DNA from: Octopus vulgaris
Taxonomy: Eukaryota
NCBI GenBank assembly: GCA_951406725.2
Contig: OX597816.1
Location: forward strand, 122,574,001-122,638,000
Direction of reading: 5' to 3'
Length of the DNA stretch: 64,000 nucleotides
Under the pieces are notes generated by a model. The model ran no database searches. It saw only the letters and a list, made by a program, of their open reading frames with translations, and was not told where the DNA came from. Below, piece after piece: positions 1 to 64,000 of this stretch. The translations under genes and the position numbers were made by a program. How positions within the stretch are numbered: position 1 is the stretch's first letter; every line of letters starts with the position of its first letter.

Positions 1-212
1 AATCTGATGCGATGATACAAGTATTATCGCAGCTGTCTGGCGAGTGGTCACGTGAAACTGAAGACCAGTTTCAAAAGAATCGGGGGGGGGGGTAATAAAT
101 AGTATATTACTCTACCTTTGTTATTCGAGTGCTATTTTTTCACCTTTATTTTGCATGTATGTTCCTACGTATATATAGAGAGATAAATAGATATGTACAT
201 GTAACAAACATA

Positions 213-413
213 ATCGGATAAGTGAATACCAGCGGGAGCTTAAAGACGAGGAAAGCTCGTCAGTTCTCTACCGACATGCTCGATTTAAACATGGAGGCTG
301 GTTTGATGACATAGGTGTTACGATTTTATCGACAGATAGAACAAACACTACAAATTACGTAGGCTACACACATAACAGAAGGTAGACCATTCCTCAACAG
401 AAAACGTGAATGA
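213..413 (+). mobile_element. Penelope-like element remnant: C-terminal part of GIY-YIG endonuclease
   Basis: Manual translation gives NRISEYQRELKDEESSSVLYRHARFKHGG..VTIL, then after a frameshift LQIT*ATHITEGRPFLNRKRE*. This matches the PLE GIY-YIG tail pattern R..EH...S.L..H...H...IL...QI.EA..I...P.LN.K.E. Confidence 0.55.
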
Positions 414-910
414 AGTAATAAATCTACCACTCCAGCACATTACACAACCTGATGACTAAAGACAGAATAAGTAAGCAAAATAAATAAGCAAATAAAAGAT
501 CCGGGTGTAAACAGTATAGTATACATAATCAATATACACACATTACATATACAAAAGACTGAACGAGAAAAAGAAACCAAATAAATAAATGAATAATAGA
601 TAGCGTAATGTAAAAACCCATATGCACATACACAAAACACACACGCACCTTCTGAACACATAGCCACACACACGCACAAACACAGATAGGGATACATACC
701 ACAGAATGACAAAATGGAATAGACAAGACAAGAGAAGACACAAAGGACAGAAAATCGTTGAAGATGTCACAGAATGCATGATGAAAGAACTCTTACAAAT
801 AAATTTAAACAAGAGTAATATTGATAGGGCTAAAGTGAAGACGAAATATAAATTGCATGTGTTTGATTGGCAAAAGATGACCATACACAAATATAACTAT
901 ATAATATGTA

Positions 911-932
911 CATACATACATACATACATACA

Positions 933-968
<36 letters not shown>

Positions 969-976
969 TATATATA
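911..976. repeat. (TACA)n/(TA)n microsatellite
   Basis: Read directly; a similar (ACAT)n tract lies at 1859-1940 and (AT)n at 3068-3114. Confidence 0.95.
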
Positions 977-1271
977 AATGCCGAACGAGTGTTGAACATG
1001 GCATTGGTGAATATACTTTATTTGTGAATTAAGGCTACTATTGGTTTCATGTAAAAAGAATGTAGGAAAATATCCTAGTTTCTTAACAATTTTTCAATTT
1101 GGAGATTACTTGGAAAGCTGGAAAGAAGAAAACAGTCTCGCTGGCATTGTTTGCATGTTTATCTCCCTTAAATTTATTTCTTGCATTTGTTCTGGACATG
1201 GTGTACACACACACAAAAATGTATATATATATATATATATATATACGTATGTGTACACACACACTCATAAA

Positions 1272-1863
1272 ATTATTAAAATTATAATTAAGAGTACCGA
1301 AGAAATATCACCATGACAAAAATTGCAGTCAAATCCTGACTCTAAAACAACATAAAGTATTCATACAACATATGTGAAAACATACATGAAAAAATTAAAT
1401 TAACCAAAACATTTAATGGATGATCCTAGATCGACGATTTCTGTTTATATATTTACATACTCTACCTCCTCATTCAGATATACCAAAATTAGTACATAAT
1501 TACATATATATACATACAACATGCGAATAATTTACCTATACGCATGTATACATACATACATATATATGTACGTATATACTAATCAATTCACTTGTCCATC
1601 CTACACCATATGCTATAAGGTCAAAAATATTACCGCAGTGAATATGACGAAGTCATATAAAAAGGATAAGACCATTATCTAAAATATGCAGTGGCCAGCA
1701 TAGAAAAAACTTATAGGTAATAATTATTATTAAAATTATAATTCAGGATAACGAAGAGATACCAGCATACCAAAAATAGCAGTCAAAACCTGATTCTAAA
1801 ATCATATCAAGTATTCATATAGCACAGGTCAAAAGATAAATGAACAAATAAATTAACAATACA
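1272..1863 (+). repeat. Diverged ~140-bp direct duplication (1272-1412 and 1726-1863)
   Basis: attattaaaattataatt..cgaaga.ata.ca.cat..caaaaat.gcagtcaaa.cctga.tctaaaa.ca.at.aagtattcata.. is present twice, about 454 bp apart. Confidence 0.8.
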
Positions 1864-1899
1864 TACATACATACATACATACATACATACATACATACA

Positions 1900-1935
<36 letters not shown>

Positions 1936-2053
1936 TATATGAAGGTTACAAACTTCATTAAAGGATTGCAAAATCCTATGAAATTACTTGTTAGTTACCT
2001 ATACAAAGAATGTTGAACACTACAGTTAATATTCAACACACACACACCCAACC

Positions 2054-2086
<33 letters not shown>

Positions 2087-2089
2087 GTT

Positions 2090-2252
2090 CGACGGGCTTC
2101 TTTCAGTTTCCTTCTACCATATCCACTCACAAATCTATGGTCGGCCCGAGACTATAGTAGAAGTCAGTTGCCCAAGGTGCCACGCAGTGTGACTGAACCT
2201 GGAACCATGTGGTTAGTAAGCAAGCTACTTGCCACACAGCCACTCCTGCGCC
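2090..2252 (-). mobile_element. tRNA-derived SINE (family A, 5' head and body)
   Basis: Minus strand begins ggcgcaggagtggctgtgtggcaag (A box) ... ggttcagtcac (B box), then ..gagtggatatggtagaaggaaactgaaagaagcccgtcg into an (AT)/(GT) tract. Homologous to 3341-3466. Confidence 0.85.
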
Positions 2253-3063
2253 TATATGTACAGTTATTATTAATATTTAATAAGGTGGAAGACATTCCAG
2301 GCAATCTATTACTTATTGTAAATATCAAAAGGGTTAAAAGACATAACTTATATTTTAACTTAGATTATTACTTTAGATTATTATTACTTTAGATTATTAT
2401 TACTTTAGATTATTCCCAGCAAGCAGTTCTTTAGCTCTTCACCTCTATATGAAATACCTACTTCCGGTTTTGAGGGCATTATATTTAGCTATTTAAATAA
2501 TCGTACTAAGTTTTAATTAATCTTCTTGAACTGACCCATATTTAAGCCCTTCTTATTACTTTTATAAGCCTATATTTACTTCCTTTTAATTCTTATTTAT
2601 TTATGTTAATTACTATATCTCTTTACTTGAGCCTCTTAACATATTTGCATCCGGTACCTCACTAAGGGAACGTTGCATATCTGAAACTTTAAAATGTTTG
2701 TCTAATTGTTCCTTATCTTTATTAATCTAGCTCAATAATAATTCTTTAAGTAGTGAAAAACTATAATTTGTAAGTCTTTATTCATTCATTTATTTTTCTC
2801 TATCTCTTCTTAATTTTACTATATTTTATTTTGTTTATTTTGTTTTATTCTTGATTATATTTTTTAAAATATATATACCCTAGCATTAAGTTAATATATC
2901 TTATAAGTCTTTTAACCCTTTCGATGTTTACAATAAATAATAGATTACCTGGAATTTTATTAATTAATTTTCTGAAGGATTTGAATTGAAACAGCTGTAA
3001 GATATGTTTGTCAATGTTTTAATTAATAAGTAATACTTTATTCTCTCTCTGTTTTCTTATCTT

Positions 3064-3116
<53 letters not shown>

Positions 3117-3119
3117 ATT

Positions 3120-3466
3120 TATTCTTTTACTTGTTTCAGTCTGTTTACTGCAGCCATGCCGGAGCACCACCTATAGTCGAACAAATCGACCCCACGACGT
3201 ATTCTTTTTAAACCGAGTACATATTCTATCGGACTCTTTTGTCGAGTCGCTAAGTTACGGTGACGTAAACACATCAACAGCGAATTTCAAACGGTGGTGG
3301 GGAGACAAACACAGATACACAAACATATACGTATATATATGACGGACTTCTTTCAGATTCCGTCTACCAAATCCACTCACAAGGCTGTGGTCGACTCGAG
3401 ACTATAGCAGAAGACAACTATGCAAGGTGCCACGCAGTGGGACTGAACCCTAACCATGTGCTTGGG
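3120..3466 (-). mobile_element. tRNA-derived SINE (family A, including 3' region)
   Basis: 3341-3466 aligns to the 2090-2252 copy. It continues through an internal (TG/TA) linker to a 3' part ending ..gactgaaacaagtaaaagaataaa. Confidence 0.85.
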
Positions 3467-5320
3467 AAAATAAAGATTTACGTGCTCATGCATATATACC
3501 TACTTCATTGATTTGCCATTGGTCGGCCCTGGGATGCAGTACTAAACAGTAAACATTTGTATAAGGTACCCTGCTTTTGGACTAAGCATGAAACCAGCAG
3601 TAGAGATGTGTTTTTTACCGACAATATGCGATGTAACTACACAACAATATTTGTACCTAAATATATGTGTGTATATGTATGCATGTGTGTGTGTGCGTGT
3701 GTGTATATAAATACAAAACATCCATTATCTAGATATCCGTAGACGAGTATCACCCATATCAGAATTGGAATATGAATCACGCAATATGAATTCATGGTAT
3801 AATATACAAATAAATCATCGTAAACCAAGAAACTAAGAACCCCATCACAAGTTTAACCAAACAAGAACTAGAATTAAAATGCTGGAGGACACCTTCAAAC
3901 CATTTAATACAAAATAAAAAATAGTATAGTCAACAAGTACATCAACAATATGTGTCCCATCCTCCGCTGCTTAACGAATATCATTATATTTACGACACAT
4001 GCATGATACCATTCAAACCTGCATATACGTACATGCATATGAATGTGTGTGTGTATGTGTGTATATGCATGCCTAAATATGTATGTGTATGTATATATAT
4101 ATATATCATATTGGTATACGAACTCGTATCATGTATATATCATATTTTACGTACACATTCGTGAGAAGAAAAGAATACACAAAATAAATAAATAAATAAT
4201 TTAGCTCTTCACTTAAGAGAATGCAAATTTTATGTGCGTATGTGCGTTTGTGTCTGGGTATCTGTGTGTGTGTGTGTCTGCATATATGCGTTGGAGAGTG
4301 AAAGTGAAAGTGAAAGAAAGCTCACAAGTTTATAAATTTGTTTCTATCATATTGATTTCCACAGAGGTTTTGTAGATCAATACGAGTGATATAACTCCTA
4401 AATTAATAAACCATATGTATACGTTTGTGTGCGCTTGTGCGAGTGCTTGTGGATGTATGAGTGTGCGTGCGTGTGTGTGTGTGTGTGTGTTTGTGTGTAT
4501 TTATAGGCATTCCTGTTAGCATTCCACCAAGATCAAAGGACGATGTTCAGTGAATAGATGTTAAATAACTTCTCGCAAAATCAAAACCAATATGCTCGGA
4601 AGAACAGTCGATTACAAACGATATGGTTTCCTCGCGAAGCTTCTTTATACAGAAATTTTCATTTTAGAATCGTTTCATATTTTATTATTCAAATATATTT
4701 TTCCTGGAATCGGTAATGACATGATAAGCGAAGCTAACGATGCGATGCTGAAGTTAACGATGTAATTCCAAAGCTTCCTGAAGCCTGACATAGTTGATCT
4801 CAAATTGCTGGTGATGTATAATCATCGGAACTTGATGAAGTCTAAATAAAAGGACAATGACATTCTATTTATCATAATAGCTTAGTTATCTATTACTGTT
4901 ATTTATTTTATTTTATAATTATACACTTGACTGTAAATCCGTTTGTTTGTTATAGCAATTTTACTTTTGAGCTATTTTAAGAGATTTGCCTGCACATAGG
5001 TACATAGAATCCCAGTAGAAGAATATTCACTTCTCGTTTGAAATTTTTCATGAAATAACATTTACTGTTAAATATATCTATTGGAGCCGTTTACGTTGGA
5101 CTGTAAACCTTCCCAAGTAAACGGGTGTATATTTCGTATGTACAGCCATATTTATCTATTGATTAACGAAGACACTCTGAGGTGATTAATGTGTTGTTTT
5201 AGTATATTCTCATACATGCTACGCTCCGTGATGAGTAGAAAAAGGGAATTAGAGAAGGATGGGGAAGAAAATAATATAGGATAGAGTCGCACCAAAAAGT
5301 TTAAGATGAACTTACTTGGA

Positions 5321-5389
<69 letters not shown>
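5321..5389. repeat. (TAA)n tract at 5' flank of R4/Dong element
   Basis: Pure AAT repeat read directly. Confidence 0.95.
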
Positions 5390-5392
<3 letters not shown>

Positions 5393-8300
5393 AACTGAAA
5401 ACCACAGAGCTCAAAATGGACCACCGACCATACCTCCCGAGAATCAAAATAAACAAAATAACAACACCTATTATAAACAGCATAAACCTAGCCGTCACTG
5501 AACTGATAGCCACTGAATAAAAAAAAAGTGATATCACTGAGCTAAATAACCTAATATACGCAGCAGCCACTGCAGCCACAAAAGAAGCTGGATACTTACC
5601 CAAACCCGCCCAAACAGGAGTACCACCACCCAAACAAACCCTGTGGATAAATAACATCCAAAGCAAAATTAAAAAAAATTAGGAAAGACCTGTCGATTCT
5701 TAATGAAATCAGCAAACAATCAACGCTACTGAGCAACAAAAAGAGAACAAAAATACTCCGCAAATATAACATCACAGAGAAAGATTTGCCTGAAATAAAA
5801 GAAAAGCTGAAGCAAGATATCCTTGCCAAAGCACAAAGGATCCGCCGGTACAAGAAACGCCAACGCTTCTTTGAAGAAAACAAAAAGTTCAACTCTAACC
5901 CCAAAAAATTCTACCAAGAACTGGGAAAAAATAAAATAGAAGTCACTGCAGCACCAACGGCAGAAGAATTGGAAGAATTCTGGAGAGAAATATGGTCGGC
6001 GAACGAACCACCAAAAAAAAGAGTATCAGAATAACAAACTCGGCATCTGAACAACTTTGGACCCCCATAACAACTGAAGAGGTCACCCAGGCACTGCAAA
6101 GACTAAGCAACTGGAAGGCACCTGGGCATGACAAGATCCCCAACTTCTGGTTGAAATATCTAACAGGAATGCACAAAAAGCTGGCTGAAAACTTTAACAA
6201 AGTACTAGCAGAGCCAGAGACAATGCCAGAATGGCTCACGAAGGGGAAAACCATCTTAATTCCCAAATCAAATGAAACAGAAAAACCAGAAAACTACAGA
6301 CCAATAACCTGCCTCCCTACTATGTTCAAGGCATTTACTGCAGTGATATCACAAAGGCTGAACAAGCACCTGGACGAAAACAAACTGTTCCCAGAAGAGC
6401 AGAAAGGATGCCGCAAAGGCTCATATGGCTGTAAAGATCAACTAATGATTAATAAAGCCATAACTGAAGACAGCCACAGAAAGAAGAAAGGCCTCAGTAT
6501 GGCCTGGATTGACTACAAAAAGGCGTTTGATAGCATCCCCCACACATGGATCCTCGAAACACTAGCCATTAACAAAGTAGCACCAACAATCATAAAATTC
6601 ATAGAGCACTCTATGAATAAATGGCAAACAGTCCTACACCTCCAAACAAAAGAGGGACTCATGAAAACCAAAGACATCCCCATTAGAAGAAGAATATTCC
6701 AGGGAGACACGCTCTCTCCACTCCTTTTCTGCTTGGCACTGTCACCTCTATCTGATATGCTAAATAGAACTGGATGCGGATATAAATGTTACGGCAAAAC
6801 GATCAGCCACCTTTTATATATGGATGACCTAAAACTATACGCTGCAAATGACAAACAGCTGGAAACACTATTAAAGACAGTTCATGGATTTACCAAAGAA
6901 ATAGATATGAAATCTGGATTAGAAAAATGCGCCAAAGTAACCATGAAAAGAGGAAAACTAGTTAAGAGTAACAACATCACACTAGATAAAACAAATGAAA
7001 TAAAAGAATTAGACCAAAGCCAAACTTACAAATACTTAGGAATCCATGAACTAGATAAGACACAACACACACAAATGAAAGAGAAAATAAAAAAAGAATA
7101 TTATAGATGAGTTAGATCAATACTAAACACAGAGCTCAATGCTAAAAACAAGATAATAGGTATCAACACTTTAGCTGTCCCAGTTATAAGTTACAGCTAC
7201 AATATCCTTAACTGGACACGAAATGAACTGACCAAAATAGATAGGAAAACAAGAAAAATAATGACAGGATCTAGGATGCATCACCCAAAATCTGACATAG
7301 AAAGACTATATATACAACGTATAGAAGGTGGTAGAGGCCTTATACAGCTGGAAAACTACTATAAAATAACCACCATAGGACTGCAAAAATATCTACTTCA
7401 GAAGGAAGGAAAACTGATCCAGATAGCGGCAAAACACGAGCAAAACAAAAAACTGTTCTCAGTATTTAAGGAAGCTGACAAATACAAACAAGAAATCATA
7501 CCACCTAATAAACATGAAGAAGAAGAAGAAGAAGAAGATGAAGAAACAACAAAAGCTATAAAACAAATGAAATCCAAACTAAAAATAGAACAGCAACGAA
7601 CCATGATAAAACGATGGCAAGAAAAGCCCCTTCATGGTAAATACTGCACTAAACTAAACGCAAAAGAAATAGACAAAGAAAAATCCCAGCAATGGTTGAG
7701 AAACTCAGGACTCAAAGCAGAAACAGAGGGATTTTTAATTGCAGCACAAGACCAAAGCCTCCCCACCAGAAATTACCAAAAACATGTAATGAAAAGAAAT
7801 ATTACAAGTAACTGCAGAATATGTGGAGATGGACAAGAAACAATAAATCATATTATCTCTAGCTGCCCAGTCTTGACTAAGAAGGAATATATTCACAGAC
7901 ATGACAGAGTTGGAACCTACATACACTGGAAGCTATGCCAACATTATGGAATAACAACAGAAAAAAGATGGTATAGGCACACACCAGAAAAGGTCACAGA
8001 AAACGAGAAAGCAACCATACTCTGGGATATGCCGATACACACAGATACAGAAATTAAGGCCAACAGACCAGATATAGTTGTCAGAGATCATGAAGAAAAA
8101 AATGCTTTCTAATTGATGTATCAATACCGGCTGATGACAACGTGTCTCTAAAAGAAATGGAGAAACTCTCAAAATACAAAGACCTGGAAATAGAGGTAAC
8201 TAGAATGTGGAATCAGAAAACAGAAACAATTCCTATCATAGTAGGTACATTAGGCATGATAAAAAAATATTCAGACAAATACATAACAAAAACACCAGGA

Positions 8301-8478
8301 TTTACAAACACATATAACATACAGAAAATTGCACTACTAGGCACTGCACACATCCTACGCAGAACACTTTCCATACAATAACCATCAGAGCATCACAACA
8401 AATCACAGCACATACCCAAGGCACACAGAGCTGTGCTCGGTAGTGAAGTGAAAGCACGCTATAAAAATAAAACTACTG
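5390..8478 (+). mobile_element. R4/Dong-clade non-LTR retrotransposon (RT plus restriction-like endonuclease), 5'-truncated and recently inactivated
   Basis: RT motifs KAPGHD, NYRPITCLPT, WIDYKKAFDSIPH, IFQGDTLSPLLF, LYMDDLKL, YKYLG, plus GGRGL. CCHC finger CRICGDGQETINHIISSC, RHD, and RLE motif NRPDIVVRD..LIDVSIP..KLSKY. Flanked by (TAA)n on both sides. Confidence 0.93.
5786..8381 (+). pseudogene. Disrupted single ORF (RT-CCHC-RLE) of the R4/Dong element
   Basis: ORF pieces 5786-6034, 5992-7110, 7261-8112 and 8142-8381. The TGA at 7108-7110 reads through in frame (EYYR*VRSILNTELNAKNK). Frameshifts fall in A-runs near 6015 and 8100. Confidence 0.88.
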
Positions 8479-8487
8479 AATAATAAT

Positions 8488-8583
<96 letters not shown>
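8479..8583. repeat. (TAA)n tract at 3' flank of R4/Dong element
   Basis: Read directly. Confidence 0.95.
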
Positions 8584-8584
<1 letters not shown>

Positions 8585-8968
8585 GATATATAGGCATATA
8601 TGGGTTCCCCATTCTCCTCTTATTCCCTTTTCTCTCCCATTTCCCACACGTAGCCATCCGCTATCTCGCTTATCCTCGCGTGACCATCTTTCTTTTCCTG
8701 CACGATGTTTTCTATCTATCTCTCTCTTCTATTTCTATCTATCTTGATCTTCCACCTTTTCCCTTTACAAAGAAGATATTTCTCCCAACGTTCTCTATTT
8801 ACCTCTCGTTCTGCTATAACGACCGTCTATGTTTATTTTCGTTCGGTTTCCTTGTATTTCTCCACTGTCCTGTTTTCCATTTTTTCTCTCGTTGTTTGCG
8901 TATTTAACTCTTTTGTTTCCGTACTTCATGTTGTTTACACAGTTGGTGACGTTCTGTATCCATATATG

Positions 8969-9002
<34 letters not shown>

Positions 9003-9221
9003 AAGTTCAATAAAAGTCCAAGAAAATCATGTGTGTTGTAACATGACTGAAGTAGATATGTAGGTAGGTAGATATGTAGATAGATTGATAATTAGTGAAA
9101 TATTCGTATATCAATTAGAGTATAAAATCCTGACATAGATGATAATTGACTGAGCTGGAATATAAGATTTGAGAGACAAAAATTTGATCTATCATTAAAA
9201 TAGAAGCAAAGAAAATATTGA

Positions 9222-9432
9222 TTTCAAATTTTGCCACAAGGCCAGCAATTTCGGGAGATGGGTAAGTCGATTACATCAACCCCCGTACTCAACTGGAATT
9301 TATTTTATCGTTCCTGGAAGTGTGAGAGACAAAGTCTACCTCGATGGAATTTGAACTCAGACGTAAAAACAAACGTAATGCCGCGAAGCTTTTTCTCCAG
9401 GTGTGCTAACGATCATGGCAGCTCGGCGCCCT
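9222..9432 (-). mobile_element. tRNA-derived SINE (family B, MetaSINE-like central domain)
   Basis: Homologous to 22160-22366, 22886-23118 and 24911-25120. Head ggcg.cgagctg.ca.gatcgttagc..gagttcaaattcc; possible TSD agaaaat(a/g)ttga at 9210-9221 and 9442-9453. Confidence 0.8.
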
Positions 9433-9662
9433 TACAATTAGAGAAAATGTTGAAACCAGAAAATGTTAAAGGCAAGCAAACATGAAATTCATTACCCCTG
9501 TTTGATTGACATATTAGCAAGAAATAGCAGACTTAATTTCTCTGATATATAGTATTACAATGACAATGGAATGATGTAGTTCTATGGCTGAATAAATATA
9601 AAATAGTCATGGATGGAAAGCCTTTGATAACAGGTCTCATCCATCAGAGCTGTCAGGTCATT

Positions 9663-9803
9663 AACAACAGCAGCAGCAGCAACAACAAAAACAACAACAA
9701 CATCAACAGCAGCAACAACAACAACAAGAACAACAACAACAAGAACAACAACAACAACAACAACAACAAGAACAACAACAACAACAACAAGAACAACAAC
9801 AAG

Positions 9804-9849
<46 letters not shown>

Positions 9850-9863
9850 GTAGCAGCAACAAC
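9663..9863. repeat. (AAC)n microsatellite with CAG/AAG interruptions
   Basis: Read directly; source of the poly-N, poly-L and poly-C ORFs. Confidence 0.95.
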
Positions 9864-10329
9864 AGAAAATGCCCTGAAAATATACCAAATTTGTACTGAA
9901 TAATAAGAATGACATATAACATGACAAAATTACTGACATTAACTTCTCTTAAGTGTCTAATAAATGGTTGAAATCCATGCAACTTCTGAGCACTCATGAA
10001 AATGCTAATTTGATCAGTTTAGAGTTAATTGTAGTGTGCTGATGCTACAGTTTTAGGGATGCTTTCTGTAACACCATTTGAATATAAATTCTTAATCGAA
10101 TAAAAGTATAATAAATTGTATTTTAAGCTATCAAACGACCGAAGATTCTAAAAGTATGATAAATAATACGTTAAATCTACTAAACGATCTAATCTTCTTC
10201 TAATATTTAGCCGAACAAGATATTAGTTATATTACATAATTGGCTTAGTGCTGATGACTGAGGATATTTTGAAATCTACATTTACGTTGTATGAAAGACA
10301 GCGCTATCTGGTCACTTTATTTGCGCATG

Positions 10330-12110
10330 CCGGACTTTATAAATGGCAAAATTAGTAAACTATCCAAAGAGCACATTAGTAAAAAACACCATCTCGCCTG
10401 GAAATCCATCAAAGACCTATCAGGCAAAAATTCTGGGTCATCAATTAGAATTAAAGGGGGATCAGCTAAGAATCGTTTAGAAAATTGGTCAACCCATTTT
10501 AAAAACCTCCTTGGGAAGAATGCCAAAATCCCTGATAACCCCACTCTTCCAAGTGTGCCTATATCAGACACGCTGGACATCAACTCCTCCTCTTTTACCA
10601 TATTTGAACTAACAGCAGCCACCAAGCAACTAAAAGCCTCGAAAGCATTTGGTCTCGACAACATCCCAGCTATAATTTGGAAGGATGATAGATTTCACAC
10701 ACTTTTGCTCAACCTCTGCAACCACACACTTTCCACCTTTGTCGCTCCAAAGATTTGGCACCAATCTCAAATCATCCCAATACCCCAAAAAGGCGATTTA
10801 TCCCTCGTCACCAACTACAGGGGTATATCTCTAATGTCAATTGCTGTAAAACTATACAACAAACTGATCCTAAATCGTCTTGTCCTTTTTGTTGAACCTT
10901 TGCTCCGAAAGAGCCAAAATGGATTCAGACATGGGCGCTCAACGCTGAGCCAGATACTATGCCTAAAAGATTTATTGAAGAATCAAAAGCATTTAATCGC
11001 GATCTTGCAATGGTATTTGTAGACTTTTCTAAAGCGTTCGATTCTGTAGATAGCTACAAGATGTTTGAAATCCTTAAGCTCTATGGGATACCAGACAAAA
11101 TCATTTCTGCCATCAAGATCCTCTACACAGATACGTCTTCAACCATCCTAACCCTTGACGGAGAAACATCATCTTTCTCATTCAAAGCCGAAATACTGCA
11201 GGGAGACACACTCGCCCCATTTCTTTTCATCATTGTTGTTGATTATGTGCTGCGTATGTCAGTTGATACCATCTCTGGCAAGGGCTTTGAAATAAAACCA
11301 AGAAGAAGTTCCAGACACCCAGCTGAGTACTTGACAGACACTGACTTTGCTGACGACATCGCTCTTATCAGTGATTCTCTCTCCAATGCCCAGTCTCTTT
11401 TACAATCTCTTGAACAAGCCTTAAATTGTGTAGGTCTTTACCTCAATGAGGCCAAGACTGAATACATAAACAAGTGCCTGTCCAACAGTGATTGCATCAT
11501 CCATACTCTCAACAATGCGCCCTTAAATATGGTTTCTGATTACAAATATCTTGGGTCATACATATCATCATCTGGAAAAAACTTTCTAACTAGAAAGGGT
11601 ATGGCCTGGTCAGCCTGTAATGACATGCATAAGATCTGGTCATCAAATCTAAGTAGAAACTTCAAACTTGAAATCTTCAAAGCCACACTCGAACCAATTC
11701 TACTATATGGCTCAGAAACCTGGACGTTATCAAAGAAGCTTGAGAGGCGGTTGGATGGAACCTACACTCGCCTCCTTATGAGAGCTCAAAAATCTCTCGT
11801 GGAAGCGCCATCCAACCAAAATGCAAGTATATGGGAAACTACCACCTGTGTCATCTCTTGTGAAAGGTAAGAGAGTCCAGTTTGCTGGACATTGTTGTAG
11901 AGCTGAAAAAGAGGTAATTTCTACTCTTCTCCTCTGGAAGCCATCTACTCGCAATACCAGAGGGCGCACACTCTTCTACCCTGATGTAATCTCCAGGGAT
12001 ACAGGCATCCAGCAACAAGACCTCCGTAATGCCATGATGGACCGTGAAGTCTGGCGTAGCATGGTAAATTCCATTGTCTCGACCACGGTCGAACAATGAT
12101 GATGATAATG
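10330..12110 (+). mobile_element. RTE-group (RTE/RTEX-like) LINE, 5'-truncated, RT domain and (TGA)n tail
   Basis: KAFGLDNIP, NYRGISLMSIAVKLYNK, QNGFR, FVDFSKAFDSV, LQGDTLAPFLF, FADDIAL, YKYLGS, LLYGSETW, FAGHC across ORFs 10291-11022, 10959-11870 and 11821-12099 (two frameshifts). Ends caatgatgatgataatg. Confidence 0.9.
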
Positions 12111-12180
12111 GTAGTAAATCTAACAGACTCACTATCTATAATATTGAATCCTGAAAGTTACAGTCTACCATATTTATAAG

Positions 12181-12672
12181 TGGAGGTGCAATGGCCCAGT
12201 GGTTAGGGCAGCAGACTCGCGGTCGTAGGATCGCGATTTCGATTCCCAGCCAGGCATTGTGAGTGTTTATTGAGCGAAAACACCTAAAGCTCCACGAGGC
12301 TTCGGCAGGGGGGGGGGAACCCTGCTGTATTCTTTCACCACAACTTTCTCTCACTCTTTCTTCATGTTCCTGTTGTACCTGTATTTCAAAGGGCCAGCCT
12401 TGTCACACTCTGTGTCACGCTGAATCTCCCCGAGGACTACGTTAAGGGTACACGTGTCTGTGGAGTGTTCAGCCACTTGCACGTTAATAAATGAACTGCG
12501 ACGTCGCTGGTGTCAAGCTGTATCGGCCTTTACCTTTCCCTTGGATAACATCGGTGGCGTGGAGAGGGGAGGCTGGTATGCGTTGGTGACTACTGGTCTT
12601 CCATAAACAACCTTGCCCAGACTTGTGCCTCGGAGGGTAACTTTCTAGGTGCAATCCTATAGTCATTCATGT
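12181..12672 (+). mobile_element. tRNA-derived SINE, apparently chimeric (family C head/body plus family D 3' half)
   Basis: A box tggcccagtgg, B box atttcgattcc. 12489-12672 aligns with 62441-62620, whereas 12181-12488 does not match the body of that SINE. Confidence 0.8.
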
Positions 12673-13580
12673 AATAAGACCATACAGACTCCAGAAAATA
12701 TTTGTCCTCTTGTTGATTTGCTTGTTGTGAATTTTCAATCATATGTATATACGACGATGGCTTAGCTAGCCGAAGCTTCAAAGTTACTGTCGACAATCTT
12801 CTTGCATAAGAATAATAAATTTATACTCTACAAAATTGAGTATTTAGTAACCCACCAGATTAAAACAAAACTGTTTTAATTATAACTGTATATAGAAACA
12901 AACATTAATATATATATATACATACACGCACAAACCCATACATATATAAATATATATGTACATGCATACACATATATTTCATAGTTGCATTTTGCATTTT
13001 ACTATATGTGTTATGTTATGATTATGCCAGCTGAAGATATCGTTTTGCGCTAGTAGAGCGCATTAACTGCATAAGTATGAAATATATCACTAGCTAACCA
13101 AATGAAGAAAAAGGATTATGAATTTGAGAAGTTTGGTTAGAAGAATCTGAAAACATATGGTTAGTGCTGATGTGTATCATTAAAAAACGGAGAATTCACA
13201 TAGCAATTAGATCATTGATTTTAACTGTGGTAGTTTTAGTGATTATGGAGTACCGCCAGTGTTTAAAGAAAATTAAAATATCTCTTAGACACGTGTAACG
13301 ATTGTGATCCCTACACATTTTATACATCCCTACAAGAGTACTTAGATTTATAAAAGTTTTGAAATCAGTCGCTAAACTGTATTATGTTTAATCATTCAGA
13401 TTGAAGAATAGCAAGGTAAGGTTATAATAGTTGCGTTGGGTTGCTGACTTTGGTATCCTGATATATATATATATGCAGAATTCTCAAAGGAAGTCTCGTG
13501 CAACCACGTGGAAATCATGTGATGAGAGATGAACGAGCTGGCAGCCATGAAATGAGCGATATTGCAACGCACGGGAGAAA

Positions 13581-13671
13581 CTAGGAATTGTACAGCATGG
13601 CCCTCGGAAGTGAGCTGTGTAACTTGCAGTTACGAACATTCACCATATTTTCTCAAGAGTGAAACACAACA
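13581..13671 (+). repeat. 5' LTR-like direct repeat of the Gypsy element
   Basis: 91 bp, 77/91 identical without gaps to 17305-17395 by manual alignment; ends in CA. Confidence 0.85.
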
Positions 13672-16600
13672 CATGTCGACGCGGATGAGATCCGGAAAAC
13701 ATTTAAATTGAACAGCTTGGAAGAAGCTAATACGTGGTTGATAGAGTTCGAAGCAAAAACCGAATGCGACGACGCTGAAGATGTAAAAAAAGCCTACATT
13801 TCTTTCTATCTGTGGAGTTGAAGCCATAAAGAAGTAAAAATTTTCCGAACACAGCATACCAAAAACCTAATGAATGCGTTGCAAACAATAAAGCCGAAAG
13901 ACAGACTGTTAATTAGGGGCAGATTAAAATTACTGGAACTAAAGCAACCAGAAGATGAGTTAATCAACGAATTTCTTCTTAGGATTAATTCTCAAGCTTT
14001 CTTCTGTCATTTGAATAGGTTAAAAGAAAATCCAGAAGTGGAAATCATGGAACTCATTTTCTTCGCGTGATTGTCGTCGGCAGAGATAAAGTAAAAAATT
14101 TTGGATCAGTTACGATGACATTCTAAAATGAATTACCCTGAGATAGCTGCTCTCTCGCATCCACCCTAGAATCGGAAACAATGTTTGCGAGTAGTTGACA
14201 AACAATAACAAAGAATACCTGCAGTCGTGACGTTGTAGTGAAATGTTGAAATTGTGGACGTACACACAAAGCTTGTGCGTGTCCAGCATATAGAAAGCAT
14301 TAAGGGCTGATCTAAAATTTATCGCCGTCTGGACAACATAAATGTATCTCCAAGCGAGACTGGATCAGTCGACAGTTTGTTGCTAAACGTGAACAACAAT
14401 GAGAGTGCAAATAACTCGGGGTTTTGCAAGTCTTTCATAAATAACAGAAGTATAGATGTGAAAGTGGATGCTGGAGCAAGCTTGTTCGATAGGTCCGTTG
14501 TCCTTTGTTTCACAGTTAGGTATCCCAATCGAATTATGTCACAATAGATTAACCACTTTTGATGGTTCAGATCTAATGGTTGTTAAATTAATCCAAGTGA
14601 CATTTAAACTCAATAACACCGACGATTCACGTAAATTTATTGTGGTAGACGGCCCATACTTTTTTGGGCTGATTGGAAAAATATTAAAGACAGTTTGTTT
14701 TGTTTCAATTTAAACATTGATGTTATCCCAGAGGTTAAAGGTTTTGTGGCTCGAGTTAATTGCTCTGATGCGAAATTAGGCGTGATGAGTTCAACGAAAC
14801 GCGTTCCGGTATATTTGGAAAAACAAGTGAAAGATGAGTTAAAGAGTATGGAAATGATGGGTATCATCACACCGTCGGATTACTCTGCAGTCAGATGTGC
14901 TTCACCTCTGGTATGGCTGAGAAAAAAGATGGATCTCTTCGCATGTGTGTCGATTACAAGGTTCATTTAAATGCACATGTTGACACCTATTCTTTTCCCA
15001 GGCCATCAATTGAGGCTATCTTCTCCGGAATATCAGGTGTGAAATTTTTCTCCACTCTCGATTTAAAGCATGCGTATTGGCAAATACCTTTAGCGGAAGA
15101 AGCAAGGCGGATTTGCCCTATCAATACAAGCTAGTGGTGTCTATCTGGTTAACAGACTTCAAAAAGGCCTTAAGAATTCGAGTGGCATATTTCTGAACTG
15201 CTTGGAAACTCTCCTAAAAGGGATCGAAGGAACCAAGATGATATCCTCATCTATGCTAGTGGCGAAGCAAAATCGACGAGCAGTGAAATTACGGTAGTTG
15301 CAAGGCTAACAAAACACAGTGCTCCAGATTCAGACATGTTAAGCGGGTATTTCTCCATCTCATGAATTGTTATCAAAACTAAAAGACATACAATCGACAG
15401 AAAATATTGACAAAATATTGGGTTCGACAAATTACAACAGATTTGTCCCGGCTGATGCTGAAAAAGTAGAACCACTCTTATCAACTAGATCTAAGGAATT
15501 TAAGTGGGGGTAAAAAGGAAAATGAGGCTTTCCGTATGCTTATCTTTTACCTTTCGGAGGCTCCAGATTTGCAACTGTACTCAATGGAGAAGATGAGCAC
15601 TCTCACTGTAGATGCATCCTTGATTGCAGTAGCATGGGTGTTATCCCAAGAAGGACACTCAGTAACATTCATATGCCACACCTTCAGCCAGGCACAATGA
15701 AATTAGTCGAACATAGAGAGAGAGGCTTATGCAGTGGTGTGGTGCGTAGATAGACTGCAGCATTTCCTTCAAGGAAAGCAGTTTTATTTGGAAATAGATC
15801 ACCATCTTTTAAAAACCATGTTCGCGAAGGATTTAGATGTATCTCGACGTGCTTCGCCAAAAATAGCCAGGTGCAGCTTGATTCTATCACAACACGATTT
15901 CATCGTTAAGCATATTCCGGGTAAAAGTATTCTGCACGTCGATGCCCACTCTTGGTTGAGGTGTAATGAGACTAACGATGGTGATATAATTTTCTTTGCT
16001 TCGCATTTAGACAAATACGACAGTGCATGGCAGGACATCGATACCGCAATAATGGAATGCATCTGAAAACAATTAGATGCAAGCGCATTATATTAGAAAA
16101 TAAAGAAAAGAATTTTACAGCAAAATTGGAAATCGGTCTCAAATCTGGAACAGGCATTTGTTAAAGAGGATTTTCTAACATGCAAAAATTGCTTAATATA
16201 TCATAAAATCGTCAGTATATTCCAGCACCTTATAGAGACCCAGTATTAGCTAAAATACACGACACACACATGAACATTCAATAAACAATTAAGGCTCTGT
16301 GTTTGGTGGCCTGGGTTGGCTTACTCGGTGGAGAAGTTTGTGAAATCTTCCGATACCTGCCAGAGAGTTAGTCCAATTTGAGTAAAGGCCTATTTCTGGG
16401 CCCTGGGAACGTGTGCATATGGATTGGGCATATATCCCAAACATCAGTAACATACTTGTAATTGTAGATGCCTATTCAACATGTATCAAAGCATTCTTGC
16501 GTCCTAATCGCTCGACCGAGGCGGTAAAAAACAAGCTGCTTGAGATCGTCGCTCATTTTAGTGTACCCAGTTTTAGTATCGGATAACGGGCCTGAATTTG

Positions 16601-17304
16601 TTGCGTCAAAGAATATGTTGTCATTAATGTGTTGTAGAAAGATTGAGACAGCTGCTTACAGTCCAGCATCTAATGGCGCCGCTGAAAAGGCGTACAAGCT
16701 GTGAAAGATGCACTGAAGCATTTTGATCCAAAGACAGGGAATTTCGCCAACTACGTGAACCAAATTCTGTTCAACTATCGGAGTACCTCGGGTGGTTTTA
16801 AATTATCACCGGCCGAAAAGTTAACGAAAATACCGAGGGTTGCTATAAACCCATTCTTTAAAATAGGTGAGGTTGTAATACACAAAGCTATATTCGACAA
16901 GGTTGCAGCCAAGGCAAAATATGTGATACATGACAGAAAGAATACTGCATGGATTAAGAGGGCGGATCGCCTGTAGCAGTTACTATAAGTTGAGCAACTG
17001 GCCCCGCTAAACACACGGGAATCAGAAAGCGAATTGAGCACAACACCTGACACAATGGTTCATGCTGAGTCTCCAGGTATGCCTAAGAGTGACGGTGCGA
17101 CCATATCAGCTCTCCAGGCTGGGTGTGACACCAACACCGGAGTTATAGAAGAAGTGGAGCAGCCGAGAGTGATAGAAGTGGATCAGCCTATTATTGACAA
17201 TGCTAGTCGTCGAAGATCAAACACAAAAATTTTATCAAGTCCTCAACTGTGGTGACATGCAAGAATTACGGCAGGATGTAAAAAGCCAAATCGTTTCGAG
17301 GAGG

Positions 17305-17395
17305 CTAGGAACTGTACAGTGTGGCCCTCGAAAGTGAGCAGTGTAACTTGAAGTTACGAATTTTCAATGTATTTTCTAATGAGTGAAACACACCA
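17305..17395 (+). repeat. 3' LTR-like direct repeat of the Gypsy element
   Basis: Follows the integrase-end motif KKPNRFEE and purine-rich gaggagg; TG at 17313, ends CA. Confidence 0.85.
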
Positions 17396-19759
17396 AGGAT
17401 AAACCTAGATATTCCTTTTATTAACTGGAAATTGCATAAATAATGATAATTGGCATAAAGTCAGAGGTTTTTCAAGAGGAATACGGGTGATAGACACTCG
17501 GTTCAGTATAGAACAAGTACTTATTCTATCGATTCAAAACTTTTCAGAGAAAGAAAGTTAGCGCAAGAATCATGATTTTACTTCAAAATTATGTCTATAA
17601 TTACTATATCTTTTTATAGCTTTATAGCGTATGTTTTGAGTCAGACAATATCTACATCAGATAATTATCGATAAAACCTGCTTCTGCAATGAATAAATCA
17701 ATGTTGATGTGAATAAATTTTTATTATGTTATAAACAGCCGTCAATACGTTATAAGAAGATAGAATTCATCCTCTCACAAGAATCGTTCCGTACAGATAT
17801 GTACGCGTGAGCACAAACATGGCAGAATTCAAATTTTGTTAATAAATATAACGTGTTATGAATTAACTGATACGAATTTACTTTTCCGCAAGTTCATTGA
17901 CTGATTATTTCTTAATATCACAACCTACGTTAAACGTAAAATCTACTGCTGCTGAAGTATGAATAAAAATTTACAATTTTAGTCAATTTTAACGTATTTT
18001 GGAAAAAAGAATTTTCCGTTTTGATAAGACACACTGATCGGCTGCCTTGTGCTTATATTCCCTCCACATAAGAGAATTTTGCAAAGTGCTAGACTTACTG
18101 GATCAGTATGTCTTTTCCATGAGTAATACCTCTTCACATGTGTAATACATCCGTAGTCATTAGTTAAGCTTTCAAAATTAACATCATTCAATTCGGCTAC
18201 ACTCATTCGGAATATTTTACAACTAAATTTACCGTTTTCAGACCGAATAATAGAAAATAATTTGTTTCATATCGACGAAGTCCAAGTTTTCTATTCATAG
18301 ATTCTGTTTAAAGAGCATTGTACATAAGTAACTTATCAAGAAAGGTTAACTGCATTATAATATTTGCGTATATCACATTGAAACAAAAAATATACAGCAC
18401 TACTAATAGATGTAAAACATATAAAAGATGTAAAATAGATGCAAAACATAGAAAATAATTGCATAATTTAACCAAGTTAAAAAACTGAAAAGTTATTGTG
18501 CTTAGTTTGCATATTTGAAATTTGAAAATATGGAAGCAATTTTGTACGTTTAATATGTGGCTCAAAAAGATAATGCTTAACAGATATAAACAATAGAGAT
18601 AATTCTACTATAAAAATGGAGGTGTTTTATGTACGCATATTAATTGAACTTTCAGTTTTTCTGTACTACTACAGTTGTGGACAAAACCGTTGCCTAAAAG
18701 TGTATTTTCGAAAAACTGTTGTAGAAATATCTAATAAATTGTCCGTTAGATTTTTTAAAACTAAAAACGAAATTATGAAGTCTGTAATACCACATCTGCT
18801 GTTTAATCGATATGTCATATTTTTAAAATAAAGTTCTTTATAAGACGAATAATCACCAAAGTTCTTTTAAGCAACATGTTTCGCGACATGTTTCTCTCAA
18901 CTTTGAAAGAAATTTAAATTGCGGTAACTCCAGGACGTCTGGTTCAATATACATAATTTTTCTATACGATGAAATTTCATACCAAGATCATTAAAATGCG
19001 ACCAGGTTTGTATACGCCTCATGTATAAAAAATATTACTATAATTCCATTTTCTGTTATTCTCTTATTTTTGCACACTGCTTCCGTCTCGTCCAAGTATT
19101 TGAAATCAAAACTTGAATATAGATATGTAATAGTGTAAAAGTTGTGAAATATATTAAAAATATACTTCACGCTGTTGAAACAATATCCGATGTAGAAGTC
19201 AGTACACTTATTAGAGTGGACAGATATGTTTAATATGTCTAATGTCGACAATCTACACTAAGCTGTGCCCCGGAGAGGGATGTTCATGATCGTGGGGTAC
19301 GAAAAATTGATTTCAATTTATTTAACGGTGTATTGCCCTTGATTGGGTGTAAAAGGTCTATTTGAAAACTAAGCAAATATGTACTAATTATTATAGGAAT
19401 TGCTGTGGTAATCGTTAATAGCATTCAGGTTTGCAAGAAGTAGATTTACTTGAAATTATTTCCGGATTAAATTATTGACGATGATCTTGTTTGAACGATA
19501 AGAATTATTTGAAAATTTGGGAAAGAGAAAATCTGCAATTTGGGGATGTCAATTATACTAAGTTTAATGGTTAAAATTTTTCCCAATTGAAACTAGCTAT
19601 CTGGGTGTGCTGGAAGAATAAGTGTACCTATGAAAATATTTAGACATAAGAAACAATACACATGCACATATGCACACGAATACACACAACATATTATACA
19701 TACACATTCACATATATCCATTGCATACAAACTATTCGTAGTGTCTATCTTCCCGGTTT

Positions 19760-19807
19760 CTGCTGCTGAAGAGGAAATAACCATTCAGAAATGCACGCAT
19801 CCAACAG
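19760..19807 (+). ncRNA. Type I hammerhead ribozyme motif, slightly degenerate
   Basis: ctgctg-CTGAAGA-ggaa-ataacca-ttca-GAAA-tgcacgca-TC-caacag. Stem I ctgctg/caacag (5 of 6 pairs), stem II gaa/ttc, near-palindromic stem III, AUC cleavage triplet. Confidence 0.65.
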
Positions 19808-19990
19808 TCTCGTTAGAGAGCGTAACGAACTGACCTGGCTTGTTTACACCTTTCTGTCGACAGCGAGGAATTTTCTCCATGGCAAAATACAGTGAATAGA
19901 ATTTCTTACAGGTTCGAATATACTTCAAGCATATTTGAATTGATAATAAGTTTACATTTATATACAATACTATCTAGTGGTGTCATCCCG

Positions 19991-20205
<215 letters not shown>

Positions 20206-20816
20206 AATTAAAAATTTACTTAATTCAAAAGGTATTAATTGTATAAAATAGCTTTATATAAACTATATTTATGCAGATCTGATGGAAAGTGTATTTCGGG
20301 CAAACAATTTCACTGTTTTCAGCATTTCAATGGTATAATGGCAAAAGGTAATCTGTGGTTTCTAATTTTGTTTTCATTGTCGTTCTCACTAATTTCGATA
20401 TGTTTCTGATTGAAAATCCTTATAAGTTATTCATCATTTGCCTTTCATAATTGATGATATTCTTCCTTTACATTGAAAGGGGAATTATTTCTATTTCCCA
20501 TTAGCACTAATGTCTAGATTTTACATGGATGATTTTACATTCGGAAGAGATGGACTACATTACATTAAATTCGTAAGAGATGGATTCTTGACTTGGGCTA
20601 CTAATTTTATTCCATTTTGGCTGATATAGTTCTTGCATTGTAGGCATGTGATACAATAAATGACATATTCTGTTTTGCAATTCATAGTTACCTTAATCTT
20701 AAGTTCTTACTCGTTGTTGAATTTTTTCATGTATATATACATATAAAAACATATGCACATAGCCATAAATTCATACATGCATATAAACACCCACACCTAC
20801 ACCCCACCCTATTTAT

Positions 20817-20865
<49 letters not shown>

Positions 20866-22159
20866 AATAGACACACACACCTATTCCTGCTATCCATCTT
20901 TCTAGTTTCATCGATGTATCCTGTTCACTCATCTATCTTAAAACTATTCCGCATCCGTCAGAGAAAAAACACAAAAAAGTAATAAATAAAAAGAGCGTAT
21001 CTTATTCGAGTTAGTACACGCACATGAACTGCTGTTGACAGTGACTGATTTATTTTTATGCAACGTTATTATCGAACTAACCAAGCATAAACTGCGATGG
21101 GCCACCATAGCAACAAACAATAGTTGTCACTTGAAGCATCTACAGATGTCGTGTACACAATCGTAATGAAAAATTCATTCCGTAAATTTGTTCTTCATAA
21201 CTTTATTATAAATTCCACACCCTATGATATCTGAAAAAGCAACTTAATTCTATACTTCTCTTAACTATTTCTGGCCAAACAATAAAGCACATCGGAAACC
21301 TTAATTCGTAGGTTATAAACTATCGATTTACTCTTTTATTTTGAGCAATAGTTGAACGTATATGTTGTTGACAGCACTCTTAGAGATTCTTGTTTCAATT
21401 GAAATAATCCTTTTTTGGAGATCATTTATCAATATCGTTTTTAAAATGCATTTGGCACCATCATTTATAGAACTTATAATATCAATTAAATGAACGTTTA
21501 ACAACATCACAACACCAGCATGTAAGAAAATCTAATTCACATAAATTATCTCTCCTGTAATGCGTAATATACTTTTAGCAGAAAGAAATGAATTAATATA
21601 TTTAATAAGTTGTTAGCTGACACTATGAATCTTTTAATCATATTTTTCGCCTCCACTCTCACACAAATTTAATTATTTAGTACTGGGTTGCACAATAGAT
21701 CTTTCGTTTTCTCCGTTTGTTTGTTTCTATTAAACGTCTGTTGAACCATTGACTGTTATTAAGATTATCGAAACAAAACAACTCATTCATTTTATAATGA
21801 TATATTTAAGAAGTAGAAAATGGTACCTATAAACGTCTCGTAAATAAATATATTACCCAAAATTAGGGAAAAAATTTATCTAGCGTACACACTTATAAAA
21901 CTATAAAAATTTAAGCTAATACATAGCTTCAGTATTTTGAAGCTATATTGACTCATTAAGCTTTAGATAGGAGGATTAACTAACTGTGAAACATAGGTCA
22001 CAGTGTAAGTTCGTAATAATATTTTTTCGTCCAGTACTAAATGCAAATTAAGCAATAATATGAAAACCGAGCTCGAATTAATTAGAAAATCGTCAGTAAG
22101 ATTTGTAAGTTAGGTAACCATTAAAAATTGGATATAAGCAAGGTTAATTAATAATATTG

Positions 22160-22366
22160 GTTTCAAATTTTGGCACAGGCTAACAATTTGGGGGAGGTGG
22201 CTAATCGATTACCTCGGCCCTAGTACTCAACTTGAACTTACATTATTTAGAAAGGACAAAAGGGAAAGTTGAGCCTGGTGGCGTTCGAGCTCAAAACGTG
22301 AAGACGGAAAATATTCTGCTAAGCATTTTGTCCGGCGCGATAACGATTCTGTCAGTTTGCCGCCTT
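22160..22366 (-). mobile_element. Family B SINE inserted in Penelope remnant
   Basis: Homologous to the other family B copies; TSD core aattaataatatt at 22146-22158 and 22372-22384. Confidence 0.8.
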
Positions 22367-22885
22367 AAATCAATTAATAATATTAATAATCAAAGAAATG
22401 ACAAATTTACCGCATTTGATTTTCTCGAAAATTGTATGGCTCTATCGCAAAACATCTATTCATCAACGCCTAACAATTCGCAAAGCTAAATAACGATATA
22501 GATGATAATGAAAGAAATAGCATTAGGTGCACCTGCGAAAACTCTACTCACAACGGGTTTTCTGGGTAGGTTTTAAACAGTCTGTCCTCATAGGCTTTTT
22601 CGACATTCGTACTGGGTCTTCAGACTGCGCGAACTTTTATGATTTTATTTGTGCATATCATATCTCTTTGCCAAAAAGCCTGTATCACTTCAACGCAGTC
22701 AAAATAGGATTATATAACGATAATAGACAGATTATATCCCAATGTACAAAAGGACACATTCTAGACACATCCAGAAAATAACTTATCATTAGCTTCAATA
22801 ATAATGAAGCTCCATTAATTTCGGTCTAAAAGTGACTATAGCTACTAAAATAAGAGTTGTAATTTTTTAATGTTATTCTCAACCT

Positions 22886-23118
22886 ATTTCTTTACCACCC
22901 AGAAGGGGCTAAACACAGAGTGGACAAGCAAGGACAGACAGACGGATTAAGTCGATTATATCGACCCCAGTGCGTAACTGGTACTTATTTAATCGAAACC
23001 CCGAACGGATGAAAGGCAAAGTCGACCTCGGCGGAATTTGAACTCAGAACGTAGCGGTAGACAAAATACCGCTAAGTATTTCGCCCGGCGTGCTAACGTT
23101 TCTGCCAGCTCACCGCCT
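22886..23118 (-). mobile_element. Family B SINE (well preserved, alternative tail) inserted in Penelope RT
   Basis: Head aggcggtgagctggcagaaacgttagc..gagttcaaattccgccg; central ggtcgactttgcctttcatcc.ttcgggg..cgattaaataagtaccag. TSD atgttattctcaacct (22870-22885) and atgttatccttaacct (23119-23134), 14/16 identical. Confidence 0.88.
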
Positions 23119-24910
23119 ATGTTATCCTTAACCTACACGCAGAAAAATATAATCCATATAGCAAACCTAACGGATAGTCACAAGCATTAATACAAATTCT
23201 TGTTATCAACACTTAAGTTTTAAAGTCTCATTAATAATAACAGTGGAAGACTCTTCAAATAAATAAGACTTCGAGAATTTGCTCCGCTGCAGTAATAAAC
23301 TAGTAGAAGGTAGTGCATTTAAAAATAAGAATTCAAATTCCTTTAAAACCGATTCTGCAATATGAAGAAGAGATGTTATCAGGCTCGCAAACCACTACAC
23401 TTTAAATGTTAAGATTAACATTGCTGAAAATTGTTTACTCTTATACTATATTCTTCAATAACCGGCACAGAAATCTATGCAATAGAAATCAAAAGTTATC
23501 AAACCAGCTTCTGCACTTGTTGAAATGCAAACGTATGTTTACTTAGTCAGTCATGCGACGCTTAAGCGTTTTTGTAAGAGTGAAAATACACCCCACCAAA
23601 CCAAAATTAAAAACCGCGTGAACACCATACACATATATTGGAAGTTAACTCTAAACAATCGTACTTCAACATTACATCAAACTTCAAAAGTCTGTAAGGG
23701 AGGAATACAAACACCCTGCCCATTTACGTCTGATATTTGAATGAACAAGCCTTTCAATTCGAGACCAAATGAAAAATATGCAAAGAAGCATAACATGCAG
23801 AGATAGTAAAAGACGCTGCATGTCGTGCATATCTGTATAAAACCGCATATTCAAAAGCATTAACAAATCTAAATGTCAGATCAGAGAATTTCGCCAAATG
23901 TTATCACTTTGAAAATTACCTATGGAAACAGTTCTTCCATTTCTATTCGTGGTTAACTAATCCTGCCTTCTTTTTGATTCACAAATATACACAAACACGC
24001 ACGCACGCACACACACACACATACACACACATACACACACACACACGCGCGCACACATGTAAAAACATATATATACAATGTATAAGTCTATGTATGCTTG
24101 TATTATTTATACGTGCTTACATACAAGAAAATTAGCTTGAGATCGAAGGACTGGTCCTAATGCTTTTAAAATAATTGATTTCTGCAAAGAAACCAAATAA
24201 TATACGTAAAGGAAATACACATTTGATTCCCAATTTGTGTAATGTTTCCAATTTATTGTGTCTAATTTCCATTTGTATTCGTTATTCGTGTAATAGTACT
24301 CGCTTGCTCAATAAACAGGTCTTTCATTATATTACCCCAGGTATAATCTCACTCTTTTAAACGAACTCAAAGTTAGCCCTTCAGCGTGGTTGTTTAATTT
24401 GCTAGAAACAGCAGGGATCATGATAGTATATTCTAAGGCCTGTAGCATATCAAATAGCCCTACCAAAATATTCACCTCTGATATTTTTCTGCTTTTTCAT
24501 TATACTTTATTATTTGTAAATTTTGCCAGTAACTCAGAAAAATTTCATTTCATTAAAAGCATTAATTTTTACAAATTCCAGAAAAACAGTTTTCTAATGA
24601 TATTTAGATGATTCCGAATTTGTATACCATTTTGTGATATGTTACGTCTAATTTCCCTTTATATTTTCTATTCGTCTAATAAATTTAGAATAATATGAAG
24701 CACTCAAGGACGATGTTTAAATTTATAAAGAAATCTGGTATCATTTTGAAATAACTTAGCCATGGAGAAGCCCACAGTCTATTTAGTATATATGTATATA
24801 TACCAGAAGATTCTGTAGCTTTATACGATAGTGAACTGGAATGCACATCTTGTATTGAATAACTTACTAGTACTACTTTTTTGTCAATATATATTTGCAC
24901 ATTTTTTTAT

Positions 24911-25120
24911 GGTGACGAGCTGGCAGAATCATTAGCACAGTGGGGGAAATGCTTAGTAGTGTTTCGCCCGTCTTTACGTTCTGAGTTCAAATTCCACCGT
25001 GGTCTATTTTCCCTTTCATCCCATCGGGACCGATAAAATAAATACTCGTTGCGTACTGGAGTCAATGCAATGGACTTAACCCTGCCTTTAAATTGCTGGC
25101 CTTGTGCCAAAATTTGAAAA
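24911..25120 (+). mobile_element. Family B SINE
   Basis: ggtgacgagctggcagaatcattagc..gagttcaaattcc..ggccttgtgccaaaatttgaaa; flanking duplication caatatatatttg(c/t)ac at 24885-24900 and 25121-25136. Confidence 0.85.
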
Positions 25121-25181
25121 CAATATATATTTGTACGATTTAATGTTTTAATCTATATGAACTCACAAGTGAATAAAAATG

Positions 25182-25216
<35 letters not shown>

Positions 25217-25734
25217 ATAGACAAACAGACAGACAGGGAGAGAGAGAGTGAGAGAGAGAACGTCGTTAGGAAAGAGAATGCAAGTAACTGAGAAAGACTG
25301 ACAAATTCGAATGTGAAAGCAAATAGCGCAGTACGTATATTGTACGATATATATTTATGTATAACCAAAGGAAGTTTGAAATTTCTCAAGTTGGAATGAG
25401 ATGGCAAAAGTAAAAGAGAGAGAGAGAGAAGGAAGAAGATGTAAGGGAGAAAAACGATGAAGAAAATAACACACATCAACATATACCTAACAGAAACACT
25501 AAATATATTTTTTGATGAAAACAATTGAATAGAGAAGGTAGAGAGAGAAAGATATATGTATATATATATATATATATAAGAGAAAGAGAGACAAAGAGAG
25601 AATGAGACAGACAGTCAGTCAGACAGACAAGCAGACGAGCAGAGACAGAGACAAAGACAGAAACAAAGAGACACAACTTTGCAACGGAGGAAATTAAAAA
25701 AGAGTGTTCTGGGAAAGATATTTGCGAAGTATTG

Positions 25735-26375
25735 TATTATGTCCTTCGAATAAAACCACCAATAGGAGAGAATATAACCAAAGATTGCGTGTAATCCATC
25801 CCATGCAGCTGTGGTAGGTTATACGAAGGCGAAACATGCCGCCCCCTCAAAATAAGGGTAGGCGAAATCACAAAGCAGTGATACAAGGAGATATTGATAA
25901 ATCGGGTATAGCTGATCATGTATGGAAAATTGGTGACCACCTGCCCCTGTGAGATGAAGTTAAAATAATAGACAGAGAACACCACTGGAAAACACGAAAA
26001 CTAAAAGAAGCAGCACATATGCTAGGACAAAATAACCTCCTAAGCAGACCGAGTGCAGATATGTGCAGCATATGGGAACTGTTATTAAGGAAGAATAGAA
26101 AAATATCAGATTTATAAGCCCTAAAATTCACTCAATCATTGCCCACGGGAATGTGGCATAGTGGTTGAGAGCGCAGGCTACTAACCCTAAGATTTCGAGT
26201 TCGATTCCAAGCAGTGACCTGAACAATAATAACAATAACAACAACATCGAAAAAACCTTAGGAATGAGAACCCAGGTTTGAAATTTCCCCCAAGACACCT
26301 GATGAAGTCTGGAGGATATATCAGCTAAAACAACAAACAAGATGAGGACAAATATCCGTCAAATGTAAATAATGA
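25735..26375 (+). mobile_element. Penelope-like element 3' fragment: GIY-YIG endonuclease plus 3' UTR/pLTR
   Basis: KDCV*SIPCSCGRLYEGETCRPLKIRV..KSGIADHVWKIGDHLPL*DEVKIIDREHHWKTRKLKEAAHM..LSRPS..WELLL, followed by a tRNA-like segment and a decayed cctgatgaag hammerhead motif. Confidence 0.85.
26143..26220 (+). other. tRNA-like (pseudo-tRNA or SINE head) segment within the Penelope 3' region
   Basis: A box tggcatagtgg and B box gagttcgattcc at tRNA-like spacing; no intact acceptor stem. Confidence 0.65.
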
Positions 26376-28489
26376 AAATTTTCTAGTTTATTTGAGACAA
26401 GTTCTATAACAGCCACAATGGAATTAGCGCTTTGCAAATTATAGCAGACTAATAGATGCCGCAGATTTTCACCTTAATTTTTTTTTCTAGTATTCAGTAA
26501 ACCATATTTTCTTCAGCTAATTCACCAATTCTTTTGACCTTAAGGTCAACAAGTAATGCAGTCTAGAATACTTTCGCAAACACTATTGTAGCTTTAACTG
26601 CAATGTTCACATCAATCATTGTTTTGAAATTCTTATCTTTTTCTTTTATTATGAATACACGTACACACAAAAAGTACAATGTGCCTTCTATATGTATATA
26701 TATAAGTATTTATACAATATGTATGTGTACATACATACATTCGTGCATACATTCATACACACACGCACTCTCTACCTCACACACACTCATATATGTATAT
26801 ACATACATGTAAATGTGACTATATATATATATATATATCTACGTTGATACTTGCCTGTCTATCTATCTGTCTTTCTGTCTATCTGACTGCTTGCCTGTCT
26901 CACTGTCTACCTGTACGTATACTTATATATATATGAGACTTTACATATACACATGCACACACATCTGTGTATCTAAAAACAGCCTTTTGAGCATCAGACA
27001 CAGTCAACGATTTAATAGCATATTTTTGACAGCTTTCAAACGTTCTGTCCCTGTTGCTTTGCACTCTTAGTGTCATTGATTTCTATATTCCTCTTTTGTT
27101 TTGTTAATTTCCTCGTTCCATATCACTTTCAACATCATGTTCATTTCACTATATTTTTCTTTCCCGTTTTTACACTATATATTCAACCATTTATTTTCCC
27201 CAGCTTTCATTCTTCAGTTTTCTTCCTTCCCTCTTCGTAATTATCATCCTATTTTCTTTACCATCATTATTCTCTTCCTTTTTACCTTCCAACTAGTATC
27301 GACCATGTTCTCTTTGTTATTTCCTTTGTTACAATTTCCTCCCTTTATTCATTATTGTTGTTCAAATGACAGCAAACATCATTCCGTCTGTTTTTGTATG
27401 ATTGAACACATATTTATCTCCTCTTCTCTTCTGCCCACCTGTAATTACAACTACGTCAGCACATATGTATGTATGTGTGTTTCTATGCATGTCTCAATTA
27501 GCAAGATACCTATAAACTCACTTCATTAGTTGATCCTTGTAGACAAGCTTCATTAGCTTTGCTTGTCCCTAAATCATTATATCTATTTGCTTGCTTCTCC
27601 CTATAGCAGTATGTCAGTATGTCTATTTGTCTGTCCATGCATCAATTTGTCCGTTTGTTTCACTGTTCACCTTAATTCCATTTTTATCAGTCTTCCCTAA
27701 TTCAATTTGTCAATCTATCCTATACAAATTTGTCTGTTTTTCGTTTTTCTTGTCCTTCACTCAATTTATCATTTTGTATTCTGTTTGTTGGCAAAATTTT
27801 CAGAACCCTTATCCTGTATTAACCCGCGTTATCTGTTATAGTCTAACACAATGTAATATGTCAGTTTGTTAGTCTCCATCTCATTGCAGATCTTCCATAA
27901 CTGATTTAGTATTCTATACGTTAGTCTAGATATTTGTTTGCCGTCTAGTCATTTATGAATATTAATTTATCCATCTCTCAATTATTTACCTAACTCGCTC
28001 ACAATCTGGTTCAATGTTACTATATTTTAACAGCGACAAACTAGCAATTTGTGTCTACTGATCTCCTCATACCTATTCTTTTATTCTGTTACTAGTTACA
28101 ATCATTAAACGATGGTCGTGTTGGAGCACAACTTTGCACTGCTTTCATTATTCGTTTTTGTTGATCATAGCATTCGTGACACTTTTATCAGTTTAATACT
28201 TATTTTATCGCCCTATATTTCATCAATCAGAAACATTACTGATTGAACACTGCAATGTTAAGTTATACAATAAACACAAACACGGATACAAACACACATG
28301 CACATACATGTTCGCCTGTATGCTTGTAGGTTCTAAAACAGTGAGTTCTAGCTTTATTTATCAAGATCTGTTTCTTTCTTTCTTTATTGTTTACTTTGTT
28401 TTCCTCCGAACCTGCTTCAAACAGTAAAACTGAATTTTGACTGCTAGATTTGCCCGCGTGTTGAGTTTTGAGTACTGCTTCCATCATTA

Positions 28490-28930
28490 ATCGTCTAATA
28501 TTTTTAGGGTCACTGTAGAAAACCTTAGTTCTGAGCCAATCAGGTTGTTACTGCTCTAAGATTTGGTCTCCAGACTCATTCGGTCCCAAGGAAGAAAGCG
28601 AAAGGTCAGAAGCAGCGTTCATCAGTAAAATAACTTCGATTAAAAGCATTAATTACAGGAAATGTCTGAAAGCTTTGCGTCTCTGCTCTCTTGACGCCGA
28701 AGAGAGAGATACTCTATTAAATATGTAGGGAAATTCCTAGAGGTGTTAGTTCCAAACTTCGGCTTTATAATTTTAATGCAGGAACTGGTAGATACTGTCA
28801 GCTTGCAAATATACTACCTTCGACATCATGGACAAACACACTCTAAATTACCGTTGTGATATTTAGAGTTCCTTAATTGTTCAACATCTTGCCGAAAGAA
28901 ACCAGAAACATAATAGAAAGACATATTGTG
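28490..28930 (+). mobile_element. CR1-group LINE 3' remnant
   Basis: LRLCSL/RRRERYSIKYVGK/LVPN and VP*LFNILPKETRN resemble the CR1/L2 ORF2 C-terminus (L.LYSL.RRRERY.IIY.WK..G.VPN; GP.LFN.LP..IRN). Confidence 0.6.
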
Positions 28931-30014
28931 CATCACAGCTAAGGGATAGGTTGTGCTTTTTCTGGGCAGAATACACAATTTGTTAGGACTGTTTTAACAC
29001 CAGCAGATTCATGATTACATTGGGCTGATATTATTTTGATTTAATATTTGAAAAACAACAATATCTTGATATGCTTCTTCCTACTACTTCAATATATAAA
29101 TAGCGTTTTAAACTTCCTCATTTGCTCTTTTTCACAGCCATTTTCCTTGAGTAAATCTTTAAAAATTCCCCACAAACTATGAAATAACCTAGAATAACAT
29201 GAGCCCCCATTATATGAAGTTGCATGAGTTACTAGCTTGTTAAAGATAATTTTATAACAGCTGTAGATAGTTTTAGCTAAAAGCTAATTGTCGTAACGGT
29301 GACGGTCGTGGTAGGTACGAGGCGTGCAGTAGGAATTATACTTGTTAGTGATGGCATTAATGTTATCACAATAGTATATTTGATTGTGTCTTTTGGTTGA
29401 GATGGATTCAAATTGTGTTAGCAATATTTTAGATTGACGTACTATTTGCGTTGGTGTAAAAGATGTTTGCTTTTTGCTTTCCTTGTTGATTGAGGAGGTT
29501 TAGATTTTGTTATAGTGCTTGTACTGGCACTGGTATTGGTGATTTTAGCTCTAGTAATTGTGCTGGCAATGATGTAGCGGAGCTGGTGGAGGTAGTGAAA
29601 GGTCAACAATATTTCCTTGTAGTATCTAAACTGTTTCTGATAGTGACAGCTGCTACTGTCTATGCAGGCTTGTCTTGTGCATAAATTAGTATGTCATGTG
29701 TGAGAACATATGCACGATTATATGTGAGATTTTGTCATGTGTGTGAACATATATATGTGTGACTGGTTTCTGTTTGTGTTTACTATGCTGGATGATAAGA
29801 AGTGAGAAAACAAAATATTTAGCGAAATATAATACAAAACTAAGAGGTGGGGAAAATGGCTACATTGGAAGAGACAGCGGCACAGACAGAAGGAGAATGA
29901 TAACTATATATATATATAACTTTTGTTAATGTTATGATGTTTTTCTTTTGACATTTGATAGCTGTTACTTTTAGCTATTTTGTTTACAGCTGTTAGTTCA
30001 GTGTCAGTTTTAAC

Positions 30015-30752
30015 ATGGAGTACAAAAACGAACATTTTTGCCACATTTTGCTTTTATATTTCCGTCAAGGCAAGAAAGCTGCTGAAGCTCACAAAGAGAT
30101 ATATGAAGTTTATAGTGTTCATTGCTTAACAGAAGACATGTCGGACATGGTTTTAAAAATTCCGTTATGGAGATTTTTCATTAAAAAATGACCAGTGTTC
30201 AGGTCGACCTACGGAAGTTGATGATGACCGAATCAAAGCCATAATTGAATCTGATTCCCATATAACTGTGCGAGAGATCGCAGAGAGGTTAAATGCATCA
30301 CTCACAACAATTGAAGATAATTTAAAATGTATTGGACTCATTAAGAAGCTCGGTATTTGGGTTCCACATAAATTGAAAGAGTTTCACTTAACACAATGAA
30401 TCAATATTTAAACGCAATGATATCAACCTTTTTTTGAAACGAATTGTCACTGGTGAGGAAAAATGGATTGTCTACAATAGCATCAATCGAAAACGATCAT
30501 GGTCCAAGCATAATGAACCAGCACAAACCACATCGAAAGGTCAATTGCATAAAAAAGCCATACTTTCAATTTGGTGGGATTACAAATGTGTTGTATTTTT
30601 TGAGCTGCTTCCAAGGAACCAAACGATCAATTCAGATGTTTGCTGTCAACAATTAATGAAACTGGAGGAAGTAATCAAAGAAAAACGGCCAGAATTGGCA
30701 AATCGTAATGGAATCGTGTGCCCCCATGACAATATTAGACCACACACGTCTG
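30015..30752 (+). mobile_element. mariner (DD34D) transposase pseudogene, 3'-truncated
   Basis: MEYKNEHFCHILLLYFRQGKKAAEAHKEIYEVY, SGRPTEVDDD, WVPHKL, RIVTGEEKWIVY, SIWWD, FELLPRNQTINS, HDNIRPHTS, then homology ends. Confidence 0.9.
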
Positions 30753-31358
30753 TGAATAGTAATGGGATGTCGGCATTGATGTAGATCAATGAAGGAAAAA
30801 GAAATAAATGGTTTCTAAAGGATCACAAAGTGCTGAAGTGTTAAACGAAACTGAAATTTCGTTGTTGGAAGAGTAATTTCAGAAACGAATGAGATTTTAA
30901 TGGCTTCATGTATTGCTAGGAAATGTTCTTTTCTAACTTCGTCGAATATTTTGGAGTACAAATATGAGTGTAATCAAGATCAGGATCAAGATTATAATAT
31001 GCATGTAAAGAGAAGTTTTTCGCGAGAGACAGATTTCGGCGTTTTATTTTTGCTGCTGCATTGCAAAACGAAAAGGAGACCTAGAAAGAAGGCAACTTTA
31101 AACCTTTGATAGCCTCTTCAAAAGTATGATAAAAGAAACGTTTTTTCTAAATACAGTAATACTGCAGTAGATTCTTTTCACAATTGCTGTTAGTAATGTT
31201 CGTTGTGAGAAGAGCAATCGAAAGTAAATATTTTAAAAAATTACATAGTTTCTACATTAATGTAGAGAAATTTTGCTACACTATCTAAAGTATATCTAAA
31301 CAATATCATTGAACGTGTTGCTAACAAAATACCAAGAATATAACAATGTAGAATGATG

Positions 31359-31555
31359 TATTGGGTTGGCAAGAGAGAAATTTCGATTTTTTAGTGCGAA
31401 ATAAAAGTGCCTTTTATTTCATACAAAGAATGAACTTTAATCAATCACATAATTTCTATTTTGTTCAAGGACATTTTGCATTCTTTCTGGCAACTTCATG
31501 ATTCCGCGCTCATAGAACTTTTTGGAGCAAGTGCGATTTTAGGTCATCAGAACTA
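31359..31555 (-). mobile_element. mariner 3' end (C-terminus and TIR)
   Basis: Minus strand SDDLKSHL..KFYERGIMKLPERMQNVLEQNRNYVID*, ending at TA-ttgggttggc, a mariner-type TIR. Confidence 0.8.
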
Positions 31556-34164
31556 AAGTTGGGAACACCTTCCATATAAATTCATTGGAGCTCGATCTGT
31601 GGTGCTATTACTGTCTATAGGAGATGTTTCCACTCCAACTTGTTACAAATTATTAGAAAATTTATTAGACAGTCGGCTGATCTCTAAGAGGACGGATCTT
31701 TATTTTAGTAAACAGCTTGAAGATTTTAACTTTGGTTCAAAATGACTGCAACTTCAGGCAAATAATGAATTCCTCGTCTTCTGTATTTTTTGGAGCCACA
31801 AGCTGGGTCTAAGGAAGCCATTTCACAACTATGTTGTTATTCCTCCAATTTGAGCTCTGTTGTCACGCAAGTACTACAGATTCTCCAAAGTCATTAGAGA
31901 TTGTTATATATTATCATATATCCGACCACGAGAAGCACCTGACATCTAAAAGTTTCTAATTTCTAAATTGCTGGTCTCGTTTCAAACAGGTGCATCATTT
32001 CTATCCAAGCCAATAGCATCAAGGAAATATATTCCAGCTTCATCTTGCTAAACTTTATCAAACATAGTAAAATGCACTCAACTGTTCTCTCATTAGCATT
32101 GGGATGAGTTTTTTCATTGACCAATGTTGTTACATGTCAACGTATGATTTTTCTTTCAAAGTTCTGCTAATATGCTATGAATTTCAATAAAGTTCTAAAC
32201 CATTTCTCTCATGGGTTTCTTGCCAGTATCGACGAAAGATGCATTGTAGATTTTTACCTGTGCCCTATTTGAGTGTAAGGAACTTAATGCAAGGAATTTT
32301 CAGCAAAGTTATTATGTTACTTGAGCCAAGCTGAAGCTAATTAAATGGTTTACAGCATGTTAAAAGTATAGTGTTTGAGAAAAATTCCTAACAAGGTTAA
32401 ATTCCAAAAGCCCTCACCATCTCCAGTAATCCATCTATAAAGCATACTTTTACGAGATGCGGTAAAAACTTCACCGTTGTTTGTTCTAAGATATTGAAGT
32501 AAATATGGACCTTCAATTTCACGCAGAAGTTGTTAGAAGTAATCCTGTTGAGTGGACGGCACATTATATATCCTGTTAATTATACTGTTAAACTTTGTGT
32601 TCGATATGTGGCAGGGTGGAATCTAATGATTCAACAACATTTATGCAAAAAGTTAAGCAGACAGCTATATCGAATCTTGAAAAAGATTGTAAGCCTCGAT
32701 CTCTTGAATATTATGCAATGTTTTGCAGCAATTTCTTGAGCGAATGAAATTCTTTGTCATTTTACTAGTAGCCTACAAACTGTTGAATGCTGATGTATCT
32801 TTCATGAATGGAAAAATGAAGAAAAAAACCAGCCTCATTGCTGCTGCTGTATTTTATCTACCAGAATTGGGTTACTTTATCACAGACGTTTTGCAGCACG
32901 AGTGCCTTTCTTTATATATTTGCAGACACTTTAGTCGGAATTTATAGAATTGCAAAATTCAACCGAGTTGTGTGCATGATCATGAAAGGCTTTGCTCAGG
33001 AGCGCTTAGAACAAGTTACCTGTTACAAATTGTATGCTGTCCAATCAAATTTGGAAGGTTGCGTTCTGTGGCACTATTCTTCTGTAAGAGGCATAGCGAT
33101 TGTAACCTATTTATTTCTTGAGAAATGGCTTTGGTATATTTGTTGTTTTTCATAGAAAGTGAATACCTCTTGAGGGCCACTCGGGGAGCACGAAGCGTTT
33201 GGGTTTTAACAGTACTAGAAACTCCATGTCACTGAGAGAGTCTAAACAATCTGATGAGACAGAGTAAAGCGGTTTGGAATGAGTATCGTGTTAGCGAGAT
33301 TAAGATATGGCAATGCCCTTTTTGCCTTTCTCTGATAAACATGTGACATCTGACCAACCCAAATACTTGGGGCTTAGCAGATAAAATCGAAATTTTGTGA
33401 AGTTTTTAAGAAAAAAAACCTGGATGCAGGATCATATCTGCGATATATGATTGTAATAGAAATGTTTGTTTTTTCTTGAGTTCTTCCTCTATCGGGAGTT
33501 AGAGACAAAAGTAATGAAGGAGTCTGAGTAGTTGAAATGACGAACTTGTTATTGTATTATGTATGATCCTTATTATTGACGGCATCTCGTAAAAGACATA
33601 CAAGAATCAGTCCGCAGATCTTTTTGATGAGTTCTAATGCAATACAATCTCTCGGACTGCATTTTATGAAACGTATCTGCCGCAAAATGGTAGTGTATAT
33701 CTTGCTGGAGGTGTCAGATCTGGACAGTAATATTTCAAACTGATGAGAATATCCTTTGTAGCAAATCATTTATAAACGGCAGTACTGCATGATGTTGCGA
33801 CAGAAATTTGAACGTGCTGAAAATTTTACATTCGTATTATTACTCTTGATTCTACATATTTACAGTATTTAATTGTTTCTTTAAATATTTTTAATGAAAT
33901 AAATACATTAATACCAATGTTATTATCAATTAGGCACCCATAAGTGCTTAAGTAGATATAGAGAAAATAAAGCCATCTTCAAGGAAACGCAACTCATGTC
34001 ATTGCCCAAAATTCTTGACAGGAATTAGTGTTTGTGAAAGAAATTTCTATCTGATGTATTTTACTGTTCTATAAGAATTTTTTTGCATACAGTAGATAGA
34101 AGAGATGCTCCAAACATATATACCCAAAACAGAACATCTTATTTCCTCCTCTTTTGGCTACACC

Positions 34165-34165
<1 letters not shown>

Positions 34166-34249
<84 letters not shown>

Positions 34250-34270
34250 GCTAGCTAGCTAGCTAGCTAT
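34166..34270. repeat. (TATC)n/(TAGC)n microsatellite 5' of Tx1 element
   Basis: Read directly. Confidence 0.95.
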
Positions 34271-35910
34271 CTTGCGACTAGGCACCTGGAGAAGCAAGCC
34301 CATGCCGTTCACCAGCGCCTCCGTTGTGGACCGACGGTCCGGTCGAGTTGCTCGGGGTCTGGTTCGGTCCGGACCTCCAAATGGAGAACTGGAACGAGAT
34401 AACGAGTAGGGTGGTCACTCTCGCCCGGCAATGGGCCGAGAGGAAGCTGTCCCTAAAAGGTCGGGCGGAGGTGGCGAACACGTACATCGCGTCCGTCATC
34501 TACTACCGCCTGTCCGTCGTGCCTTGTCCCGACCGTACCATCACCAAACTAGAGCGCATTCTCTTTCGCTTCTTGTGGAAAGGATGCGTCCCGATGGTCA
34601 GGCGATCCATTTGCTGTCAACACCCGTTAAAAGGAGGACTGGGCATGCCGTGGTTGATGATGCGCAGACACGCGCTGAGACTGCGACATCTCAGGCTCTT
34701 CGTAGACGACGGTGAATAGGTGTGGTCGCCGTTTGTGAGGCACGCTTTCCCGCAGCTCGTCTCCATGACCGAACTGCAATCGTGGATCAAAAAGAGGCCG
34801 AGGAAGGGCGAATGGCACCGCGAGTGTCGCGTTGCTCTCAAGCAACTCTGCCGTCCTGGGTCAACCTTGAGTGACTCCATCACAACCAAAGCATTATATA
34901 GGGGATTAGTGGAGGGGAGGTATGACGAGAAGCTCGAGGCGAACCTGGACAACTTCCAGAGATCCCTGGCCTGGCAGAGCTACCGAGAAGCGGTACCCGT
35001 TCGGGATAAGCTCTACAGACACGGCTCGAGAAACACGGGGCCGACCTGCCCGAGATGCGGTCAGAGCGACGAAACCGTTCTGCACGCACTCGTGCAGTGT
35101 CCAACAATCTCCGACCTGTGGGCTTATGTCGAACAACTGCTGTCACGTGTGGAACGAGTCGGTTTATCAGCTGAGTCTATCGTCAATATTGTTACGCCAC
35201 CTTCCTTCAAACGGGAAGGAAGAGCTATTTTCATCATCTTTGTGGCTATGGCGAAAGAATGTATCAGGTGGACGCGTCTGAAAGGATTGGAGACAAACAC
35301 TTTCCTCTCTGGTCAACCTCTCATCAACTTCTTCAAGTACCACTTGAAAAGGAAAGTGAGAGTAGAGAGGCAAGTTTTGTCTAGCGAATGTTTTAAAAAA
35401 AAGATGGGTGAATGTAGCAAGGATGGCACGTATGAATGACGAAGCCACCTTGAGCATAATCCTATGAACCCAGAAATTGAAAACAGAGGGTTACCCACTT
35501 GCAAACAAATGTGGTAACATATAACAATATTGACCAAGGTTACCGTGGTCTTTTCCGTAGGCTTTTCTTCCCACGGATAAACCTTACTTGCTTTCCCCTT
35601 TACACCATACATCATGACACTGTGATACACGATCCCTATTGATCGTCTTTTTTTCCTCTTCCTCTTTTTTCCTCTTTTTTCTTCTTTTTTTCATTTTTAT
35701 TTTCTTTTGTTCCCTTTCCTCTTTTCTTTTTTTCTTTCCTTTTTTTTTGTTCTTTTTTCCCTTTTACGGTCCCTTTTGATCAAAAACCTACGCCACCTTT
35801 TTTTTCTTGGTTCTTTTGTTGTTTTTTTTGTTTTTTTCATCCCCCAAAAGAAAAGCTCTACCTTGTAACTTGTCCCATCTGTGTGCAGCCCTGTGTGACC
35901 AATAAATAAA
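34271..35910 (+). mobile_element. L1-group, Tx1-clade LINE, 5'-truncated (post-RT ORF2, C-terminal zinc finger, 3' UTR)
   Basis: LLGVWFG, W.ERKLSLKGRAEV, FRFLW, GGLGMP, CPRCGQSDETVLHALVQC; in-frame TAG at 34717-34719; pyrimidine-rich 3' UTR; ends cagccctgtgtgaccaataaataaa. GC- and CpG-rich relative to its flanks. Confidence 0.9.
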
Positions 35911-35911
35911 C

Positions 35912-35912
<1 letters not shown>

Positions 35913-35992
<80 letters not shown>

Positions 35993-36006
35993 CAACTACC
36001 TATCTG

Positions 36007-36092
<86 letters not shown>

Positions 36093-36140
36093 CAACTATC
36101 TATTTATCTATCTATCTATCTATTTATTTATCTATCTACC
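35913..36140. repeat. (TATC)n microsatellite 3' of Tx1 element
   Basis: Read directly. Confidence 0.95.
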
Positions 36141-36779
36141 TGCTGGCTGTCTCAGAAACTATCTTGCCTGATAGCTTCACCCACACACTCTCTCTCTCTC
36201 TCTCTCTCTCTCTGTACTTACTTATATTTTTGCCTTATGGTATTTGAATGTCGAATGAAATTTGATGTAGTTATATAATTAGTTACAAGTTTTACTGGAT
36301 ATTCAGACAACACGCGTAACATTTACTCATAGAGAATGAAAGTAAGCTAAGTATTTTTAAAAGAAGTTCATCACAAAATGTTATCCCTTAAGTTTACAAT
36401 GGAATATGAATATAAAATCCTACGCTATCATTTATAAGCTGGGAAAACTAAAAGAAAGAATTATTCTAAATGGAATTTCAAGATGCTTTTGAGATTCGTT
36501 GATTTAACGAAAGAAAAAATTTAAAGTGCTGTGATGATATTATAATCTTACAGCGATATGTAGGATAACAGGAGATTTAACTATCTGAAAATCAAATCAT
36601 TAGTGACGTAGAGTGGCAGTCAAACTGTAAACGTCAGTGCATATGCACCTGCACATGATGCATCAGAGTAGATTAAGAGGCTTTTTAAAACACATATCCA
36701 AGGCTCCAGGAAAATGTGATTTGTATGATGTGATAGTGATATATTGGTGAATCTATTACAGAGAATAATAATAATTTCT

Positions 36780-36970
36780 AACGTATAAAAGCATCACAAA
36801 AGTGTGAGGGTATGGTATTTGACCAGTGCTTTATGCCAAGGGCTCAGAAGGGGCGAAAGCAAAGTCAGCATCAGCAGGACTTGTATTCAGAATGCAAAGG
36901 AACTTACACGAAACTAAATATTTCAAGGAATTTTGTCCAGGGCTTTATCTATTCTTCCAGTGACTGCACT
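36780..36970 (-). mobile_element. Very degenerate family B SINE
   Basis: ggggcgaaagcaaagtcagcatcagcaggacttgtattcagaatgcaaag resembles ggatgaaaggcaaagtcgacctcggcggaatttgaactcagaacgtag of 23008-23055. Confidence 0.5.
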
Positions 36971-37272
36971 TCCGAAGGCTAAGAATGCAACTAGGGAGTA
37001 ATAAGTGACAGTGGCATTGCCAAGCTAGTGGTACTTCGGCAATTGTTAATGGATATATAATGACAAATGAAAAGATGATATGAAAGAGATTGGAGAGGGA
37101 GGGACGGAGGCAAGGAAACAAACTAAAAAAGTATTTTATATATTTATAATTTTATATTACGCTTAGATATTTGTTTTGCAACATTCCTGATGTGAAATCA
37201 GGTGTTGAAACAGATATTGTTATATTTCGAGACGATCATTTTTTTTTTTGCCAAATAAATACATGCACTGTT

Positions 37273-37555
37273 TATTCGTTCTTCACTTCAGATTTATTTT
37301 ATTATTGTTCATATTTTATGTTCTATGTCTGAAAATCTTTCTTTACACATCCTGTAACCTTTTCAGCGACTCTCAATCCCACGTGTCTCTCCCTATCCTG
37401 TTTAGACCGAAGAAAGACAAAATGGACTAGACCGGACAGAATTCACATGGGATGGAGAGTTGCTGAAGAGGTCACAGGATGTGTGACGAAAGTTGCCAGA
37501 CATAGAACATGAAATAAGAACAATAATAAAATAAATCTGAAGTGAAGGGCGAATA
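37273..37555. repeat. Inverted repeat (arms 37273-37385 and 37444-37555, ~58-bp spacer) with hammerhead-like core
   Basis: tattcg..cttcacttcagatttattttattattgttc..tgttctatgtctg.. is the reverse complement of ..cagacatagaaca..gaacaataataaaataaatctgaagtgaag..cgaata. Confidence 0.85.
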
Positions 37556-37718
37556 TATATACATACATACACACATACATACATACATACATACATACAT
37601 ACATACATACATACATACATACATACATACATACATACACACATACATACACACATACATACATACATACATACATACATACATACATACATACATACAT
37701 ACAAACACACACACATAT
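37556..37718. repeat. (TACA)n microsatellite
   Basis: Read directly. Confidence 0.95.
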
Positions 37719-40441
37719 AGTGAGTATGTGTGCGTGTGTTTTTTGGGGTGGGGAACGAAAATGAGCATCCTGAAATATAACAATATAATTTATGATAGTT
37801 CAATAATCATAAAATAAGAAGCATGCACTTACATGTAATATTATACGAGGCATTCTAGAGATATTCCAGCCGGTCAGAGGCATTCCAGCCAGTACCGGCC
37901 CGTTTGCTCTTTATTTTCCCAAGACAGTCATGCAATTTAAGGGATATCTAACTGCTACCTCTAGTTGACAGAATATGAGGTTCCTCCTTATTTGCTCGGG
38001 TTAGAATGTGTAATTAAGATCAGTTATCCCTGTATCTCATGAGCGTTTCATATCTGACATTTTCAGTTTTAAATGTTCAATATCAATGTCTCATTTTCAA
38101 TTTGTTGATGTCGATATTTCTATTGAATGTTTAAATATGGTTATGTTTATGTACCCATTTATGCTTACCTTCAAATGTTATATATTATTTGTGGGAAGTT
38201 TGGATCATCTCGCATTCAAATATTCTCTAATATTTGTGAAGAAGGTGGACTGAATCATATTCCTTAATTCATTAACACGTTGCTGGAGAATGATTGGCAT
38301 CCCCTATATAATCTCCGCCCTTGTATATTACAGAGGCCTGGATATATTCCGTTGGCTTCAAGTTATTTCTCAATATTTTAATCGGACATTTGGCAAGTGT
38401 GTGCACTTGACAGACTCAAGTGTCCACTTTGTTCATACGCAATTTATTAACAATTATCTTGAAATGAGTGAATTTTATGTTCAACCTTTCCATGTTTGTA
38501 GCGAAATTAATCTGAGATATGGAATCCCGGAGAAACATGTATACTGAAAGGTCATCTGTCATTCTTTTTGATCGTAGTCCAGGAAAATGCTGTGGATAGC
38601 CATTAAGTCACAAGACTTTATAGGATTTCTTATCACATGGGATATTATTTGCCACATCGTGACATTTACTTCTCCTCGATTAATCTTGTATTTAATGTAA
38701 AACATTTTAACAGTTGTATGTTAGACAGATTAAGACTTTTCTAAATGCTAATTCAGCGCCGTCGCTGCGTAGAATATGGTATGGCTTAATTATTTGCTCA
38801 CACCCCAGAAACACAAAACAATCTGTACGGATAGTAAATCCAATCGAATGGTATGTAAATTGTCTAATCAACGGTTATGCACTTCTTTGATTGTCGTACT
38901 TCATCGATTTTTCATAATTGTCCTACTGTAAACTCTATCATGCAGTTGGTCTCCGTATAGGGAGCCTTGTGGTATCTAGGGCGTGCCTCGTCTATTTAGT
39001 TCTCCAGTTTCTTTTGCATGGTAAAATAAACGTATAGTAACTATAACTTTAGGGGTCAAAAATTTGGTATATGATTCTTTGTGATTAACTGGATATGATG
39101 GTGACAGCTTTAGATTCTAATCTGGAGTGATTCCAGATATTTCAGTAACTTCGGCGCATATGTGAATTCTTTGTTTTCGCATTTGTGTTACATAACAAAT
39201 ATAAAAAGATTGTTCTTCAAACGGCGTCGCGGTGTCATTTTGCTAACTTATTAAAACGTATAAATGTTGCAGCCAGATGGGAAAAAATCATGCAGTTGAT
39301 AATATGGAATTAAACAGACATTGTAGAAGCTGTGTGAGTTGTACAAACAAGCTCATTGTATAGGGGTTCTCATTTATCTAGATGAACCTTTAGTTTCCTT
39401 GTGTTGTGTCACTGGATACGTGTGTTTTTGTTTTCTGTATATCTCTTTCACTGCAGATTATAATGCTGCAGATAATATTGTCGAATATTAGAAAAAAGGA
39501 AGACTGATTAAGTTTTCGCTGAAACGTTTCATATTATTCTATAAAAATGTACTGGATTTGAGTTTTGTGAGAGAACCTTGACATCGCTCACTTAATCGTC
39601 AATAAAATTGTGACTACATATAAAATCTATAATGCTGGAGATAATGTTGACAATAGGGAGAAAATTGTAACACTTAGAGGAACGACCAATTTATCGAAGA
39701 TCATAGTTGTGACCTAAAATTGATAAAGGCTGTAGTTATTGTTACTGTTGAGATGCTTCGGCCTGTTCTTTGCCTACTGAAGGCTTCATAGTAACTATTA
39801 TCTCCTAATGACGCCTTCATCGATTATACATTACTTTTCCTTTCATAGAAGTTAGAAGCAGATCTCTATGCAGTACGTATTTCACAGTTTCTGATACAAC
39901 GAAATCACACCAGATGGCAAGGCCAAGTATTCAAATTTCATAATGCAAAATGATAACGATCACATGGAAGATAGAACAATGTATCAGCACAAAAAATCAT
40001 AAGAATCACTCTTTTATAAAACCCTTTTGAATTGCACACATGTACCAGCAATAACTTTGAAGTCACTAGTAATATTGATTATGTTAAAGATAGGGAAACA
40101 AAAACACATATACGACGAACAAAAGAGGTATATGCTCATATTACAGCTGTACGACATCTTTAGATTCCTACCTGTGATTAATTCAGATCGTTGGATATCT
40201 AACTTGGTATATCAGCAGAGATCTTTTGAAGCTGGCTTCCAAAAATATCAGAAAACTGAGTATTTACAATTACCATTAATGGAGTCCTTAATGAAGCTGG
40301 AAAATTCCTAAAATATGCCATAAGGTTAGGCTATCGTACATGTATAGTACAGACATACAAACATAGGTAATTATATATATTTATATAAATTAGTGTACGT
40401 TTTTATACACAAAAGAGGTGACCTTTAACAGGACACCTTAC

Positions 40442-42412
40442 ATGCTGGAAAAGGCAGTTAAAGCCCAAACCACGAATAACAGTAATTTGAAAGGGAATGA
40501 AAAATAAAAACACTTCAAAGTTTCCCTTACACTCAAGTTTCTGCTTTAATGTGCAAATAAATTAATTTGCCATCCATGCTTCTTCAGTAAGGGTGGTAAA
40601 ATTGGTGTATATTTATGCAACACTGCGCTGCGCTGAAGTGACAGCGGAAGACCCGGAAAAAGAGAAATTAAGAAAGCTAACACTGAAGTCGTTGAATTGG
40701 GACCCTGAAAAGATGAAGAGATACTTGAGCAAAGTAGAAATAGAAGCAACGAATGTGAAGCTTGTAATGCCGGAGGAGAAAAAGAAAATGTTAAGGGATT
40801 TAACAAGAGTATACAGAACATTCTCCAAAGAATCCAGGAGGATTGAAATAGCACCGGAATTTCAAATAGAAACAATGGTATCGTGCTGTATGGATAGAGT
40901 GGTTTTCATAAATAGAGGAAGCCAATACGGCACGATAAATATTACATTTGAAAATGTGGAGGCGGCAAAGAAGAATGGCCAAGTGATAGAAGGAAATAGG
41001 TAGACTCTCATTCCCGACAAACCGGGAAAAAAGTTGGTGAAAATTAGAGTTGGAAGAATCCCACCCATAATAGAGCCCGAATGGGTAATAGTGGGAATCT
41101 TCGGAGAGAACTTTAAGAAAGGAAGTACAAACTTAAACGTTCTAACAGTGAGTAAATCACAATGTTTGAATTTTGGGGGTTATGAAATTGAAGCAGTTTG
41201 CGCTATAACCGAAGTATACTATCAGGAAATACCGGAAACGTTAGAATTACCGACCAGTGAAAAGTTGGATATTGTGCTACAGGGAAGACCCCCAAAATGC
41301 TACTTGTGTGGCATAAGGGGGCATATGAGAAGGAAATGCCCGAATACAGAAGTAGAGAAAAGGCTGGAAACAACAGTGGAAGAAAAAGCAGCCGATAAAG
41401 AGAAGATGGAGAACAATAATAGAACGAATGTGGTGAAGAGAAAGAAGAGAGAACGTAAAAAGTCACCAACTTTGGAAGAAGCAAAAAAGAGTAGGGGGTG
41501 GCAGAGAATGTAACTCATCAGAACGGTAACACCGAAGAGCCAACTATGGAAGGGATAGAGAGAGCGATGGAACTGCAAAACAAAGACGAAACAGAGCGAG
41601 AAAATTTAGAGTTGTGTAAGCTAAAAGATAGAGAACAGACGGAAGAGACGTATTTGAAAAAGTCATCAACTTTAGAAGAAACGGAAAAAAAGTAGTGGAA
41701 TGACAGAGAATATAACAGACCAGGACGGTAACACTGAGAGAATATATATAGAAGATATGTTGAGAGCGATGAAACTGCAAAGCGAAGAAGAAGTGTGGCA
41801 GTGGTTTAGGCTCAAAGAAAAAGAACAGATGGAAGAGAAGTATTTACAGTCGGGAGAAATTTCAGATACACAAAAAGAGATGAACGAAACAGTAGACTCG
41901 AGAAGAGAAACACAAGAAAAGAAAGAGAACGAGAGGAAAAATAAATGTAACAATAATAAATGTGGAAAAAAAAACGTAGATGGTAAGTATAATTACGAGT
42001 GTAATGCAACTAATTGTTTTTAAAAAAAATATGAATTGAACTGCAAATGAACTGAGAATTGAACTTATTTGTCTGTGAAATTTAATATGCAAAAAAAAAG
42101 GAAAAAATAAGGACTGGAAAAAAAGATAAAATAGAAAAAGAAAATACAAAGACTAATGTGAACAATTAATGATAAATTTTACGATATTGATAAGAAGACC
42201 ATCGCGGTTTCGCCTCACAGTGAGACCCGATGGTATTGAGAATTAATATGAAAAATTCACTGTTCGTCTCACAGAGGGAGTGAGTCGAACAGCTTCATTC
42301 TCAGTAATTATTAATCACTCCATCAATCATACATCATTTGTTTTATGTTCCCGTTTTGTCTTGTTTTGTCCCCTCTATGTAATCAGGCCATTGTGCCTAT
42401 AATAAAGAGAAA
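40442..42412 (+). mobile_element. ORF1-only non-autonomous non-LTR retroelement (HAL1-like, Tx1-type ORF1)
   Basis: One gag-like ORF with a CCHC knuckle and no RT or endonuclease. 3' end ..ccctctatgtaatcaggccattgtgcctatAATAAAgagaaa resembles the Tx1 3' end. Candidate TSD aggacac(ct/gc)tac at 40430-40441 and 42413-42424. Confidence 0.7.
40593..42023 (+). pseudogene. ORF1/gag-like nucleic-acid-binding protein, disrupted
   Basis: 40593-41003 and 41034-41513 are in frame across one TAG. RRM-like YGTINITFENVEAAKK, KIRVGRIPP, QGRPPKCYLCGIRGHMRRKCP (CX2CX4HX4C), then a K/E-rich tail with frameshifts. Confidence 0.75.
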
Positions 42413-42424
42413 AGGACACGCTAC

Positions 42425-42470
42425 CCTGAACTGATGATGGGCAATACCCAGAAACATGCATGTATTCAGG
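42425..42470 (+). ncRNA. Type I hammerhead ribozyme, intact core
   Basis: cctgaa-CTGATGA-tggg-caata-ccca-GAAA-catgcatg-TA-ttcagg. Perfect 6-bp stem I, 4-bp stem II, palindromic stem III (acatgcatgt), GUA cleavage triplet at 42462-42464. Confidence 0.85.
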
Positions 42471-42738
42471 TTGCTGTTCCTAGCTGGTGGGGGTGCTTGC
42501 CTCCCCTTTGCGAATATAAATACACAGAAAATGTGTCAAAGCCGACAGGAAGCGTCGATGCTTCCTAGGGCTATATAGCGGTGGTGTAATTCCCTCTACG
42601 GGACTGTCACATTTTGTTGACTTTATACAACCACTTTATCGCTCCACCACCGCTCATGTCTCGTTGAGACATTTAGAAATTCATTATTTCTAAATATATA
42701 TATAAATATATATATGTTTATATATATATATATATATA

Positions 42739-42775
<37 letters not shown>

Positions 42776-43458
42776 ATATATATATTTAAAGTGTAGGCCA
42801 AATGCCATTCGACAGTAAATCAAAATTCCATAAATATTTAATATTCAATTTTAGTTATCCATTTGGGAAAATGGTGTCGCTCCAAAACGACTTCAATTTG
42901 AACGCTTCATATTTAGATGCTTTTATTAAATTTATCGTGTTGTTAAACATGAATAAATCTTGGAATTAATCGGTTTATCGGTTTTGATTTACTGTTAGGT
43001 GACTTTTGGCCAACTCTGTATGTATGTATGTGTTTGTGTGGAGAGAGAGAGAGAGAGGCGGAAGATCACAGGTAGATATGTTTACTTATATTTATAAGTC
43101 ACAAAAAATTGCATAACATTAATACATTACATATGCACTGAGTCCATCAATTATGGCTACGAAGCTGTTTCGTATCTCATATCAAATATGTGTACATGTA
43201 TTATCTCGTATAGTTGCAAAAACGCATGCAGCTTTGCTGTAAGAACTGAACCAAGTAAGAAGTTGACAATTTGCTTCAGTAGATACTGACTTTATAAACT
43301 ACACATTAATAACAAACAAATGTATCTATGTTGTGATATACAGTTATAAACATCAGCCTACATCACATTAAACTAAACGATTAGACGATGTTATCAGTTT
43401 GCATAGGGTCTCAAGTAAATTACGTTTATGTATGTGCATAAGGAAATATGTATGTATA

Positions 43459-44376
<918 letters not shown>

Positions 44377-44399
44377 CAACATATGTAATACTGCTTCAT

Positions 44400-45105
44400 T
44401 TTCCACAATCCCAACATGGTTAATCCTAACAAAATGATGAAACAGATTTCCAGCGCACCCTATCTAATATATCATTTGGTACCTCTGGTGTCATAGCAGC
44501 TATTAACAAATTTACCAACTACTCAGCTGCAAGACCTGACAGTTTCTCCTCTAGAGGTTAGGTGTTCCGACATCAACTAGCATTCCCTTTAGCTATTCTC
44601 TGGAGGAAATCACTGGATACTGGATATATTCCCGATAGTTTCCTATCGCAGTAGATTGTCCCAATTTTTAAAAAATGCAACAAATCGATGGCAATAAATT
44701 TCCGACCGATTTCACTTACCACTCATATTATCAAATTATTTGAGAGAGTGGTGAGATCTCGAGTAAATCACTTCCTGGTGAGTGACAGTCTATTTATTCC
44801 CAGCATAGTTTCCATAATGACACTGGCTTCCTAACACAGCTCATGCATCTGTCTTCGCTTCAGCAAGGTATTCGACGAAGATGACTACACCGTCCTATTA
44901 AAGAAACTAACCAACATTATTAACGTAGGCTGAATGATTTCTGGTGAACAGAAGCCAGTATATGTGGATCAATCTCGACAAGAATCATCAGTGGAGTCCT
45001 ACAAGGCACTGTGTTGGTCATACTCCTCTATATTATTTTACATCAACGACATCACTGACGTCATGAAACACAGCAGCATTTAGAATTTTCGCAGATGACT
45101 CTAAT
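44400..45105 (+). mobile_element. CR1-group LINE RT remnant
   Basis: IPLAILWRKSLDTGYIP, IVPIFKK..NFRPISLTTHIIKLFERVV, FSKVFD, SGVLQGTVL..IYIND, FADDS; many deletions. Confidence 0.8.
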
Positions 45106-46600
45106 CTATTTTGCATTACTGAACGGTTTTGGATAATTTGATATGCAAATTATTTGTTTAAAAATATATACGATTCCAAGCACACTGTAGAACGTAAGCA
45201 TCCTCAAACCGATCACTTGTTTTTCCTGTCGACGGAAGCAATAAGTCTGTGAATCAACAACCTAAATTATTTTTCACATCGAAGCTAAAATGATTTATTC
45301 ATTTTAAAAGTAGAGGTATTATAGTTTACTTTTTATGCAAATAAGACTGAGCTGTTTAAACAAACTTTAGTTTGTATACACTACCAATAGCTGTAAGCTT
45401 CAAATCGCTATGTGGATAGGAGATAGGTAAATCTTCTATAATAAAGTTCTAAGAGGACTCGAAATTAACCCCACTTTTCCCGTTTACAGAGAGATAAAAT
45501 CCCAAGTGTAAATATTTTGTTCACTTTCCGCTGCGAGGCCCAAAAGGTATGATTATGTTTATAACAAACACCATAATATAGATACACACGTATTTTGTTT
45601 ACAAACATATGGCGTGCTACTTCTTTTTTAGTCTATTTATTCCATTCAAGTGGGCTAGAAGCAAAAACAAAGGTAATTCAGTTAGGTGCAAATGTGCAAA
45701 ATGGCATACATGAAACATTCTAAATTAATTAAAATCTTCCTTTTGGCAGGAAACAGGAAACAAAAATTGTTTATCATGGCTGTTATCTTGCTTGCAAACA
45801 AAGATTAGATTTTTTCCTCAAATATAAAAAATAATTTTCTGTGAAATTAAATCTGGATTTCTTGAAAACATTTCCAGTTTTTTTCAGTGTCACTAATAAT
45901 TTTTACTGGGACCTTGTTTGCTTTCATTAAATAAGCAAATTTCAGTTTCGTACATTATTTATCAGCTATCTGAATTAGATATACGTGCGTATGAGTATTC
46001 GAAAAGATATAAAAAACTCTATTGACTCTTCCTGAGAAAGGGGCGGAAATCTCTAAATTTGTAAATGCCTTGTACCACTCTCGTTCAAATTCCTCCAGTT
46101 CTCCCTTCATCACAAGCACAATAATCAAAAACACGAAATCGAAGTTCTTGGTCCATCCAAACTTTTGCCGAATTTCTTCCAAACTCATTTCTTCACAATA
46201 TCATATATATAAATTTTTGCAATGCAAGACATAAATGAAACAGATGCAATTAAGGTGAACATTGTTGCAAACATCTTAATAGCATTCACCTCTGCATTCC
46301 TGAGAAAGTTGTGGCATAAGGTTTCCACTCACTTGTCCATTCTGTTAATCACTTTTTCACGTCTAGTGTTTATGAAAACGGCGACTCCAGAGAATGACAT
46401 TTATAAAGACTAGCATTAAGTCGTGTATTTTTGCACTGCTTTTATCAGTGATATACGTGGTGTTTGTGCACCAGCGAACTTTGCCGTTGTCTCAAAGTTG
46501 CAACATGAGAGTATAGATAACAGCAAATTGTGGATGAATGCTGCTTTAGACATACAACTCGTTTCTACCGTATCAGAAGTTACACTATTAAATGTACATA

Positions 46601-47357
46601 CAGGGTGTTCGGACTAACTTTGGTGAGTTTTTAATATCTCCTTTTCTTCAGAAACAGATTGATGTTTTGGTGAACAGTACATGGTGTTTGAGGGCCAAAC
46701 GATTGAAGTTGCTGCTGAGAAAAAGTTAGCTGGCATGGAAGATTGGAAGTCATCTGAATATTGGAAAAGAGTTACCTGTATCACAATGCTTCGCACCGGT
46801 TATCAGAACTCTAACCTCATGACTGCTGTTCAAAGCTCTGTGAGAACTGTAAAGTCTATAAGACAGTGTGAAAAGCTACTGGAAACTTTCCAATCCCTGG
46901 CTAGAAAGGATTACTACGAGGTCATATCTGTGGAAGTAGGATCTGGAACCTTACCATACCTCCTGAAATAGTTAAAAGTGGTTGTCGGAGAATTTTTACA
47001 ATTTCACTAGCCCCCTAATTCTCACCTCCTAATTCCTACAATTATAATCCCATGGATTACTATGTGTGAAGAGCGGTTGAGAAAAATACAAACTGCTCTG
47101 CCTGCAACACCAAGGGCGAGCTGTTGGACAGGATCAAGGATGTGTTCAAAGATCTCATGGACACTAACAAACACATGCGTCAGGTTCCAGAGCCATATTG
47201 ACACCGTGGTGGAAGCTGAGCTACTTTCAGTAAACTATAATCTTCCCGCCGTCATCAATATGGTATTTTTTTTATTTTTAAAATACTTTTATTTTTGGAA
47301 AGGATATGTTTTTTTTTTCCGTATGTGCAAAGCTCCAAATTTAGCCTGATCACCCCT
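46601..47357 (+). mobile_element. Tc1/mariner superfamily, maT (DD37D)-like, internally deleted
   Basis: TA-cagggtgttcggactaactttgg ... ccaaatttagcctgatcacccct TIRs; MEDWKSSEYWKR N-terminus; *PPNS..YNPMDYYV* (~WPPNSPD.NP.DY.VW). Confidence 0.75.
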
Positions 47358-47429
47358 CTTTGTCTCTGTCTCAAAGTGATGACCCAACACACCGTGGGTT
47401 ACGAGGCCTTAAAAAAGCCAGCCTGATAT

Positions 47430-48015
47430 AACTCAGAGAATGTCAGATTTTTCGTGTGACGTGATCTGCCTGATGCGGTTTTCAACAAGCGTCAAACGAC
47501 GTGGCATCAACTAAGCAGAGACCTTCGTCAAACCAAGTTTATTATGCAGAATATTTTCAACTCTCTAACTGGAGATGGTAATAGCATTGGATATTTGATT
47601 TATAGTCCAACGCCTGTCATCCATTACCATGTGGTAAACATGATCAATGTTTCTTCGTTGGTGGCAGTTTCAGGATGTCCAGACATTGGATAATCTTCAA
47701 GAATCTCCCTTACTGTTCTAAACTCAGCTGCTCGCTTTTGCACTGTTCATAATATAATAACCGTGTAAGCATGAATGTCCTTGGAGGCTAAACCCTTTTT
47801 CTGCAGGTACTTGATAACACCACGACGCAAAATTTTGTCGATCTTCAAGAGAAATTATTACTATTTACTTTTGAAGTCACCTTTGAACTGTCAGATGTCA
47901 GTTTAGCAGGAAAGAAACAGTGTAGTTATTAACAAGGTAGGTTGGAATTAATGCATGCAATATTTCCAGCATGACTCCTTCATAGACAGTCTATGAACTT
48001 TGCAGTCCGCCTTTG
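47430..48015 (-). mobile_element. mariner N-terminal half
   Basis: Minus strand DKILRRGVIKYLQKKGLASKDIHA..TVQKRAAEFRTVREILEDYPMSGHPETAT..ILHNKLGLTKVSA*LMPRRLT (~WVPRLLT). Confidence 0.85.
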
Positions 48016-48019
48016 CGCG

Positions 48020-48076
<57 letters not shown>

Positions 48077-48464
48077 TTAGATATAGTAGACCCCTACATC
48101 ACACCAAATAAAAAGAATTTTTATTTTTATTTTAAATACCAACTGTTTTATTACTTGGCAACACGTGTTTCATGAGGTACATCCTCGGGTTTCTAAACCA
48201 CTCCGTGTTTCCCTGGAACCCCTCTCAAGATGCCACCCCAATCATCAGGCCCTTATATAATTTTATCAACGTTCAATACAACAAGCTATATTTTAATTTT
48301 CTAAAACCCTTTAGTATGTGTAAAATAGGTATGTTTAAATTAGGTGTGTTAAATTAGTTTCGCTGGCCTCTACAGTACAAGCCATAATTCAGATAAAAAT
48401 TCAAATAGAGATAAATAGTTACAGAAATAAAAGTTACACGAATAAAGTAAGGAATAACATAAAA

Positions 48465-49087
48465 AAAGTTCCCATTGGTGCAATGACAAGTGGGTGCATA
48501 TATTGTAAAGCAAGGAAGTAATCTGGAGAGACACCTGCACTACGCTGCAGTGGTGGAAATGTTAAACTCCCTGCAATCCTCCAGCCTCAAGAGCCATTGA
48601 AGAAACTCTTGTCATCAATTGACCAAGATTCCAAGTACTTCCAAAACAAAATTAGACAATACAATGCTGCAATACTGATGATATCATTCGGATCCACAAG
48701 AGATTTAACTGAGCCATGATTCATGCAAACTTTCAAACACCAAGATCAGATTTATCATCGGATTAGCTCTCTACTACCTCTATCAAATGAATCACTAAAA
48801 TCGGACTTTCATTGTTTATAATCTGTAACTGTTTTTTTTTTTGGTTACGAAATAATCTGCACAAAACGTGTTTTTGAATTACGTGTATTTACTTTATATA
48901 CACATATGAGTCGGAAACTTTCTTTTAACATTTCACTTAACGTCTATGTTCCATGTTGGCATAAGTTGGAGAGTTATAAATGTAGAAAGTTGGTATCTCA
49001 GCGACTAGCTGTTGAGAACTCGCAATCTAGACGACGTTTTTAAATTTCATCATTCTCTTTTGCCCGGGCAATGCCAGGTATTTTATG

Positions 49088-49092
<5 letters not shown>
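48465..49092 (+). mobile_element. Helitron derivative: RepHel N-terminal fragment joined to 3' terminus
   Basis: IGAMTSGCIYCKARK*SGETPALRCSGGNVKLP..EPLKKLL..FQNKIRQYNAA..SFG..QIYHRISSLLP. 3' GC hairpin cccgggcaatgccagg followed by a ctaa|t (CTRR) end. 5' end not located. Confidence 0.8.
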
Positions 49093-49130
<38 letters not shown>

Positions 49131-49599
49131 TCATGCATACATACAAGCAGACAAACATTTATGTATGTAAAAGTATATATATGTATATATACATATGTAT
49201 GTGAATTTCAATACAAGTGATTTGTTAATCACTGTTTTTCTTTTAATAATAGCTAAATTTGTCTGAGAATTCGGTTCCTTGTAGTTACTTCTATCGCCAC
49301 TGCTAAATACTTCTCGTCTGCTATTGATATATTTCTCCGATTTTTAACTCTATACATCTATACGAGATGCTTTCTCAAGATAAACACCACAGTTTCCTGG
49401 AATTCGCCAGTATATCTGAGTTGAGTATGATATATACAGAATGCTAATTTGATCTAGTACTGCTTCCTTCTCAGGTGATATCTGTTAGGCGGTTGATGAC
49501 GAATATATATTCTTCATATACTTGTCTCTGAATCTATTATATCTAGGAGTCCCGTTGTTCTGAGTTGTACTTTATCCTCATAAGGTTGAATAACTTCCT

Positions 49600-50812
49600 G
49601 GCAGGTGCTGGGAAAGGCTTGCAAAGATGAAAAAGATTTCTTAGTAGTTCATGTTGATCTTATAGAGATCTTTGATGTAGTATGTCGTGAGGTATTATGG
49701 AAGGTCCTGATAAAGCTTGCGGTACCTGAACAAATGTTGAGTGTGATTATAGCATTGCAAGAAGACATGAAAACCTCTGTCATTTCAAATGGGTATCAAG
49801 CAGGCCATTTGGAATGACGAGTAATTCAAAACAAGGACGTGTACCGTCACTAGTGTTATTTGAATTGCATTATTTTTTTCTTGCAGCCATGGTAAATCAT
49901 GCCTTTGCTAATATTATAGAAGGTGCTTCTGGGGGATATCGTACAACTAGAAGAATTTATAGTCAGCAAAGTTTTAAGGCTAAAACAAGAATATGCTTTC
50001 AGACTGTAAGAGACTCGCTACTTGCATATGACTGTTCACTGCTTGCCCATCCTCTTGAAGACATTCAACTAATGCTAAAACAAATTTACTGATGCTGCCA
50101 GATCTTTCGGCCTGATGATAAGCATAAAAAAAGACCAAATTTTGACCTTCATCCATGTACCGGCAACAGTCCAGCGATTAAGTCTACAGTGTTTGTAGTC
50201 GGAAAAGCTCTAAAAACAATCAATTCTTTCACTTGACTTGGCTCTACTGTGACAAATGTTGTTAATCCTGACAAAGAAATTGAAATACGTATTAGCAACA
50301 CAAGTTCACCTTTTGTCAGACTGTACCAGAGATTTTGGAATGACCGTGATGTCTCTATTAAAATCAAAATTGAAATCCATACAGCAGTCGTCATAACAGC
50401 TCTCTTGTATGGAGCAGAGACTTTGACCCTAGTGAAAACATTAATCAATTAAACAACTTTCATATGAAATGCCTGGCACAAATATGCAAAATAAAATGTG
50501 GAATTGGATGATAGGGTTAGGGGCAGTGAATGATGATAGAATTCCAAAGCAAATCTATGTACGACTAACAAGCCACGACGTTAGACTGGTAGACCATTAC
50601 TACAGTATAACTTAGGGATAATTTAAAGCACCTCAACATCAAAAGCAATGGCTGTAAGGATAGTGCAAAATAAATAAAAAATGACTCACGAAGATAGTGC
50701 CACATAGGACTTTCAAAGGAAAAGAATCTTTCCCCATAATCATTTGTATGAAAACATTTGTGACTTAATCGTCAGGTCAATTGCTGGCTTAACTAGGTAT
50801 TTCCGTGCTCAT
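49600..50812 (+). mobile_element. RTE (BovB-like) LINE remnant
   Basis: VDLIEIFDVVCREVLWKVL, KQGRVPSLVLF, DSLLAYDCSLLAHPLEDIQ, FT*LGS, RISNTSSPFVRLYQRFW..IKIEIHTAVVITALLYGAETL, terminal C..SIAGLTRYFRAH. Confidence 0.8.
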
Positions 50813-52429
50813 TCCTTTCAAAATAATGTAAGTCCAACAAGTGCAACTTGTAGCCGACTGTGTAAAACACACTTAGTTCAGAAACACATATGCTTAGTTA
50901 TCAAACTGAATAAAGTTCTTTGTAGATATTGAAATTGTAAATAATGAAAATAAATTAACTATATTGTAGGATTATCTGTGGATAGTGTGTCATTCTTGTG
51001 TTTGTAGCTTCTGACTTTCCAGTTCAAAGAGACCTTTGTCTGATAGGAGACCCATCACGTTTGTTGATATGTATATAAGCGTATTTGTGTGCTTATTTTG
51101 AAAGCAGTTGCTGAAATATTTTGTGTTAGGGCAATCTGCCTAATCCTTAACTCTAAACATTTTAGTAGAATCCATTCCGTTGTAAGCAGTCGGACCAGAT
51201 CTTCAGTTTAGGGATATACAAATCTGTCAAATCAATCACACGACCGTCCTTCTCGACTAAAAGATAAAATGGCGAAACAAGAATGAATCATAAGAACAAA
51301 AAAATATTGTGGATTTGTTTTGGAATAGTTGTTTCTTATGATACGATTTATTTATTTTAATATATTTTTGATACTCTGGTGTTCCAAACTATTAAGTTTC
51401 TTTCGATTTAGGGGCATAAAAGTGCGACATCGGAAATGAAACCAACAATACTGGGGAAATGTAAAGAAATATTTTTGCTTCCTGAATGAGCGAAACAAAT
51501 GAATAAATAAATATCTAAAAGCAGTTTATTATTATAAATAAGATTATGACTTTAGATACTTCTTTTCATTTCTCAGCAGCCCAGTTTAGTCATATTATTA
51601 AGGTAGCATCGTAAAAACTAAAATCTTTTCTTATTTCAACCAAACTTGATACAAGTCAGAGTAATTTCAGATTGGCAAGTCATTTCTAAAAGGAAACACA
51701 TTTTATTTGAAAGATTTTGGAGATGAGATGTAAAATGACTGTCTAGATAATATGCAAAAATCGAAAGATACACACACACACACACATATGCATATATGTA
51801 TATATGTGTATGCACACTTGTAAACATATATGTAATATATAAAATAACTATCTATATATTTATATTCACGTATCTTTTTAATATATGTGTGCGTAAGTGT
51901 GTGAGTCTGTGTTAAGACATTACTATTGTCCGCGCGTGCAGTTGAAAGCAATAAGTTTTAAACAATTATCAGTGATGAAAAAAGATAAAATTAAAAACCC
52001 AGAACATGATAGAGAATAAAAAGCAAAATAAAAACAAAACAATGCAACGTAGTTCTTTCATTGCAGAATGCTATCGGGCAGAACAATCAGTAACCTTTTG
52101 CCAATGAAATACACGATTATAAATATGTCTTTCGTGACAAAATTAATGTCGAACAGCAAAATCTTTATTTAACGCTGTTTATAATGCCTTTCCGTTTCGA
52201 AATTTTCAATTGTACGCATATATGGTATATAATAAGGAAATATAAATATCAAATAATATGTCTGGACAGTTTTCAATATTCCAATTCAGTGATTAATAGC
52301 TTAGGCTACATATGAATCTCAAGCAAAGTAACGAAAATAGGCAATGAAATTTTTAATTATATATATAGGTTCTGATTGTATGCCTTTGAATAGATATATG
52401 ACTGTGTGTCTGAATATATTTCCATAAAT

Positions 52430-52430
52430 A

Positions 52431-52474
<44 letters not shown>

Positions 52475-52527
52475 GGGAGAGTTTACGAATAAAACAAAAG
52501 ACGAAGATAGGTGGTGTACAAAAAAAC

Positions 52528-52598
<71 letters not shown>

Positions 52599-52756
52599 AT
52601 ACATACATATATACATACACACACATAAATATATACATATGTATAGACATACGTATACACACATATATATTAATATAAAAACGCACACATATGTATAAAT
52701 ATATTATATATATGTATATATATATGTATACGTATATGTATATATATATATACATG

Positions 52757-52797
<41 letters not shown>
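52430..52797. repeat. Compound (TA)n/(TACA)n microsatellite region
   Basis: Read directly; similar tracts at 42695-42785, 48022-48073, 56590-56800, 57960-58230, 61195-61316 and 62890-63410. Confidence 0.9.
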
Positions 52798-52800
<3 letters not shown>

Positions 52801-52858
52801 TACAATGGGATTCTTAACCACACAGCTATTAACGCACCCATCGGGATATATAGATAGA

Positions 52859-55637
52859 CAAGCAGTATAACCCGGCCTTGCCCGGGATTAAGTTACGATT
52901 ATTAAGTTAATCAAGTTCTTTATTTCAAACCAAACTAAGTAATATAGACGTCAAATTTGGGCGATATCCGTTGAAATTAGTTATATATATTATATATATT
53001 ATATATATATGATATAATATAAATATATATGGGCAACAGACACGAACACACATACACACACGTACGCATACATGTTCATAAACAGAAATGAATGGAAAAA
53101 ATGTTTTTAAATTTGTAGATTAAAACTCGCACGATTTTCACTAAAGTATATATACAAGGATTATAGAATATAGTGTCTTTCAAGAACAAAAAAACAAAAC
53201 ATTTTAATTTAATTTTTTATGAACGTCATAACTTACTCTCTCTCTCTCTCTCCCTCTCACTTTGTCTTTCCCATGAAACTCTCTGCCTCCTTCTTCCACT
53301 TTTCTTTATCTTATTTTTTTGTTAGACACTGGCAAAAAAGCTAAGGCTGTTTATGAACGTTGTCATTTAATCTCTGTCTCTCCCTCTCTCACTTTGTCTT
53401 TCCCGTGAATCTCTCTACCTCCTTCTTCCACTTTTCTTTATCTTATTTTTTTTTGTTAGACGCTGGCAAAAACGTTGTCATTTATTCTGTCTCTCCCTCT
53501 CTCACTTTGTCTTTCCCGTGAATCTCTCTACCTCCTTCTTCCACTTTTCTTTATCTTATTTTTTTTTGTTAGACGCTGGCAAAAACGTTGTCATTTAATC
53601 TCTGTCTCTCCCTCTCTCACTTTGTCTTTCCTGTGAATCTCTCTACCTCCTTCTTCCACTTTTCTTTATCCTATTTTTTTGTTAGACACTGGCAAGAACG
53701 TTGCCATTTAATCTCTGTCTCTCCGTCTCTCACTTTGTCTATCCCATGAAACTCTCTGCCTCTTTCTTCCACTTTTCTTTATCTTATTTTTTTGTTAGAC
53801 ACTGGCAAAAAAGCTGAGGCTGTTTATGAACGTTGTCATTTAATCTCTGTCTCTCCCTCTCTCACTTTGTCTTCCCCGTGAATCTCTCTACCTCCTTCCA
53901 CTTTTCTTTATCTTATTTTTTTTTTGTTAGACGCTGGCAAGAACGTTGTCATTTAATCTCTGTCTCTCCCTCTCTCACTTTGTCTTTCCCGTGAATCTCT
54001 CTACCTCCTTCCACTTTTCTTTATCTTATTTTTTTTGTTAGACGCTGGCAAGAACGTGGTCATTTATTCTCTGTCTCTCCCTCTCTCACTTTTTCTTTCC
54101 CGTGAATCTCTCTACCTCCTTCTTCCACTTTTCTTTATCTTATTTTTTTTTTGTTAGACGCTGGCAAAAACGTTGTCATTTAATCTCTGTCTCTCTCTCT
54201 CTCACTTTGTCTTTCCCGTGAATCTCTCTACCTTCTTCTTCCACTTTTCTTTATCCTATTTTTTTGTTAGACACTGGCAAGAACGTTGTCATTTAATCTC
54301 TGTCTCTCCCTCTCTCACTTTGTCTTTCCCGTAAATCTCTCTGCCTCCTCCTTCCACTTTTCTTTATCTTATTTTTATGTTAGACGCTGGCAAGAACGTT
54401 GCCATTTAATCTCTGTCTCTCACTCTCTCACTTTGTTTTTCCCGTGAATCTCTCTGCCTCCTTCTTCCACTTTTCTTTATCTTATTTTTTTGTTAGACGC
54501 TGGCAGGAACGTTGTCATTTAATCTCTGTCTCTCCCTCTCTCACTTTGTCTTTCCCGTAAACCTCTCTGCCTCCTTCTTCCACTTTCTTTATCTTATTTT
54601 TTTGTTACACGCTGGCAAGAACGTTGTCATTTAATCTCTGTCTCTCCCTCTCTCACTTTGTCTTTCCCGTGAATCTCTCTGCCTCCTTCTTCCACTTTTC
54701 TTTATCTTATTTTTTTCTGTTAGACGCTGGCAAAAACGTTGTCATTTAATCTCTGTCTCTCCCTCTCTCACTTTGTCTTTCCCGTGAATCTCTCTGCCTC
54801 CTTCTTCCACTTTTCTTTATCTTATTTTTTTTGTTAGACACTGGCAAGAACGTTGTCATTTAATCTCTGTCTCTCCCTCTCTCACTTTGTCTTTCCCGTG
54901 AATCTCTCTGCCTCCTTCTTCCACTTTTCTTTATCTTATTTTTTTGTTAGACACTGGCAAGAACGTTGTCATTTAATCTCTGTCTCTCCCTCTCTCACTT
55001 TGTCTTTCCCGTGAATCTCTCTACCTCCTTCTTCCACTTTTCTTTATCTTATTTTTTTGTTAGACGCTGGCAAGAACGTTGTCATTTAATCTCTGTCTCT
55101 CCCTCTCTCACTTTGTCTTTCCCTTGAAACTCTCTGCCTCCTTCTTCCACTTTTCTTTATCGTATTTTTTTTTGTTAGACACTGGTAAGAACGTTGTCAT
55201 TTAATCTCTGTCTCTCCCTCTCTCACTTTGTCTTTCCCGTGAATCTCTCTACCTCCTTCTTCCACATTATGGTTTTTTTTGTTGTTAGATACTGGCAAGA
55301 ACGTTGCCATTTAATCTCTGTCTCTCCCTCTCTCACTTTGTCTTTCCCGTGAAACTCTCTGCCTCCTTCTTCCACTTTTCTTTATCTTATTTTTTTGTTA
55401 GACGCCATAAAAAAACCAGGGCTGATATTTTTCGTGTCTAAAAGCTATATCTGAAAATAGATATTTATGCTACCCACGGGTGCCTCGGGGACAAAAATAA
55501 GTTGACAAAACCCAGAGGGTGTGTTGACAAACGTCCTCCTAAAATTGGAGCGACATGCGGTCTAATTTGTGGACGTGCATTAATTACAATCACGTACACA
55601 CACACACGCACACACATCCTCCCTTTTATAGATATGA
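52859..55637 (-). mobile_element. Non-autonomous Helitron-like element carrying a tandem array
   Basis: Minus strand starts A|TCatatctataaaaggg (55637) and ends cccgggcaaggccggg hairpin plus tatactgcttg|T (52859). The same type of hairpin ends the Helitron at 49062-49092. The terminal CTTG is a variant of CTRR. Confidence 0.7.
53222..55406. repeat. Tandem minisatellite/satellite array, ~113-bp unit, ~19 copies
   Basis: Unit aacgttgtcatttaatctctgtctctccctctctcactttgtctttcccgtgaatctctctacctccttcttccacttttctttatcttattttttttgttagacgctggcaag, counted manually. Units are adjacent with no unique spacers. Confidence 0.95.
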
Positions 55638-56646
55638 TAGTTAAGGGGGAATGTGTATTTTGGTATAGTCTGTTTCAAGTATTTAGTCAATGCCATGATC
55701 AACTACTAACCTTTATATGTTGAAGGGGTAGCTTCCATGGCCACTACACCGGCCACTCAAAAATTGTGAGATTGATGCTTCATAAGTTACCTTGAAAGTC
55801 ATTAGGTCAAACTTTGTCGCAAAAGCGCGCGTGCGAGTATGCGCTTATGTTTCGTATATGTGTGGAGAGAGAGAGAGAGAGAGAGAGATCTGCAGGGTGC
55901 CATCTTTCTGGAAAAAAGAAAATTTTTTTGCACATGATATAAAAAACAGAGCAGACTTTCTTGCACATAATATATTTTTTGCTATTTTCTGCGTTGTAAG
56001 TGTGGTGTTAGGAAAAGTAAGGATTTTCAAAAACTATGGCTTCTTAATGGTAGCACAGTAATCAATGATTTCACATTGATTAGTTGCAGTTGTTAAAGAT
56101 GTTTTAAACATATTTTATGATTGAAATGCTATAAAACGTTTACCTTAAATTGTTATTTTGGATTTTGTTGTTAAATCTATCCAGAACAAGTTATTTTTTT
56201 CTTTTATAATAGCTGATCTAGTTTTAGTGGAGGGGTTAATGCTTCATGTTTCAGGTTAATGAATTGTTTAAGAATTTCACTTTATGGTTTTTGAGAGGGA
56301 TGCACTGTCTTTTTAAAGCGAGCATACTTTACCTTCGATGTTTGGATTGGCGGTGATATTTTCTCCTTCACTGCTGATGCAATACAGGATATTATTACGC
56401 TTTTTGTTCCCCCGAAAGTGTTGTTTAATAAAATGCTTTAAGATCTAAAACATTTTTCATATATATTTCTGATCATATCAATATTGATTAAAATGGTTAA
56501 ATCTTGAATAATTTTCACACGATCTGCTAGTTTTTGATGGAACAAGTTTTATTCTATTTTGATGTTTTAAATTTAGTGTATTTAACTATTATATATATGT
56601 GTGTGTGTATTTACATGTACATACATAGTTACACTTATACATATAG

Positions 56647-56760
<114 letters not shown>

Positions 56761-56763
56761 CAT

Positions 56764-56794
<31 letters not shown>

Positions 56795-58299
56795 CATATG
56801 CTATATACATCTTTACAAAGTGCTGCAAAAATTTATTATGCAGCAGAAACTTTCACGTTTCAAATAAGAAATGCATACAGCTATGAGTTATATCGCATTC
56901 GTTTCGAAGAAAAAGCCTTCCAGCGAACCATTTAGGCAAAAAATTCTATGTATGAGACCGTTAATAGAAGTTTTTCTGTGTGAGTATACCAGAGGTTTTC
57001 TTGAATATTCTATAAGGTAATTACTGAATTTTCAGCTGATACGCTTATTTTCAAGTCAAATGTTTTTTGCCCAGTATTTTACCCGAAGACAATGTACCGT
57101 ATATCATTGCTATCGCATAAGTTTTTGCACCGCAATTGTAATTTACTATGTTATCAAATTTTTTTTGAAATGAAGTTTTCCATTATGCATAGAAACAAAT
57201 TTTGACCTGCTAATTTCTTTACTAACACAGTTGCAGCATCTCCTTGCTATAATTTTGCGCCTACACATTATTGGTCTACATATGTAAAATCAAATATTTG
57301 CCATTTAGTTTCGAGTACAAGTTTAATACGAGTGACTACATACCACAGTACCACCCCACTATAAGGGAGTAACTGATGCGTCATCTCTTAACGTAGCTAT
57401 TAACCCAACCATTAGTGAGTGGCTTCGTTCAAACTCAGTTTGTGATGTACCAGTTGTGACGTAGGTATGAAAAGAGAACATGGATGCCATTTACGACATC
57501 TTTATCGGTAGAATTTTATAATCCAACGTCTTGAGCTAAAATTTTAACCAGCTAAGATTTCAAACAGGTTAAAATTCATACATCAACCCGGACAAAATCA
57601 TCGTCGTTGGATTAGTGGCACTGAAAACAAATAATGTGCAAATATATAGGAAACTTAGGTGTGGCCTGAACGGACATGCGAAAGTTCAAACGGTTATATT
57701 ATCTAAATTCACACATGTAAATTAGTTTATTGTTAATATTGGCATTAAGAACATATATGCTGTAGCCTTGACATTAAAGGACATCAGTACGAAGCAGATA
57801 TTTTTTTCAGTTAAACGAGACAATAGAAGACAAAATCTCTGGGCAAAAAAGGCCATAACACTTTTATCAACTTGTCCTATTCTGTTCAATTTAAGTACAG
57901 GAGGTACACACGTATTACATACACATTCCTAGACACATAATTACATATATTTACGAAACCACATATACATATATATACATACATACATATGTATAAACAC
58001 ACATATATATGTATGCACACATACACACACACACATATATATATACATATAAACTTATTCACACACGATACATGCATATGTATACTTACAAATATATACA
58101 GATAAATATACACACACGCACGTAGATATATTCCAAATATATGTGTACACGCATCTACAAATATATATGCACATACATATAAATATACACCCATATACAT
58201 ATATATGTATATTTACATAAAATATATAAGATCCACTACTCTTATCTATTTGGAACATGGTATAATTATTTCTCAATGCTTGTTCCTGAGCGTTGCATA

Positions 58300-60750
58300 T
58301 ATTTCTTAGTGCATCCTTTCAAATCACTCTTCCTTAGTCACCTTCAGGTGTTGGTCTTGTCTTTTCCTTCCATTTTCCTGAGGTATTGCGCATGCATCAT
58401 TTTCATTTTCCATTTAAATGTTTTTGGGTGTGTCACAATTTCAACAATACCAATTAAAGATTCAATTCACTGTTTGACGTACCGTTGACAATAAAGATTT
58501 TGCATCCCATGAGACCTCTTCCTCCCTTGTTTCTAGCCACATACATTCTCGCGATATCGCTTTTAGGGCGCAGTTCTTGTTCATTGTCGTCATTTTTTCT
58601 GACTTTTCCAGTCATTTTTTCTGACTTTGTCCACCTAACAACACTTGTGCTGTTTCCCATTAAGGACACAGACAATATATTCCTTGCCCTGATATTGTTC
58701 TTTGTATTGAGTCTACCCTCCATAATTAACTTGGTTATCCTGGGGGATTCTTGCCTGAAGCTTTCCTTGATCTCATTCTCCTTGATTTTATCATACTCCA
58801 AAATATCTATATACATATATCGGTCCACCTCAACATTCCTGATTCTCTCACCATTGAGTAGTTCTACACCGTTAGATGACATTACTTTGCCTTTTCTTTA
58901 TAATATGCATACCACACATTTTCATACCAAATTCCATCTCGATATCTTTACAGAATATCTGCAATGTTGAAACCAGACCCTTTATTTCACACTCATTCTT
59001 ACCGAAGACCTTTAATACAACAGGTGATACAACTTTTCTCCACTTTTCAAGGTGTACTCCGATGTTACTTACCGTAATATTTGCGTGAAAGGTATCATAC
59101 AAATTACAAACAAAAATGGCGACAGACTGTCTCCTTGAAATATGCCTCATCTGATGTTAACCTTCGCCAAAAATTCTCCATGTAATGTTAACTCTGTATT
59201 CCAATTCTTCGTTGATCTCCTGATAATATTCAAAATGTTATCAGACACATGTACTTACTCAAGACTTTCAAACATCCAAGAATGAGGGACCATGTTATAA
59301 GCTTTCTTATAATCGATTCACACCATATTCAGAATAGTATACCTTCTTTTCGGTCGTTCAGCACCATTCTGTCTATCAGAAGTTGATCTTTTATCCTTCG
59401 ACTTTTTATCCTGCCTCACTTCTCTTCTATTCGCAGCTTGTCATTCATTTCTAGGAAATTGTACGTAAAGTTAGAGATTACACCAGTCATCAACTTCTGC
59501 ATCGACGTTAGGCAGGAGATTGGCTGGTAAATATCCACTACATTATCTTTACCAGGGCCCTTTTGGAGAAGAACTATTTTGTCTGTGGTCATCTACTTCG
59601 GGTTTTCCACGCCATTGTTGACCATCTCATCGATTTGCAGCTATTCCTTCGTGTAATGCAGGATAATTTTTTAGCCAGTATCCTTGTATCTCATCCGGAC
59701 CTGGAGATTTTCAGCTTGGAACTTTCGTTTTCTGCTCGGTCACTATTTCACTTGTTATCCTTATATTGTTCTGTTTCCATTCATATTTCTCCAATCTGAA
59801 TTCCTTTAATCGTTGAGCATCTTTTTTATGACTCCTATTGTTATTCCAGATGTTACTCCAAAACCTCTTACATTTTTACATTCTTCAGCATCCAGATTTC
59901 TCATTGCTATTAACCTTTCCGTTCAGCTGCAGCTAAACCCATTTCTGATCTTGTTGGAACAATTTATTGATCTGAAAGCGTTCAATTCTTTGATTGCATC
60001 TCTTAATTTTTGTAGCTTTAGCCTGCAGTCTTTGTTTCAGCTCTTCAAGAATGCATTTAACTCCTTTTTTCATGATCCAATATCTACGTTCTAGTTCCTG
60101 TTATTTATCCTTCTTTTTGATTTCACCTTGTTTCTTTCTTTCCAGGGTGCTGATATGCTTCCATAGTTCGTTCATTGATTGTTTCATTCTTCTTTTCCAC
60201 CAAGGCACTTTCGCTGCATTTCTTCTTTTACAGTTGCTTCAAGACTTACTTTCCTGCCTATGTAAATGATACAAGCTTTAATGAATATATTCATTCTAGT
60301 TATATTAACCGTCTTAATTACTTTCAGGAATTTATTCATCTTCTAAGCCCACTCACCGAGTTTATCCACTTTCTTGAATCCATTTAATTCCATGTTCAGA
60401 CCTTTTCTGAATGATACCAGTGATGTCTTCGATAATTCCTCTGTCATCGCTCAGTCTCTCTACATTCTCAAAATTTAAGCCAGCATTGTTCTCCTGAACA
60501 ACTTCATTCAATACAACCTCGTTCATATACACTGTAGCGACTTCATCTTCACTCATTGTGTTTTCAATCGTCATCCTCTTTTTAATCTCATCAAGCTTTA
60601 ATGCGGTTAACCATCCGTTCGTCCATATTATCCTTGCATAGTTGCACAGTCTCTGTTCCATAATATCTAAGTCCTGAGTTTCTATCCAGATGACACGCCT
60701 TCTCTTTCTATATCCTCTTATGGGCTTCCTTCGCCATCAACTGTTTGCTC
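58300..60750 (-). mobile_element. Old, degraded R4/Dong-type LINE
   Basis: Minus strand EQRLCNYARIIWTNGWLTALKLDEIK (R4/Dong N-terminal motif), YQPISCL, IDYKKAY.MVPHSW, IFQGDSLSPFLF, KDIEMEFGMKMC, RPKSDIARMYVARNKGGRGL. Boundaries approximate. Confidence 0.8.
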
Positions 60751-61322
60751 AAAAAATATTCCGTGACAGCTACATTCACCGACCTAGACTATTTTTTTCT
60801 AGATGTCATATAGTGACAAACAAATCTGTGCTGCTCACTCACAGGACTTGCCGGGTGAGTGACCGTCGCCTGAAGTTCCGTCCTCATTTAAACCGTTGTT
60901 TTGTACTAATTCTTTTATCCTTTACTCTCATCTGGAGAAAAGTGGTGATAAAGTGTCACGGCCACCATTATATTTTTATCGAGATACCATCTCTAGAGTG
61001 TTTGTCTCAAAATACCATTGTCCCTCTACCAGCAAATGAGCTACCCTGCGTGGGACACCAACCCAGTACTCCGCGTTGAGGTCAAGAGTTACATACATCT
61101 AATGTCATGAACTGAGCCGGAAAGATTGCTTGGAGAGACATTTTAAAGTGCGGAACTATTAGTAGCTCTTTAATAATCGCGTATATTAAATGTCATATAC
61201 ATATATATATATATATATACATACATACATACATACATACATACATACATACATACATACATACATACATACATACATACATACATACATACATACATAC
61301 ATGTGCGTGTGTGTGTACTAAG

Positions 61323-61722
61323 GCGTGTAGCTGCATCAAAGTGGCAGTTGAATGTTACTACAAGTTTAACCCCAGGTGAATTCTCTACCAGCTGGTTTTC
61401 GGTGCAAGTTCTGCACCCTTTATATACAATACATCACTAGTAGGAAGAGCGAACCCCTGTTACCCTCCACCAGCTCACAGGATCGCAGGACGGACCCAGT
61501 TTCGAGCTATTTGGCTTATCGTCAGCCACGCACACCTGTGCAATGAAGATATAGCTAAGATCCGCTTCTGCCAGCGATATATTGTAAACAAAGTGACCAT
61601 CGGTCACTGATTTGCAACAAGCAAAATAGCTAGTTATAAAATCTCTAGAAGAGATAAAGTAGTAACGTATACAAAACAGTAAAGCGAGTAGCCACATCAA
61701 AGTGGCAGTTGAATGTTACTAC
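61323..61722 (-). mobile_element. Retrozyme-like unit: 361-bp period with terminal direct repeat and internal hammerhead
   Basis: catcaaagtggcagttgaatgttactac is identical at 61334-61361 and 61695-61722 (extends to ~39 bp with 3 mismatches); the hammerhead lies between the two copies. Confidence 0.6.
61476..61540 (-). ncRNA. Type I hammerhead ribozyme motif with extended stem I
   Basis: Minus strand cacagg-tgtg-cgtgg-CTGACGA-ta-agc-caaata-gct-c-GAAA-ctgggtccg-TC-ctgcg-at-cctgtg. Stem I cgtgg/ctgcg, internal loop, then cacagg/cctgtg; GUC triplet; stems II and III carry mismatches. Confidence 0.7.
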
Positions 61723-62302
61723 TAATCACTACTAGTTACTACTATATACATATATATATATATACACACAAATACATATAATGTTCACCATTATTATTAT
61801 CACTGCTGCCCTAAACAGTTATGACTTAATCGGCAGCACAACTAATGAAGAAACGCTATTTGGATGGCCAGTGACTACTCAGAGTTTTTCGCCCTTACAC
61901 AGGTCTACTTTTCCATCCTGTAGGGAGATCCAAAGGCCATAAACACACCCTCCTCACAGAGCAAGCCCTGTGGAATTACCAGTTTAGTCGCCGACGACCT
62001 GACGTTTGTGATTCGATTTCCCGACTTCACTTATTGGTGGTCAAGGGATGAGTGACACGTACCTGAGTAAAGGATAGAAGTAATGCAAAGACGTAATGCA
62101 AAGGAGAGTAAAGGACAGAGGTAATGAAACAAAGCACCCAAAAAATGGAGCAGGGGAAAATCTATGTTGTTACTTTGAGTCGTTGCCGTCTTTGCTGTTA
62201 TGATTTTCGTTGTTCTTTAGTAACCATGATGGAATGTCTTATTCATTGAATGGCATATTCAGTTTTCCTATATCTGAGACCACGAATTCTCATCCCAATA
62301 TG

Positions 62303-62632
62303 TGAAGGTGCATGGCTCAGTGGTAAGGGCATTGAGCTAATAATCGTGAACTTGTGAGTTCGATTCCTGAACCGGGCTCTGCGTTGTATTCTTGAGCATA
62401 TGACTATATTTCATGTTGCTCCAGGTTCTGTCTGCTGTAGAAATGAGTTGTGGCGTCACTGGTGCTAAGCTGTATTTCCTTTCCCATGGACAACATCGGT
62501 GTCGTGGAGAGAAGAGACTGGTATTCATGGACGTCAGCTGGTCGTCCATAAACAATCTTGCTCAGACTTGTGTCTCGATGGAGGACTTTCTAGGTGCAAT
62601 CCGATGTTAATTCGTACCCTAAATGTGTCTTT
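62303..62632 (+). mobile_element. tRNA-derived SINE (family D)
   Basis: A box tggctcagtgg, B box gagttcgattcc; 3' half homologous to 12489-12672. Confidence 0.8.
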
Positions 62633-62886
62633 TTAAATTATGCAGTTGGTTGCGAGCATGCACCATTAAGAGACCTAAAGAAGAAGAAATGAAACTGCCA
62701 CTCTCATTGGTCATTACTCACTGCTATTTATTGTGATTTTAAAATAGAAAGTCCACAGAAGATATTATCTCAGGAGAAATACTGCAGTAGCTGGCTTATC
62801 GACAGTGTTTATACAATAAATATAATATATGGGTGGTTATGTTAATTAAATACAGCATCAGCTGTCTATACCGGATACACACATAC

Positions 62887-63006
<120 letters not shown>

Positions 63007-63158
63007 GCATATATATATGGACATATATCAGCTCAAACACACATATCTTCATACATGTGTGTGTGCGTGATATAGATATACATACATATCTATATACATA
63101 TATACACATATGATAATCACATACACACACGTTTGTATGTATATATATATATATATAT

Positions 63159-63194
<36 letters not shown>

Positions 63195-63296
63195 AGTCTT
63201 CTTGCTGATAGCTACGAAATTGTTAATGTAAGGAACAAGAAGTTATCAAAAGTGAATAAATATCGGATGACCTAGTAATCTCACCACTTCGTCATT

Positions 63297-63395
<99 letters not shown>

Positions 63396-64000
63396 TATAT
63401 GATATATATGATATATTTATGTTCATCATATTGCAAAATATTTACTTTGTACTTTACGAAGTAAAATCATAATGGCAATTTTAGAAGCGTTAGTTCGTTG
63501 CCAAAGAAAAAAACTGCCATCTTAAATCTTGCAATGTCATTCATAGAAATGATTTCCAGCCAGATCAGATATTCCTTGCGATTGCTGCCCCACAATCTCT
63601 CCCTTGCACACTCAATTGTTATTCTATTGAAAATATTGTTAGTGAAATATTCAAATACCTATAACCGGAGATCATTATTTTCAGTTAATATAGATGTATA
63701 CAATATAGCGTTTTTTACAGTGCAAAAAAATATTATACTAACAAGAACAAAATGACGTATGTATCACGAAATACCATATATATGTATGCGTTTCTGTGTG
63801 TGTGTGAATATATATATATATATATATACTCCAATATGTGCGTAGGTATACTAGGTATACGCTTCTCCGAGTGTGCATGAGCGCGTTTTTGCGCATGTAT
63901 TTGTGTGTGCACATATGCATATACATATTCAAATGCATATGTTTACTCACATGCACACATGTATACGTGTGTGCATGCGTGCGTACGTTTGTGTGTATGC

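What the first reader, a model, noticed from the sequence alone, without database searches (positions are those of the whole stretch)
42475..42552. Unexplained covarying RNA motif directly downstream of two different hammerheads
Seen: after stem I both units read agctggtgg, a purine/pyrimidine hairpin, atataaa, a short stem with 7-nt agaa..t loop, aaa, then a closing stem. Here: agctggtgggggtgcttgcctcccc..atataaa-t-acac-agaaaat-gtgt-caaagccg. Minus strand of 61390-61475: agctggtggagggt..ctcttcc..atataaa-g-ggtgc-agaactt-gcacc-gaaaaccagct. Stem sequences differ but pairing is kept, while the single-stranded parts are conserved. Inference: a conserved multiway-junction element (RT-recognition or priming signal, ligation helper, or uncharacterised ribozyme). 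This rests on only two copies.
Basis: partly seen in the sequence, partly recalled or inferred. Interest (0 to 1): 0.75.

Follow-up and report, generated by a model that had tools for sequence, protein, structure and literature searches.

The report
Conserved fold of a hammerhead retrozyme
The motif is part of a roughly 355-base repeat with a predicted self-cutting RNA, present in over 11,000 copies; two of its hairpins keep their pairing across divergent families and likely guide a borrowed copying enzyme, while the proposed multi-branched junction is not supported.

Summary
Both stretches are in the sequence. They are not two independent finds: they belong to two families of one superfamily of 352-362-nt hammerhead repeats (non-LTR retrozymes; 11,134 matches to one hairpin signature, 0 in the control). 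With four main families in hand, the multiway junction fails. 'agctggtgg' and 'atataaa' are not conserved, and the supposed closing strand pairs downstream instead. What holds: (1) the first half is the 3' strand of a predicted ~50-bp rod extending hammerhead stem I, with a hairpin as alternative fold; (2) two covarying hairpins, H2 and H3, lie just upstream of the two fixed ends of insertions, which look Penelope-type. Best reading: scaffold for circle closure plus recognition site for a Penelope-type reverse transcriptase (inferred; no autonomous partner found). An added lead: the pyrimidine tract resembles an element of this genome's U1 genes and sits at the same ~200-nt spacing from the next promoter element. 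TATA box, snRNA 3' box and known ribozymes were tested and not met. The scan already noted these retrozymes, their shared fold, and the Tx1 LINEs that target them, on other DNA.

The parts
40627..42412 (+). 5'-truncated, ORF1-only Tx1-clade LINE derivative (zinc-knuckle ORF with an internal stop) whose 3' end with AATAAA abuts the repeat; it replaces the upstream rod strand in this copy
   Evidence: (zf-CCHC, E 1.3e-4)
42414..42474 (+). Unit 1 (family A): target-site remnant and type I hammerhead; core 42431-42454, predicted cleavage after 42464
   Evidence: cleavage not tested
42475..42517 (+). 3' strand of the rod extending stem I in intact monomers; alternative hairpin H1 at 42489-42506; U1-like pyrimidine tract at 42496-42511
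42521..42537 (+).
42540..42572 (+).
42577..42693 (+). Branched domain H4 and tail; insertions end near 42635 or near 42692, here followed by (TA)n
61319..61722 (-). Unit 2 (family B): one 361-nt monomer with a 43-nt terminal direct repeat, set in microsatellites
61605..61611 (-). ATCAGTG, like the proximal promoter element of this genome's U1/U2/U4/U5 genes, 86 nt before the hammerhead core
61535..61592 (-). 5' strand of the rod (unit 2)
61481..61534 (-). Type I hammerhead of unit 2; core 61525-61500, predicted cleavage after 61489
61419..61480 (-).
61401..61417 (-). Hairpin H2 of unit 2
61368..61397 (-). Hairpin H3 of unit 2, with an A-U pair where families A, D and F have G-C

Best explanation
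The motif is the non-catalytic body of a hammerhead retrozyme repeat: its first half is predicted to be one strand of a long rod that would hold the cut ends together for circle closure, and its two covarying hairpins likely help a Penelope-type reverse transcriptase bind and start copying just downstream. Shown: repeat superfamily, tandem 352-362-nt units, family-specific pairing, two fixed insertion ends. Inferred steps: transcription from an snRNA-type promoter in the unit, read-through into multimers, hammerhead cleavage, rod-assisted ligation into circles, binding of H2-H3-H4 by a Penelope protein in trans, reverse transcription from two sites about 50 nt apart, insertion into (TA)n. Hairpin H1 would form when the upstream strand is absent (first unit after the start site, released product, LINE-interrupted copies) and could aid strand exchange.
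For: Signature count 11,134 vs 0; 6 hits in 790 kb of random stretches vs 1 for the reversed control. Ten natural head-to-tail units fold as circles at z -3.9 to -11.1. Rod predicted in 16 of 18 copies with an intact upstream strand, outer part only in 2 (read by eye). Strand-swap test on 15 copies: cognate duplex best in 6 of 6 rows and 5 of 6 columns. H2+H3: 15 pairs, 92.7% of cells paired vs 83.5% shuffled and 26-58% slid; 7 pairs with two-sided change; RNAalifold finds the same two hairpins. Insertion ends cluster 40-79 and 100-149 nt after H3 in all four families, with inverted truncated duplicates; in a Penelope element two internal RT start sites make such a tail (PMC11167929, parts 1-2 of 4 read). 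LINE-carrying composites with inverted duplicates (2 loci) keep H2-H4 while the upstream rod strand is displaced.
Against: No autonomous partner: 6 of 178 loci with H3 also hold a Penelope protein match, none joined upstream of a unit on its strand (one Neptune protein as query). The Neptune terminal repeats seen lack H2/H3. The two measures that count pairs and pair types do not exceed the shuffles (340 and 355 of 500), so the covariation rests on few family-level events, and part of H3 was fixed by my search pattern. Family F shifts the register of H2. In the Anolis element the needed RNA lay around and 3' of the start sites and the hammerhead was dispensable in vitro (PMC11167929). D1 upstream strands pair with D2 downstream strands as well as with their own. 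No structure probing, cleavage or binding data.
Confidence: 0.55

Rival explanations
1. The pyrimidine half of H1 also works as DNA: a distal enhancer for the snRNA-type promoter of the next unit, which would help fix the monomer length near 355 nt. This can hold together with the best explanation.
For: YTCCCYT is in 21 of 21 U1 upstream regions, at -245 to -265 and 186-208 nt before the proximal element; background 0.24 per 400 nt. A matrix from these sites picks the H1 3' strand as best site in A1 29 of 31, A2 8 of 9, D1 45 of 50, D2 9 of 9, F 12 of 12; spacing to the next proximal element is 199-203 nt in A1, B, D1, F. Proximal-element-like site 81-87 nt before the core in 8 of 9 copies.
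Against: B: 0 of 21. Median scores 3.9-8.7 bits vs 19-24 for U1 itself (self-trained); in F the other strand usually scores higher (10 of 12). Only 5 of 17 U5, 1 of 6 U4 and 1 of 17 U2 genes have the motif. One D2 locus gives 179 nt. C-runs are expected in any G/C hairpin, and some subfamilies change the run while keeping the hairpin. No unrelated family was found to test it on.
Confidence: 0.3
2. H2 and H3 only make the circle compact and stable or bind a host protein (export, protection, ligase), with no role in reverse transcriptase recognition.
For: Animal retrozyme circles are described as highly self-paired and ligated by RtcB (PMC7229834, parts 2-4 of 6). Hairpins recur all round the monomer. 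No shared sequence with a Penelope terminal repeat.
Against: The internal-loop region of H3 keeps its sequence across families that are only about 40-55% alike, more than compactness needs, and it lies at a fixed distance from the insertion ends.
Confidence: 0.3
3. The Tx1-clade LINE found beside the units is the mobiliser, and H2-H3 is its recognition signal.
For: LINE 3' end is followed by a hammerhead unit in 26 of 30 loci; intact-looking ORF2 with endonuclease, RT and zinc domain.
Against: The LINE has its own ends and makes an ordinary target duplication off target (L281); one LINE family is joined to different unit subfamilies; unit insertions have tails and inverted duplicates unlike that pattern.
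Confidence: 0.08
4. One reading: a separate element or a new ribozyme closed by agctggt with accagct.
For: The pairing can be drawn in family B (6 or 7 of 7 pairs in 16 of 21 copies); the layout loosely mimics a type III hammerhead.
Against: Best pairing is 5 of 7 in most A, D and F copies (G-U allowed, many positions tried, no control run); the 3' strand pairs downstream with a two-sided change; linkers vary; no Rfam match.
Confidence: 0.04

Closest known systems
Animal non-LTR retrozymes (mussel 350-390 bp, coral, axolotl; PMC7229834, parts 2-4 of 6 and passages read; preprint 10.64898/2026.07.22.740005, parts 1-3 of 5 read)
   Same: Non-coding tandem units of about 350 nt, one type I hammerhead each, highly self-paired predicted circles, Penelope elements in the same genome.
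   Different: Here several families at 40-55% identity allow a covariation-based fold of the body; no homologous Penelope terminal repeat was found, unlike the Xenopus cases in the preprint; mostly dispersed one- to three-unit insertions in the loci seen. The mussel sequences and folds in the supplement could not be read.
Penelope-like element pseudo-LTR with tail (PMC11167929, parts 1-2 of 4; PMC8557442 and PMC4209133, passages)
   Same: Two alternative 3' ends, inverted 5'-truncated duplicates, microsatellite targets, hammerhead upstream of the ends.
   Different: No RT/GIY-YIG ORF attached; tail about 50 nt rather than 30-40; canonical-sized hammerhead with a long stem I extension.
Newt satellite 2 with an snRNA-type promoter (seen only as a passage and reference in PMC2220036; the primary paper is not held)
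   Same: Hammerhead repeat with an snRNA-type internal promoter (here predicted from likeness to this genome's snRNA genes).
   Different: A distal element overlapping a structured RNA segment is my proposal; not compared with the newt sequence.
Target-specific Tx1-clade LINEs (Tx1L, Keno, Tx1-Mar; PMC4494074, passages)
   Same: LINE inserted at one site of another repeat with target duplication and tandem insertions.
   Different: The target is a hammerhead repeat, about 25 nt before the core; a side finding that the scan noted before.

Membership tests
Non-LTR retrozyme | Type I hammerhead in each unit | tested here: met
   Core, stems and cleavage triplet in both window units and the families; Rfam models did not score them
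Non-LTR retrozyme | Head-to-tail units of 150-450 bp without ORF | tested here: met
   Ten natural repeats, 352-362 nt plus one 390-nt chimera, from families B and D; A and F seen as overlapping pieces only
Non-LTR retrozyme | Stable self-paired circle fold | tested here: met
   z -3.9 to -11.1; prediction only
Non-LTR retrozyme | Self-cleavage and circular RNA in vivo | not testable with these tools
   No assay or raw reads
Penelope pseudo-LTR | Joined to an RT plus GIY-YIG ORF | tested here: not met
   0 of 178 loci with H3 (one query protein, about 1.5 kb flanks for most loci)
Penelope pseudo-LTR | Tail, inverted truncated duplicate, microsatellite target | tested here: met
   TA-rich flank scored in 61 of 136 copies by a rough measure
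snRNA 3' box | Match to this genome's U1/U2/U4/U5 3' box after a terminal hairpin | tested here: not met
   Median -5.9 to -12.1 bits vs 4.7-20.8 for the genes; top rank in 1 of 123 copies
TATA box | TATA sequence kept across families | tested here: not met
   Absent in D; partly paired in the predicted rod
snRNA-type promoter | Proximal element 55-60 nt before the start | tested here: met
   58 of 59 gene sites at -55 to -60; best site 81-87 nt before the core, about 56-62 before the LINE site, in 8 of 9 copies; start site itself not mapped
snRNA-type promoter | Distal element about 200 nt before the proximal element | tested here: inconclusive
Twister-sister-like minimal ribozyme | Internal loop of 5 and 6 nt with conserved CA (PMC11620745, passages) | tested here: not met
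   H3 loop is 3-4 by 2-3 nt, without CA in B, D, F
Any Rfam family | Covariance-model match | tested here: not met
   0 at gathering score in the window; at E up to 1 in four loci, 25 matches, all outside the monomers

The most novel reading that the evidence does not exclude
A doubly coded parasite cassette: the same bases serve as an RNA rod/hairpin switch that closes the circle and as a DNA enhancer borrowed from U1 genes that fires the next unit, while H2-H3 is the first defined signal by which an animal retrozyme recruits a Penelope reverse transcriptase without sharing any sequence with it.
Probability: 0.22. Interest if true: 0.75.

Novelty: new variant of a known kind. Interest (0 to 1): 0.42.

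Why it matters
How animal retrozymes are transcribed, circularised and recognised by a reverse transcriptase is open (PMC7229834 and the 2026 preprint both leave it so). Divergent families with a shared fold, two fixed insertion ends and an identifiable promoter layout turn this into specific mutational tests. The value is in the corrected anatomy and the testable roles, not in a new class of RNA.

Tried and rejected
Multiway junction, TATA box, snRNA 3' box, twister-sister-like loop: tested, not met. Degenerate type III hammerhead and H/ACA-like readings: considered from recalled family features, dropped because the linkers vary; not tested separately. Likeness of H1 to the U1 terminal hairpin: seen by eye, not tested. 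Pattern for H2 variants with a pyrimidine at the first pair: 10 hits, 9 look like an unrelated repeat, 1 a damaged F copy. ORF listing around units showed nothing Penelope-like in the part displayed (cut). Expression: no RNA holder listed; contigs of four runs of guessed kind covered parts of a D unit without joints, which says nothing on expression or circles. Search for unrelated hammerhead families with the same promoter element: none. Relatives in other genomes: not examined; none are held for this window. Literature on the U1-like tract: no relevant paper among 25 of 126 listed. Tx1 with hammerhead: 1 unrelated paper. PMC10085705 seen as abstract only; PMC10886601 and PMC13652810 passages were not relevant. 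Supplement of PMC7229834 unreadable; preprint supplements closed; both may bear on novelty.

Full report
Observation. Both stretches are as described and each follows a type I hammerhead core. Rfam finds nothing in the window. The genome is 2.8 Gb in 227 contigs; a cephalopod is my inference from that and is not shown. Each unit belongs to a repeat family.

More families. Clustering 141 distinct hammerhead-to-H3 segments gives four main families about 40-55% alike. Natural head-to-tail repeats are 352-362 nt, non-coding, and fold as circles far better than shuffles. This fits animal non-LTR retrozymes (PMC7229834).

The junction fails. In 132 copies (9 rearranged ones dropped), exact AGCTGGTGG is common only in A (23 of 40) and exact ATATAAA only in B (13 of 21); D has neither. 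The supposed closing 3' strand pairs downstream as the base of H3: 4 of 4 pairs in 120 of 132 copies, with A-U in B where the others have G-C. My pattern fixed part of this helix, but not that covariation. On 52 aligned copies H2 and H3 have 92.7% of cells paired, above all 500 shuffles and all slid controls, and 7 of 15 pairs change on both sides; the counts of pairs and pair types do not exceed the shuffles, so independent events are few. F shifts the register of H2.

The rod. With the upstream part of the monomer present, the segment from agctggtgg to atat is predicted to pair with it as a rod of about 50 bp that extends hammerhead stem I: 16 of 18 intact copies, outer part only in 2, including window unit 2. 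Cognate strands give -30 to -52 kcal/mol, swapped ones -13 to -37; within D the test is one-sided. It is kept in all families, with changes on both sides between D subfamilies, and is predicted where the upstream strand is missing, as in window unit 1.

Insertion ends. Copies end 40-79 or 100-149 nt after H3 (122 of 136 copies), often before TA repeats (41 of 57 in D; 20 of 79 in the others by a rough measure), and often have an inverted truncated duplicate. In a Penelope element, two internal start sites of reverse transcription produce such a tail (PMC11167929). H2-H3-H4 thus lie directly upstream of the inferred start sites, which is my ground for a recognition role. No Penelope ORF is joined to a unit in 178 loci, so the partner is unidentified.

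The LINE. Unit 1 is preceded by an ORF1-only LINE derivative. A full-length relative with endonuclease, RT and zinc domain is followed by a hammerhead unit in 26 of 30 loci and preceded by the rest of a unit in 15 of 16 copies with a 5' end, of 18 examined. It joins different subfamilies and makes an ordinary duplication off target (L281). It is a passenger that targets the repeat. Earlier notes of the scan reported this and proposed that the site is an snRNA-type start; I took that lead.

Promoter tests. U1, U2, U4 and U5 genes here share ATCAGT at -55 to -60 and a 3' box. The monomers have the first at the expected distance in 8 of 9 copies. All 21 U1 genes carry YTCCCYT 186-208 nt before the proximal element; the 3' strand of H1 is the best such site in 103 of 111 A, D and F copies and in 0 of 21 B copies, 199-203 nt before the next proximal element. 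Scores are modest and a C-run is expected in a G/C hairpin, so this stays a lead. I did not see it in the earlier notes shown (8 of 270 listed).

Known work. Nine of my ten searches bore on print coverage (one search was on 3' boxes); none listed a description of these hairpins or of cephalopod retrozymes. The library lacks most subscription papers, and the supplement with mussel folds was unreadable. A shared fold between families was noted earlier in this scan (e1-8670182).

Verdict. New variant of a known kind; interest 0.42.

Noticed in passing
window 40400-40625 (-): A third hammerhead-like unit (core 40587-40538) of another repeat family with inverted partial copies; it lacks H3 and matched no Penelope locus held.
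   Followed up: partly
window 34282-35910 (+): 3' part of another Tx1-like LINE ending in AATAAA followed by a (CTAT)n array, not by a hammerhead unit.
   Followed up: no
window 53355-55405: 113-bp tandem array, about 18 copies, 91% matches.
   Followed up: no
L064 about 3000-3200; L270 about 1280-1500: Cross-family targeting: the A-type LINE derivative sits before a D-type unit, and the D-type LINE before an A-type unit.
   Followed up: partly
L308 and L358, upstream of U2: A LINE-like 3' end with AATAAA directly abuts the first base of two U2 genes, as earlier notes reported.
   Followed up: no
L280 and L290: The units on the two sides of the LINE belong to different subfamilies, so these copies are not simple insertions; recombination or template switching is likely.
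   Followed up: no
L291-L366: This genome's U1, U2, U4 and U5 genes share a clear proximal element and a 3' box ending in YAGAY; U1 genes share a distal pyrimidine motif.
   Followed up: partly
window 42577-42654 and equivalents: H4 is predicted as a stem enclosing up to three small hairpins; the first insertion end falls in the last of them.
   Followed up: partly
L287 3730-4660: Young Neptune-type Penelope family with a 781-aa ORF, repeated CCAAT/CRE-like motifs, a TATA-like site and a degenerate hammerhead before (TA)n; a candidate mobiliser (motif names recalled).
   Followed up: partly
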